Below, one piece after another: positions 1-32,000 of a stretch of 32,000 nucleotides of DNA. The DNA is from Trichodesmium erythraeum IMS101. Lineage in GTDB: Bacteria; Cyanobacteriota; Cyanobacteriia; Cyanobacteriales; Microcoleaceae. The stretch is taken from contig NC_008312.1 in the NCBI RefSeq assembly GCF_000014265.1, forward strand, positions 6,420,001 through 6,452,000. Direction: 5' to 3'. The notes under the pieces were generated by a model. That model searched no databases. It was not told where the DNA came from and saw only the letters and a list, made by a program, of their open reading frames with translations. Each line of letters begins with the position of its first letter. Position 1 is the first letter of the stretch. A program made the position numbers and the translations under genes.

Positions 1-123
1 TAAAGTGAGAAAAGTATTTTTATTATGGCTAATTAATGAGAGTTAACATGAAATTTTATTTTTGGTAAAATCAATAATAAACAATTACAATAATTATAGA
101 AAACTCTGAATATACTAATAACT

Positions 124-1143
124 ATGACACCAGCAGTTTTAATAGAAAATCTTCAAAAAAGTTATGGTTCATCCGTAGCAGTTAAAGACGTTTCCTTTAA
201 GATAGAATCTGGAGAAATATTTGGTTTACTTGGCCCCAATGGTGCTGGCAAAACAACTACTCTACGCGCTCTATGTACACTAATTACACCAGATGCTGGA
301 CGCTTAGAAGTATCAGGTATTTCGGTGGTTGACCAACCAAGAATAGCCAGACAACGCCTTGGGTATGTTGCCCAAGAAGTAGCATTAGACAAAGTATTAA
401 CAGGTCGAGAACTACTGGAACTTCAAGGAGCAATATATCATATCCCTAGCAAACTGGCCAAAGAAAGAATCGACAAAGTGATTAGTCTTCTTGAGATAAA
501 AGACTGGGCAGATAAAAAAACTGGTACTTACTCTGGTGGTATCCGTAAACGTCTTGACCTAGCAGCAGGTTTGTTACATCAACCAGATGTCTTAGTTTTA
601 GATGAACCTACAGTCGGTTTAGATATTGACAGTAGGGTAGCCGTATGGGATTTTTTGCGTCAGTTACGCGACTCAGGCACAACAGTTTTGATCACTAGTC
701 ACTATCTTGAAGAAGTGGATGCTTTAGCAGACCGGGTAGCTATTATTGATAAAGGGGTGGTTATTGCAACTGGTACTCCTTCGGAACTTAAAGATCGAGT
801 AGGAGGCGATCGCATCACTTTGCGCATTAGAGAATTTTCTCCTGCTGAAGAAGCAGAAAGAGCTAAAACATTACTGGCTCCCCTGCCAATAGTTCAAGAA
901 GTTATTATCAATGCTGCTCAGGGCAATTCTTTAAACCTAGTTGTTACACCCCAGAGCGATGCTTTAATCAAAATTCAACGATCATTACAAGAAGCTGGTT
1001 TACCTATTTTTGGTATTGCTCAAGCACGACCAAGTCTAGATGACGTTTATTTAGCAGCAACAGGAAAAACCTTAATGGATGCAGAATTAGCTGCTTCTAA
1101 TAGTCGAGACTTAAAAGCAGAGAAAAAACAGAGCATGCGCTAG
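124..1143 (+). CDS. ABC transporter ATP-binding subunit (ABC-2/DrrA-like exporter ATPase)
   Basis: 339-aa ORF with Walker A GPNGAGKTT, ABC signature YSGGIRKRL, Walker B VLVLDEPT and H-loop TSHY. It also has a ~100-aa C-terminal extension, as in DrrA-type ATPases. Confidence 0.9.
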   Translation: MTPAVLIENLQKSYGSSVAVKDVSFKIESGEIFGLLGPNGAGKTTTLRALCTLITPDAGRLEVSGISVVDQPRIARQRLGYVAQEVALDKVLTGRELLELQGAIYHIPSKLAKERIDKVISLLEIKDWADKKTGTYSGGIRKRLDLAAGLLHQPDVLVLDEPTVGLDIDSRVAVWDFLRQLRDSGTTVLITSHYLEEVDALADRVAIIDKGVVIATGTPSELKDRVGGDRITLRIREFSPAEEAERAKTLLAPLPIVQEVIINAAQGNSLNLVVTPQSDALIKIQRSLQEAGLPIFGIAQARPSLDDVYLAATGKTLMDAELAASNSRDLKAEKKQSMR

Positions 1144-1153
1144 TCAAAAGTAA

Positions 1154-1333
1154 ACAGTCAAAACTTAAAAGTCAAAACTTAGAAAAAAATTTAGGAGTCA
1201 ACAATTCAGCAAGTATTTATAATTAATATTTCACTGAGAATTTGACTCCTGATTAACCTAAAAGTCAAAACTTAAAAGTCAAAAGTCAGAAAAAAATTTA
1301 GGAGTCAACAACTCAGTAAATATTTATACTTAA
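1154..1333. repeat. Intergenic direct repeat: two ~70-bp copies with a 107-bp period, built on AGTCAAAA motifs
   Basis: agtcaaaacttaaaagtcaaaa(c/g)t(t/c)agaaaaaaatttaggagtcaacaa(t/c)tcag..tatttata occurs at ~1156..1226 and ~1263..1333. The spacer contains ttgactcct, the inverse complement of the aggagtcaa in copy 1. Confidence 0.8.
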
Positions 1334-1362
1334 TCCTTTTTATAATTGTAAAGGATTTCAAT

Positions 1363-2166
1363 TTGATTAATGTCCTAACACCTAAAAATTCTATGAATAT
1401 ATATCAGATCCTAAAACAAAGCCAACGTTTAAGAATTAGTGATGGCCAGACTGTTCCTATTCTCAGTGGTTGTGAAAATGTTAATCGTCTGTTAGTTTTA
1501 ATCTGGTCACAATTGGGCGATTTTGATAATCTCGAATATGCTTGGTGGTTACAACGAGAATCAGCAAAATTGCAAGAATTGGGGATAACACTACGGGCGA
1601 TCGGTATTGGTAATTACGCTTCTGGTGAGAGATTTTGTAAATATACCAAATTTCCCACTGAATCATTATTTGTCGATCCAGATGCCAAATTACATCAAGA
1701 ATTAGAATTATATCAGGGATTAACCTGGAAATTTCCCTTATTAAATAAAGGTCAAAGTGCTTTCCTCAATTTAATGATCATGTGTGCAGGCATTGGTAGT
1801 CCAGGCACTTTAAGAGAAGTACTGAGAGGTTATCTAGGGGATAAAAAAGCACCTCAACTAATTGATGCTCATGAAGTAATTCATGCTAAACCTTTACCAC
1901 CCCTAAAGGGTTCATTTTTTAACCTTGCAGGTGGAAAAGGTTGTCAACGTCCTTTTGAACTAGCAACACTCAGGTTAAGAAACATGACCGAAGTCCTAAG
2001 TAATTGGTCAACCTATATACCTAATTCTAGTTATTTAACTCAAAGAGGCGCCACTTTTCTCTTTGATCATCAGGGAAATTTGTTGTACAAACATTGCGAT
2101 CGCGGCATTCTAGGTTTTGCCGAAGATAAAAGTAACCCTCTATCTTTTGTTTTAAATAGAGAATAG
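1363..2166 (+). CDS. AhpC/TSA_2-like thioredoxin-fold protein (peroxiredoxin-like, no obvious CxxC)
   Basis: 267-aa ORF. The region LVLIWSQLGDFDNLEYAWWL...LRAIGIGN...FVDPDAKLHQELELY resembles cyanobacterial AhpC/TSA-family proteins. The ORF-track start is TTG at 1363; the ATG at 1393 is the more likely start. Confidence 0.6.
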   Translation: MINVLTPKNSMNIYQILKQSQRLRISDGQTVPILSGCENVNRLLVLIWSQLGDFDNLEYAWWLQRESAKLQELGITLRAIGIGNYASGERFCKYTKFPTESLFVDPDAKLHQELELYQGLTWKFPLLNKGQSAFLNLMIMCAGIGSPGTLREVLRGYLGDKKAPQLIDAHEVIHAKPLPPLKGSFFNLAGGKGCQRPFELATLRLRNMTEVLSNWSTYIPNSSYLTQRGATFLFDHQGNLLYKHCDRGILGFAEDKSNPLSFVLNRE

Positions 2167-2437
2167 GGAATAGGAAAACATTAGGAAAAAATAGGTGTAG
2201 GGATATTGTCCTTTCATCCCATTTTCGCCCTTTTGTGGTGACTAAACCCCGGATTTATAAAATATTACAACATAAGTGCGGATTTCTATCAGAGCATACG
2301 CAACCAAACAAAAAAACCGGGTTTATTCCCATGACTATTGTTTTTCGCAATTCGATGGCAAATTTTGTTACCAACCCAGTTCCTACCTAAGTCGTGTCTG
2401 TTAAAGTCGATACTGGTCTAGCGTTAGTAAAAATTTC

Positions 2438-3289
2438 TTAATTCAGCCAGTCAGCGATCGTTCCTATTTGCTCTTTTGATAATAAAGGCGGGTTATGACC
2501 ACAAGGAAAATGCTTAACATTTATTTGAGGATGAATAGATTGCATTTTCTCAATAGTTTTTGGTAACAATAAATAAGATTCTTCACCATGTAACAATAAT
2601 ACCGGACAACTTACTGATGACCAAGTTTGCCAAAAATCAATTGGCTTAGGTTCACCTACATTAGATCTAAATATATCTATAATGGAAAAATCGTAGTGTA
2701 ATTGATATTTGTCTTCGGAAGTCTTTTTTACAGTATGTTTAGCTATATGTTCCCATTCTGAATCAGTTAAAGCACCATAACCAGAATAAAATTTTTTCAC
2801 ATATTCTGTTACTTGAGTCAAATTTTCAAAATCAGATCTGTCTTGACTTAAATATTGTCCTGCCCAACGTCTCAAGTTTTCAGGAAAAATCTCTGGACCA
2901 ACATCATTCATAACCAATCTGTTAATTAAAGAATTGTTTTGAGAGGCAATAAACATTCCAATTAAGCCTCCCATTGATGTTCCTATCCAATCAACATTAC
3001 TTAGATGTAGTTGATTAATTAAAGTTAACATATCTGAGATATAAAGAGGTAGACCATAATCAGATGAATTGAATAGCCAATCACTTTTCCCTCTGCCTAC
3101 TATATCTGGGCAAATAACTCGATATTTTTGCTGCAAGGTAGCTGCTAAATAGTCAAAATCTCTCCCTGTACGACTAAAACCATGAACACAAATTAATACT
3201 CTTTTATTTTCAGGATTACCCCATTGAGTATAAGCTATCCGATGTTGACCGTTTGGGTTTTTACATTCTATATATTCATACTGTACCAT
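2438..3289 (-). CDS. alpha/beta-fold hydrolase
   Basis: 283-aa ORF with an HG oxyanion motif (ICVHGFSRTGRDF), nucleophile elbow GTSMGG, and C-terminal LLLHGE...GH typical of the alpha/beta hydrolase fold. Confidence 0.85.
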   Translation of the reverse strand: MVQYEYIECKNPNGQHRIAYTQWGNPENKRVLICVHGFSRTGRDFDYLAATLQQKYRVICPDIVGRGKSDWLFNSSDYGLPLYISDMLTLINQLHLSNVDWIGTSMGGLIGMFIASQNNSLINRLVMNDVGPEIFPENLRRWAGQYLSQDRSDFENLTQVTEYVKKFYSGYGALTDSEWEHIAKHTVKKTSEDKYQLHYDFSIIDIFRSNVGEPKPIDFWQTWSSVSCPVLLLHGEESYLLLPKTIEKMQSIHPQINVKHFPCGHNPPLLSKEQIGTIADWLN

Positions 3290-3347
3290 GATCTTTCTTA
3301 AAGAGAATTACAATTTTTCTTGATAATATAAATACGCAATATAAATT

Positions 3348-3435
3348 AGGACTTACGCAAAAGCTCTAATTGTAGTAGAATTATATGAATAAATTACCAA
3401 CAAGACAATACATATAGCTGTACTACGTAAGTCCT
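3348..3435. repeat. 88-bp unit bounded by inverted termini AGGACTTACGCA / TACGTAAGTCCT
   Basis: The 12-nt termini are reverse complements at 11 of 12 positions. The same termini bound a second unit at 28770..28865, and single copies occur elsewhere (14316, 24756, 7088). Confidence 0.6.
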
Positions 3436-3762
3436 ATAAATTTTATTCTTCAAATTGTGGGAAGGTTGCATAAAACCTCTGTACCTACTCCCCTATTCCT
3501 GATCCAGAAACAAAGGAAATCCTGGGTTTCTACTTAGGAGAAAGGAGAGAAAAAGGTACAAAGTGAACTCAAAAATCGCCATATTCAAGGAAGTTATAGC
3601 GATCACTTTTCAAACTTAACTGTTAATTTTTAAGTTACTCCTGCATAGTAATGATTAATTCATAAGAACAATGCCTAGCAAGGGAGCAAGATACTCCAAC
3701 TGCCCTTCGTATTGACCAAAATCATTACGATAGACCACCACTACCATGAACAACCGACACTT

Positions 3763-4380
3763 TTAGCTTTCGGCAGGATCTATCATAATCTTGAGGTTAT
3801 CAAAACTCATATTTAAGAACTCACCTTTCACAGGCGCATCTATTAAAAAGCCAATCTTAGACTCCAAGTTTGGATCATTGTCAGCAAAAGTATACTTAAA
3901 CGACCATTGCTTTGTTTCTCCCCATGCAACGCGAGGCTTTGAACTAGATGTTTCAATAGCAGTAGTAAGCAATGTGCCAGGATTATCTTTATTCCCTCCC
4001 ACAGTCAGGCCAATGTAATCAGCATGAGCAAGATCTGCTGATACACCGTCGTCGTTCTTGGGTCCATCGAAGTTGCAGACATCAATAGTTACAGCATATT
4101 CCCCAGGAACTAAAGGAAAATCGAAATTAATAAAGGCTTTTCCTCCGTAATCTGGAAAACTATTAGCCATTCCCAGTGTTGTTGAGCCAGCAGTGGCTTT
4201 GCAGCCCTCTGCACCATCAGGAAAGAAGTGATTCTCTGAATTTACAACCCAATCACCATCGTCTTCAATATCATTTGCAATTAGGAATATCTGTTCTTGG
4301 GCAGCGACTATAGTTGGATTCGTGCCTAAGCAAGTTAATACTAGTAGTACTGAAATTACCCATACTAGTATTGATTTCAT
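3763..4380 (-). CDS. hypothetical secreted protein (N-terminal signal peptide)
   Basis: 205-aa ORF. The N-terminus MKSILVWVISVLLVLTCLGTNPTIVAAQ looks like a Sec signal peptide with an AxA-like cleavage site. I recognise no family. It sits between non-coding or degraded flanks. Confidence 0.6.
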   Translation of the reverse strand: MKSILVWVISVLLVLTCLGTNPTIVAAQEQIFLIANDIEDDGDWVVNSENHFFPDGAEGCKATAGSTTLGMANSFPDYGGKAFINFDFPLVPGEYAVTIDVCNFDGPKNDDGVSADLAHADYIGLTVGGNKDNPGTLLTTAIETSSSKPRVAWGETKQWSFKYTFADNDPNLESKIGFLIDAPVKGEFLNMSFDNLKIMIDPAES

Positions 4381-4647
4381 ATTAGGACCTCCAGTTTTTG
4401 TAGTTTAAATAAATACTTATGTAGTTTTTTTTCTCTATGAAAAATTGAACAACGCAGTTTTTAGCTCGGTCTGGAGATGAACCCATAAAGAATTATTTAC
4501 CTTATTCTGATAAATAATAGTAAGAATTTAATATTTTTTTAATAAGTATAAATGACTATAACTTTTTTATTGTATAGCAATCGAATTAAGATGTGAGAAA
4601 CAAAAACTTTAGGGTCCTTGTCTTTTCATCCTATTTTGCCCTCTTAA

Positions 4648-4902
4648 TATGCTGTTGCTGCACAAGATATAGCAGATTTAGTTTATGAAGCTTTCAGTGA
4701 TATTGGTAGAGTTAAAGTTTTTACCCCAGATATGATGATAAGTTGTTTTTGTCTATTAAATAGCGATTTTTGGCTTCTTCCAAACAAACAACAAGAAGAT
4801 TCAGACCAAACCCTGGAGGCAATTAAGCGTCGTCCGGGTCAAGCTCAACTGATTATTTTGCTTGATAGTAAAGTTTTCCCAACTATTCCTAGTATAGCGT
4901 GA
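4648..4902 (+). pseudogene. 5'-truncated gene stub of unknown family
   Basis: An 84-codon open frame (YAVAAQDIADLVYEAFSDIGRVKVF...QAQLIILLDSKVFPTIPSIA*) begins right after a TAA with no start codon until codon ~30. It directly abuts a dispersed ~35-nt repeat at 4610..4647. Confidence 0.35.
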
Positions 4903-5400
4903 TTAGAAAAAGTCCCCACCTATACTTATTCTTAGCTAATCGTTTATATAAATGAGTCGGGTATGAATAGCCAAAACAGTAAGATAATGGATAGATCAAA
5001 AAGGAGAACAATTCTACTCACTTTATACAGGGAAACCTCAAGAGCGTATCAACATGATTGCTGCCCTGTGAATAGGTAAGCCTAAAAGCTACATGGGTGA
5101 AAATCTAGCTAAATTCTAGTCAGGGCCTTAGCTGCGATCGCTACCTTCATTCAACAAAGTCCCAGGAACATCTACTTTCCTTCTTTATCCTTACTTCTTC
5201 CTTCTTCCCTTTCCCTTCTTTCTATAATCAAGACTCTTGACTAGTAACTAAGCTCTGGAGACCTTTTATCATAAAAAAAGCGTTGCTGAATTAAGGTATG
5301 ATTTTAGTCCATAGCGATCGCTATGAATATCTATAAGTAACTGAAACATCCCAAAATTGATATTTACTGAACCAGTAAGAGAATTGAATGCTTTAACCTC

Positions 5401-5560
5401 TCGGAATTATTTTGAGTAGCAAAAAGTCCTTCGATGTCATCTGGCAAGATAATGCCGAAGTCTAGTATTTTCTTCTTCTACTCTGGTCATATAGGTTTTG
5501 CCGATAATTTTATCCCCATAATTAATAGGCCTTGGCATATACTTTCCATCCATCTGTAAC
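5401..5560 (-). pseudogene. IS1-family transposase C-terminal fragment
   Basis: Minus-strand translation gives ...DGKYMPRPINYGDKIIGKTYMTRVEEENTRLRHYLAR*HRRTFCYSKI. This matches the conserved IS1 InsB C-terminus (..GK..T..vEg.NtrlRhylaRl.RkTlCySKs) and has an in-frame stop. Confidence 0.6.
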
Positions 5561-5640
5561 TTAAAAATAACATTCCCCTTTTTTCACTTGTTCCCATAAA
5601 GGATAAAATGTTTTTCCACTAGGATTTCCAATAACCCATT

Positions 5641-5904
5641 CTAAAATTCCTTATGATTAACTCCAAATTTTTTAGCTCTGTCTGCCAATTTAAACTATGG
5701 ATTTAGTTTGACATCTTTTTCTAATTCTTTCAAATCTAATTTTCTGCGACGACATTCTACCTTAGTTGCTTCCAATTTTGAGCGAGATAACCATCTACAT
5801 ATCGAAGCTATTCCTATCCCAAATACATGAGCTACTTCGGTGAGTTTACTACCATTTTCTACAAAATTTATGACTTTTTGTATGAAGTCTAAACTGTAAA
5901 GCAT
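5641..5904 (-). pseudogene. IS630-family transposase N-terminal (HTH) fragment
   Basis: The 69-aa ORF MLYSLDFIQKVINFVENGSKLTEVAHVFGIGIASICRWLSRSKLEATKVECRRRKLD matches IS630-type N-terminal HTH regions. After the stop it continues as FKLADRAKKFGVNHKEF. The DDE domain is absent. Confidence 0.65.
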
Positions 5905-6175
5905 AGTGAAAAATAATTTATAGTTGACTTAAAATTATTCTTCTCAATTTTTCTCTTAATCTTAATTAAAACAACTATAAATGATTTTATTGTTACAGAG
6001 CTAGATTTTGCTTCTCCCGGTTTAACTACGCTAATGGGTGATTTTGTGACTCCACAACCAGGTATTACTGAACTTACTCCATCTCCTGTCATCTTAGAAC
6101 TACTCCCGGAAGTAGTGGGAAATGTTGCCCCTTCTGTAATTGAGTGATTCGAGTATATTTGTGAATGTAGAATTA

Positions 6176-6559
6176 TGAGCACATTTTCATGTTGCATTTC
6201 CCTAGGGCACAAAAGTCTCACCCACCCATTTCAAAAGATTTTTTGGAAGAAATAACAGCAAAATTTAAGCCCTTTTCCATAATAGGTAAAGAGTCATGGT
6301 TTCCTGCTATCTAGTAATTAGGAATATTGAGGGGACTAATTAAGGAAACCAGACATTGGTATGCTCCGAGGCTTTCATCCTTGACAACGCCCCTGGTCAA
6401 TAGCAGTGCATCTAGTTGAGGTTGTAATTGTCCCAGTTTCTCTAAAAGCTTCAGGAAAGAGGTTTGGCCAGACACTCCATAAGTTTTTCCCAAAGTTAGG
6501 TCTGTAAATAGATGGGTGTCAGTCATTTGAGTAACAGTGATAGGAGATTTAGAAATCAT
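6176..6559 (-). pseudogene. metallophosphoesterase (CpdA-like) pseudogene, 3'-truncated with nonsense mutations
   Basis: The N-terminus has the TDTHL metal motif. The expected LLTGDL motif reads LLTRGV. IPNY*IAGNHD has TAG (6311..6313) where the conserved Trp of the WxxGNHD motif is expected. GG*DF has TGA (6218..6220) at a second expected Trp. Similarity is lost beyond ~6176. Confidence 0.7.
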
Positions 6560-6811
6560 GATTAATTAGAAAATTTTGATACAGCAGTTTGAAAAAATAT
6601 GTGGTGTACGTTTTAAACTCAAACCCTAGAATATAAAAATCTTGCTAGCTACGGTTATAACTCACTGATATAAAACACCTTTTATTGATAGCTTCAAGTA
6701 TTTGTCCATATTGCTTGAAAAACAAGGCCATCAGTAATTTAAACCTCGTTTAGTTTGAGGCTTGCTATATTTTCTGGAATAGTGTAAGATAAAAAGTAGT
6801 TTAGTAAGAAC

Positions 6812-6883
6812 GGCGGCATGGCCAAGTGGTAAGGCAAGGGTCTGCAAAATCCTTATTCCCCAGTTCGAATCTGGGTGCCGCCT
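6812..6883 (+). tRNA. tRNA-Cys (anticodon GCA)
   Basis: 72-nt cloverleaf folded by hand. Acceptor stem GGCGGCA/TGCCGCC, anticodon stem AGGGT/ATCCT with loop CTGCAAA, T arm CCCAG-TTCGAAT-CTGGG, discriminator U. CCA is not encoded. Confidence 0.9.
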
Positions 6884-7318
6884 TTAAGTTTAGTTGTAAC
6901 CTATCAATATTAATTAATCTATTGAGCAAAAAATCAATAAATAAGGTTATAGGTTTTTAGGTTTTTCTCTTTTTAGAGGTTGAAAAAAATCAGCTTTAAT
7001 ATTTCTAGAAAAATAATAATTGATAGCCCTCTTTTGTAAGTAATAAGTTATTAAAGATAGCTGATAGCTGAGGGCTGAAAGCCGAGGACTTATGACTCGC
7101 TTCTAATACTAAGCGTGAAAAAAAGAATGTTACAAATAATCTGGGTACAAAAAGAAAATTTAAAAAGAAAATTTAATCAGATTTCCCTTGAATTAAAAAG
7201 AAATTTTTCAACTAATATAATGAGATTTAAACTATTTATTCTGACTCCTTAGTACTTTATCCTAAATCTTAAATAGTAGACTAAATATTTGTAGCAAAAG
7301 TTTATTTTTCTGTTATAA

Positions 7319-7924
7319 CTACTTTTCTAATGATGGTAGGTAACTAACTTTAGCCCATGCAGCAATAATATTACCTAACCATTGAATATTGTCATAAGAC
7401 TGATAAGCAAGGAGTTGATAATCTTGATGGGTAGTTTTGATTAATAAACCCCATGATGATAATCTATTTCTTTTAAAACCGCTAGTTTTAATTTGTTGTA
7501 TATATTTAATTTTTGAGCGTCTAATTTCGTGTTTTTTTTCTTTAAAATTACCTAATTTTTCATTGAAAACCAGGTAGTCAAGTCTTAAGTCAAATCTAGC
7601 TTTTGCTAGAAAAAAATATATGATTATATAGACTTGATCAACAATTTTAGCAACAAAAAAATACATCACTAAAGGAATAAATAAAAATATAAAAGTTAAA
7701 ATAATAATTAAATAATCTTGAATCAGGAGAAATGAAGTTATTAGCAATATAGCAATAAAAATACAGAATAGTAGCCAAGCTAAAAGGCGTATCATTGAGA
7801 ATATTATTAAATATCTCATGCCATTTGGACGGTAAACTAATAGAAGCTCACTGTGAGAAGAGTAGAAGATTTTAAATCCTTTCGGAGGTGGAATAATCGG
7901 TAACATAATAGGAGCAAAGATCAT
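7319..7924 (-). CDS. hypothetical integral membrane protein
   Basis: 201-aa ORF with a long hydrophobic block (LIIFSMIRLLAWLLFCIFIAILLITSFLLIQDYLIIILTFIFLFIPLVMYFFV) giving 2-3 predicted TM helices. No family recognised. Very AT-rich. Confidence 0.45.
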   Translation of the reverse strand: MIFAPIMLPIIPPPKGFKIFYSSHSELLLVYRPNGMRYLIIFSMIRLLAWLLFCIFIAILLITSFLLIQDYLIIILTFIFLFIPLVMYFFVAKIVDQVYIIIYFFLAKARFDLRLDYLVFNEKLGNFKEKKHEIRRSKIKYIQQIKTSGFKRNRLSSWGLLIKTTHQDYQLLAYQSYDNIQWLGNIIAAWAKVSYLPSLEK

Positions 7925-8235
7925 TAAAGATTTTCAATATTTGTTGCTAGGAAAAAAAATTAATTATACTAAAGATAAATTTTTTTTCATAAAGAAATTC
8001 TCAACTTAATTTTTTCTATAAGTTTTTGATAATTGGCATTAATTAGGTTCAGATCAATAAAGTAGACATTTGGTGAGCAAGGTACCTACACTATAAATAT
8101 TTAATCAGAAAAGTTGGTATTTGTACCCATTGTCTATTGTCAGAGAGCATCCTATTTATATCAATTACTAACTAATAATAGCATTAGCATAATTATTAAC
8201 TTGTTTCCAACTAAAATTTAATTTATTTTTTTCTT

Positions 8236-9699
8236 TTAACTGCAAAACTTTAACTGAGTAAAAAGCAAAACAATTTCATCAATAGCATTTCTTAAATATT
8301 TAGTTTCTAAATCAGATTGATTAACAATAACACTAAAAACTAAAGGTTCAAAATTAATAGGTTGCACATATCCTGCCAAACCAGAAACCCCACTAATTGT
8401 TCCTGTTTTTGCTTGTATATTTCCGGTAGCAAAACTATTTATAAAACGCCGACTTAATGTACCACTGACACCAGCAATAGGTAAAGAATTTCTATAAGCA
8501 TTAGCCCAGGGAGAATTAGCCATAATTCTGAGAGTTTGTACCAAAGCCTCCGGACTAACTAAATTATGACGAGACAAACCAGAACCATCATTTAATCTAA
8601 AACTATTGGGAGTAACTCCTAACCTAGTCAAAATTACTTTTACCTCCTCCAAACTTTTTGCCAAAGTCTGATAGTCAGATTTTTTATTAGGAACTAATTT
8701 ACTCCTAACCCCTAGTTGACGTAATAAAGCTTCTGCATAAACATTATTACTTTTTTTATTTACTTCCTCTATTAGTTCTCCCACCGTAGGAGACTCGACA
8801 AAAGCTAATTCAGTCAAGTTTAAATTAGAAGTTATTTGTGAACTTTTAACTATTCGAGAAACACTAATTCCTTCTAACTCTAAAACCCGACGAAAATTAT
8901 TTAAAAAATTATCGGCTGGTTCCACAACTGCCACATAAACAGGTTCCGATGCCGAGCCAATTCGGAGTTGCCCAGATATACGAATTATTGGTTGAATAAA
9001 ATCTCGCCCTACTTCAACAAACTCTTTTTTATTTGTCGCTACAGTCACCGAATTATTTTCAATTTGCCATTTTTTACTTTCCGCCGGATTAACAAAAGTA
9101 ACTTTTAAAGGTTGACCATTACCTTGAGGCGATAAAACTAAATCTATAGCATTTTGATTAAATATTAAACTATTAATTGGTGCCCCATAACCAGCTTGGA
9201 CATCTTCCCATTCCCAATTAGAATTAACTGCCATTCCTTGAAAATAAGTATCATCAGAAATTAGTTGATTAATATTTTCTATACCCCCCTCTTTTAGTTG
9301 TTCAGCCAAACTTTTTAATTGAGTTTCTGCTAAACTAGGATCTCCTCGTCCCACAATATATATATTACCTTTCCCATCACCATAAATAGAAGTTCTAATT
9401 CTAAAATTAGGTTTTAGTTCTTTTAATACTGCTGCAGTTGTTAATAGTTTAGCTGTAGAGGCAGGGGTAAAATAATATTCAGCATCTCGGCTATAAATTT
9501 TCCTTTTTCCAGATAAAGTTTCCACTAAAATTCCCCACCGAGAGCGATTAAATATTGGGCGATTTATTATAGAATTAATAGCATTATTTAATTCTATCGG
9601 ACAAATTTTTCTAGTCGTTTCTTGGCTAAGTGCTATTAATGAATTTATAAATATGATCAAGAAAGTAATTGTAATTTGTTTAAGGAAAATTTTTAACAT
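8236..9699 (-). CDS. dacB: D-alanyl-D-alanine carboxypeptidase/endopeptidase (PBP4, peptidase S13)
   Basis: 487-aa ORF with a signal peptide, SxxK active site (ASTAKLL), DGSGLS and the KTG box (AKTGTISGV). Length and layout fit the PBP4/DacB family. Confidence 0.88.
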   Translation of the reverse strand: MLKIFLKQITITFLIIFINSLIALSQETTRKICPIELNNAINSIINRPIFNRSRWGILVETLSGKRKIYSRDAEYYFTPASTAKLLTTAAVLKELKPNFRIRTSIYGDGKGNIYIVGRGDPSLAETQLKSLAEQLKEGGIENINQLISDDTYFQGMAVNSNWEWEDVQAGYGAPINSLIFNQNAIDLVLSPQGNGQPLKVTFVNPAESKKWQIENNSVTVATNKKEFVEVGRDFIQPIIRISGQLRIGSASEPVYVAVVEPADNFLNNFRRVLELEGISVSRIVKSSQITSNLNLTELAFVESPTVGELIEEVNKKSNNVYAEALLRQLGVRSKLVPNKKSDYQTLAKSLEEVKVILTRLGVTPNSFRLNDGSGLSRHNLVSPEALVQTLRIMANSPWANAYRNSLPIAGVSGTLSRRFINSFATGNIQAKTGTISGVSGLAGYVQPINFEPLVFSVIVNQSDLETKYLRNAIDEIVLLFTQLKFCS

Positions 9700-10969
9700 T
9701 TGCTATCTACTAAAAATAGAGTATAATACTAAGCTTTCTGAGTTTTTACTGCATTTTTTAATTTATAATTAGGGAAGTAAGGGGGAAGTAAAAATAAAAA
9801 TAAAAATAAAAATAATTAATACTAATTAGCTCATAATTATTAAAATATTGTTCGGCATAATTTAATTATTTAATAATTGAGTTTTTACCTAAGTAAATAA
9901 TTCTTTTTTTTTGCCATTTTTATAACATTTATTTCACTGGTTTTCAGACAAAATAGAGTTTTTAGACTCAGCTATTTGTATAATCTATAAATTAAGAGAA
10001 TTTATCAAACTGGTTGATAACAATAATTCTAATATATTAAGAATATTCTGGTTAAATGTAGATTTTTACTTATATTGATTTCCAGTAGAAAAAAAGCTGA
10101 TTTTCTCGTTAGGCATTTACTTATCAGAAAATTATAGCTGATTTTTTGGTTATACTTATTCTCAAATTAAACATTTTTAAACTCATAGAAAATGATGATT
10201 CAATTGCAGTTGTTAATAGTTTAGCTGTAGAGGCAGGGGTGAAATAATATTCAGCATCTCGGCTATAAATTTTCCTTTTTCCAGATAAAGTTTCCACTAA
10301 AATTCCCCACCGAGAGCGATTAAATATTGGGCGATTTATTATAGAATTAATAGCATTATTTAATTCTATCGGACAAATTTTTCTAGTCGTTTCTTGGCTA
10401 AGTGCTATTAATGAATTTATAAATATGATCAAGAAAGTAATTGTAATTTGTTTAAGGAAAATTTTTAACATTTGCTATCTACTAAAAATAGAGTATAGTA
10501 CTAAGCTTTCTGAGCTTTTACTGCATTTTTTAATTTATAATTAGAGAAGTAAGGGGGAAGTAAAAATAAAAATAAAAATAATTAATACTAATTAGCTCAT
10601 AATTATTAAAATATTGTTCGGCATAATTTAATTATTTAATGATTGAGTTTTTACCTAAGTAAATAATTCTTTTTTTTGCCCTTTTTATAACATTTATTTC
10701 ACTGGTTTTCAGACAAAATAGAGTTTTTAGACTCAGCTATTTGTATAATCTATAAATTAAGAGAATTTATAAAACTGGTTGATAACAATAATTCTAATAT
10801 ATTAAGAATATTCTGGTTAAATGTAGATTTTTACTTATATTGATTTCCAGTAGAAAAAAAGCTGATTTTCTCGTTAGGCATTTACTTATCAGAAAATTAT
10901 AGCTGATTTTTTGGTTATACTTATTCTCAAATTAAACATTTTTAAACTCATAGAAAATGATGATTCAAT
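9433..10969. repeat. Tandem segmental duplication of two units (~772 bp and ~765 bp)
   Basis: Unit A (9433..10204) and unit B (10205..10969) align end to end. Differences are about 6 substitutions, one fewer AAAATA unit, and one fewer T in a poly-T run. Each unit holds dacB codons 1 to ~89 plus ~500 bp of upstream sequence. Confidence 0.95.
10124..10471 (-). pseudogene. truncated duplicate of the dacB 5' end (115-aa chimeric ORF)
   Basis: The first ~88 residues are identical to DacB, including the signal peptide and STAK. After the duplication junction the frame reads 27 unrelated residues (IESSFSMSLKMF...). Confidence 0.85.
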
Positions 10970-11692
10970 TCTACAGAAAATAATAACAAAAATAGTCTCG
11001 TCAGTATTAGCAGTTAAAAACTATTTTCACTATACATCAATACCTACAATAGTTTGATATTGTTAGTAGGAATTAAACTATTGACTGACTTATATTTTAT
11101 ACTAAAACTCACATAATAACTATCATATTTTTTGTGTTATAGTTGCAGTTTTGATAACTAAACTATCAGGAATTAATTTATAAACTATTCGTAATGATTC
11201 AGATATTATGTAAAAGCCTATAAATATTGACGGTAACAAAATAAATATGATGTAGTAGTGATAGTGAAATGTTCCAAAAACGAGCACCCTAATTTTACAC
11301 TAATGATACTATCGGACATAATATAATTATTGCTTAAATTACTAAAACATATTCTAGTATAAAAAAGCCTAAATTTGAGTCTAGGAAACGGAGTTACTTT
11401 AACACTATAAAAATGCATTTCTCAAGGTAATTAAGAATTTATATTTGTTTTGTGTAAATCCCAATTCATCTCCTAAAATTAATCTAAATAGAAATAAAGC
11501 TTATAGTAATCATGATTGTATCTAACTCAGATAATATAATTCATCTTAGGAAGATAGTTGACAAAATCCCTAAATTATAAGCAAAAAACATTATTACAAA
11601 AAGTATAGATTTAACAGTACTATTTTGGAAGAGTATAATTTTAAAATTGCAAAACAAAAAGAAGCAATTAAGCCTTTAGAAAATAATTTAGT

Positions 11693-11709
11693 GCGGGCAT
11701 ATTGCCCGC
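11693..11709 (-). terminator. putative intrinsic terminator downstream of purB
   Basis: GC-rich hairpin GCGGGCA-TAT-TGCCCGC (7-bp stem) about 100 nt downstream of the purB stop on the minus strand. It is followed on that strand by a U-rich ACUAAAUUAUUUUC. Confidence 0.45.
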
Positions 11710-11810
11710 GTACCTGTACCTTATAACAACAGAAAGCGCTGTATGTCTCAGAAGCTGATAGCTGATAGCTGGCTGCTAAATGCTTAGGAAATATGGTCAA
11801 ACATATTACT

Positions 11811-13106
11811 TCAAATACCTAATCTTTGATAGACATCATCTAAATGTTTTAAGTGGTGTTTTGCGTCAAAACAAGCTGTAATTTCTACCTCAGATAAGTG
11901 ACTTTTAATCTGTTCATTTTGACTAATTAAATCTTGAAAATTACCATTTGGTTGATTCCATGCTTTATGAGCACAAGACTGAACAATTTTATAAGCATCT
12001 TCTCGGATCATGCCTTTTTCTACTAAAGCTAAAAGCACTCGTTGGCTAAAAATTACCCCTCCATAAACATTCATATTTCGTTTCATGTTTTCTGGGTACA
12101 CTAACAATTTCTTGACTAACTCAGTAGTTTCTTTAAGCATAAAATGAGTCAAAATACAAGCATCTGGTAAAATAACTCTTTCTACTGAACTATGAGAAAT
12201 ATCTCGTTCGTGCCAAAGGGCAACATTTTCCAAAGCAGCAACAGCATAACTGCGCACAATTCTTGCCATTCCTGTTAACCTTTCCGAACGGATAGGGTTA
12301 CGTTTGTGAGGCATGGCACTAGAACCTTTTTGACCTTGAGAAAAATATTCCTCAACCTCCAATACATCTGTGCGTTGGAGGTTTCGAATTTCCACCGCAA
12401 AACGCTCAATAGAAGCAGTTAGCAAGGCGAGGGTTTGTATATACTCAGCATGACGATCGCGAGAAATTACCTGAGTAGAAGCTGTATCCGGTTCAAGTTC
12501 CAATTTTTGACAAGCGATCGCCTCAACTCGTGGATCAATATTTGCATAAGTTCCCACTGCCCCAGAAATTTTCCCCACAGCAATATTCTGACGTAGTTGT
12601 ACTAACCTCTGACGATGACGACAAACCTCTGCCAACCATCCTGCTAATTTAAAACCAAACGTCATTGGTTCTGCATGAATACCATGGGAGCGCCCAACCA
12701 TGACAGTTTTCCGATGTTGTTGTGCTTGATAGCGAATTGCTTGTCCTAATTCTTCTATACACGACAACAACAGATCAAGACTCCCTATCATTTGTAATGC
12801 CAGGGCAGTATCCAAAACATCAGAACTTGTTAAACCCAGGTGAATATATCGTCCGACATCACCAACATATTCATTAACATTTGTTAAAAAGGCAATCATA
12901 TCATGGCGGACTTCCTCTTCAATTTCCAATACCCGCTTTAGGTCAAAATTAGCCTTGGCCTTAATTTCTGCTACGGCCTCAGCAGGTATATAACCAAGTT
13001 CTGCCTGAGCTTCACAGACAGCTATTTCCACTTGTAGCCAAGTTTTTAGCTTGGTATTATCAGTCCAAAGTTCACCCATTTCGGGTAAAGTATAACGCTC
13101 TATCAC
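11811..13106 (-). CDS. purB: adenylosuccinate lyase
   Basis: 431-aa ORF. MIERYTLPEMGELW..., the fumarate-lyase signature region GSSAMPHKRNP, and overall length match PurB. Confidence 0.95.
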   Translation of the reverse strand: MIERYTLPEMGELWTDNTKLKTWLQVEIAVCEAQAELGYIPAEAVAEIKAKANFDLKRVLEIEEEVRHDMIAFLTNVNEYVGDVGRYIHLGLTSSDVLDTALALQMIGSLDLLLSCIEELGQAIRYQAQQHRKTVMVGRSHGIHAEPMTFGFKLAGWLAEVCRHRQRLVQLRQNIAVGKISGAVGTYANIDPRVEAIACQKLELEPDTASTQVISRDRHAEYIQTLALLTASIERFAVEIRNLQRTDVLEVEEYFSQGQKGSSAMPHKRNPIRSERLTGMARIVRSYAVAALENVALWHERDISHSSVERVILPDACILTHFMLKETTELVKKLLVYPENMKRNMNVYGGVIFSQRVLLALVEKGMIREDAYKIVQSCAHKAWNQPNGNFQDLISQNEQIKSHLSEVEITACFDAKHHLKHLDDVYQRLGI

Positions 13107-13197
13107 ACTCTATCTGTAACTCAAACAACCGTTACATTGTACTACTGAGGACTAGGTATTATATCATTTTAAAAAATGATTATTACAAGGTATTAAG

Positions 13198-13232
13198 TGT
13201 TAGGTTCTAGGTTTTAGGTTTTAGGTGTTTAG
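13198..13232. repeat. STRR-like heptamer tract (TAGGTTT-type)
   Basis: gttaggttctaggttttaggttttaggtgtttag is about 4.5 imperfect tandem heptamers in the purB/NUDIX intergenic region. Confidence 0.7.
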
Positions 13233-13684
13233 TACTCCTGATTTTTGGCCACATAACCTTGTGTATTCATAAAATCTAAGAGAATTTTTTGATGAAATTC
13301 ACCAAGCGATCGCTCCATTCCAGCATTTTCAGAATAAGCTTTACCTGTTTTAATTTCAGTGGGAGTTAATAGCCCCATATCCCAACCTTCTCCCAAAACT
13401 AAATCTTTTAATTCCACAGTTAAAGGAGCATAAAATACATGACGAACAACATTCGTATCATAGTAAACACCAAACTCCCAAATCATATCAGGTTTATAAC
13501 CTATTTCTTCAACTAATTCTCGTTTTATAGCCACCTGTGGTATTTCTCCCGGTTCTATATGACCGCCAAAAAAAGCCCATTGACCAGGGTGAGCAATACC
13601 GGGAATATCGTCTCGTAATTGTAGGAGAAATTTCTCTTCTCGGTAAAGAATAGCGATCGCCACATGAGGTATATTATTATTCAT
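13229..13684 (-). CDS. NUDIX hydrolase
   Basis: 151-aa ORF carrying the Nudix box GGHIEPGEIPQVAIKRELVEEIG (Gx5Ex7REUxEExGU). Confidence 0.9.
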   Translation of the reverse strand: MNNNIPHVAIAILYREEKFLLQLRDDIPGIAHPGQWAFFGGHIEPGEIPQVAIKRELVEEIGYKPDMIWEFGVYYDTNVVRHVFYAPLTVELKDLVLGEGWDMGLLTPTEIKTGKAYSENAGMERSLGEFHQKILLDFMNTQGYVAKNQEY

Positions 13685-14147
13685 AATTCTCTTCTTCTAT
13701 TCGTTCTAACTCCTCTATATAAAAATCTCCAACATCCTTATTTCCTAATTGGGGGACCACAATACTTTGATAATGTATTTTTCCTTTAATTGTTATTTTT
13801 GCTCCTATCTTTGGTAATTCTGCTCTAGTAAGTATCCAAATACTACCTGTACTATCTGTTAACTCATAAGCACCTGTTTCTAAGAATGGAGCACGGCCCT
13901 CTACAACACCTTTTAAATAAACTTGATTATCAATTTTACCCTTTCTTTGAATTTTCCCAATCCAACTTACATTAAGATTTAATTTAATAGCTGTTTCTGT
14001 AATTTGATTACAACCAATTAGTCCACTCACCAAAAATATAATCAAAATCATTCTGAATTGAACTAAAAATTGATTTAATAAAGAAGAAGTAAACAGTAAA
14101 ACATTAGATAAAAATCTATGGGATATTAATATTTGTATGTAATTCAT
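13677..14147 (-). CDS. hypothetical lipoprotein
   Basis: Lipobox LVSGLIGC follows a hydrophobic segment. The likely true start is the internal Met at 14051 (MILIIFLVSGLIGCNQ). Its 3' end overlaps the NUDIX start by 8 nt, suggesting co-transcription. Confidence 0.55.
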   Translation of the reverse strand: MNYIQILISHRFLSNVLLFTSSLLNQFLVQFRMILIIFLVSGLIGCNQITETAIKLNLNVSWIGKIQRKGKIDNQVYLKGVVEGRAPFLETGAYELTDSTGSIWILTRAELPKIGAKITIKGKIHYQSIVVPQLGNKDVGDFYIEELERIEEENYE

Positions 14148-14527
14148 TCCTCAAACTTTTTTCCCTATTTACATACATAATAATTTTCTAATTAATTATT
14201 ACTATAGCAATTACAATTAGTAACATAACCTATGCACGCAAACCCAAAAATCTAGTTGTTTTCTTAGATGTCTATTATTAAAAACAAATATTTATCTTCA
14301 AACCGGGAGCGACCATAGGTAAGTCCTATATTTAAAAAATTACAAAATATACTTTTATATACTGATAATAATACTATTATTATTTATCTTATTAATAAGA
14401 TACAGCAGATTCCATATAAGTGAGGTCAAATATTAAAATTAAAACCTCTAGTATAGACAGGATAACTGCTAGTACTGAACTGAAATAAAATTTGCCCTTG
14501 GTTTTAAAACTCAAACATAAAATAACA

Positions 14528-15391
14528 ATGACAAATAAATTAGATGGTAAAGCATTAGCCAAAAAAATCAAAGCAGAACTCCAACAAAAAGTTCAATCTC
14601 TACAAATCAAGATTGGCCGTCCTCCTGGTTTAGCAGTATTAATGGTCGGAGATAACCCTGCCAGTGGAGTGTATGTCCGCAACAAAGAAAAAGCTTGTAC
14701 CCAAGTAGGTATTACCTCCCTGGGAAAACATTTTCCTACCCAAACTTCTCAAGCTCAACTAGGCCAAGTTATTCAAAAATTAAACCAAGATCCACAAGTA
14801 GATGGTATTCTTGTACAGTTACCCCTACCAAAACATTTAGACTCTACTTCATTACTCTATCAAATTGACCCTAGCAAAGACGTAGATGGACTCCATCCCA
14901 TGAATCTTGGACAACTGCTCCGTGGTGAAAAGGGTTTACGCAGTTGTACTCCCGCAGGAGTGATGCGTTTGCTACAAGAATATAAAATTGAATTACAAGG
15001 AAAACATGCAGTTATATTAGGGCGAAGTATTTTAGTAGGCAAACCAATGGCGTTAATGTTACTTGAGGCTAATAGTACAGTAACTATTGCTCATTCCCGG
15101 TCTAAGAACTTGGAAGCCATTACTAAAAAAGCAGATATTCTGATCACTGCGGTAGGTAGACCAAAGATGATTTCTGCTGAGATGGTCAAACCAGGAGCAG
15201 TAGTAATAGACGTAGGAATTAACCGAGTTATAGATGAAGCGGGTAATAGTCAGTTAGTAGGAGATGTTCAATTTAACTCTGTGGCACAAGTTGCAGAATA
15301 TATTACACCTGTGCCTGGTGGAATAGGCCCGATGACCGTAGCAATGTTATTACAAAATACTGTAGAACGTTGGAGTACTTTAGTGGAATAA
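14528..15391 (+). CDS. folD: bifunctional methylenetetrahydrofolate dehydrogenase / methenyltetrahydrofolate cyclohydrolase
   Basis: [10 protein letters not shown]...[24 protein letters not shown]...[10 protein letters not shown]...DVDG...TPAGV...[11 protein letters not shown]...[10 protein letters not shown] are FolD hallmarks. The ATG at 14528 is preferred over the ORF-track TTG at 14492. Confidence 0.95.
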
Positions 15392-15651
15392 CTTAGTAAG
15401 AAATAATTGTGTTTTCCCCCATTCCCTACTCTTTCTTAATCTATGTGTAACAAAAACTAAAGTAATCAAAAACCTTTTTTATCCTACAAATTAATAATAA
15501 TATTCCCTATTACCTTCTCAAAATATTTTTTTTCTTTTTTTATTGCTACTGATTTATTCTCTTAGAATTATAGTAACGATCTTTGTAATAAATATATTGT
15601 TTCTTAGCTTATTCCCTATTCTCTATTATAGAAAACAATAGTGTATAATCT

Positions 15652-16602
15652 ATGATGCTAATGCCAAATACTGGCAATCTAATTAATCCCATGCTCCCTC
15701 AATTTCAAATAGATACAACTTTTGACCTATCTAACTATTTAGTAGAGCGAAAAGCTCTCGTTGAAAAAGCTCTTGACAATTCTATCAAAATAGTTTATCC
15801 AGAGAAAATCTATGAGGCAATGCGCTATTCTCTATTAGCAGGCGGTAAGCGCTTACGTCCAATTTTGTGTTTAGCGACCTGTGAATTATCAGGTGGAAAT
15901 ATAGAAATGGCAATGCCTACTGCCTGTGCATTGGAGATGATCCATACCATGTCCTTGATCCATGATGATTTACCCTCAATGGATAATGATGACTATCGCC
16001 GAGGCCAACTTACAAATCATAAAGTTTATGGTGAAGATATCGCAATTCTTGCAGGAGATGGTTTATTAAGTTACGCTTTTGAGTTTGTAGTCACTCAAAC
16101 TAAGAATGTACTACCAAAACAAGTTCTACAAGTTATTGCTCGGTTGGGAAAAGCTTCCGGAGCAGCAGGCTTAGTTGGAGGCCAAGTAGTGGACTTAGCT
16201 TCTGAAGGTATTTCACAGGTATCTGAAAAAACCCTACATTTTATCCATACTCATAAAACAGGAGCTCTTTTAGAAGCTAGTGTAGTCTGTGGAGCAATAC
16301 TTGCGGATGTGTCCCAAGCTAATTTATACAGACTTGAACGCTATGCTCAAAATATTGGTTTGGCTTTTCAAATAGTTGATGATATTCTCGATATTACTGC
16401 TACAACAGAAGAGCTAGGGAAAACTGCTGGAAAGGATATTGAAGCTAAAAAAGCAACCTACCCGGTCATTTGGGGATTAGAAAAATCTCGGTTTCAGGCT
16501 CAAAAACTAGTTGAAAAGGCCAAGGCAGAGTTAGAAGTTTTTGGAGACAAAGTAATGCCACTAATAGCCTTAGCAGATTTTATTATCAGCCGTAGTAACT
16601 AG
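15652..16602 (+). CDS. crtE: polyprenyl (geranylgeranyl) diphosphate synthase
   Basis: First aspartate-rich motif [17 protein letters not shown] and second motif [15 protein letters not shown] and KTAGKD are also conserved. The gene symbol is inferred from the cyanobacterial context. Confidence 0.8.
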
Positions 16603-16611
16603 GGGGATAAT

Positions 16612-17067
16612 ATGCAGAATATTGCTGAAATAATGGACAATTATGTTCTATGGGTTGCTCTCGTGGCTTGTTTGATGGCTCAATTTTTGAAGATAGTGGT
16701 AGAGTTAGTTCAACATCGCCAGATTAATTTACGAGTTTTATTCACAAGTGGAGGAATGCCTAGTGCCCATTCTGCATTTGTGGCAGCATTAGCAGTAGGA
16801 GTAGCTCAGACAAAAGGCTGGGGTTCTCCAGAGTTTGCCCTGGCTTTAGTATTTGCAATTATAGTCATGTATGATGCAGCAGGAGTTCGTCAAGCAGCAG
16901 GGTTACAAGCACGAATTCTTAATCAAATTATAGATGAATTTTTCCAAGAAGACCATCACTTGAATCAAGACCGTCTCAAAGAGTTATTAGGTCATACTCC
17001 TATGCAGGTAATAGTAGGTTTTTGTCTAGGAGTGGCTGTGTCTTGGGTGGCTAGTTTCAATTATTAA
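16612..17067 (+). CDS. divergent PAP2-family membrane protein (acid phosphatase/vanadium haloperoxidase-related, DUF212-type)
   Basis: 151-aa membrane ORF with GGMPSAHSA and GHTPMQV motifs. It starts 9 nt after the crtE stop behind a GGGGGA Shine-Dalgarno-like sequence, so it likely forms an operon with crtE. Confidence 0.75.
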   Translation: MQNIAEIMDNYVLWVALVACLMAQFLKIVVELVQHRQINLRVLFTSGGMPSAHSAFVAALAVGVAQTKGWGSPEFALALVFAIIVMYDAAGVRQAAGLQARILNQIIDEFFQEDHHLNQDRLKELLGHTPMQVIVGFCLGVAVSWVASFNY

Positions 17068-17093
17068 TTGCTGACAACAATTTTGCCGTTTTA

Positions 17094-17156
17094 GAGGTAC
17101 AAAGTTTAACGAGTTTAGGAAGATGGGAAATAGAGATTGATATTAAACTGTACCTC
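17094..17156. terminator. long imperfect inverted repeat between convergent genes (possible bidirectional terminator)
   Basis: GAGGTACAAAGTTTAA (17094..17109) pairs with TTAAACTGTACCTC (17143..17156): 14 bp with a 2-nt bulge and a ~33-nt loop. No clear U-tract. Confidence 0.3.
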
Positions 17157-17163
17157 ACTATCC

Positions 17164-17844
17164 TTAAAATTTCTGTAGTTTAATTCTAGGACTAATTAAT
17201 GTCACCTTACTACTATCTACCATAAAAGCTAAAAATCCGCGATTGCTTAACTTAACCATACTATTTGTTGCGGCTCCAACTCTATTTGTATAAGTTACTA
17301 ATAAAAAAGGTTTTTGCCCATAAGCAGCTAAACCTACGTTACGCCCTAAGCTTCTTTGTAATTTTAAAGCTACTTCTGGTTGATTATTATAATCAACTAA
17401 AACAGCAAAACCATTACCTAAAGGTTGAGGGTTATAGCCTGCTTCTGGAAGTACTGGTAAAGATTCATTACGTGATGTTTTCTCTTCCCTTGGTTTAACG
17501 ACATAAGCAGGAAATCCTAAAATGTCTTGAATGTAGCTAGCCCAATCATTAGCCACATCTTCGTCATCAAAGCCTCGGATACTACTAACTGTCTGGTCAA
17601 TGTAACTACATATATCTATTCTAATATCTTCTGGTAAACTTTGGCGAAGAATATCTTCATTTACTGTTGTCTCTGTAAGTATTACTAATAAGTATTCATT
17701 ACTAGCAGGGGATTGGCAATCATCAATTGCTTTAGCATATTTATTCTCAATTGTCAAAAATGATAAGAATAAAAAAGTTAAGGCGATCATTGTTGTTAGC
17801 TTCCCCAACCAAGATCTATTCAATTGCAGTTGAGTATTTATCAT
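17164..17844 (-). CDS. hypothetical exported protein
   Basis: 226-aa ORF with an N-terminal hydrophobic signal/anchor (LTTMIALTFLFLSFLTI). The mature part looks like two tandem alpha/beta modules, possibly SPOR-like; that is an impression only. Confidence 0.5.
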   Translation of the reverse strand: MINTQLQLNRSWLGKLTTMIALTFLFLSFLTIENKYAKAIDDCQSPASNEYLLVILTETTVNEDILRQSLPEDIRIDICSYIDQTVSSIRGFDDEDVANDWASYIQDILGFPAYVVKPREEKTSRNESLPVLPEAGYNPQPLGNGFAVLVDYNNQPEVALKLQRSLGRNVGLAAYGQKPFLLVTYTNRVGAATNSMVKLSNRGFLAFMVDSSKVTLISPRIKLQKF

Positions 17845-17869
17845 TGCGAAAGAATGGTTAATATTGACA

Positions 17870-18490
17870 CCCTCCCCAGCTGTTGGGCAGGAAGATTACT
17901 ACTAGGCTGAAGCTCTTCAGTGGGTTCAGGTTTTGTTTACTCATGAGTTCCACTAATACAGAGTAATGCACCAACCTCAACTCATCCCCTTAAGGAAGTG
18001 GGTTGAGTATTATGGTGCTGGTGATGCTTCTCTCCACGTCCATTTTTTGTCTCCCTTGAGCTTCCCTACATAAAAAGTAAAGCTCTTCGGAAAGAAATAT
18101 GTCCAAGGATTAACTAGTACATTTATTTATAAAAGCAAGCTTGAGATATTAGCTCCCATCTATATAAATAATTACTATAAAATCACAATCATATTTTTCT
18201 GCTTTTCCTTCTAGAAATCTGCCTATGGGCTGCCAACATAGCCTACTAATTTCTGGATAATTTACGGTATTTTGGTGTGAACTCTCTTGCGAATATCATC
18301 GTCCTAGAGTTGTACCACTTTTTTTATCGTACCACTTTTTCATTATTCCATGAACATTCAAATCTTCCTTTACAAATTTGGTTTTCATTAATTATATTGG
18401 TTCATAATTTATGCAAAAAGTCTTTTCTCCTATCTCTAAATTGACCATAAAATTTCGCAATTTTTAATCTGGTTTTTTCATATGGTTTAG
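17870..18490 (-). pseudogene. IS200/IS605-family TnpB (OrfB) remnant: 3' half plus right-end region
   Basis: Minus-strand translations in shifting frames read RLKIAKFYGQFRDRRKDFLHKL (tnpB core), then FLEGKAEKYDCDFIVI (the YKAE..G..v..vd block), then GRQKMDVERSITSTIILN (decayed DRDxNAAxNIL). There are multiple stops and frameshifts, and the N-terminal ~200 codons are missing. Confidence 0.6.
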
Positions 18491-18493
18491 AAC

Positions 18494-18844
18494 TTAAGAA
18501 TTTTTCCCAGAAGCTGTTATACTAGAAGCTAAAGGTTCAGGAATAGTTTCTGAGGGTGCTTGAAATGCTCCTGTAATTACAAACTCTAAGCGTAATTTTA
18601 ACCAATCAATAAATTGACGATTAGTAGAAATAATTGCTGCTGCTGGTTGAGGGCATTTTTCTTTGATGTTAGCTAGATCAGAAGCTTCTAAAAAAGCAGG
18701 TTGAGAAACTAACCAAAAATCAATTTCTTTTTCCTTCTCATGATAATCTCTTGTACGCTCTCTGAGTACTTCTTCTAGGGGTTCTTCCTCAAGTAAAAAT
18801 TTTTTACTAGCTAAGACGTAATAATAAGTTTTCATTTGCATCAA
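18494..18844 (-). CDS. ycf54: Ycf54-like protein (DUF2488; Mg-protoporphyrin monomethyl ester cyclase accessory factor)
   Basis: The 116-aa sequence KTYYYVLASKKFLLEEEPLEEVLRERTRDYHEKEKEIDFWLV...WLKLRLEFVITGAFQAPSE matches my recollection of cyanobacterial Ycf54. Confidence 0.65.
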   Translation of the reverse strand: MMQMKTYYYVLASKKFLLEEEPLEEVLRERTRDYHEKEKEIDFWLVSQPAFLEASDLANIKEKCPQPAAAIISTNRQFIDWLKLRLEFVITGAFQAPSETIPEPLASSITASGKNS

Positions 18845-18868
18845 TTTTTTATAAATTGAAATTAGTAA

Positions 18869-19591
18869 TTAGAACTTGCCATTAATAGCAAGCTTCATTT
18901 CACGGACAGCTCGCTCCATACCCACGAGTACCGCCTTAGAAACAATTGTATGACCAATGTTGAGTTCTTCCATGCCTTTTAGACAAGCAACTGAATAAAC
19001 ATTCTCATAAGTGAGGCCATGTCCAGCATTTACCCGAAGACCATGATTAATAGCTATGTTGCATCCATCTGCCAAAATAGTTAATTCTTTGTGGCGTGTG
19101 GCCTCATTTTTAGCTTCAGCATAAGATCCTGTATGGAGTTCAATAAACTTGGCCTCAATTTGGGCGGAAGCTTCTATCTGTAGTCTTTCGGGATCAATAA
19201 ACATACTCACAGGAATACCCACTCCTTGTAACTGGGCTACAACTTTCCTCATTTGGGAGAGATTTCCTGCTACATCTAAACCACCTTCTGTCGTCACTTC
19301 TTCTCGGCGTTCTGGTACCAGAGTAATATAGTCCGGTTTAATTTCCAGAGCGATCGCCACCATTTCATCAGTAGGGGCCATTTCGAGATTCAAATGAGTC
19401 TGCACTGTTTGTCGGAGAATATGGACATCTCGTTCTTGAATGTGGCGACGATCTTCCCGTAGATGGACAGTAATGCCATCAGCACCAGCTAGTTCAGCTA
19501 AAACTGCTGCTGCTACCGGGTCAGGTTCTACAGTTTGTCGCGCTTGTCTAATTGTAGCAACATGATCTATATTGACGCCAAGAGTGGGCAA
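18869..19591 (-). CDS. pdxJ: pyridoxine 5'-phosphate synthase
   Basis: 240-aa [37 protein letters not shown] and NAGHGL are PdxJ signatures. Confidence 0.95.
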
Positions 19592-20261
19592 TTTTTTCTT
19601 CTCCTGATTAATTTAAGCATCATATCCCTATTATATAAAACATCTCCCAAAATACCTATTTAGGTACAGCGGTGTAAGGGGTAAGGGAACCTTTTCTGGA
19701 TCGGTTGAAGCGAGTGCGTCGGCGCAGCCACCGGAAGAAGTCAAATCTGTGTGTGTGTAAGTCTTACTACAAGCTTTCTGAGATTTCCCAAGTTACAGAA
19801 ACTGAGGTAGTTGGTGGATAATCTTAATAAGTTCTAATTAAGGAATTTTGAGTATCAAGCCTGCCCCTAGTCTTGTAGTTTGCTCTTGAAGAGTAGGCTG
19901 AAAATTATTAGAATATTTTAAAAGCCAGGTTCATAAATTTAGTTCAAACTAAAAACTACTTGTTTTTGGTAAAATCTGGAAAATACTTTTTCTTAATAAT
20001 TAAGACATTGAAATGAAAAATATAGCTATAGCTAATTAACATTTTTATTAATAGAGTTGTTTGGTGTGGGCAAATTTAAAATGCTCAAAAGCTTACTATA
20101 TAAAGTTTTTATGATCTTGGATATAAAAGTGCTATAAACTTTAACTGATAAGGGTTTTAGCTATTTGTTTTCCAAAATTACCAATAACTCTAATTATGGT
20201 ATCAAAGCTTAATAATTAATAAAAATGTTAACTATTTAGTTGTAAATTAGGAACTGTAATT

Positions 20262-20534
20262 ATGCAAGTCTCACAAAATTGCCTAGATTTAATCAAAAAA
20301 TGGGAAGGATTTTCTCTGAATGCTTATATAGATCCAGTAGGAATAGCAACTATTGGGTATGGAAGCATTCGTTATCCCAATGGAGAAAAAGTTCGTCTAG
20401 GAGATAGAATTTCAGAAAGAGATGCAGAAGGATATCTGGGTTTTGAATGTAAGAAAATAGCACTAGAAATTTCTAAATTAATCAAAGTTCCTGTTAATCA
20501 AAACCAATTTGATGCTCTAGTATCTTTTTCTTAT
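20262..20534 (+). CDS. exon 1 of split cell-wall hydrolase gene (N-lobe of GH24 T4-type lysozyme domain)
   Basis: KKWEGFSLNAYIDPVGIATIGYG carries the Glu/Asp/Thr catalytic positions of T4-type lysozymes. Homology ends at ...NQFDALVSFSY. The last 5 codons plus stop of the ORF-track call (VRLVG*) are intron sequence. Confidence 0.85.
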
Positions 20535-21132
20535 GTGCGACTCGTTGGCTAGTAAAAACTGCTTAAAAGCAGCTATAGCAAGCCTTCCAGGTTTTTAAAT
20601 GAAGTGAGTAACTTCAACCTGTGAAAACTCTTATGTCCTTAGTGGTGAAATTCCACCGCCTTGTTGTTGGGTAGAAAGCATAGGCCACGGAGTAGAGACT
20701 GAACATCAATCTCCGAAGCTGGCTTAAATGCGGGAAGATAATAGTTGCCAACGAAAATACCGCTAGCAGAGACTGACAAGTGGACGAATAGGAAGGTAAT
20801 AAAACTCTCGTAAAAGATGGCCATTCCGAAGGTAGCTATGGAATGTAGGACGAAAGTTAGAGGGTTAATGGGTATAGATATATAAGAGTCTATATCAACA
20901 ACCAATACGCACCCTCCGGGAGATTTTACCCCACTAAATCAGTTGTAATAAAGGCATAAGGGAACGAGAAAACCTCCCCAAGACACCTAAGAATATGGGT
21001 CGAGAACTTAGGAAGCCATTCAAGGTTAATCTACGCACTTAGTCGTAGGTCTTAGGGAGAGTAGGATTGGGTAAAAAGCATATCTATGCAGACGTACCCA
21101 CTGTTAGACGTAATGTGAGGTAACAACTAGCA

Positions 21133-21830
21133 ATGAATAAAGCTAAAACACTAAAAAGACATAATGGTAATCCTAATCTCTTTTTAAGTGTGGCATGGGA
21201 TACAGACGATACACTGTCCCAAATTAGTATTAATCCTAATTTCAGCTGGAGAGATATTGATGGGAAACGGGCCCAGAAGAATGTATCTAAGTTGCAAAAG
21301 TTAATTTACATAGCATCCAGCCGTGGCAAAATCCCCAAGATGCGTAAATAGCAAAAACTTCTGACCAAAAGTTATTACTCCTTGTCCCTAGCTTTTAGGC
21401 CCGTGATACAGGTAGACCCGGGGAAGAAAACTGCTGGTATGAACTGAATTAAAAAGCTTCCTCCAATGCAGAGATTTAACTTGGTTGATTCGATTAGCAG
21501 AATTAGTAAATATTCTGGTGTAAGGAAAGAAGTTACGATGCTGTTAAATTGGCAAAAGAATAAATGCGCATCTTATGGATTAACTTTTAGACCAACTGAC
21601 CTAATTGAATTGGACTATTTAATGCTTATTAATGTTTAGGTCTAAAGGTGGTGACAATATATAGAGGAATAAACAGTTGTTGCACCGACATTGTCACGAT
21701 ACTAAAACTGCTTTAGACAAGAAAACATATTTAAAAACAAGGCTACAGGAATTACTTGATGATTATCTGTGGGTTGACAATATGTTGGCGCTAAGGTGGG
21801 GATGTACCTTTTAATTGGGGCGTTTAAGAG
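21133..21830 (+). pseudogene. degraded group II intron reverse transcriptase/maturase (IEP) remnant
   Basis: The 72-aa ORF (..WRDIDGKRAQKNVSKLQKLIYIASSRGKIPKMRK) corresponds to the IEP N-terminus. It continues with stops as QKLL..GKKTAGMN*IKKLPPMQRFNL (RT0). It then jumps to an HNH remnant, SKGGDNI*RNKQLLHRHCHDTKTALD (~21641..21720). No YADD or RT1-7 or X domain is seen. Confidence 0.8.
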
Positions 21831-21832
21831 AG

Positions 21833-21921
21833 GAGCCGTGTGAGGTGAAAGTCTCACGCACGGTTTTGAAGACCAGCAGACACTATAAAGAGTGATCGGA
21901 AATGGGTTTGCTGAGTTTAAC
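21833..21921 (+). ncRNA. group II intron domains V and VI (catalytic core and branch site)
   Basis: Domain V, GAGCCGTGTGAGGTGAAAGTCTCACGCACGGTTT, is a 34-nt hairpin with a GAAA tetraloop matching the DV consensus GAGCCGUAUG..GAAA..CAUACGGUUC. Domain VI pairs GACCAGCA with TGCTG[A]GTT, leaving unpaired A 21914 seven nt before the 3' end. Confidence 0.85.
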
Positions 21922-23136
21922 AATGTAGGAACTGGCGCATTTCAAAGTAGTACCTTATTAAAAAAACTAAATCAAGGAGATTATCAAGGAGCAGCTAATG
22001 AATTTTCTCGTTGGGTAAATGGGGTGGTTAATGGTGTCAAGCAATCACTACCTGGTTTAGTATCTCGTCGTGCTGATGAAAAGAGGTTATTTCTTAAAGC
22101 TGGAGGAGAGAAAAAACCTTTAGAAGATGAAATTTCCAAACAAGATAAAGTAACTTGGTTAGAAGGATATCGTGATGAAAATAAGAAAACTGTAGTTGTA
22201 GCTTGGAATGGGGGTAAAGTAGAAGAAATTTTAACTCTAGAAAAGTTTAATAAAGAGTTATTGGCTAATGTTTTTCCTCAGTATAAAAATGCTAGGTATT
22301 ATGTCACTGCTCCTGGTAATAAACGAATTCCTCCTGGTGAAAGAATTTCAGTTTTTGAAATTTCGGATATATATAATTCTGATAAACTTCCAAAACTCAA
22401 TCGTGTACTAGTGCGAGGGAGTGAAGGTAGTGATGTGAAAATTTTACAAGAGAGATTGAAGGATTTAGGTTATTATCTAGGAGAACTTGATGCTATTTTT
22501 GGTAGGCAAACTGAGCTTGCAGTTATTGATTTTAAAAAAGATTATTTTGGAATCACAACAGATAATGCAACAGTAGAGTCCATAACTTGGAAAAAATTAT
22601 GGGGAGATCCTCTACCTAAACCTCCCGTCTTACCACCCACGTCAAAGAAAAATTATCTACTATTAACAAAGACAAGTCGTAAAGATAGATATGGATGTTA
22701 TGTACTTCACTTAGACTATTTTAAAAGTGGCAAGCTAGAGGACAGGTTAGAAGTTTGTTGCGGTGCCCCTGGAAGGCAATTTTTCCGTACCGCTGCTCGG
22801 AGTCGGGCAATGACTGGAGAACCATTACCAGAGGGAAAGTGGTACATTAATGATATTATTTGGGCTGATGGTCAAGATAATTATTATGGTCAAATTTTTC
22901 AAAGTGGTATTGGCCCTGTAACAGTTCCCTTAGACTATATAGAACCTGGCACAACTGAAAGAAGCGCGATTGAAATTCATATTGACTGGAATCGAAATTA
23001 TGGTTCTCCTGGTACTGTTGGTTGTATAGCTACTTACAACATAGCTGATTATAAAAGGTTTATTACTTGGTTAAGGGATACAGATCCACGGGATCTTTAT
23101 GTTGACTGGAAATTAGGGACTTCTCCTAAACCTTAG
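21922..23136 (+). CDS. exon 2 of split cell-wall hydrolase gene (lysozyme C-lobe, linker, PG_binding_1-like domain, YkuD/Tlde1-like C-terminal domain)
   Basis: Resumes NVGTGAFQSSTLLKKLNQGDYQGAANEFSRWV...GLVSRRADEKRLF (GH24 C-lobe). GSDVKILQERLKDLGYYLGELDAIFGRQTELAVIDFKK is a peptidoglycan-binding repeat. The C-terminus GEPLPEGKWYI...IEIHIDWNRNYGSPGTVGCIA shows a His...GC pattern. The ORF-track start at 21892 lies inside the intron. Confidence 0.82.
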   Translation, partial: NVGTGAFQSSTLLKKLNQGDYQGAANEFSRWVNGVVNGVKQSLPGLVSRRADEKRLFLKAGGEKKPLEDEISKQDKVTWLEGYRDENKKTVVVAWNGGKVEEILTLEKFNKELLANVFPQYKNARYYVTAPGNKRIPPGERISVFEISDIYNSDKLPKLNRVLVRGSEGSDVKILQERLKDLGYYLGELDAIFGRQTELAVIDFKKDYFGITTDNATVESITWKKLWGDPLPKPPVLPPTSKKNYLLLTKTSRKDRYGCYVLHLDYFKSGKLEDRLEVCCGAPGRQFFRTAARSRAMTGEPLPEGKWYINDIIWADGQDNYYGQIFQSGIGPVTVPLDYIEPGTTERSAIEIHIDWNRNYGSPGTVGCIATYNIADYKRFITWLRDTDPRDLYVDWKLGTSPKP

Positions 23137-23146
23137 TTAAGATTAT

Positions 23147-23173
23147 GGTGCGTTACGCTTGGCGCTTCGCACC
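23147..23173. terminator. GC-rich hairpin between convergent genes (possible bidirectional terminator)
   Basis: GGTGCG-TTA-CGC-TTG-GCG-CTT-CGCACC forms a stem with a symmetric internal loop, followed by TCGCTTTTG. It lies between the hydrolase stop (23136) and the SPFH stop (23191). Confidence 0.45.
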
Positions 23174-23190
23174 TCGCTTTTGAGTTGATA

Positions 23191-24000
23191 TTAATCAACT
23201 TTTTTTAGTTCTATTTCACCATCATCAGGATATTCTCCAATTAATTCACCCACTCCTTCTGACATAGTCCTCGGGTGCATAAATACTACTTTAGAATTAG
23301 CACTTTCACTTAATTTATGATTAATTTCTATGTATCTTTGAGCAATCAGAAATTTTATAAATTCCGGACTGTCTGGAGACAAGTTTAAAGTTTCAGAAAG
23401 AAGCTTGATAGACTCTGCCTCTGCTTGAGCTTTAGAAAGAACAGTTTGCTTCTGACTTAAAGCTACTCTTTCCGACTCCATCGCTATTCGCAATTTTTCA
23501 GGAAAAACAATATTCTGAATCTCAACACGAATCACTTTTACCCCCCAGTTATAAGTTGCTTCATCTAATTTTTTCAGCAAGGCTTTATCAATATCATCTT
23601 TTGTAGACAAAACTTGTCGCAATGGCAAGCGACCAATTTGAGAACGCAGAGAAGTTAAAACAATTTCTTGAATAGCATTTTCTACATTTTCAATTGCATA
23701 ATACGCTCTCTCTATGTCTATGATCTGCCAGTACAGTACTGCATCTACTTTCAAAGTCAAGTTATCATTAGTAATAACTGACTGCTCAGGAATATCCAAA
23801 ACTCGTTCACGAATTGTATCAACATAAGTTATTCTCTCTACTAGGGGTACAACAAACTGAAGTCCTGGCTTTAAAGTACGTCTATATTTACCTAAGCGTT
23901 CTACTAACGCTTCATCCCCTTGGCTAATAACTTTTACTGAGGAGTTAACTGTATAACTAACAATTGCGGTTGCTATCACAGGAATAATATATTGGAGCAT
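23191..24000 (-). CDS. SPFH/band 7 (stomatin/prohibitin-like) membrane protein
   Basis: 269-aa ORF with an N-terminal TM segment. SPFH core motifs include VPLVERI..VD.RE....P.Q.VIT.DN..L.VDAVLYWQI.D...A.Y.I.N and WGVKVIRVEIQNI. Confidence 0.85.
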   Translation of the reverse strand: MLQYIIPVIATAIVSYTVNSSVKVISQGDEALVERLGKYRRTLKPGLQFVVPLVERITYVDTIRERVLDIPEQSVITNDNLTLKVDAVLYWQIIDIERAYYAIENVENAIQEIVLTSLRSQIGRLPLRQVLSTKDDIDKALLKKLDEATYNWGVKVIRVEIQNIVFPEKLRIAMESERVALSQKQTVLSKAQAEAESIKLLSETLNLSPDSPEFIKFLIAQRYIEINHKLSESANSKVVFMHPRTMSEGVGELIGEYPDDGEIELKKVD

Positions 24001-24889
24001 AATTTAGGGTTGAGAATAATGGTTAATTTTCTTAATCCTAGCATTTTCTTGAGACTAGGAAGTAGAATTTTAGAGACAAAAATTTTTCCCTATTTGTAAA
24101 GGAATTGTTAAAAACGTTGCTTTTAGCTCACATCTCTTTGAATAACTACCCCGGGAAAATTTTAGGTACTGGGGAAAAAGGTAACAATTGATGGGAGAAA
24201 AGCATTTTTATTATTACTAATTAATGGGCAGTAATTAGGCAAAAACAATATATGTAGCGTAGTAATTTGTGGCTATACTAGAGAAATTAGATATAATTTG
24301 CTGCTTTCGGTAGTTCAATATGACTCCCATTCCAGTGACAATATTTCTATGATTTTTTCCAATCTAAATTATGATAAAGTGTAATGATTAACTACACAAA
24401 ATATTTCAATTATTAGAGAATCAAATTATTCTTTAGTATTTGGAAACAATGAATTTGAATTATATTGGTTCTTGTCAGTATTTACTCTCATTTTACACAA
24501 ATTTTACTATGACAAATTTGGCTAATTATCTGGAAAAAGTGAGTTCTGATACAATTAATTATTTGAAGTTTTGAAACTTTGAAATCGCAAAATTTATGGT
24601 TAAATGCCCAAGAATAAATTGTTAATAAAACAGGAAGAAGTATATCTAATTTTTGATGATACAGTTATAGTGATCGCTCCCCGTGGTTTTAGCCGTATCC
24701 CATAAAGCAGATAATGAAGATAGTCTAATTGGTCATACCCTGTATATATTATCTTTGCATAAGTCCTGATGTATACACTACTTTGATATCCATCTTAATT
24801 AGTGTAATTTAAAGCATTGATAAATAGATTTTCAAGGGTTATATAGTAAATTTATATGGGGTTCTATTAATCCATCCTACCTTTAATTT

Positions 24890-25957
24890 TTAATTTTTTC
24901 TTAAACTACCTCGTTTCATTTGTTCCCTTTCAATAGCTTCAAATAAAGCTTGAAAATTACCTTGACCAAAACCTGGTGTCTGAATTTGTTTACCATTTAC
25001 CCAAACAACTTTACGTTCAATAAACTCAAAAAATACTGTTGGTTGGTTAAATATTGGTTGTGTAAAAATTTGTAGTAACATTGCTCCTGGTATTTTTTCT
25101 TGCCAGTCTACCAAAATTTGACAATTTTGAACTTTCTGCCAGTCAGTTTCTGATAGATGACTTAATGCTTCTGTTTGTAGACTATAGTAATATGTTTTTG
25201 GAACTTGTAAAAAAGGTAAACCAAGCGATCGCAACTCTCCGACCACCCCCAAAATATTTTCTGTATGTAAAGCAATGTGTTGTATTCCCGCACCAGAATT
25301 AGCATCCAAAAATTCCTGAATTTGAGAACTATCAGATGTAGGCTCATTAATAGGAAATTTGACTTCTCCCTCTGGGTGTATCATCACTAGACTACGCAAA
25401 CCTGATTTATTTGTCTGAATGTCAAAATTTTGATGGGGTTGGAAATTGAAAATTTGATGATACCAATTGAAAGCAGGTTCTAAATTGTCTTTAGCTACAT
25501 TTAAAACTACATGATCGATCACCATAAGATCCGTAGAAAGTTGAGAAGTAGAATTCAAAATTTTTGCATCATCAATTTTTTCTATCAAAGTATGAGTTAA
25601 GTCTCCCCATCCAGAAATTTTCGCCCATTTTAAACCGTTTAAGTTTTCCTGAATAGGTTGCAAAATTTCTGCTCCATTAGCTGCCGCATTTGCCACAACT
25701 GAGGTAATATCTCGAACTCGAAAAGCTACATCAGCGACTCCGGGAGGATGTAAGCTCAGAAAATTGGTAACAGGACTTGCTGGTGTGATGGCAGAAGATA
25801 AGGCAAAATATACTTGACCCCTGTTAATAATTTCCTTCTGGGTATGTTGACTGGTTTTAGAAGCAATGGCTTTAAAACCTAATTTTTCTCTAAACCAGTC
25901 TCTGGACTCTATAGCATTTTCAACGTAGAAATGAATGTGATCGAACTGCATAATCAA
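24890..25957 (-). CDS. hppD: 4-hydroxyphenylpyruvate dioxygenase
   Basis: 355-aa ORF with two VOC-fold halves (FDHIHFYV.., IDHVVLNV..). It has GIQHIAL, LLQIFT and the C-terminal FFEFIERK....GFGQGNFQALFEAIEREQ motif typical of HPPD. Confidence 0.85.
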   Translation of the reverse strand: MIMQFDHIHFYVENAIESRDWFREKLGFKAIASKTSQHTQKEIINRGQVYFALSSAITPASPVTNFLSLHPPGVADVAFRVRDITSVVANAAANGAEILQPIQENLNGLKWAKISGWGDLTHTLIEKIDDAKILNSTSQLSTDLMVIDHVVLNVAKDNLEPAFNWYHQIFNFQPHQNFDIQTNKSGLRSLVMIHPEGEVKFPINEPTSDSSQIQEFLDANSGAGIQHIALHTENILGVVGELRSLGLPFLQVPKTYYYSLQTEALSHLSETDWQKVQNCQILVDWQEKIPGAMLLQIFTQPIFNQPTVFFEFIERKVVWVNGKQIQTPGFGQGNFQALFEAIEREQMKRGSLRKN

Positions 25958-26478
25958 CTTTTATTATTCAATCAAAATATTATTTGGAGAAAATAAATAT
26001 TGTTACAAGTATAGCGCTACCTGCTAACGTTATGACATTTTGAGATTCCTCAACAACCTTTTTGGAGAATTAAAAGTTTTCAAGTGTCCCAAAGTCTTTT
26101 TGTACTGCTATATTAGGTAAGCTGTTAACTATTTAGATTCCTTATTCTAATAACAACCAATTAAAGCGAAAGTTTTGTACAGTAAGGATTTATCTATTGT
26201 CCTAAAATTTACAATAAGTTGTTTAAATGCTTAATAGTTTAATAGGTTTTAAGTAGTAGTTGAGTAAAACGGCTAAAATCTTGGAATAGTAGGGGGTGGG
26301 TTTATAATTCAAATAAATAAGATTGAACTAATAGATTATATGAAACCGCTCCCAAGGATATAATGCCAAAACTAGTTGTATTAGTCCAGTAGGTAAATCC
26401 TAAGCAAAGGACAAAAAGCTTGACTTTCAGAATAAGAGAAGGTTTCATAGAACTTAAAAACCATAATGTCCATGAAAT

Positions 26479-27065
26479 ATGAATATCAATAATATTAAAA
26501 TAACATCATTTTACTACAAAAAACTTCTAAATTACAACTTTTCTTGCCATGGAGCCAGAATCAAATTTATCCCTTTATTTATCTAGGCCATATTTCAAGT
26601 CAAAAGTATTAACCAAGTACAAATAGCAACTTCATTCTCATCTAATGCTCAAGTAAGTTCTAATTACAAACCATTACCAAGGTTGTTCCCTCACTTTGAC
26701 ATAGATACCAGAGAGTTCCTCCAGACTGTAATTGCCATTATGAACTGCTCACAAAAATGGGTTTTGAGTAATTACTGAACTCAATGGCAGCTTGGAAAAC
26801 ATAGATACAACATTCTGTTGTTAGGAATTGTTGCTCAGAGCTTGGTAATTCCGATAATTTGGGATATTTTGCTGAAAAAAGGAAATTTCCAAACTACTAA
26901 ACGAATAGATGTAATGGAGAAATTTTCTGCCTTATTAGGTAAGGAGCGAGTAGCATACCTAACAGGAGATAGAGAATTTCTAGGTAAACAATAGTTAAAA
27001 TATCTTTCGTTTAATTGGGAGCTTCCTATCACCATTCGTCACACAGACTTAATTGGTAATGGATA
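26479..27065 (+). pseudogene. IS4-family transposase pseudogene fragment
   Basis: Translation with stops reads ...GARIKFIPLFI*AIFQVKSINQVQIATSF....TQWQLGKHRYNILLLGIVAQSLVIPIIWDILLKKGNFQTTKRIDVMEKFSALLGKERVAYLTGDREFLGKQ*LKYL. This resembles cyanobacterial IS4-type transposases (..W.fG..niN.l.LGi...vaiPl.w..L.kkGNS...eRi.l...f......i..LlaDREF.G..W). It is truncated at ~27065. Confidence 0.6.
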
Positions 27066-27066
27066 A

Positions 27067-27546
27067 TTATTTACCTTTAAGGGTGATTTTTAAGGAGTTT
27101 AGCTGTTTTACAACCACCATAGCCATATACCTCCCCCTTTTTGCTGTTGTTTTTACTCTATGAGAATCAACAACTGCTGCAGTAGGTTCCTGATGTCGTG
27201 CTTCTTTGACTCTTCTCTCTTGCCGTAGAGTATTATTAATTTGTTCCCAAATACCATATCCGTGGCATTTACGAAATTTTTTTGACACAGTTTGCCAAGG
27301 TAGTAGCTTCTGGGAGAAAGAACCCCAATGATAACCAGAGTAAAGGATCTAGGATATAGAATATACTATTTACTACTTCTGTGAGATTAGTATTTGCTTT
27401 GGGCCCTGGTTGAGAGAAGTTTCGGTAGCAGAGGTTCGAGTAGTTCCCAGTGGCGGTGGTTTAGAGCCCTGGCTAAGTTTTTTTTATTTTCCTACCTTCA
27501 ATACTTCTTCATGGGCATCTTTAGCTTTTTTTTTACAAACAGTCTC
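27067..27546 (-). pseudogene. IS5-family transposase pseudogene fragment with one terminal end
   Basis: Minus-strand translation from ATG 27518 reads ..HWELLEPLLPK..., then TNLTEVVNSIFYIL.., then LPWQTVSKKFRKCHGYGIWEQI...PTAAVVDSHRVKTT.KRG across frames. This matches the IS5/IS1031-group N-terminal half. It is cut off at 27067, where it abuts the IS4 fragment. Confidence 0.6.
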
Positions 27547-27794
27547 TAATTAGATAACGATTATTAGGATAAAAACTTAATTAATTTTTAAGGATTCGGC
27601 GATCGCGATTTTTAAGCGGTAATGACAAACCTGATAGTTCCTTGTACGCAAACTTAAAAAATAAATAGCTTTTAAAAATATCATAAAAAACTTTTATAAT
27701 AGGAATTTTATGAACATATTCTATATAATCTGAGAAACCGGCCGTGGGAGTCCGTAAGTTCTAAATATCTTATTCGGTCATTTACTCCCTACTT

Positions 27795-28721
27795 TTAATT
27801 CACTAAACAAGCTTCTATTGTTTCTAATACTGACTTAGACAAACTGGGTAAGTCATAACCACCTTCTAAACCAAATAATATCTTGCGGGTTATTTGCAAA
27901 CAATATTCTGTAAATAATCTATAGTCTTCTGGTTGTAGAGAAATACTTGCTAATGGGTCGTCATGGTTAGCATCATAACCAGCACTAACAATCAATAAAT
28001 CTGGTTGAAAATTAGCTAAAAAGGGGATGACTTTTTCCTTGAAAGCCCTTTGATAATTAGCTATTGTACTACCTGGCGACATAGGCAGATTTAGTACATT
28101 ATTGTAAAAACCATGTTCCTCAGCAGACCCTGTTCCAGGATAACAGGGATATTGATGCAGAGAACAGTAAGCTATGTTCTCATTAGTTTCTACAATTTCT
28201 TGAGTACCATTACCATGATGTACATCCCAGTCGAGAATGGCAACTTTGTTAATGTCTAGTTTTTCTAGGGCATAATGAGCGGCGATCGCAGCATTGGAAA
28301 ATAAGCAAAAACCCATGCCCCGTCTGCTTTCAGCATGATGTCCAGGTGGTCTTGCCAAAACAAAAGTAGGTTTCCTATTTGTTAATACCAAATCTACTCC
28401 ATCTAACCAAGCACTTACCGCTAACAATGCCACATCATAACTTTTAACAAAAACTGGTGTATCTGTATCTAAAAAACCTCCACCATGATCAGCTATTTCT
28501 GCCACTGCTTTAATATGACTACGAGAATGAACTTTTTCTAGCAGTGTCATCAATAATGAATCACGCTGTTGTACTGGGGTAGGTGAGTGCCATTGCAGTT
28601 GGCCATTATCAGGAAAGGCTTTGAGAGCTGTCACAATTGCAGTTAAACGTTCTGGTCGCTCTGGGTGTAATATACCAGTTTTATGTTCGAGAAATTCATC
28701 GGAGTAAATAACAGAAACCAT
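27795..28721 (-). CDS. histone deacetylase-family protein (AcuC/acetylpolyamine amidohydrolase-like)
   Basis: 308-aa ORF with HPERPERL, ARPPGHHA, the zinc/active-site block DWDVHHGNGTQ, SAGYDAH-type SAGYDAN, and EGGY. Confidence 0.9.
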   Translation of the reverse strand: MVSVIYSDEFLEHKTGILHPERPERLTAIVTALKAFPDNGQLQWHSPTPVQQRDSLLMTLLEKVHSRSHIKAVAEIADHGGGFLDTDTPVFVKSYDVALLAVSAWLDGVDLVLTNRKPTFVLARPPGHHAESRRGMGFCLFSNAAIAAHYALEKLDINKVAILDWDVHHGNGTQEIVETNENIAYCSLHQYPCYPGTGSAEEHGFYNNVLNLPMSPGSTIANYQRAFKEKVIPFLANFQPDLLIVSAGYDANHDDPLASISLQPEDYRLFTEYCLQITRKILFGLEGGYDLPSLSKSVLETIEACLVN

Positions 28722-28769
28722 AATTTAATTTTAGATATTAGAAATTGTCCCATTTGATGAAACCTTGAT

Positions 28770-28865
28770 AGGACTTATGCAGAAACTGAGTTGATTTACA
28801 GAAATTTCTTAAAAAATAGTAATCAAGGCAATAAGTCCGATTTTTTGTTTGGGTGCATAAGTCCT
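28770..28865. repeat. 96-bp unit bounded by perfect 12-bp inverted termini AGGACTTATGCA / TGCATAAGTCCT
   Basis: The termini are exact reverse complements. There is an additional internal ATAAGTCC at ~28831. It lies in the divergent HDAC/gyrA intergenic region. The termini are the same type as at 3348..3435, but the interiors are unrelated. Confidence 0.6.
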
Positions 28866-29075
28866 ATTTTATTGTAATCATATCAAGATTTAAAATTAAT
28901 ATTTAATTAAAAATCTTGAAATATTTCTGATAAATTTTATGAAAAGATGCAGACAAAATGTGCTATAGTTTTAAATATAAAATAACTTTCTAAATATATC
29001 AAAATTAATCGAACAAAATTAGATTTTTTTGGTTTATTCCTAGTTAATTATAAATTTAATGGAGTTTTTCATTAT

Positions 29076-31733
29076 ATGACTACTTCTGAATCACGAATTG
29101 TACCAACAGATTTGCGCAATGAAATGTCCCAATCATACCTAGAATACGCTATGAGCGTCATCGTAGGTCGGGCGTTGCCAGATGCTAGAGATGGTCTCAA
29201 ACCTGTACATCGTCGCATACTTTATGCTATGCATGAACTAGGTTTAACTCCAGACCGCCCTTTCCGGAAATGCGCTCGTGTAGTAGGAGAAGTACTGGGT
29301 AAATACCACCCCCATGGTGATACAGCAGTGTATGATGCTTTGGTGCGAATGGCTCAAGATTTTTCAATGCGATCTCCATTAATTCAAGGCCATGGTAACT
29401 TTGGTTCTGTAGATAATGATCCTCCGGCTGCGATGCGTTACACCGAATGTCGTCTGCAAGTGCTAACTTGTGATGCTATGCTGCGGGATATTGATTCAGA
29501 AACAGTAGATTTTGCCGATAACTTTGATGGTTCTCAACAAGAACCGTTGGTACTCCCTTCTCGTGTTCCACAACTATTTCTTAACGGTTCGTCTGGAATT
29601 GCAGTGGGGATGGCAACTAATATTCCTCCCCATAATTTGGGAGAATTGATTGATGGTTTGGTAGCTCTAATTCACAACTCAGAAATAACTGAGAACGAAT
29701 TAATACAGCATATTCCCGGTCCTGATTTTCCTACAGGGGCTCAAATCTTAGGTAAATCAGGTATTAGGGATGCTTACACCCTTGGTCGCGGTTCCATCAC
29801 CATGCGTGGTGTTGCTACAATAGAGACTATTGAACAACGAGGTCGCCCTGACAAAGAGGCTATTATTGTCACCGAGTTACCATACCAAACTAACAAAGCA
29901 GCATTAATTGAAAAAATTGCTGAATTGGTGAATGACAAAAAAATTGAGGGTATTTCTGATATCCGGGATGAGAGCGATCGCAATGGAATGCGTATTGTTA
30001 TTGAACTTAAACGAGATGCTTATCCCAGAGTTGTACTGAATAATCTCTACAAACAAACTCCCCTACAAGCAAATTTCGGAGCCAATGTTTTAGCACTGGT
30101 AAATTCTGAACCCCAGTTATTAACTCTGAAAAAATACCTAGAAGTTTTCCTAGAATTTAGGGTAGAAACTATTACTAGGAGAACAGAATATGAGCTGCGA
30201 AAAGCTGAAGAAAGAGATCATTTATTACAAGGTTTACTAATTGCTTTAGATAACCTTGATGAAATTATTCAATTAATTCGCAATGCTGCTGATACCCCTA
30301 ATGCTAAAAAAGAATTAATCGAAAATTATGGTTTATCTGAAGTTCAATCTGATGCAATTTTACAAATGCAGTTAAGAAGATTAACAGCATTAGAAGCACA
30401 AAAAATTCAAAAAGAACATGAAGAATTACTACTAAAAATTGCTGATTTGCAAGATATATTAGCTAAACGAGAACGCATTCTAGAAATTATCGAAACTGAA
30501 GCTATAGAAATTAAAGAACGTCATGCAACTCCCAGAAGAACTGTTATTGAACTAGCAGAAGGAGAGCTAGATGATACAGATTTAATTGCCAATGAAAAAG
30601 CAATTATTTTATTAACAGAACAAGGCTATATTAAGCGGATGCCAGTTAATTCCTTTGAAGCTCAAAGTCGAGCAACTCGCGGTAAATCTGGCACTAAAAT
30701 GAAAGAAGATGATGTAGTTGAACATTTTCTCAGTTGTTATGACCATGACAGTATTTTATTCTTTAGCCAAAGGGGAGTTGTTTACTGTCTAAATGCTTAT
30801 CAAATTCCTATTGGTTCTCGTGTTGCTCGGGGAGTACCAATAGTGCAAATGTTGCCAATTCCTAGAGATGAAAAAGTTACTTCTATTGTGGCTGTTTCTG
30901 AGTTTACTGATGACAAATATTTAGTCATGCTGACTAAGGGTGGATATATCAAAAAAACAAGTTTATCCGCATTTGCTAATATTCGTTCTAATGGATTAAT
31001 AGCTATTTCTCTTGGAGAAGGTGATAGTTTAAGGTGGGTAAGGAGAGCTAAAGTTGATGATAGTCTAATTATTGGTTCTAGTTATGGAATGGCAATTCAC
31101 TTTAGAACGGATAATAAACAGTTGCGTCCTTTAGGTAGAAATACTAGAGGAGTAAAATCTATGAAACTTATCAAAGGTGATGAGTTAATTAGTATGGATA
31201 TTTTACCTAGTTCAATAGTAGAAAATATTGCTGATATAGATGAAGAAAATTTAGAATTAGAAGAAGAAGAGTTAGAAATAGAAACTGATGAAATAGAAGA
31301 GGTAGAAAGTGATGAATTTACTGCCACTAACAATATAGGATCTTGGGTATTAGTTATTACTACAAATGGTTATGGAAAGCGAGTACCAGTTTCTCAATTT
31401 ACTTTACAAAATAGAGGTGGCAAAGGTCGTATTGCTACTAAGTTTAAACAGAAGAAAAAGAAACAAGACCAAGTAGCTGCTTTGCGAGTAGTAAATGAGT
31501 CAGAAGAGTTGATGATAATTACTGCAAAGGGAATTATTATTCGTCAAGCAATAGATGCTATTTCTATTCAATCTCGTAGTGCTACAGGAGTTAGAGTACA
31601 AAAACTTGATGATGCAGATGCTATAGCAGAGGTGGCTTTAGTTCCGGCTACGGAAACTGAAGAAACAATAGAAATAGAAGAAGGTATAATGGAAGCAGAA
31701 GTAGTGGAAACAGAAGAAGATATGGAAGAATAA
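29076..31733 (+). CDS. gyrA: DNA gyrase subunit A
   Basis: 885-aa ORF with [35 protein letters not shown], and the active-site Tyr context AAMRYTE. The C-terminal beta-pinwheel repeats carry an acidic insertion, and the protein ends in an acidic tail. Confidence 0.97.
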
Positions 31734-32000
31734 ACATTTGTTTGTAGTTGGGTTGGCACATCAAGATACATCTTTTGCAATTTAGCCATTCAGGCATTAG
31801 CTGTTAGTCTGTCAGCCATTAGGCTAACAGAAACAGCAAATTATAATCTAAATTATACTGTTTTTTTAAATCAAGTTGCGATAGTTTAATTACCTATAAT
31901 TACCTAATTAAACTGATTATATTAAGTATCATTAATTAGTCATAATAAAATTATTTTCTCCCATCAACTGCTCTAAATTACCTAAAATTTACTAGCAACA

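What the first reader, a model, noticed from the sequence alone, without database searches (positions are those of the whole stretch)
20262..23136. Group II intron splits a lysozyme-family cell-wall hydrolase gene inside a conserved catalytic-domain motif
The ORFs at 20262..20552 and 21892..23136 are two halves of one T4-type (GH24) lysozyme domain. The first half carries the Glu/Asp/Thr catalytic positions (KKWEG...YIDPVG...TIGYG) and stops matching the family at ...QFDALVSFSY. The second half resumes with NVGTGAFQSSTLLKKLNQGDY, which together restore the family motif ALvSF.(F/Y)NvG. The intervening 1387 nt has the hallmarks of a group II intron. It begins GTGCGAC. It has a 34-nt domain V hairpin (21833..21866) with a GAAA loop. 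Its domain VI helix has an unpaired A (21914) seven nt from the 3' end, and it ends in AC. Removing 20535..21921 joins TAT|AAT in frame and gives a 495-aa protein. Two internal hexa/heptamers spaced ~60 nt apart (AAAAGAT 20812..20818 and ATAAGA 20882..20887) are exact complements of the last 13 exon nucleotides (ATCTTTT + TCTTAT). That is what EBS2/EBS1-IBS2/IBS1 pairing predicts. Bacterial group II introns usually sit outside genes or in other mobile DNA. An intron that must be spliced to express an enzymatic host gene is uncommon, and would make hydrolase expression depend on splicing.
Basis: partly seen in the sequence, partly recalled or inferred. Interest (0 to 1): 0.8.

Follow-up and report, generated by a model that had tools for sequence, protein, structure and literature searches.

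The report
Known group II intron splitting lysozyme gene

Summary
Exon 1 is 20262..20534, the intron is 20535..21921 (GUGCGAC…AAC), and exon 2 is 21922..23136. Removing the intron gives a 495-aa protein with one complete Pfam Phage_lysozyme (GH24) domain, a PG_binding_1 domain and a YkuD-like C-terminal domain.

- **Intron identity.** Rfam places group II domains V and VI at 21831..21921, ending on the predicted 3' splice site.
- **Exon recognition.** The EBS1 loop pairs 6 of 6 with five different 5' exons in sister introns.
- **Orthologues.** Syntenic orthologues in Trichodesmium, Okeania and Dapis carry the uninterrupted site GTATCTTTTTCTTAT|AATGTAGG.
- **Splicing.** Three public assemblies hold contigs 100% identical to the window with exactly these 1387 nt missing.

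The window is T. erythraeum IMS101 (ABG53183–ABG53186). Pfreundt et al. 2014 list this intron as Tery_4178, a phage-related lysozyme with a peptidoglycan-binding domain, no maturase, 21 split RNA-seq reads. Splicing must therefore be autocatalytic or helped by a maturase from a sister intron, as shown earlier for this species.

Verdict: real, correctly interpreted, already known. Side observations include three introns in the orthologue of another Trichodesmium species.

The parts
20074..20261 (+). Upstream leader present in the intron-less contigs. All three contigs begin at 20074, which may be a transcript 5' end or an assembly-graph break point.
   Evidence: L086-L088 all start at window 20074. 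No convincing -10 box lies upstream, so the TSS reading is unproven.
20262..20534 (+). Exon 1, codons 1-91 of the lysozyme gene. It carries the GH24 E-x8-D-x5-T positions (E15, D24, T30). The annotated ORF (ABG53184.1, 96 aa) reads on into the intron as far as 20552.
20522..20528 (+). IBS2 (ATCTTTT). Pairing can extend to 8 bp as TATCTTTT with AAAAGATG.
20529..20534 (+). IBS1 (TCTTAT), the last 6 nt of exon 1.
20535..21921 (+). Group II intron, 1387 nt, 5' GUGCGAC ... AAC 3', with a degenerate intron-encoded protein.
   Evidence: The intron is precisely absent from contigs L086-L088.
20541..20968 (+). Domain I, closed by the helix CUCGUU/AACGAG.
   Evidence: RNAalifold on 6 sister introns gave 160 pairs, 31 of them with compensatory changes.
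20812..20818 (+). EBS2 (AAAAGAT), in the unpaired stretch 20811..20821 of domain I.
20882..20887 (+). EBS1 (ATAAGA), in the terminal loop 20880..20887 of a domain I hairpin.
   Evidence: the homologous loop pairs 6/6 with five different 5' exons. Searches place it in the loop.
20924..20924 (+). Candidate EBS3 (T), in the 3-nt strand 20923..20925 of an internal loop interpreted as the coordination loop. It would pair with the first exon-2 base, A21922.
   Evidence: this column is A only in the one sister intron whose 3' exon starts with T. This is a single covariation event, so the assignment is tentative.
20972..21062 (+). Domain II.
21068..21100 (+). Domain III.
21133..21495 (+). Remnant of the intron-encoded protein N-terminus (RVT_N / RT0-1, residues 1-122 of a 554-aa relative). 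It contains two in-frame stop codons.
   Evidence: tblastn E 6e-43, stops shown; RVT_N fragment.
21496..21715 (+). Remnant of the C-terminal HNH endonuclease region (…KNKCASYGLTFRP…, frameshift, …LLHRHCHDTKT). RT motifs 2-7 and the maturase (X/GIIM) domain are deleted.
   Evidence: An intact relative has RVT_N + RVT_1 + GIIM.
21833..21866 (+). Domain V, 34 nt, with the AGC triad at 21834..21836, a GAAA loop and an AC bulge at 21856..21857.
21870..21918 (+). Domain VI helix. The bulged branch-point candidate is A21914.
21922..23136 (+). Exon 2, codons 92-495 plus the stop codon. It encodes the rest of the GH24 domain (to about 22080), PG_binding_1 (about 22426..22545) and a YkuD-like C-terminal domain (about 22717..23085). 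The annotated ORF (ABG53185.1) starts artificially at GTG 21892, inside the intron.

Best explanation
A non-autonomous group II intron sits in the chromosomal gene for a conserved cyanobacterial cell-wall enzyme of Trichodesmium erythraeum IMS101. It belongs to the IEP-degenerate, chloroplast-like/IIB-type family that is abundant in Trichodesmium and Okeania. The host protein combines a GH24 lysozyme domain, a PG_binding_1 domain and a YkuD-like domain.

The gene is transcribed through the intron. Domain I loops EBS2 (20812..20818) and EBS1 (20882..20887) pair with the last 13 exon nucleotides. A probable EBS3 (T20924) pairs with A21922. By analogy with all group II introns, the bulged A21914 of domain VI attacks the 5' splice site and the intron leaves as a lariat. 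This joins ...TTTTCTTAT|AATGTAGGA... and gives mRNA for one 495-aa protein.

The intron's own reverse transcriptase/maturase is destroyed, so the intron can no longer move by itself. It must either self-splice or, more likely, use a maturase supplied in trans by a related intron of the same genome.

Shown: the exon/intron anatomy, the ribozyme motifs, EBS1 covariation, the empty orthologous sites, and the existence of precisely spliced sequences. Inferred: the lariat chemistry, dependence on a trans maturase, and any regulatory consequence.
For: - **Rfam.** D5-D6 hits end exactly at the predicted 3' splice site.
- **Host protein.** The spliced product has a full-length Phage_lysozyme match, and the two halves match profile positions 1-76 and 77-125. 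It also matches solved endolysins contiguously over residues 3-150.
- **Orthologues.** Eleven orthologues of 494-518 aa (76-84% identity among the close Trichodesmium/Okeania relatives, 55-61% in more distant cyanobacteria) align gap-free over FSY|NVG. Those with pdxJ upstream and Band_7 downstream, as in the window, carry the identical uninterrupted DNA site.
- **Splicing.** Contigs L086-L088 come from three sequencing runs. They equal window 20074..20534 + 21922..>=23868 at 100% identity with the intron precisely absent, and they encode the predicted 495 aa.
[quoted passage not shown] The window proteins are ABG53183-ABG53186 of IMS101, and the 414-aa ORF is tagged Tery_4180.
- **EBS1 covariation.** EBS1 pairs 6/6 with five different exons.
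- **Fold.** The D1-D3 consensus fold has 31 compensatory pairs.
- **Selection on the ribozyme.** Compared with the orthologous intron of Trichodesmium MAG_R02, D1-D3 are 93.9% and D5-D6 98.9% identical. The exons are 88.6-91.1% identical and the ORF remnant 75.6%.
- **Dead IEP.** The remnant lacks RT motifs 2-7 and the maturase domain.
- **Trans maturase.** This has been reported for this species (Meng et al. 2005, cited in PMC4143802 and PMC4649490; reviewed in PMC4424553).
Against: - The library type (RNA or DNA) of the three runs behind L086-L088 could not be verified. In principle they could be DNA of an intron-less but otherwise identical strain.
- The paper's tag Tery_4178 could not be tied to coordinates because no supplement is held. 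The link rests on the gene description, the 'no maturase' entry and the adjacent tag Tery_4180.
- No Rfam D1-D4 model matches the intron. The D1-D3 architecture therefore rests on a consensus fold of only six related sequences.
- No intact sister maturase was pinned down. The nearest relatives of the IEP remnant in the protein database are almost all truncated, at 92-290 aa.
Confidence: 0.93

Rival explanations
1. The anatomy is the same, but the intron splices autocatalytically in vivo without any maturase. It would be a true ORF-less self-splicing intron.
For: The ribozyme domains are more conserved than the flanking exons, and all core motifs are intact. [quoted passage not shown] One bacterial ORF-less intron, C.te.I1, self-splices robustly (PMC4424553).
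Against: Bacterial ORF-less introns nearly always occur with related IEP-encoding introns, and trans help has been demonstrated in this very species. Sister introns with RVT_N+RVT_1+GIIM proteins exist in the family.
Confidence: 0.3
2. The intron is dead, or splices too poorly to matter. The lysozyme gene would then be a disrupted pseudogene whose two ORFs are relics.
For: Public annotation treats the two halves as separate proteins, ABG53184.1 and ABG53185.1. The IEP is degenerate.
Against: Precisely spliced contigs exist and split reads are published. Both exons are intact and conserved, with no stops or frameshifts. The ribozyme shows a conservation pattern consistent with purifying selection.
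Confidence: 0.03
3. The intron-less contigs L086-L088 are genomic DNA of a T. erythraeum population that lacks the intron (an insertion polymorphism), not spliced RNA.
For: Library type is unverified. The contigs run on into the convergent Band_7 gene. Metagenome contigs of this species show variation in the intron.
Against: Identity to IMS101 is 100% over 2.4-2.65 kb, including non-coding DNA. The six genomic or metagenomic contigs of this species that were retrieved (L001-L006) all carry the intron. All three contigs share the same 5' end at 20074. Independent published split reads exist.
Confidence: 0.1

Closest known systems
The Tery_4178 lysozyme intron of Trichodesmium erythraeum IMS101 (Pfreundt et al. 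2014, Sci Rep 4:6187, PMC4143802, Table 2)
   Same: The organism is the same: the window proteins are ABG53183-ABG53186 of IMS101. The host gene description matches (phage-related lysozyme with a peptidoglycan-binding domain). Both have no maturase, and splicing is shown by split RNA-seq reads. This is almost certainly the identical element.
   Different: Nothing substantive. The paper gives no splice-site, EBS/IBS or IEP-remnant detail in the text held here, and those are supplied by this analysis. The locus tag in the paper (4178) is that of the 5' part; the 3' ORF is Tery_4180.
ORF-less DnaN and RIR group II introns of T. erythraeum, spliced with the help of a sister intron's protein (Meng, Wang & Liu 2005, J Biol Chem 280:35085; cited in PMC4143802 and PMC4649490)
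   Same: The genome is the same, the introns sit inside conserved protein-coding genes, and they lack a functional IEP. The proposed reliance on a maturase acting in trans is also the same.
   Different: The host gene differs. Maturase dependence of the lysozyme intron itself has not been tested.
Organellar (chloroplast/mitochondrial) splicing-only group II introns in housekeeping genes (reviewed in Zimmerly & Semper 2015, PMC4424553)
   Same: The intron is immobile, carries IEP remnants, lies in a gene whose expression requires splicing, is vertically inherited, and has a conserved ribozyme core. The best Rfam D5 hit is a plastid ndhA/ndhB D5 model.
   Different: The host is a free-living bacterium. 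The ribozyme is not degenerate, and no host-encoded splicing factors are known.
Thermosynechococcus elongatus group II intron family with ORF-less derivatives (Mohr et al. 2010, PMC2882425)
   Same: It is a cyanobacterial, chloroplast-like lineage family in which many copies have lost the IEP and depend on relatives.
   Different: Here the intron interrupts a catalytic-domain motif.

Membership tests
Group II intron (ribozyme) | 5' boundary consensus GUGYG | tested here: met
   GUGCG at 20535..20539. It is conserved in sister introns, with one GUGUG variant.
Group II intron (ribozyme) | Domain V: a hairpin of about 34 nt with an AGC triad, a 2-nt bulge and a GNRA loop | tested here: met
   21833..21866. 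Rfam RF00029 scores 56.1 bits (gathering score 40) and RF04357 scores 58.6 bits (gathering score 53).
Group II intron (ribozyme) | Domain VI with a bulged adenosine 7-8 nt from the 3' splice site, and a 3' end AY | tested here: met
   A21914 is the single bulge in both the Rfam alignment and the MFE fold. The intron ends AAC.
Group II intron (ribozyme) | EBS1-IBS1 and EBS2-IBS2 pairing between domain I loops and the 5' exon | tested here: met
   6 + 7 (up to 8) bp here. The EBS1 loop covaries 6/6 with 5 different exons, and EBS2 pairs 4-8 bp. Both lie in unpaired stretches of the consensus fold.
Group II intron (ribozyme) | Six-domain secondary structure (D1-D4 part) | tested here: met
   The RNAalifold consensus of 6 sister introns gives D1, D2 and D3 with 160 pairs, 31 of them compensatory. 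Caveats: there are only 6 related sequences, and no Rfam D1-D4 model hits.
Group II intron (ribozyme) | Accurate excision in vivo | tested here: met
   Intron-less contigs carry the exact predicted junction, and split reads are published. The library type of the contigs is unverified.
Group II intron (ribozyme) | Branching (lariat) at the domain VI adenosine | not testable with these tools
   This needs lariat RT-PCR or debranching assays.
Mobile group II intron retroelement (with functional IEP) | Intact RT/maturase(/En) ORF in domain IV | tested here: not met
   Only residues 1-122 remain, with 2 stops, fused to an HNH remnant. RT2-7 and GIIM are absent. The intron is therefore filed as a non-autonomous derivative, not as a mobile retroelement.
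Subgroup IIB / chloroplast-like lineage | EBS3 in the coordination loop pairing with the first 3'-exon base; lineage-typical D5 | tested here: inconclusive
   Candidate T20924 is supported by one covariation event. The best D5 hit is a plastid model. No IEP phylogeny was run.
GH24 / Pfam Phage_lysozyme (host gene) | Full-length domain match and the E-x8-D-x5-T catalytic positions | tested here: met
   PF00959 matches 1-125/125 with E 3.8e-43. E15, D24 and T30 are read from the sequence. PDB endolysins match at E 1e-40.
GH24 / Pfam Phage_lysozyme (host gene) | Muramidase activity | not testable with these tools
   This needs an enzyme assay of the 495-aa product.

The most novel reading that the evidence does not exclude
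This lysozyme gene may be a long-term, organelle-like intron host. The dead-IEP intron seems to have been inherited vertically since before T. erythraeum and the MAG_R02 Trichodesmium lineage split, and its ribozyme core is more conserved than the exons. Sister lineages have accumulated three or more introns in the same gene, including a 27-nt micro-exon and a twintron. If splicing efficiency, set by availability of a trans maturase, limits production of this cell-wall hydrolase, the intron would act as a post-transcriptional gate on peptidoglycan remodelling or autolysis in a bloom-forming cyanobacterium.
Probability: 0.12. Interest if true: 0.55.

Novelty: already known. Interest (0 to 1): 0.2.

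Why it matters
As a discovery it adds little. Trichodesmium is the textbook bacterium with many spliced group II introns in host genes, and this intron is in the published list.

It has practical value for annotation. GenBank and RefSeq-style annotations, including those of many Trichodesmium MAGs, still list the gene as two proteins: a 96-aa 'lysozyme' and a 414-aa 'peptidoglycan-binding protein' with an artificial GTG start inside the intron. The exact boundaries, EBS/IBS sites and branch point given here would allow correct joined annotation.

The comparative side observations give material for studying how immobile introns persist and multiply in bacterial genes. These are the conservation of the ribozyme above exon level, the multi-intron orthologues and the micro-exon. 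That topic bears on models of intron evolution.

Tried and rejected
- **Rfam at permissive E-value over 20400..22050.** No group II D1-D4 model matched, only D5/D6 and a chance snoRNA hit. The D1-D3 structure therefore had to come from a family alignment.
- **blastn of the intron against plasmids.** Only the ~50-nt D5 region matches other cyanobacterial introns. This was uninformative for origin.
- **Promoter scan.** There were no more sites than in shuffled sequence, and none lay suitably upstream of 20074. The common 5' end of the three contigs cannot be called a TSS.
- **Literature search for the three SRA run accessions.** Nothing was found, so the library type is unverified.
- **Supplement of PMC4143802.** It is not held, so intron coordinates for Tery_4178 could not be compared directly.
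- **Search for the closest intact maturase using the IEP remnant.** 93 hits came back, nearly all truncated remnants of 92-290 aa. No trans-maturase candidate could be named.
- **Rejected readings.** Two independent genes is ruled out. A prophage endolysin is ruled out by the conserved pdxJ-lysozyme-Band_7 synteny across genera. A frameshift or assembly artefact is ruled out because the identical intron-containing locus occurs in 6 independent assemblies.
Full report
**1. What is in the sequence**

The window holds two same-strand ORFs, 20262..20552 (96 aa) and 21892..23136 (414 aa). Between the proposed splice sites lie 1387 nt that begin GTGCGAC and end AAC.

Joining 20534 to 21922 keeps the frame (TAT|AAT) and yields a 495-aa protein. 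Against Pfam, the first ORF covers Phage_lysozyme profile positions 1-76 and the second covers 77-125. The spliced protein covers 1-125/125 with E 3.8e-43, followed by PG_binding_1. A C-terminal YkuD-like region scores just under threshold, at 22.6 bits against 23.4.

The spliced N-terminus matches solved endolysins and P22-type lysozymes contiguously over residues 3-150, with a best E of 1e-40. The GH24 E-x8-D-x5-T positions are E15, D24 and T30, read directly from the sequence.

**2. The intervening sequence is a group II intron**

Rfam at gathering thresholds finds Intron_gpII (domains V-VI) at 21831..21921, scoring 56.1 bits against a threshold of 40. The hit ends on the last nucleotide of the proposed intron. 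A group II D5 model hits 21830..21870 at 58.6 bits.

Domain V is the 34-nt hairpin 21833..21866, with the AGC triad, a GAAA loop and an AC bulge. In the minimum-free-energy fold of D5-D6 the only bulge in domain VI is A21914, which is followed by 7 nt.

No Rfam D1-D4 model matched. I therefore aligned the 5' 600 nt with five sister introns found in related genomes. The consensus fold gives a closed domain I (20541..20968), domain II (20972..21062) and domain III (21068..21100). It has 160 pairs, and 31 of them carry compensatory changes.

**3. EBS/IBS**

The two motifs are exact complements of the last 13 exon nt. By themselves they are weak evidence. In 2.4% of shuffled introns both motifs occur in the right order and spacing.

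The strong test is covariation. Sister introns sit at five different sites in orthologous lysozyme genes of Trichodesmium sp. MAG_R02 (L021) and Okeania sp. SIO1I7 (L059). In every case the loop homologous to 20880..20887 pairs 6/6 with the last six nucleotides of its own 5' exon:

| EBS1 | IBS1 |
|---|---|
| ATAAGA | TCTTAT |
| ATAACA | TGTTAT |
| TCCATA | TATGGA |
| GTCTAA | TTAGAC |
| ACTTTG | CAAGGT |
| TTTTGA | TCAAGA |

The EBS2 stretch pairs 4-8 bp. A candidate EBS3 (T20924) lies in a 3-nt strand of an internal loop. It changes to A only in the one intron whose 3' exon begins with T. This is a single event, so it remains tentative.

**4. One gene, not two**

A protein search returned hundreds of proteins of about 500 aa covering 100% of the spliced query. 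The closest, at 80-84% identity, are from Okeania, Dapis, Hydrocoleum and other Trichodesmium species. Eleven of them align across FSY|NVG without a gap.

In genomes where pdxJ lies upstream and a Band_7 gene downstream, as in the window, the DNA at the site is uninterrupted. It is often identical to the window's exons: GTATCTTTTTCTTAT|AATGTAGGAACTGG. These are true orthologues with empty sites.

**5. Evidence of splicing**

A cluster look-up found a 495-aa protein (P0145) identical to the predicted spliced product. It is encoded on contigs assembled from three sequencing runs: SRR32466007, SRR3181806 and SRR32466000.

The contigs match window 20074..20534 joined directly to 21922 onward at 100% identity, with exactly the 1387 nt missing. 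All three begin at 20074. I could not verify that these runs are RNA-seq. No good promoter lies upstream of 20074. The inference that they are transcripts is therefore likely but unproven.

**6. Identity and prior knowledge**

The window's pdxJ, 96-aa ORF, 414-aa ORF and Band_7 proteins are exactly ABG53183.1, ABG53184.1, ABG53185.1 and ABG53186.1 of Trichodesmium erythraeum IMS101. The 414-aa ORF carries the tag Tery_4180 in one source.

Pfreundt et al. 2014 (PMC4143802) mapped split RNA-seq reads in IMS101. [quoted passage not shown] The description, the lack of a maturase and the adjacent locus tag make this the same intron. I could not compare coordinates because no supplement is held.

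Pfreundt & Hess 2015 (PMC4649490) note that ten of the 17 introns lack an ORF. They state that these must self-splice or use trans-encoded factors, and that the latter was shown by heterologous expression (Meng et al. 2005). Zimmerly & Semper 2015 (PMC4424553) give the general context. ORF-less bacterial introns are rare and nearly always accompanied by related IEP-encoding introns. Residence in housekeeping genes is a feature of cyanobacterial CL/ML lineages.

**7.

Domain IV contains a dead intron-encoded protein. Residues 1-122 (RVT_N/RT0-1) align to a 554-aa relative at 68% identity but carry two in-frame stops. They are fused directly to a remnant of the C-terminal HNH region that has a lost cysteine and a frameshift. 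RT motifs 2-7 and the maturase domain are gone.

The closest database relatives of this remnant are themselves nearly all truncated. The intron therefore cannot encode its own maturase or move autonomously.

**8. Evolution**

The orthologous intron is at the same site in Trichodesmium sp. MAG_R02 (86% identity overall, also lacking most of the IEP). Identity between the two by region:

| Region | Identity |
|---|---|
| D1-D3 | 93.9% |
| D5-D6 | 98.9% |
| Flanking exons | 88.6-91.1% |
| ORF remnant | 75.6%, with many gaps |

This pattern indicates vertical inheritance of an immobile intron with selection on the ribozyme, that is, on splicing. The intron is absent from Trichodesmium MAG_R03 and MAG_R04, Dapis and most Okeania. 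Okeania sp. SIO1I7 has an intron at the same site.

**9. Mechanism and verdict**

The best-supported mechanism is ordinary group II splicing of a non-autonomous intron. The gene is co-transcribed with the intron. The 5' exon is recognised by EBS1 and EBS2, and the 3' exon probably by EBS3. Branching at A21914 is inferred. A maturase from a sister intron probably helps in trans; this is inferred from the literature on this species and was not tested here.

The remaining value is precise annotation and the comparative notes listed separately.

Noticed in passing
L021:179-7191 (Trichodesmium sp. MAG_R02, JAKQYE010000029.1): The orthologous lysozyme gene carries three group II introns within its first 100 codons. 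Intron A is 216..2799 (starts GUGUG, 554-aa RVT_N+RVT_1+GIIM ORF). Intron B is 3036..4450 (orthologue of the window's intron). Intron C is 4478..6003. Introns B and C are separated by a 27-nt micro-exon (4451..4477) that still holds IBS1 and IBS2 for intron C. Removing all three gives a 495-aa ORF. A public 450-aa protein (P0134) equals the product with B and C removed, apart from one substitution elsewhere in the protein.
   Followed up: partly
L059:141-8457 (Okeania sp. SIO1I7, NZ_JAAHGF010000024.1): A homologous lysozyme gene (synteny not confirmed for this locus) is interrupted at three sites: after codon 34, after codon 91 (the same site as the window) and near codon 356. The first intron (243..4043) looks like a twintron. 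An unrelated-looking inner intron (about 918..3305, starts GCGCGAC, 458-aa RVT_N+RVT_1+GIIM ORF) is inserted just after domain III of the outer intron. The outer D3 loop also holds an AT-rich insertion of about 100 nt.
   Followed up: partly
L001:8644-10030 (metagenome scaffold LEEM17-1_SAMN05368346 scaffold_10), equivalent to window 20535..21921: The locus and exons are the same, but 61 of the 63 differences from the window fall in two patches, 20812..20910 (EBS2-EBS1 region) and 21718..21824. The replaced EBS loops no longer pair with the lysozyme exon (3 bp at best). This is either a chimeric assembly through a paralogous intron or gene conversion that would disable exon recognition.
   Followed up: partly
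window 22717..23085 (exon 2, C-terminal domain): The C-terminal ~160 aa match the YkuD L,D-transpeptidase catalytic domain just below threshold (E 1.7e-4). They keep an invariant H…G(T/S)xGC motif (H444, C459) across orthologues. The protein may therefore combine muramidase and L,D-transpeptidase-like activities. There is no obvious signal peptide at the N-terminus.
   Followed up: no
window 20262..20552 and 21892..23136: Public annotations of IMS101 and of many Trichodesmium strains and MAGs still list the two halves as separate proteins, 'lysozyme' (96 aa) and 'peptidoglycan-binding protein' (414 aa). The first reads 18 nt into the intron. The second starts at a GTG 30 nt inside it.
   Followed up: yes
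window 20074: All three intron-less contigs (L086-L088) start at exactly this base, 188 nt upstream of the ATG, although no sigma-70-like -10 box precedes it. This could be a transcript 5' end, a processing site or an assembly-graph break.
   Followed up: partly
protein database hits to the IEP remnant of window 21133..21640: 93 relatives were found in Trichodesmium, Okeania and marine metagenomes, and nearly all are fragments of 92-290 aa. They include IMS101 Tery_4733, Tery_3635 and two 'RNA-directed DNA polymerase' entries of ~262 aa. In the available data this intron family is dominated by decayed IEP copies.
   Followed up: no
L059:8901-9187 and L069:7114-7400 (minus strand): There are strong Rfam hits (118-126 bits) to RF02514 '5' ureB small RNA', a Helicobacter antisense sRNA family, just downstream of the Okeania lysozyme genes. 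Most likely the model is simply recognising the conserved 5' coding region of a urease ureB gene.
   Followed up: no
window 6812..6883: A tRNA gene (Rfam tRNA, 63.3 bits) on the + strand is the only other Rfam gathering-level hit in the window. No second group II intron is present in the 32 kb.
   Followed up: no

Follow-up and report, generated by a model that had tools for sequence, protein, structure and literature searches.

A group II intron whose own IEP has been destroyed splits a lysozyme gene of Trichodesmium erythraeum IMS101 and is excised precisely in vivo, leaving mRNA for a 495-aa enzyme. The gene, a single GH24 lysozyme / PG-binding gene, occupies 20262..23136 (+ strand) of the window, which denotes the whole 32,000-nt stretch of DNA that was analyzed. 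Splicing is probably assisted in trans by the IEP of a sibling intron. The original prediction described a ribozyme-like core with a gutted maturase, such that either a trans-acting maturase is needed or the host gene is dead. The anatomy and the undamaged ribozyme stand, whereas the dead host gene does not, as the exons are found ligated.

The element, its missing maturase, and its splicing in vivo are already published for this gene, and the trans-maturase mechanism is already established for sibling introns of T. erythraeum. Added here are the breakpoints, the stops, and EBS1, EBS2, and EBS3, together with covariation evidence for an intact ribozyme and independent ligated-exon contigs.

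Evidence for splicing in vivo

Three contigs (L085, L086, and L087), taken from the Logan assemblies of SRR32466007, SRR3181806, and SRR32466000, are 100% identical to window positions 20074-20534 joined to 21922-24113, so that exactly the intron is missing. They encode a 495-aa protein (P0097) that is identical to the predicted spliced protein and is a member of the 90%-identity cluster of the 414-aa ORF annotated at this locus. The contigs fit transcript assemblies. Ligated contigs of this kind would also arise from a DNA allele that lacks the intron, but this is unlikely because 20074 is the first base of all three, and DNA assemblies continue through it.

The published data agree with precise excision and exon ligation. 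Pfreundt et al. 2014 (PMC4143802) report an intron-interrupted lysozyme gene with a newly annotated 5' exon, and Table 2 of that paper lists Tery_4178 with the entry "maturase: no, 21 split reads". The host gene is almost certainly Tery_4178, an assignment made by description rather than by coordinates, because a PG-binding domain, one intron, and the lack of a maturase in the gene are common to both. The Tery_4178 intron is thus almost certainly the same element, i.e. the single, maturase-less, spliced intron of a PG-binding lysozyme gene, and in both accounts the 5' exon is missing from the original annotation. As far as its main text goes, PMC4143802 does not describe how the ORF remnant is built, where the deletion begins and ends, or which EBS/IBS pairs are formed; these details are added here. 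Junction-spanning evidence, which the original prediction had called for, is provided by the ligated-exon contigs of three runs and by the published split reads.

The host gene and its exons

The joined exons form an uninterrupted 495-codon frame. In the conceptually spliced protein, the Pfam family Phage_lysozyme matches over its full length (1-125 of 125, E 3.8e-43) across the exon junction, and PG_binding_1 is matched as well. Exon 2 contributes the remaining part of the GH24 domain, PG_binding_1, and a C-terminal domain of unknown family; for these C-terminal ~170 aa, neither a Pfam family nor a significant PDB sequence match was found. At the junction, exon 1 ends in ...ALVSFSY, after which the DNA reads GTGCGAC, and exon 2 (NVGTGAF...) starts directly after ...GAGTTTAAC.

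The annotated 414-aa ORF (21892..23136) begins within domain VI (DVI) of the intron. Since the mRNA for the 495-aa lysozyme exists, the 414-aa protein is a mis-annotation. The gene calls within the intron, of 72 aa on the + strand and 88 aa on the - strand, are artefacts. Position 20074 is probably the transcript start; a simple scan upstream of it found no canonical -10/-35 promoter.

Features of the intron and its host gene, with positions in the window
Feature	Position	Strand	Basis and remarks
5' UTR	20074..20261	+	20074 is the common 5' end of three independent ligated-exon contigs (L085, L086, L087)
Exon 1 of the lysozyme gene, 91 codons	20262..20534	+	contig junction 20534/21922
IBS2 (AUCUUU), in exon 1	20522-20527	+	EBS/IBS complementarity
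IBS1 (UUCUUAU), in exon 1	20528-20534	+	EBS/IBS complementarity
Group IIB (chloroplast-like) intron, 1387 nt, GUGCG...AC	20535..21921	+	exactly absent from L085-L087; Rfam
EBS2 (AAAGAU)	20813..20818	+	6/6 complementary to exon positions -13..-8 (IBS2)
EBS1 (AUAAGAG)	20882..20888	+	6/6 (7 with G-U) complementary to exon positions -7..-1 (IBS1)
EBS3 (U)	20924	+	pairs with A21922, the first base of exon 2
Conserved DIV hairpin, candidate IEP-binding (DIVa-like) element	21062..21106	+	directly upstream of the ORF start; covariation
IEP remnant, N-terminal (RVT_N / RT0)	21133..21490	+	Pfam, tblastn; in-frame stops 21349-21351 and 21445-21447
Deletion junction	21486..21497	+	~1.16 kb for RT1-7, X/thumb, and most of D gone
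IEP remnant, C-terminal D/En (HNH)	21497..21829	+	tblastn segments, partial Pfam HNH
Domain V (AGC triad 21834-21836, GAAA tetraloop)	21833..21866	+	Rfam; fold
Domain VI, bulged branch-point candidate A21914, 8 nt from the 3' splice site	21870..21918	+	fold; Rfam alignment
Exon 2 of the lysozyme gene, 404 codons and stop	21922..23136	+	Pfam, P0097, ligated contigs

Boundaries and class of the intron

The boundaries of the intron are set by the ligated-exon contigs. Those of the earlier account are corrected to 20535..21921, with exon 1 ending at 20534 and exon 2 starting at 21922. The termini are those of a group II intron: GUGCG at 20535 agrees with the 5' consensus GUGYG, and AC at 21920-21921 with the 3' consensus AY. 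Rfam matches domains V and VI (DV/DVI) at 21830..21921 with two families, both above their gathering scores (RF00029, Intron_gpII, 56.1 bits against 40; RF04357, a group II D5 family, 58.6 bits against 53). At E<=1 over the intron, DV/DVI alone are matched by Rfam, and no DI-DIV family.

Integrity of the ribozyme core

Over its 5' 598 nt, the intron is colinear with 22 siblings whose IEPs are full-length, taken from Okeania, Dapis, and Trichodesmium MAGs, and also with one further deletion derivative. An RNAalifold consensus (24 siblings) has 144 pairs. In this fold, 98.5% of the cells are paired versus 35-48% when the partners are slid by 1-3 columns, and 47 pairs have compensatory double changes versus 8-17 after sliding, comparisons that are somewhat favoured by the derivation of the consensus structure from the same alignment that was used for the count. 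None of 500 shuffles reached the observed values. Of the 144 consensus pairs, the window sequence leaves two unformed, one through a gap and the other as a C·A, against 0-10 failures in siblings with an intact IEP, and its ribozyme part is 81% identical to the siblings, which are 83% identical to each other.

The exon-binding sequences point in the same direction. Scored in a fixed register over 36 distinct siblings, EBS2 matches its own exon at 4.75 of 5 positions versus 1.99 for other exons, and EBS1 at 5.33 of 6 versus 2.70 in the control. In 18 of 19 siblings, the base in the EBS3 column is the complement of the one that opens the 3' exon. Toward the 3' end, the fold of DV/DVI is significant (z -5.1), and A21914 is bulged at -8, within the 7-8 nt that characterize the branch point. 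The DV variant of the window intron is common to the siblings L060A and L077, with compensatory changes; the long DVI variant is common to three intact-IEP siblings (L071, L021, and L053); and the TTTAAC 3' end is conserved. It was predicted earlier that the 5' end, the EBS candidates, DV, and DVI are undamaged, and this is borne out, as 142 of 144 pairs form and EBS1, EBS2, and EBS3 match the intron's own exons. The ribozyme looks undamaged: judged by sequence comparison, with EBS-IBS as the tertiary contacts compared, it appears complete, with DI-DIII, the basal hairpin of DIV, DV, and DVI all represented, and under continued constraint.

The IEP remnant in domain IV

The ORF remnant lies at 21133..21830, as originally located, and it flanks a deletion in domain IV (DIV) on both sides while the ribozyme is kept. 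Its N-terminal part includes the predicted 72-codon piece closed by a stop (ORF 21133..21351), followed in frame 1 by the RT0-like string GKKTAGMN*IKKLPPMQRFNL. The prediction that the remnant then jumps directly to a frameshifted HNH nuclease stands in part. The HNH string GGDNI*RNKQLLHRHCHDTKTALD is present in frame 2, but the jump is not direct, since an in-frame D/En piece in frame 1 (SRISKYSGVRKEVTMLLNWQKNKCASYGLTFRPTDLIELDYL, ~21497..21621) intervenes between RT0 and the HNH remnant.

The extent of the loss was obtained from a tblastn comparison of a 619-aa composite intact IEP with the intron. Three segments align: IEP residues 1 to ~120 (63% identity, interrupted by two in-frame stops), residues 509-550, read in the same frame as the N-terminal part, and residues 553-619, which are shifted to the next frame and contain one internal stop. 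In no frame of the intron is there a match to residues ~121-508, YADD among them; therefore ~1.16 kb has been lost. This corresponds to ~5357-6517 of L094, the DNA of a 635-aa cluster-mate used as the sibling for comparison, and RVT_1 and GIIM fall inside the lost segment. Pfam agrees: the stitched remnant matches RVT_N (1-82 of 83, E 1e-17) and the C-terminal half only of HNH (E 0.002), with no match to RVT_1 or GIIM. The earlier statement that the RT palm/fingers (YADD) and thumb/X are missing is thus confirmed.

The remaining pieces have decayed further. The C-terminal remnant is read in frame 1 until ~21621 and in frame 2 from 21638 to a stop at 21662-21664, the frameshift being an insertion of ~10 nt at ~21622-21637. 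In all, the remnant has four stops, at 21349, 21445, and 21662, and a terminal one ahead of DV. Compared with intact siblings, the HNH remnant has the substitutions CASCG to CASYG and DH to DY. With the frameshift, the stop, and these substitutions, the HNH remnant itself is dead. The RVT_N remnant has 75% nucleotide identity to intact siblings versus 82% among the intact siblings, and 52% versus 41% of its differences are at codon positions 1 and 2; by these measures the IEP remnant appears to evolve under relaxed constraint or without constraint. An autonomous mobile group II intron carries an intact IEP with RT1-7 (YADD), X/maturase, and D/En. The window intron is not such an element because its IEP is destroyed.

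Directly upstream of the ORF start, a hairpin in DIV is conserved. It corresponds to helices 24-25 of the consensus fold, where five pairs have compensatory changes, and it is ~92% identical to the copy in L094, whose IEP is intact, with one compensatory change of a G-C to an A-U pair. Support for the hairpin comes from covariation, as its single-sequence fold is not significant (z -0.76). By analogy, the hairpin may be an IEP binding site.

Sibling IEPs in the same genome

A search for full-length siblings with intact IEPs, proposed in the original prediction, found three in the same genome, namely Tery_0239 (635 aa), Tery_0240 (634 aa), and ABG52411.1 (635 aa). All three contain RVT_N, RVT_1, GIIM, and HNH; for example, the Pfam domains of Tery_0239 are RVT_N at 39-121, RVT_1 at 136-360, GIIM at 383-461, and HNH at 532-577. 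Homology searches indicate the same four domains for the intact IEPs of the family, which are 600-640 aa long. The closest solved structure to an intact sibling IEP is the T.el4h maturase/RT (6ME0_C, E 2.9e-115). Closely related introns with an intact IEP therefore reside in the genome that contains the window intron. A 2.5-kb full-length sibling intron with a 635-aa IEP is also found in a T. erythraeum MAG (L094), and the same assembly yields a contig (L004) that is 100% identical to the window gene.

The IEP remnant has 63-65% protein identity to the intact IEPs of IMS101, and the ribozyme has ~81-85% nucleotide identity to the full-length siblings. At these values, recognition of the intron by a sibling IEP is plausible but not guaranteed.

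Populations and related intron copies

The same intron with the same deletion occurs in many ocean metagenome contigs. Among nine contigs compared, DV/DVI and exon 1 have no changes, and exon 2 has a few substitutions and in-frame indels. The remaining intron is near-identical in most of the nine; clustered differences occur in L001, L003, L089, and L090. In the metagenome scaffolds L001 and L003 the exons are exact and the clustered differences lie precisely at EBS1 and EBS2; these two scaffolds are probably assembly chimeras with paralogous introns.

Searched with the composite IEP, genome contigs gave at least 78 loci, in MAGs of Okeania, Dapis, and Trichodesmium, and the best 80 matches of this search did not include IMS101. 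Exact copies of the 72-aa ORF were found in 23 contigs, at the lysozyme locus only. A proliferating non-autonomous derivative, like those of the TeI3 family, was rejected on this ground and on the ground that other Trichodesmium deletion derivatives differ in their breakpoints. The 18-nt deletion junction has six matches in JGI metagenomes, and since none of them is related to the window by blastn, they are chance matches.

The other derivative with a mini-ORF (L060B, P0001-3) differs from the window copy in its breakpoints and lies at one other orthologous site. Its 190/191-aa mini-ORFs, which join RVT_N and HNH, were considered as functional genes and rejected: dN/dS, calculated over four loci that yield three distinct orthologous sequences because two are identical, is 1.2-1.5, i.e. 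neutral, so that the open frame is a matter of chance survival and not of function. As to a deletion common to the window copy and this derivative, the two share two substitutions only, with no extra overall similarity, and nothing is claimed.

How splicing is achieved

Trans-assisted splicing by a sibling IEP is the best explanation, and a likely one, because full-length sibling IEPs are present in the genome and trans-maturase help has been published for related introns. In T. erythraeum, 10 of 17 spliced introns are reported to lack an ORF, and the dependence of ORF-less introns on help in trans was demonstrated by heterologous expression in E. coli (PMC4649490). The four ORF-less dnaN introns are served by a general maturase, namely the RT encoded in the full-length RIR intron (Meng, Wang & Liu 2005, J Biol Chem 280:35085, via PMC12584367). 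Bacterial ORF-less introns are described as nearly always co-residing with related IEP-encoding introns (PMC4424553).

In the course of events favoured here, an old deletion of ~1.16 kb in domain IVb took the RT fingers/palm, X/maturase, and most of D, and the leftover ORF, with RVT_N and an HNH fragment, has since decayed neutrally. The intron is therefore left without a maturase and without mobility of its own. An IEP of the sibling family, either of the Tery_0239/0240 type or that of the nrdJ/RIR intron, probably assists folding and splicing in trans, and it would bind the conserved DIV hairpin and the ribozyme core, as experiments have shown for the ORF-less dnaN introns of T. erythraeum. 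The IEP tested by Meng and colleagues in 2005 was reportedly that of the nrdJ intron.

The chief alternative is unaided self-splicing in vivo, in which the intron is a splicing-only ribozyme like C.te.I1 and the sibling IEPs are irrelevant. It would account for a ribozyme that is complete and constrained, and for an ORF that is long dead (63-75% protein identity) while the intron is fixed, with DV/DVI identical across ocean populations; one protein-independent ORF-less bacterial intron is indeed known (PMC4424553). The same source terms that case the sole known exception, however, and related intact IEPs co-reside with the window intron in its genome. Moreover, ORF-less siblings of T. erythraeum needed an IEP in E. 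coli (PMC4649490, PMC12584367), and the DIV hairpin has stayed conserved, compensatory changes included, although the ORF that follows it is dead and the hairpin no longer serves translation. Self-splicing without help is thus considered unlikely. Less probable by a good margin is a helper other than an IEP, such as an RNA chaperone, a helicase, or another recruited protein of the host. Organellar ORF-less introns use such factors (PMC4424553), a general precedent with nothing specific to the window intron, whereas sibling IEPs are present and IEP help has a precedent in T. erythraeum itself. To our knowledge, no host factor of this kind is known in cyanobacteria.

The original prediction also offered a third option, a fossil intron and with it an inactivated hydrolase. 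In its favour, the IEP is destroyed and the annotation has only a truncated ORF of 414 aa starting within DVI. Against this, the exons are precisely ligated in three assemblies that encode the exact 495-aa protein, and 21 split reads are published, which refutes the option. The 495-codon frame is uninterrupted with a full-length GH24 match that spans the junction, and across populations exon 1 has no substitutions and exon 2 only a few, besides in-frame indels. An inactivated lysozyme gene therefore retains a negligible probability, and trans-assisted splicing is the reading adopted here.

If trans-assisted splicing holds, one could further speculate that the lysozyme/PG-binding enzyme is made only when the IEP of another intron is expressed, so that the gene would be gated post-transcriptionally by retroelement activity. 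We regard this as rather improbable. If true, it would be a regulatory coupling like the coordination proposed for dnaN and RIR, and it could have consequences in Trichodesmium for autolysis or for the remodelling of filaments.

Relation to known ORF-less introns

The closest parallels are the ORF-less dnaN (and nrdJ/RIR) introns of T. erythraeum, which are spliced with the help of the RIR-intron IEP. Like the window intron, they interrupt protein-coding genes of the same organism, have no functional IEP, co-occur with related ORF-carrying introns in the genome, and have documented splicing in vivo. The window intron differs in that its host encodes a lysozyme, and the likeness is one of description.

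TeI3 of Thermosynechococcus elongatus is a IIB intron with a DIVb deletion of ~1.2-1.5 kb that leaves N- and C-terminal ORF remnants, with sibling 'driver' IEPs providing for both the splicing and the mobility of its copies (Mohr, Ghanem & Lambowitz 2010, PMC2882425). The window intron is likewise a cyanobacterial IIB intron with a DIVb deletion and ORF remnants at both ends. In contrast to TeI3, which has 17 copies with one common breakpoint, mostly intergenic, the window derivative is confined to a single locus and lies inside a coding gene. C.te.I1 of Clostridium tetani is also a bacterial group II intron without an IEP, but the C. tetani genome is described as having no IEP-related gene (PMC4424553), whereas the genome of the window has at least three intact sibling IEPs.

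The window intron is one more case, documented with its breakpoints and exon-binding sites, of a bacterial intron that has turned from a retroelement into a splicing-only element and whose genome provides maturases from siblings. Such a shift is a recognised model for the step that leads from mobile group II introns to a shared splicing apparatus, to which no new principle is added here.

Elsewhere in the window, at 9433-10969, a tandem duplication of ~770 bp has copied the upstream region and the first 89 codons of a Peptidase_S13 gene.

Deletion derivatives among sibling introns

The ORF-gutted intron that splits the lysozyme gene has counterparts among its sibling introns (see table). The middle intron of the L060 row is a deletion derivative distinct from that of the window, and it carries an open 191-aa ORF that consists of RVT_N and an HNH remnant. 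This frame is open in three distinct orthologous sequences. At a dN/dS of 1.2-1.5, however, it shows no sign of selection. In the still smaller L077 intron, the distance from the 5' end to domain V (DV) is just 936 nt, thus essentially the entire ORF is missing.

The second intron-encoded protein (IEP) gene of L094 is convergent with the IEP gene of the full-length sibling intron and lies ~360 nt downstream of it. In IMS101, the equivalent of this gene pair may be Tery_0239/Tery_0240, whose locus numbers are adjacent.

Metagenome variants and gene calls at the window intron

Two metagenome scaffolds with the lysozyme locus, L001 and L003, have both exons in the same sequence as the window. Their substitution clusters fall exactly on the exon-binding sites EBS2 and EBS1 (span equivalent to window 20812-20910), and L001 has further clustered substitutions at positions equivalent to window 21718-21824. 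The altered EBS2 and EBS1 would lose their match to the exons. Probably, sequence from paralogous sibling introns was joined into these scaffolds, either as chimeras of assembly or by recombination.

Three gene calls in public assemblies, namely the 88-aa ORF, the 72-aa ORF, and the lysozyme start that yields a 414-aa product, are artefacts that arose because gene callers missed the intron.

Feature coordinates (window positions unless a contig is named)
Feature	Position	Strand	Remarks
Peptidase_S13 gene	8236..9699	-	PBP4-like D-Ala-D-Ala carboxypeptidase
Tandem duplication	9433-10969		~770 bp; copies 96-99% identical
115-aa ORF	10124..10471	-	duplicated N-terminal fragment of Peptidase_S13 protein; 89 aa at 100% identity
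88-aa antisense ORF	20639-20905	-	called within ribozyme
72-aa ORF	21133-21351	+	called; IEP remnant
Called lysozyme start	21892-21921	+	GTG within DVI
Lysozyme/PG-binding protein, C-terminal ~170 aa	22900-23136		residues ~325-495
Sibling introns, at least three consecutively	L060 3404-~8700		single host gene; Trichodesmium sp. MAG_R03; orthologous contig L105
Middle intron	L060 6056-~7378
Smaller sibling intron	L077 3091-~4115		~1.0 kb; Trichodesmium sp. MAG_R02
Second IEP gene	L094 7273-8225	-	T. erythraeum MAG; GIIM+HNH; cut by contig end

Host lysozyme and Peptidase_S13 gene

The C-terminal region of the host lysozyme matched zero Pfam families at E<=1, and a PDB sequence search of it gave no match. 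It contains the motif HIDWNRNYGSPGTVGCIAT, which may resemble the His...Gly-Cys active site of the L,D-transpeptidase type. Elsewhere in the window, the tandem duplication comprises the first 89 codons of the Peptidase_S13 gene together with its upstream region.
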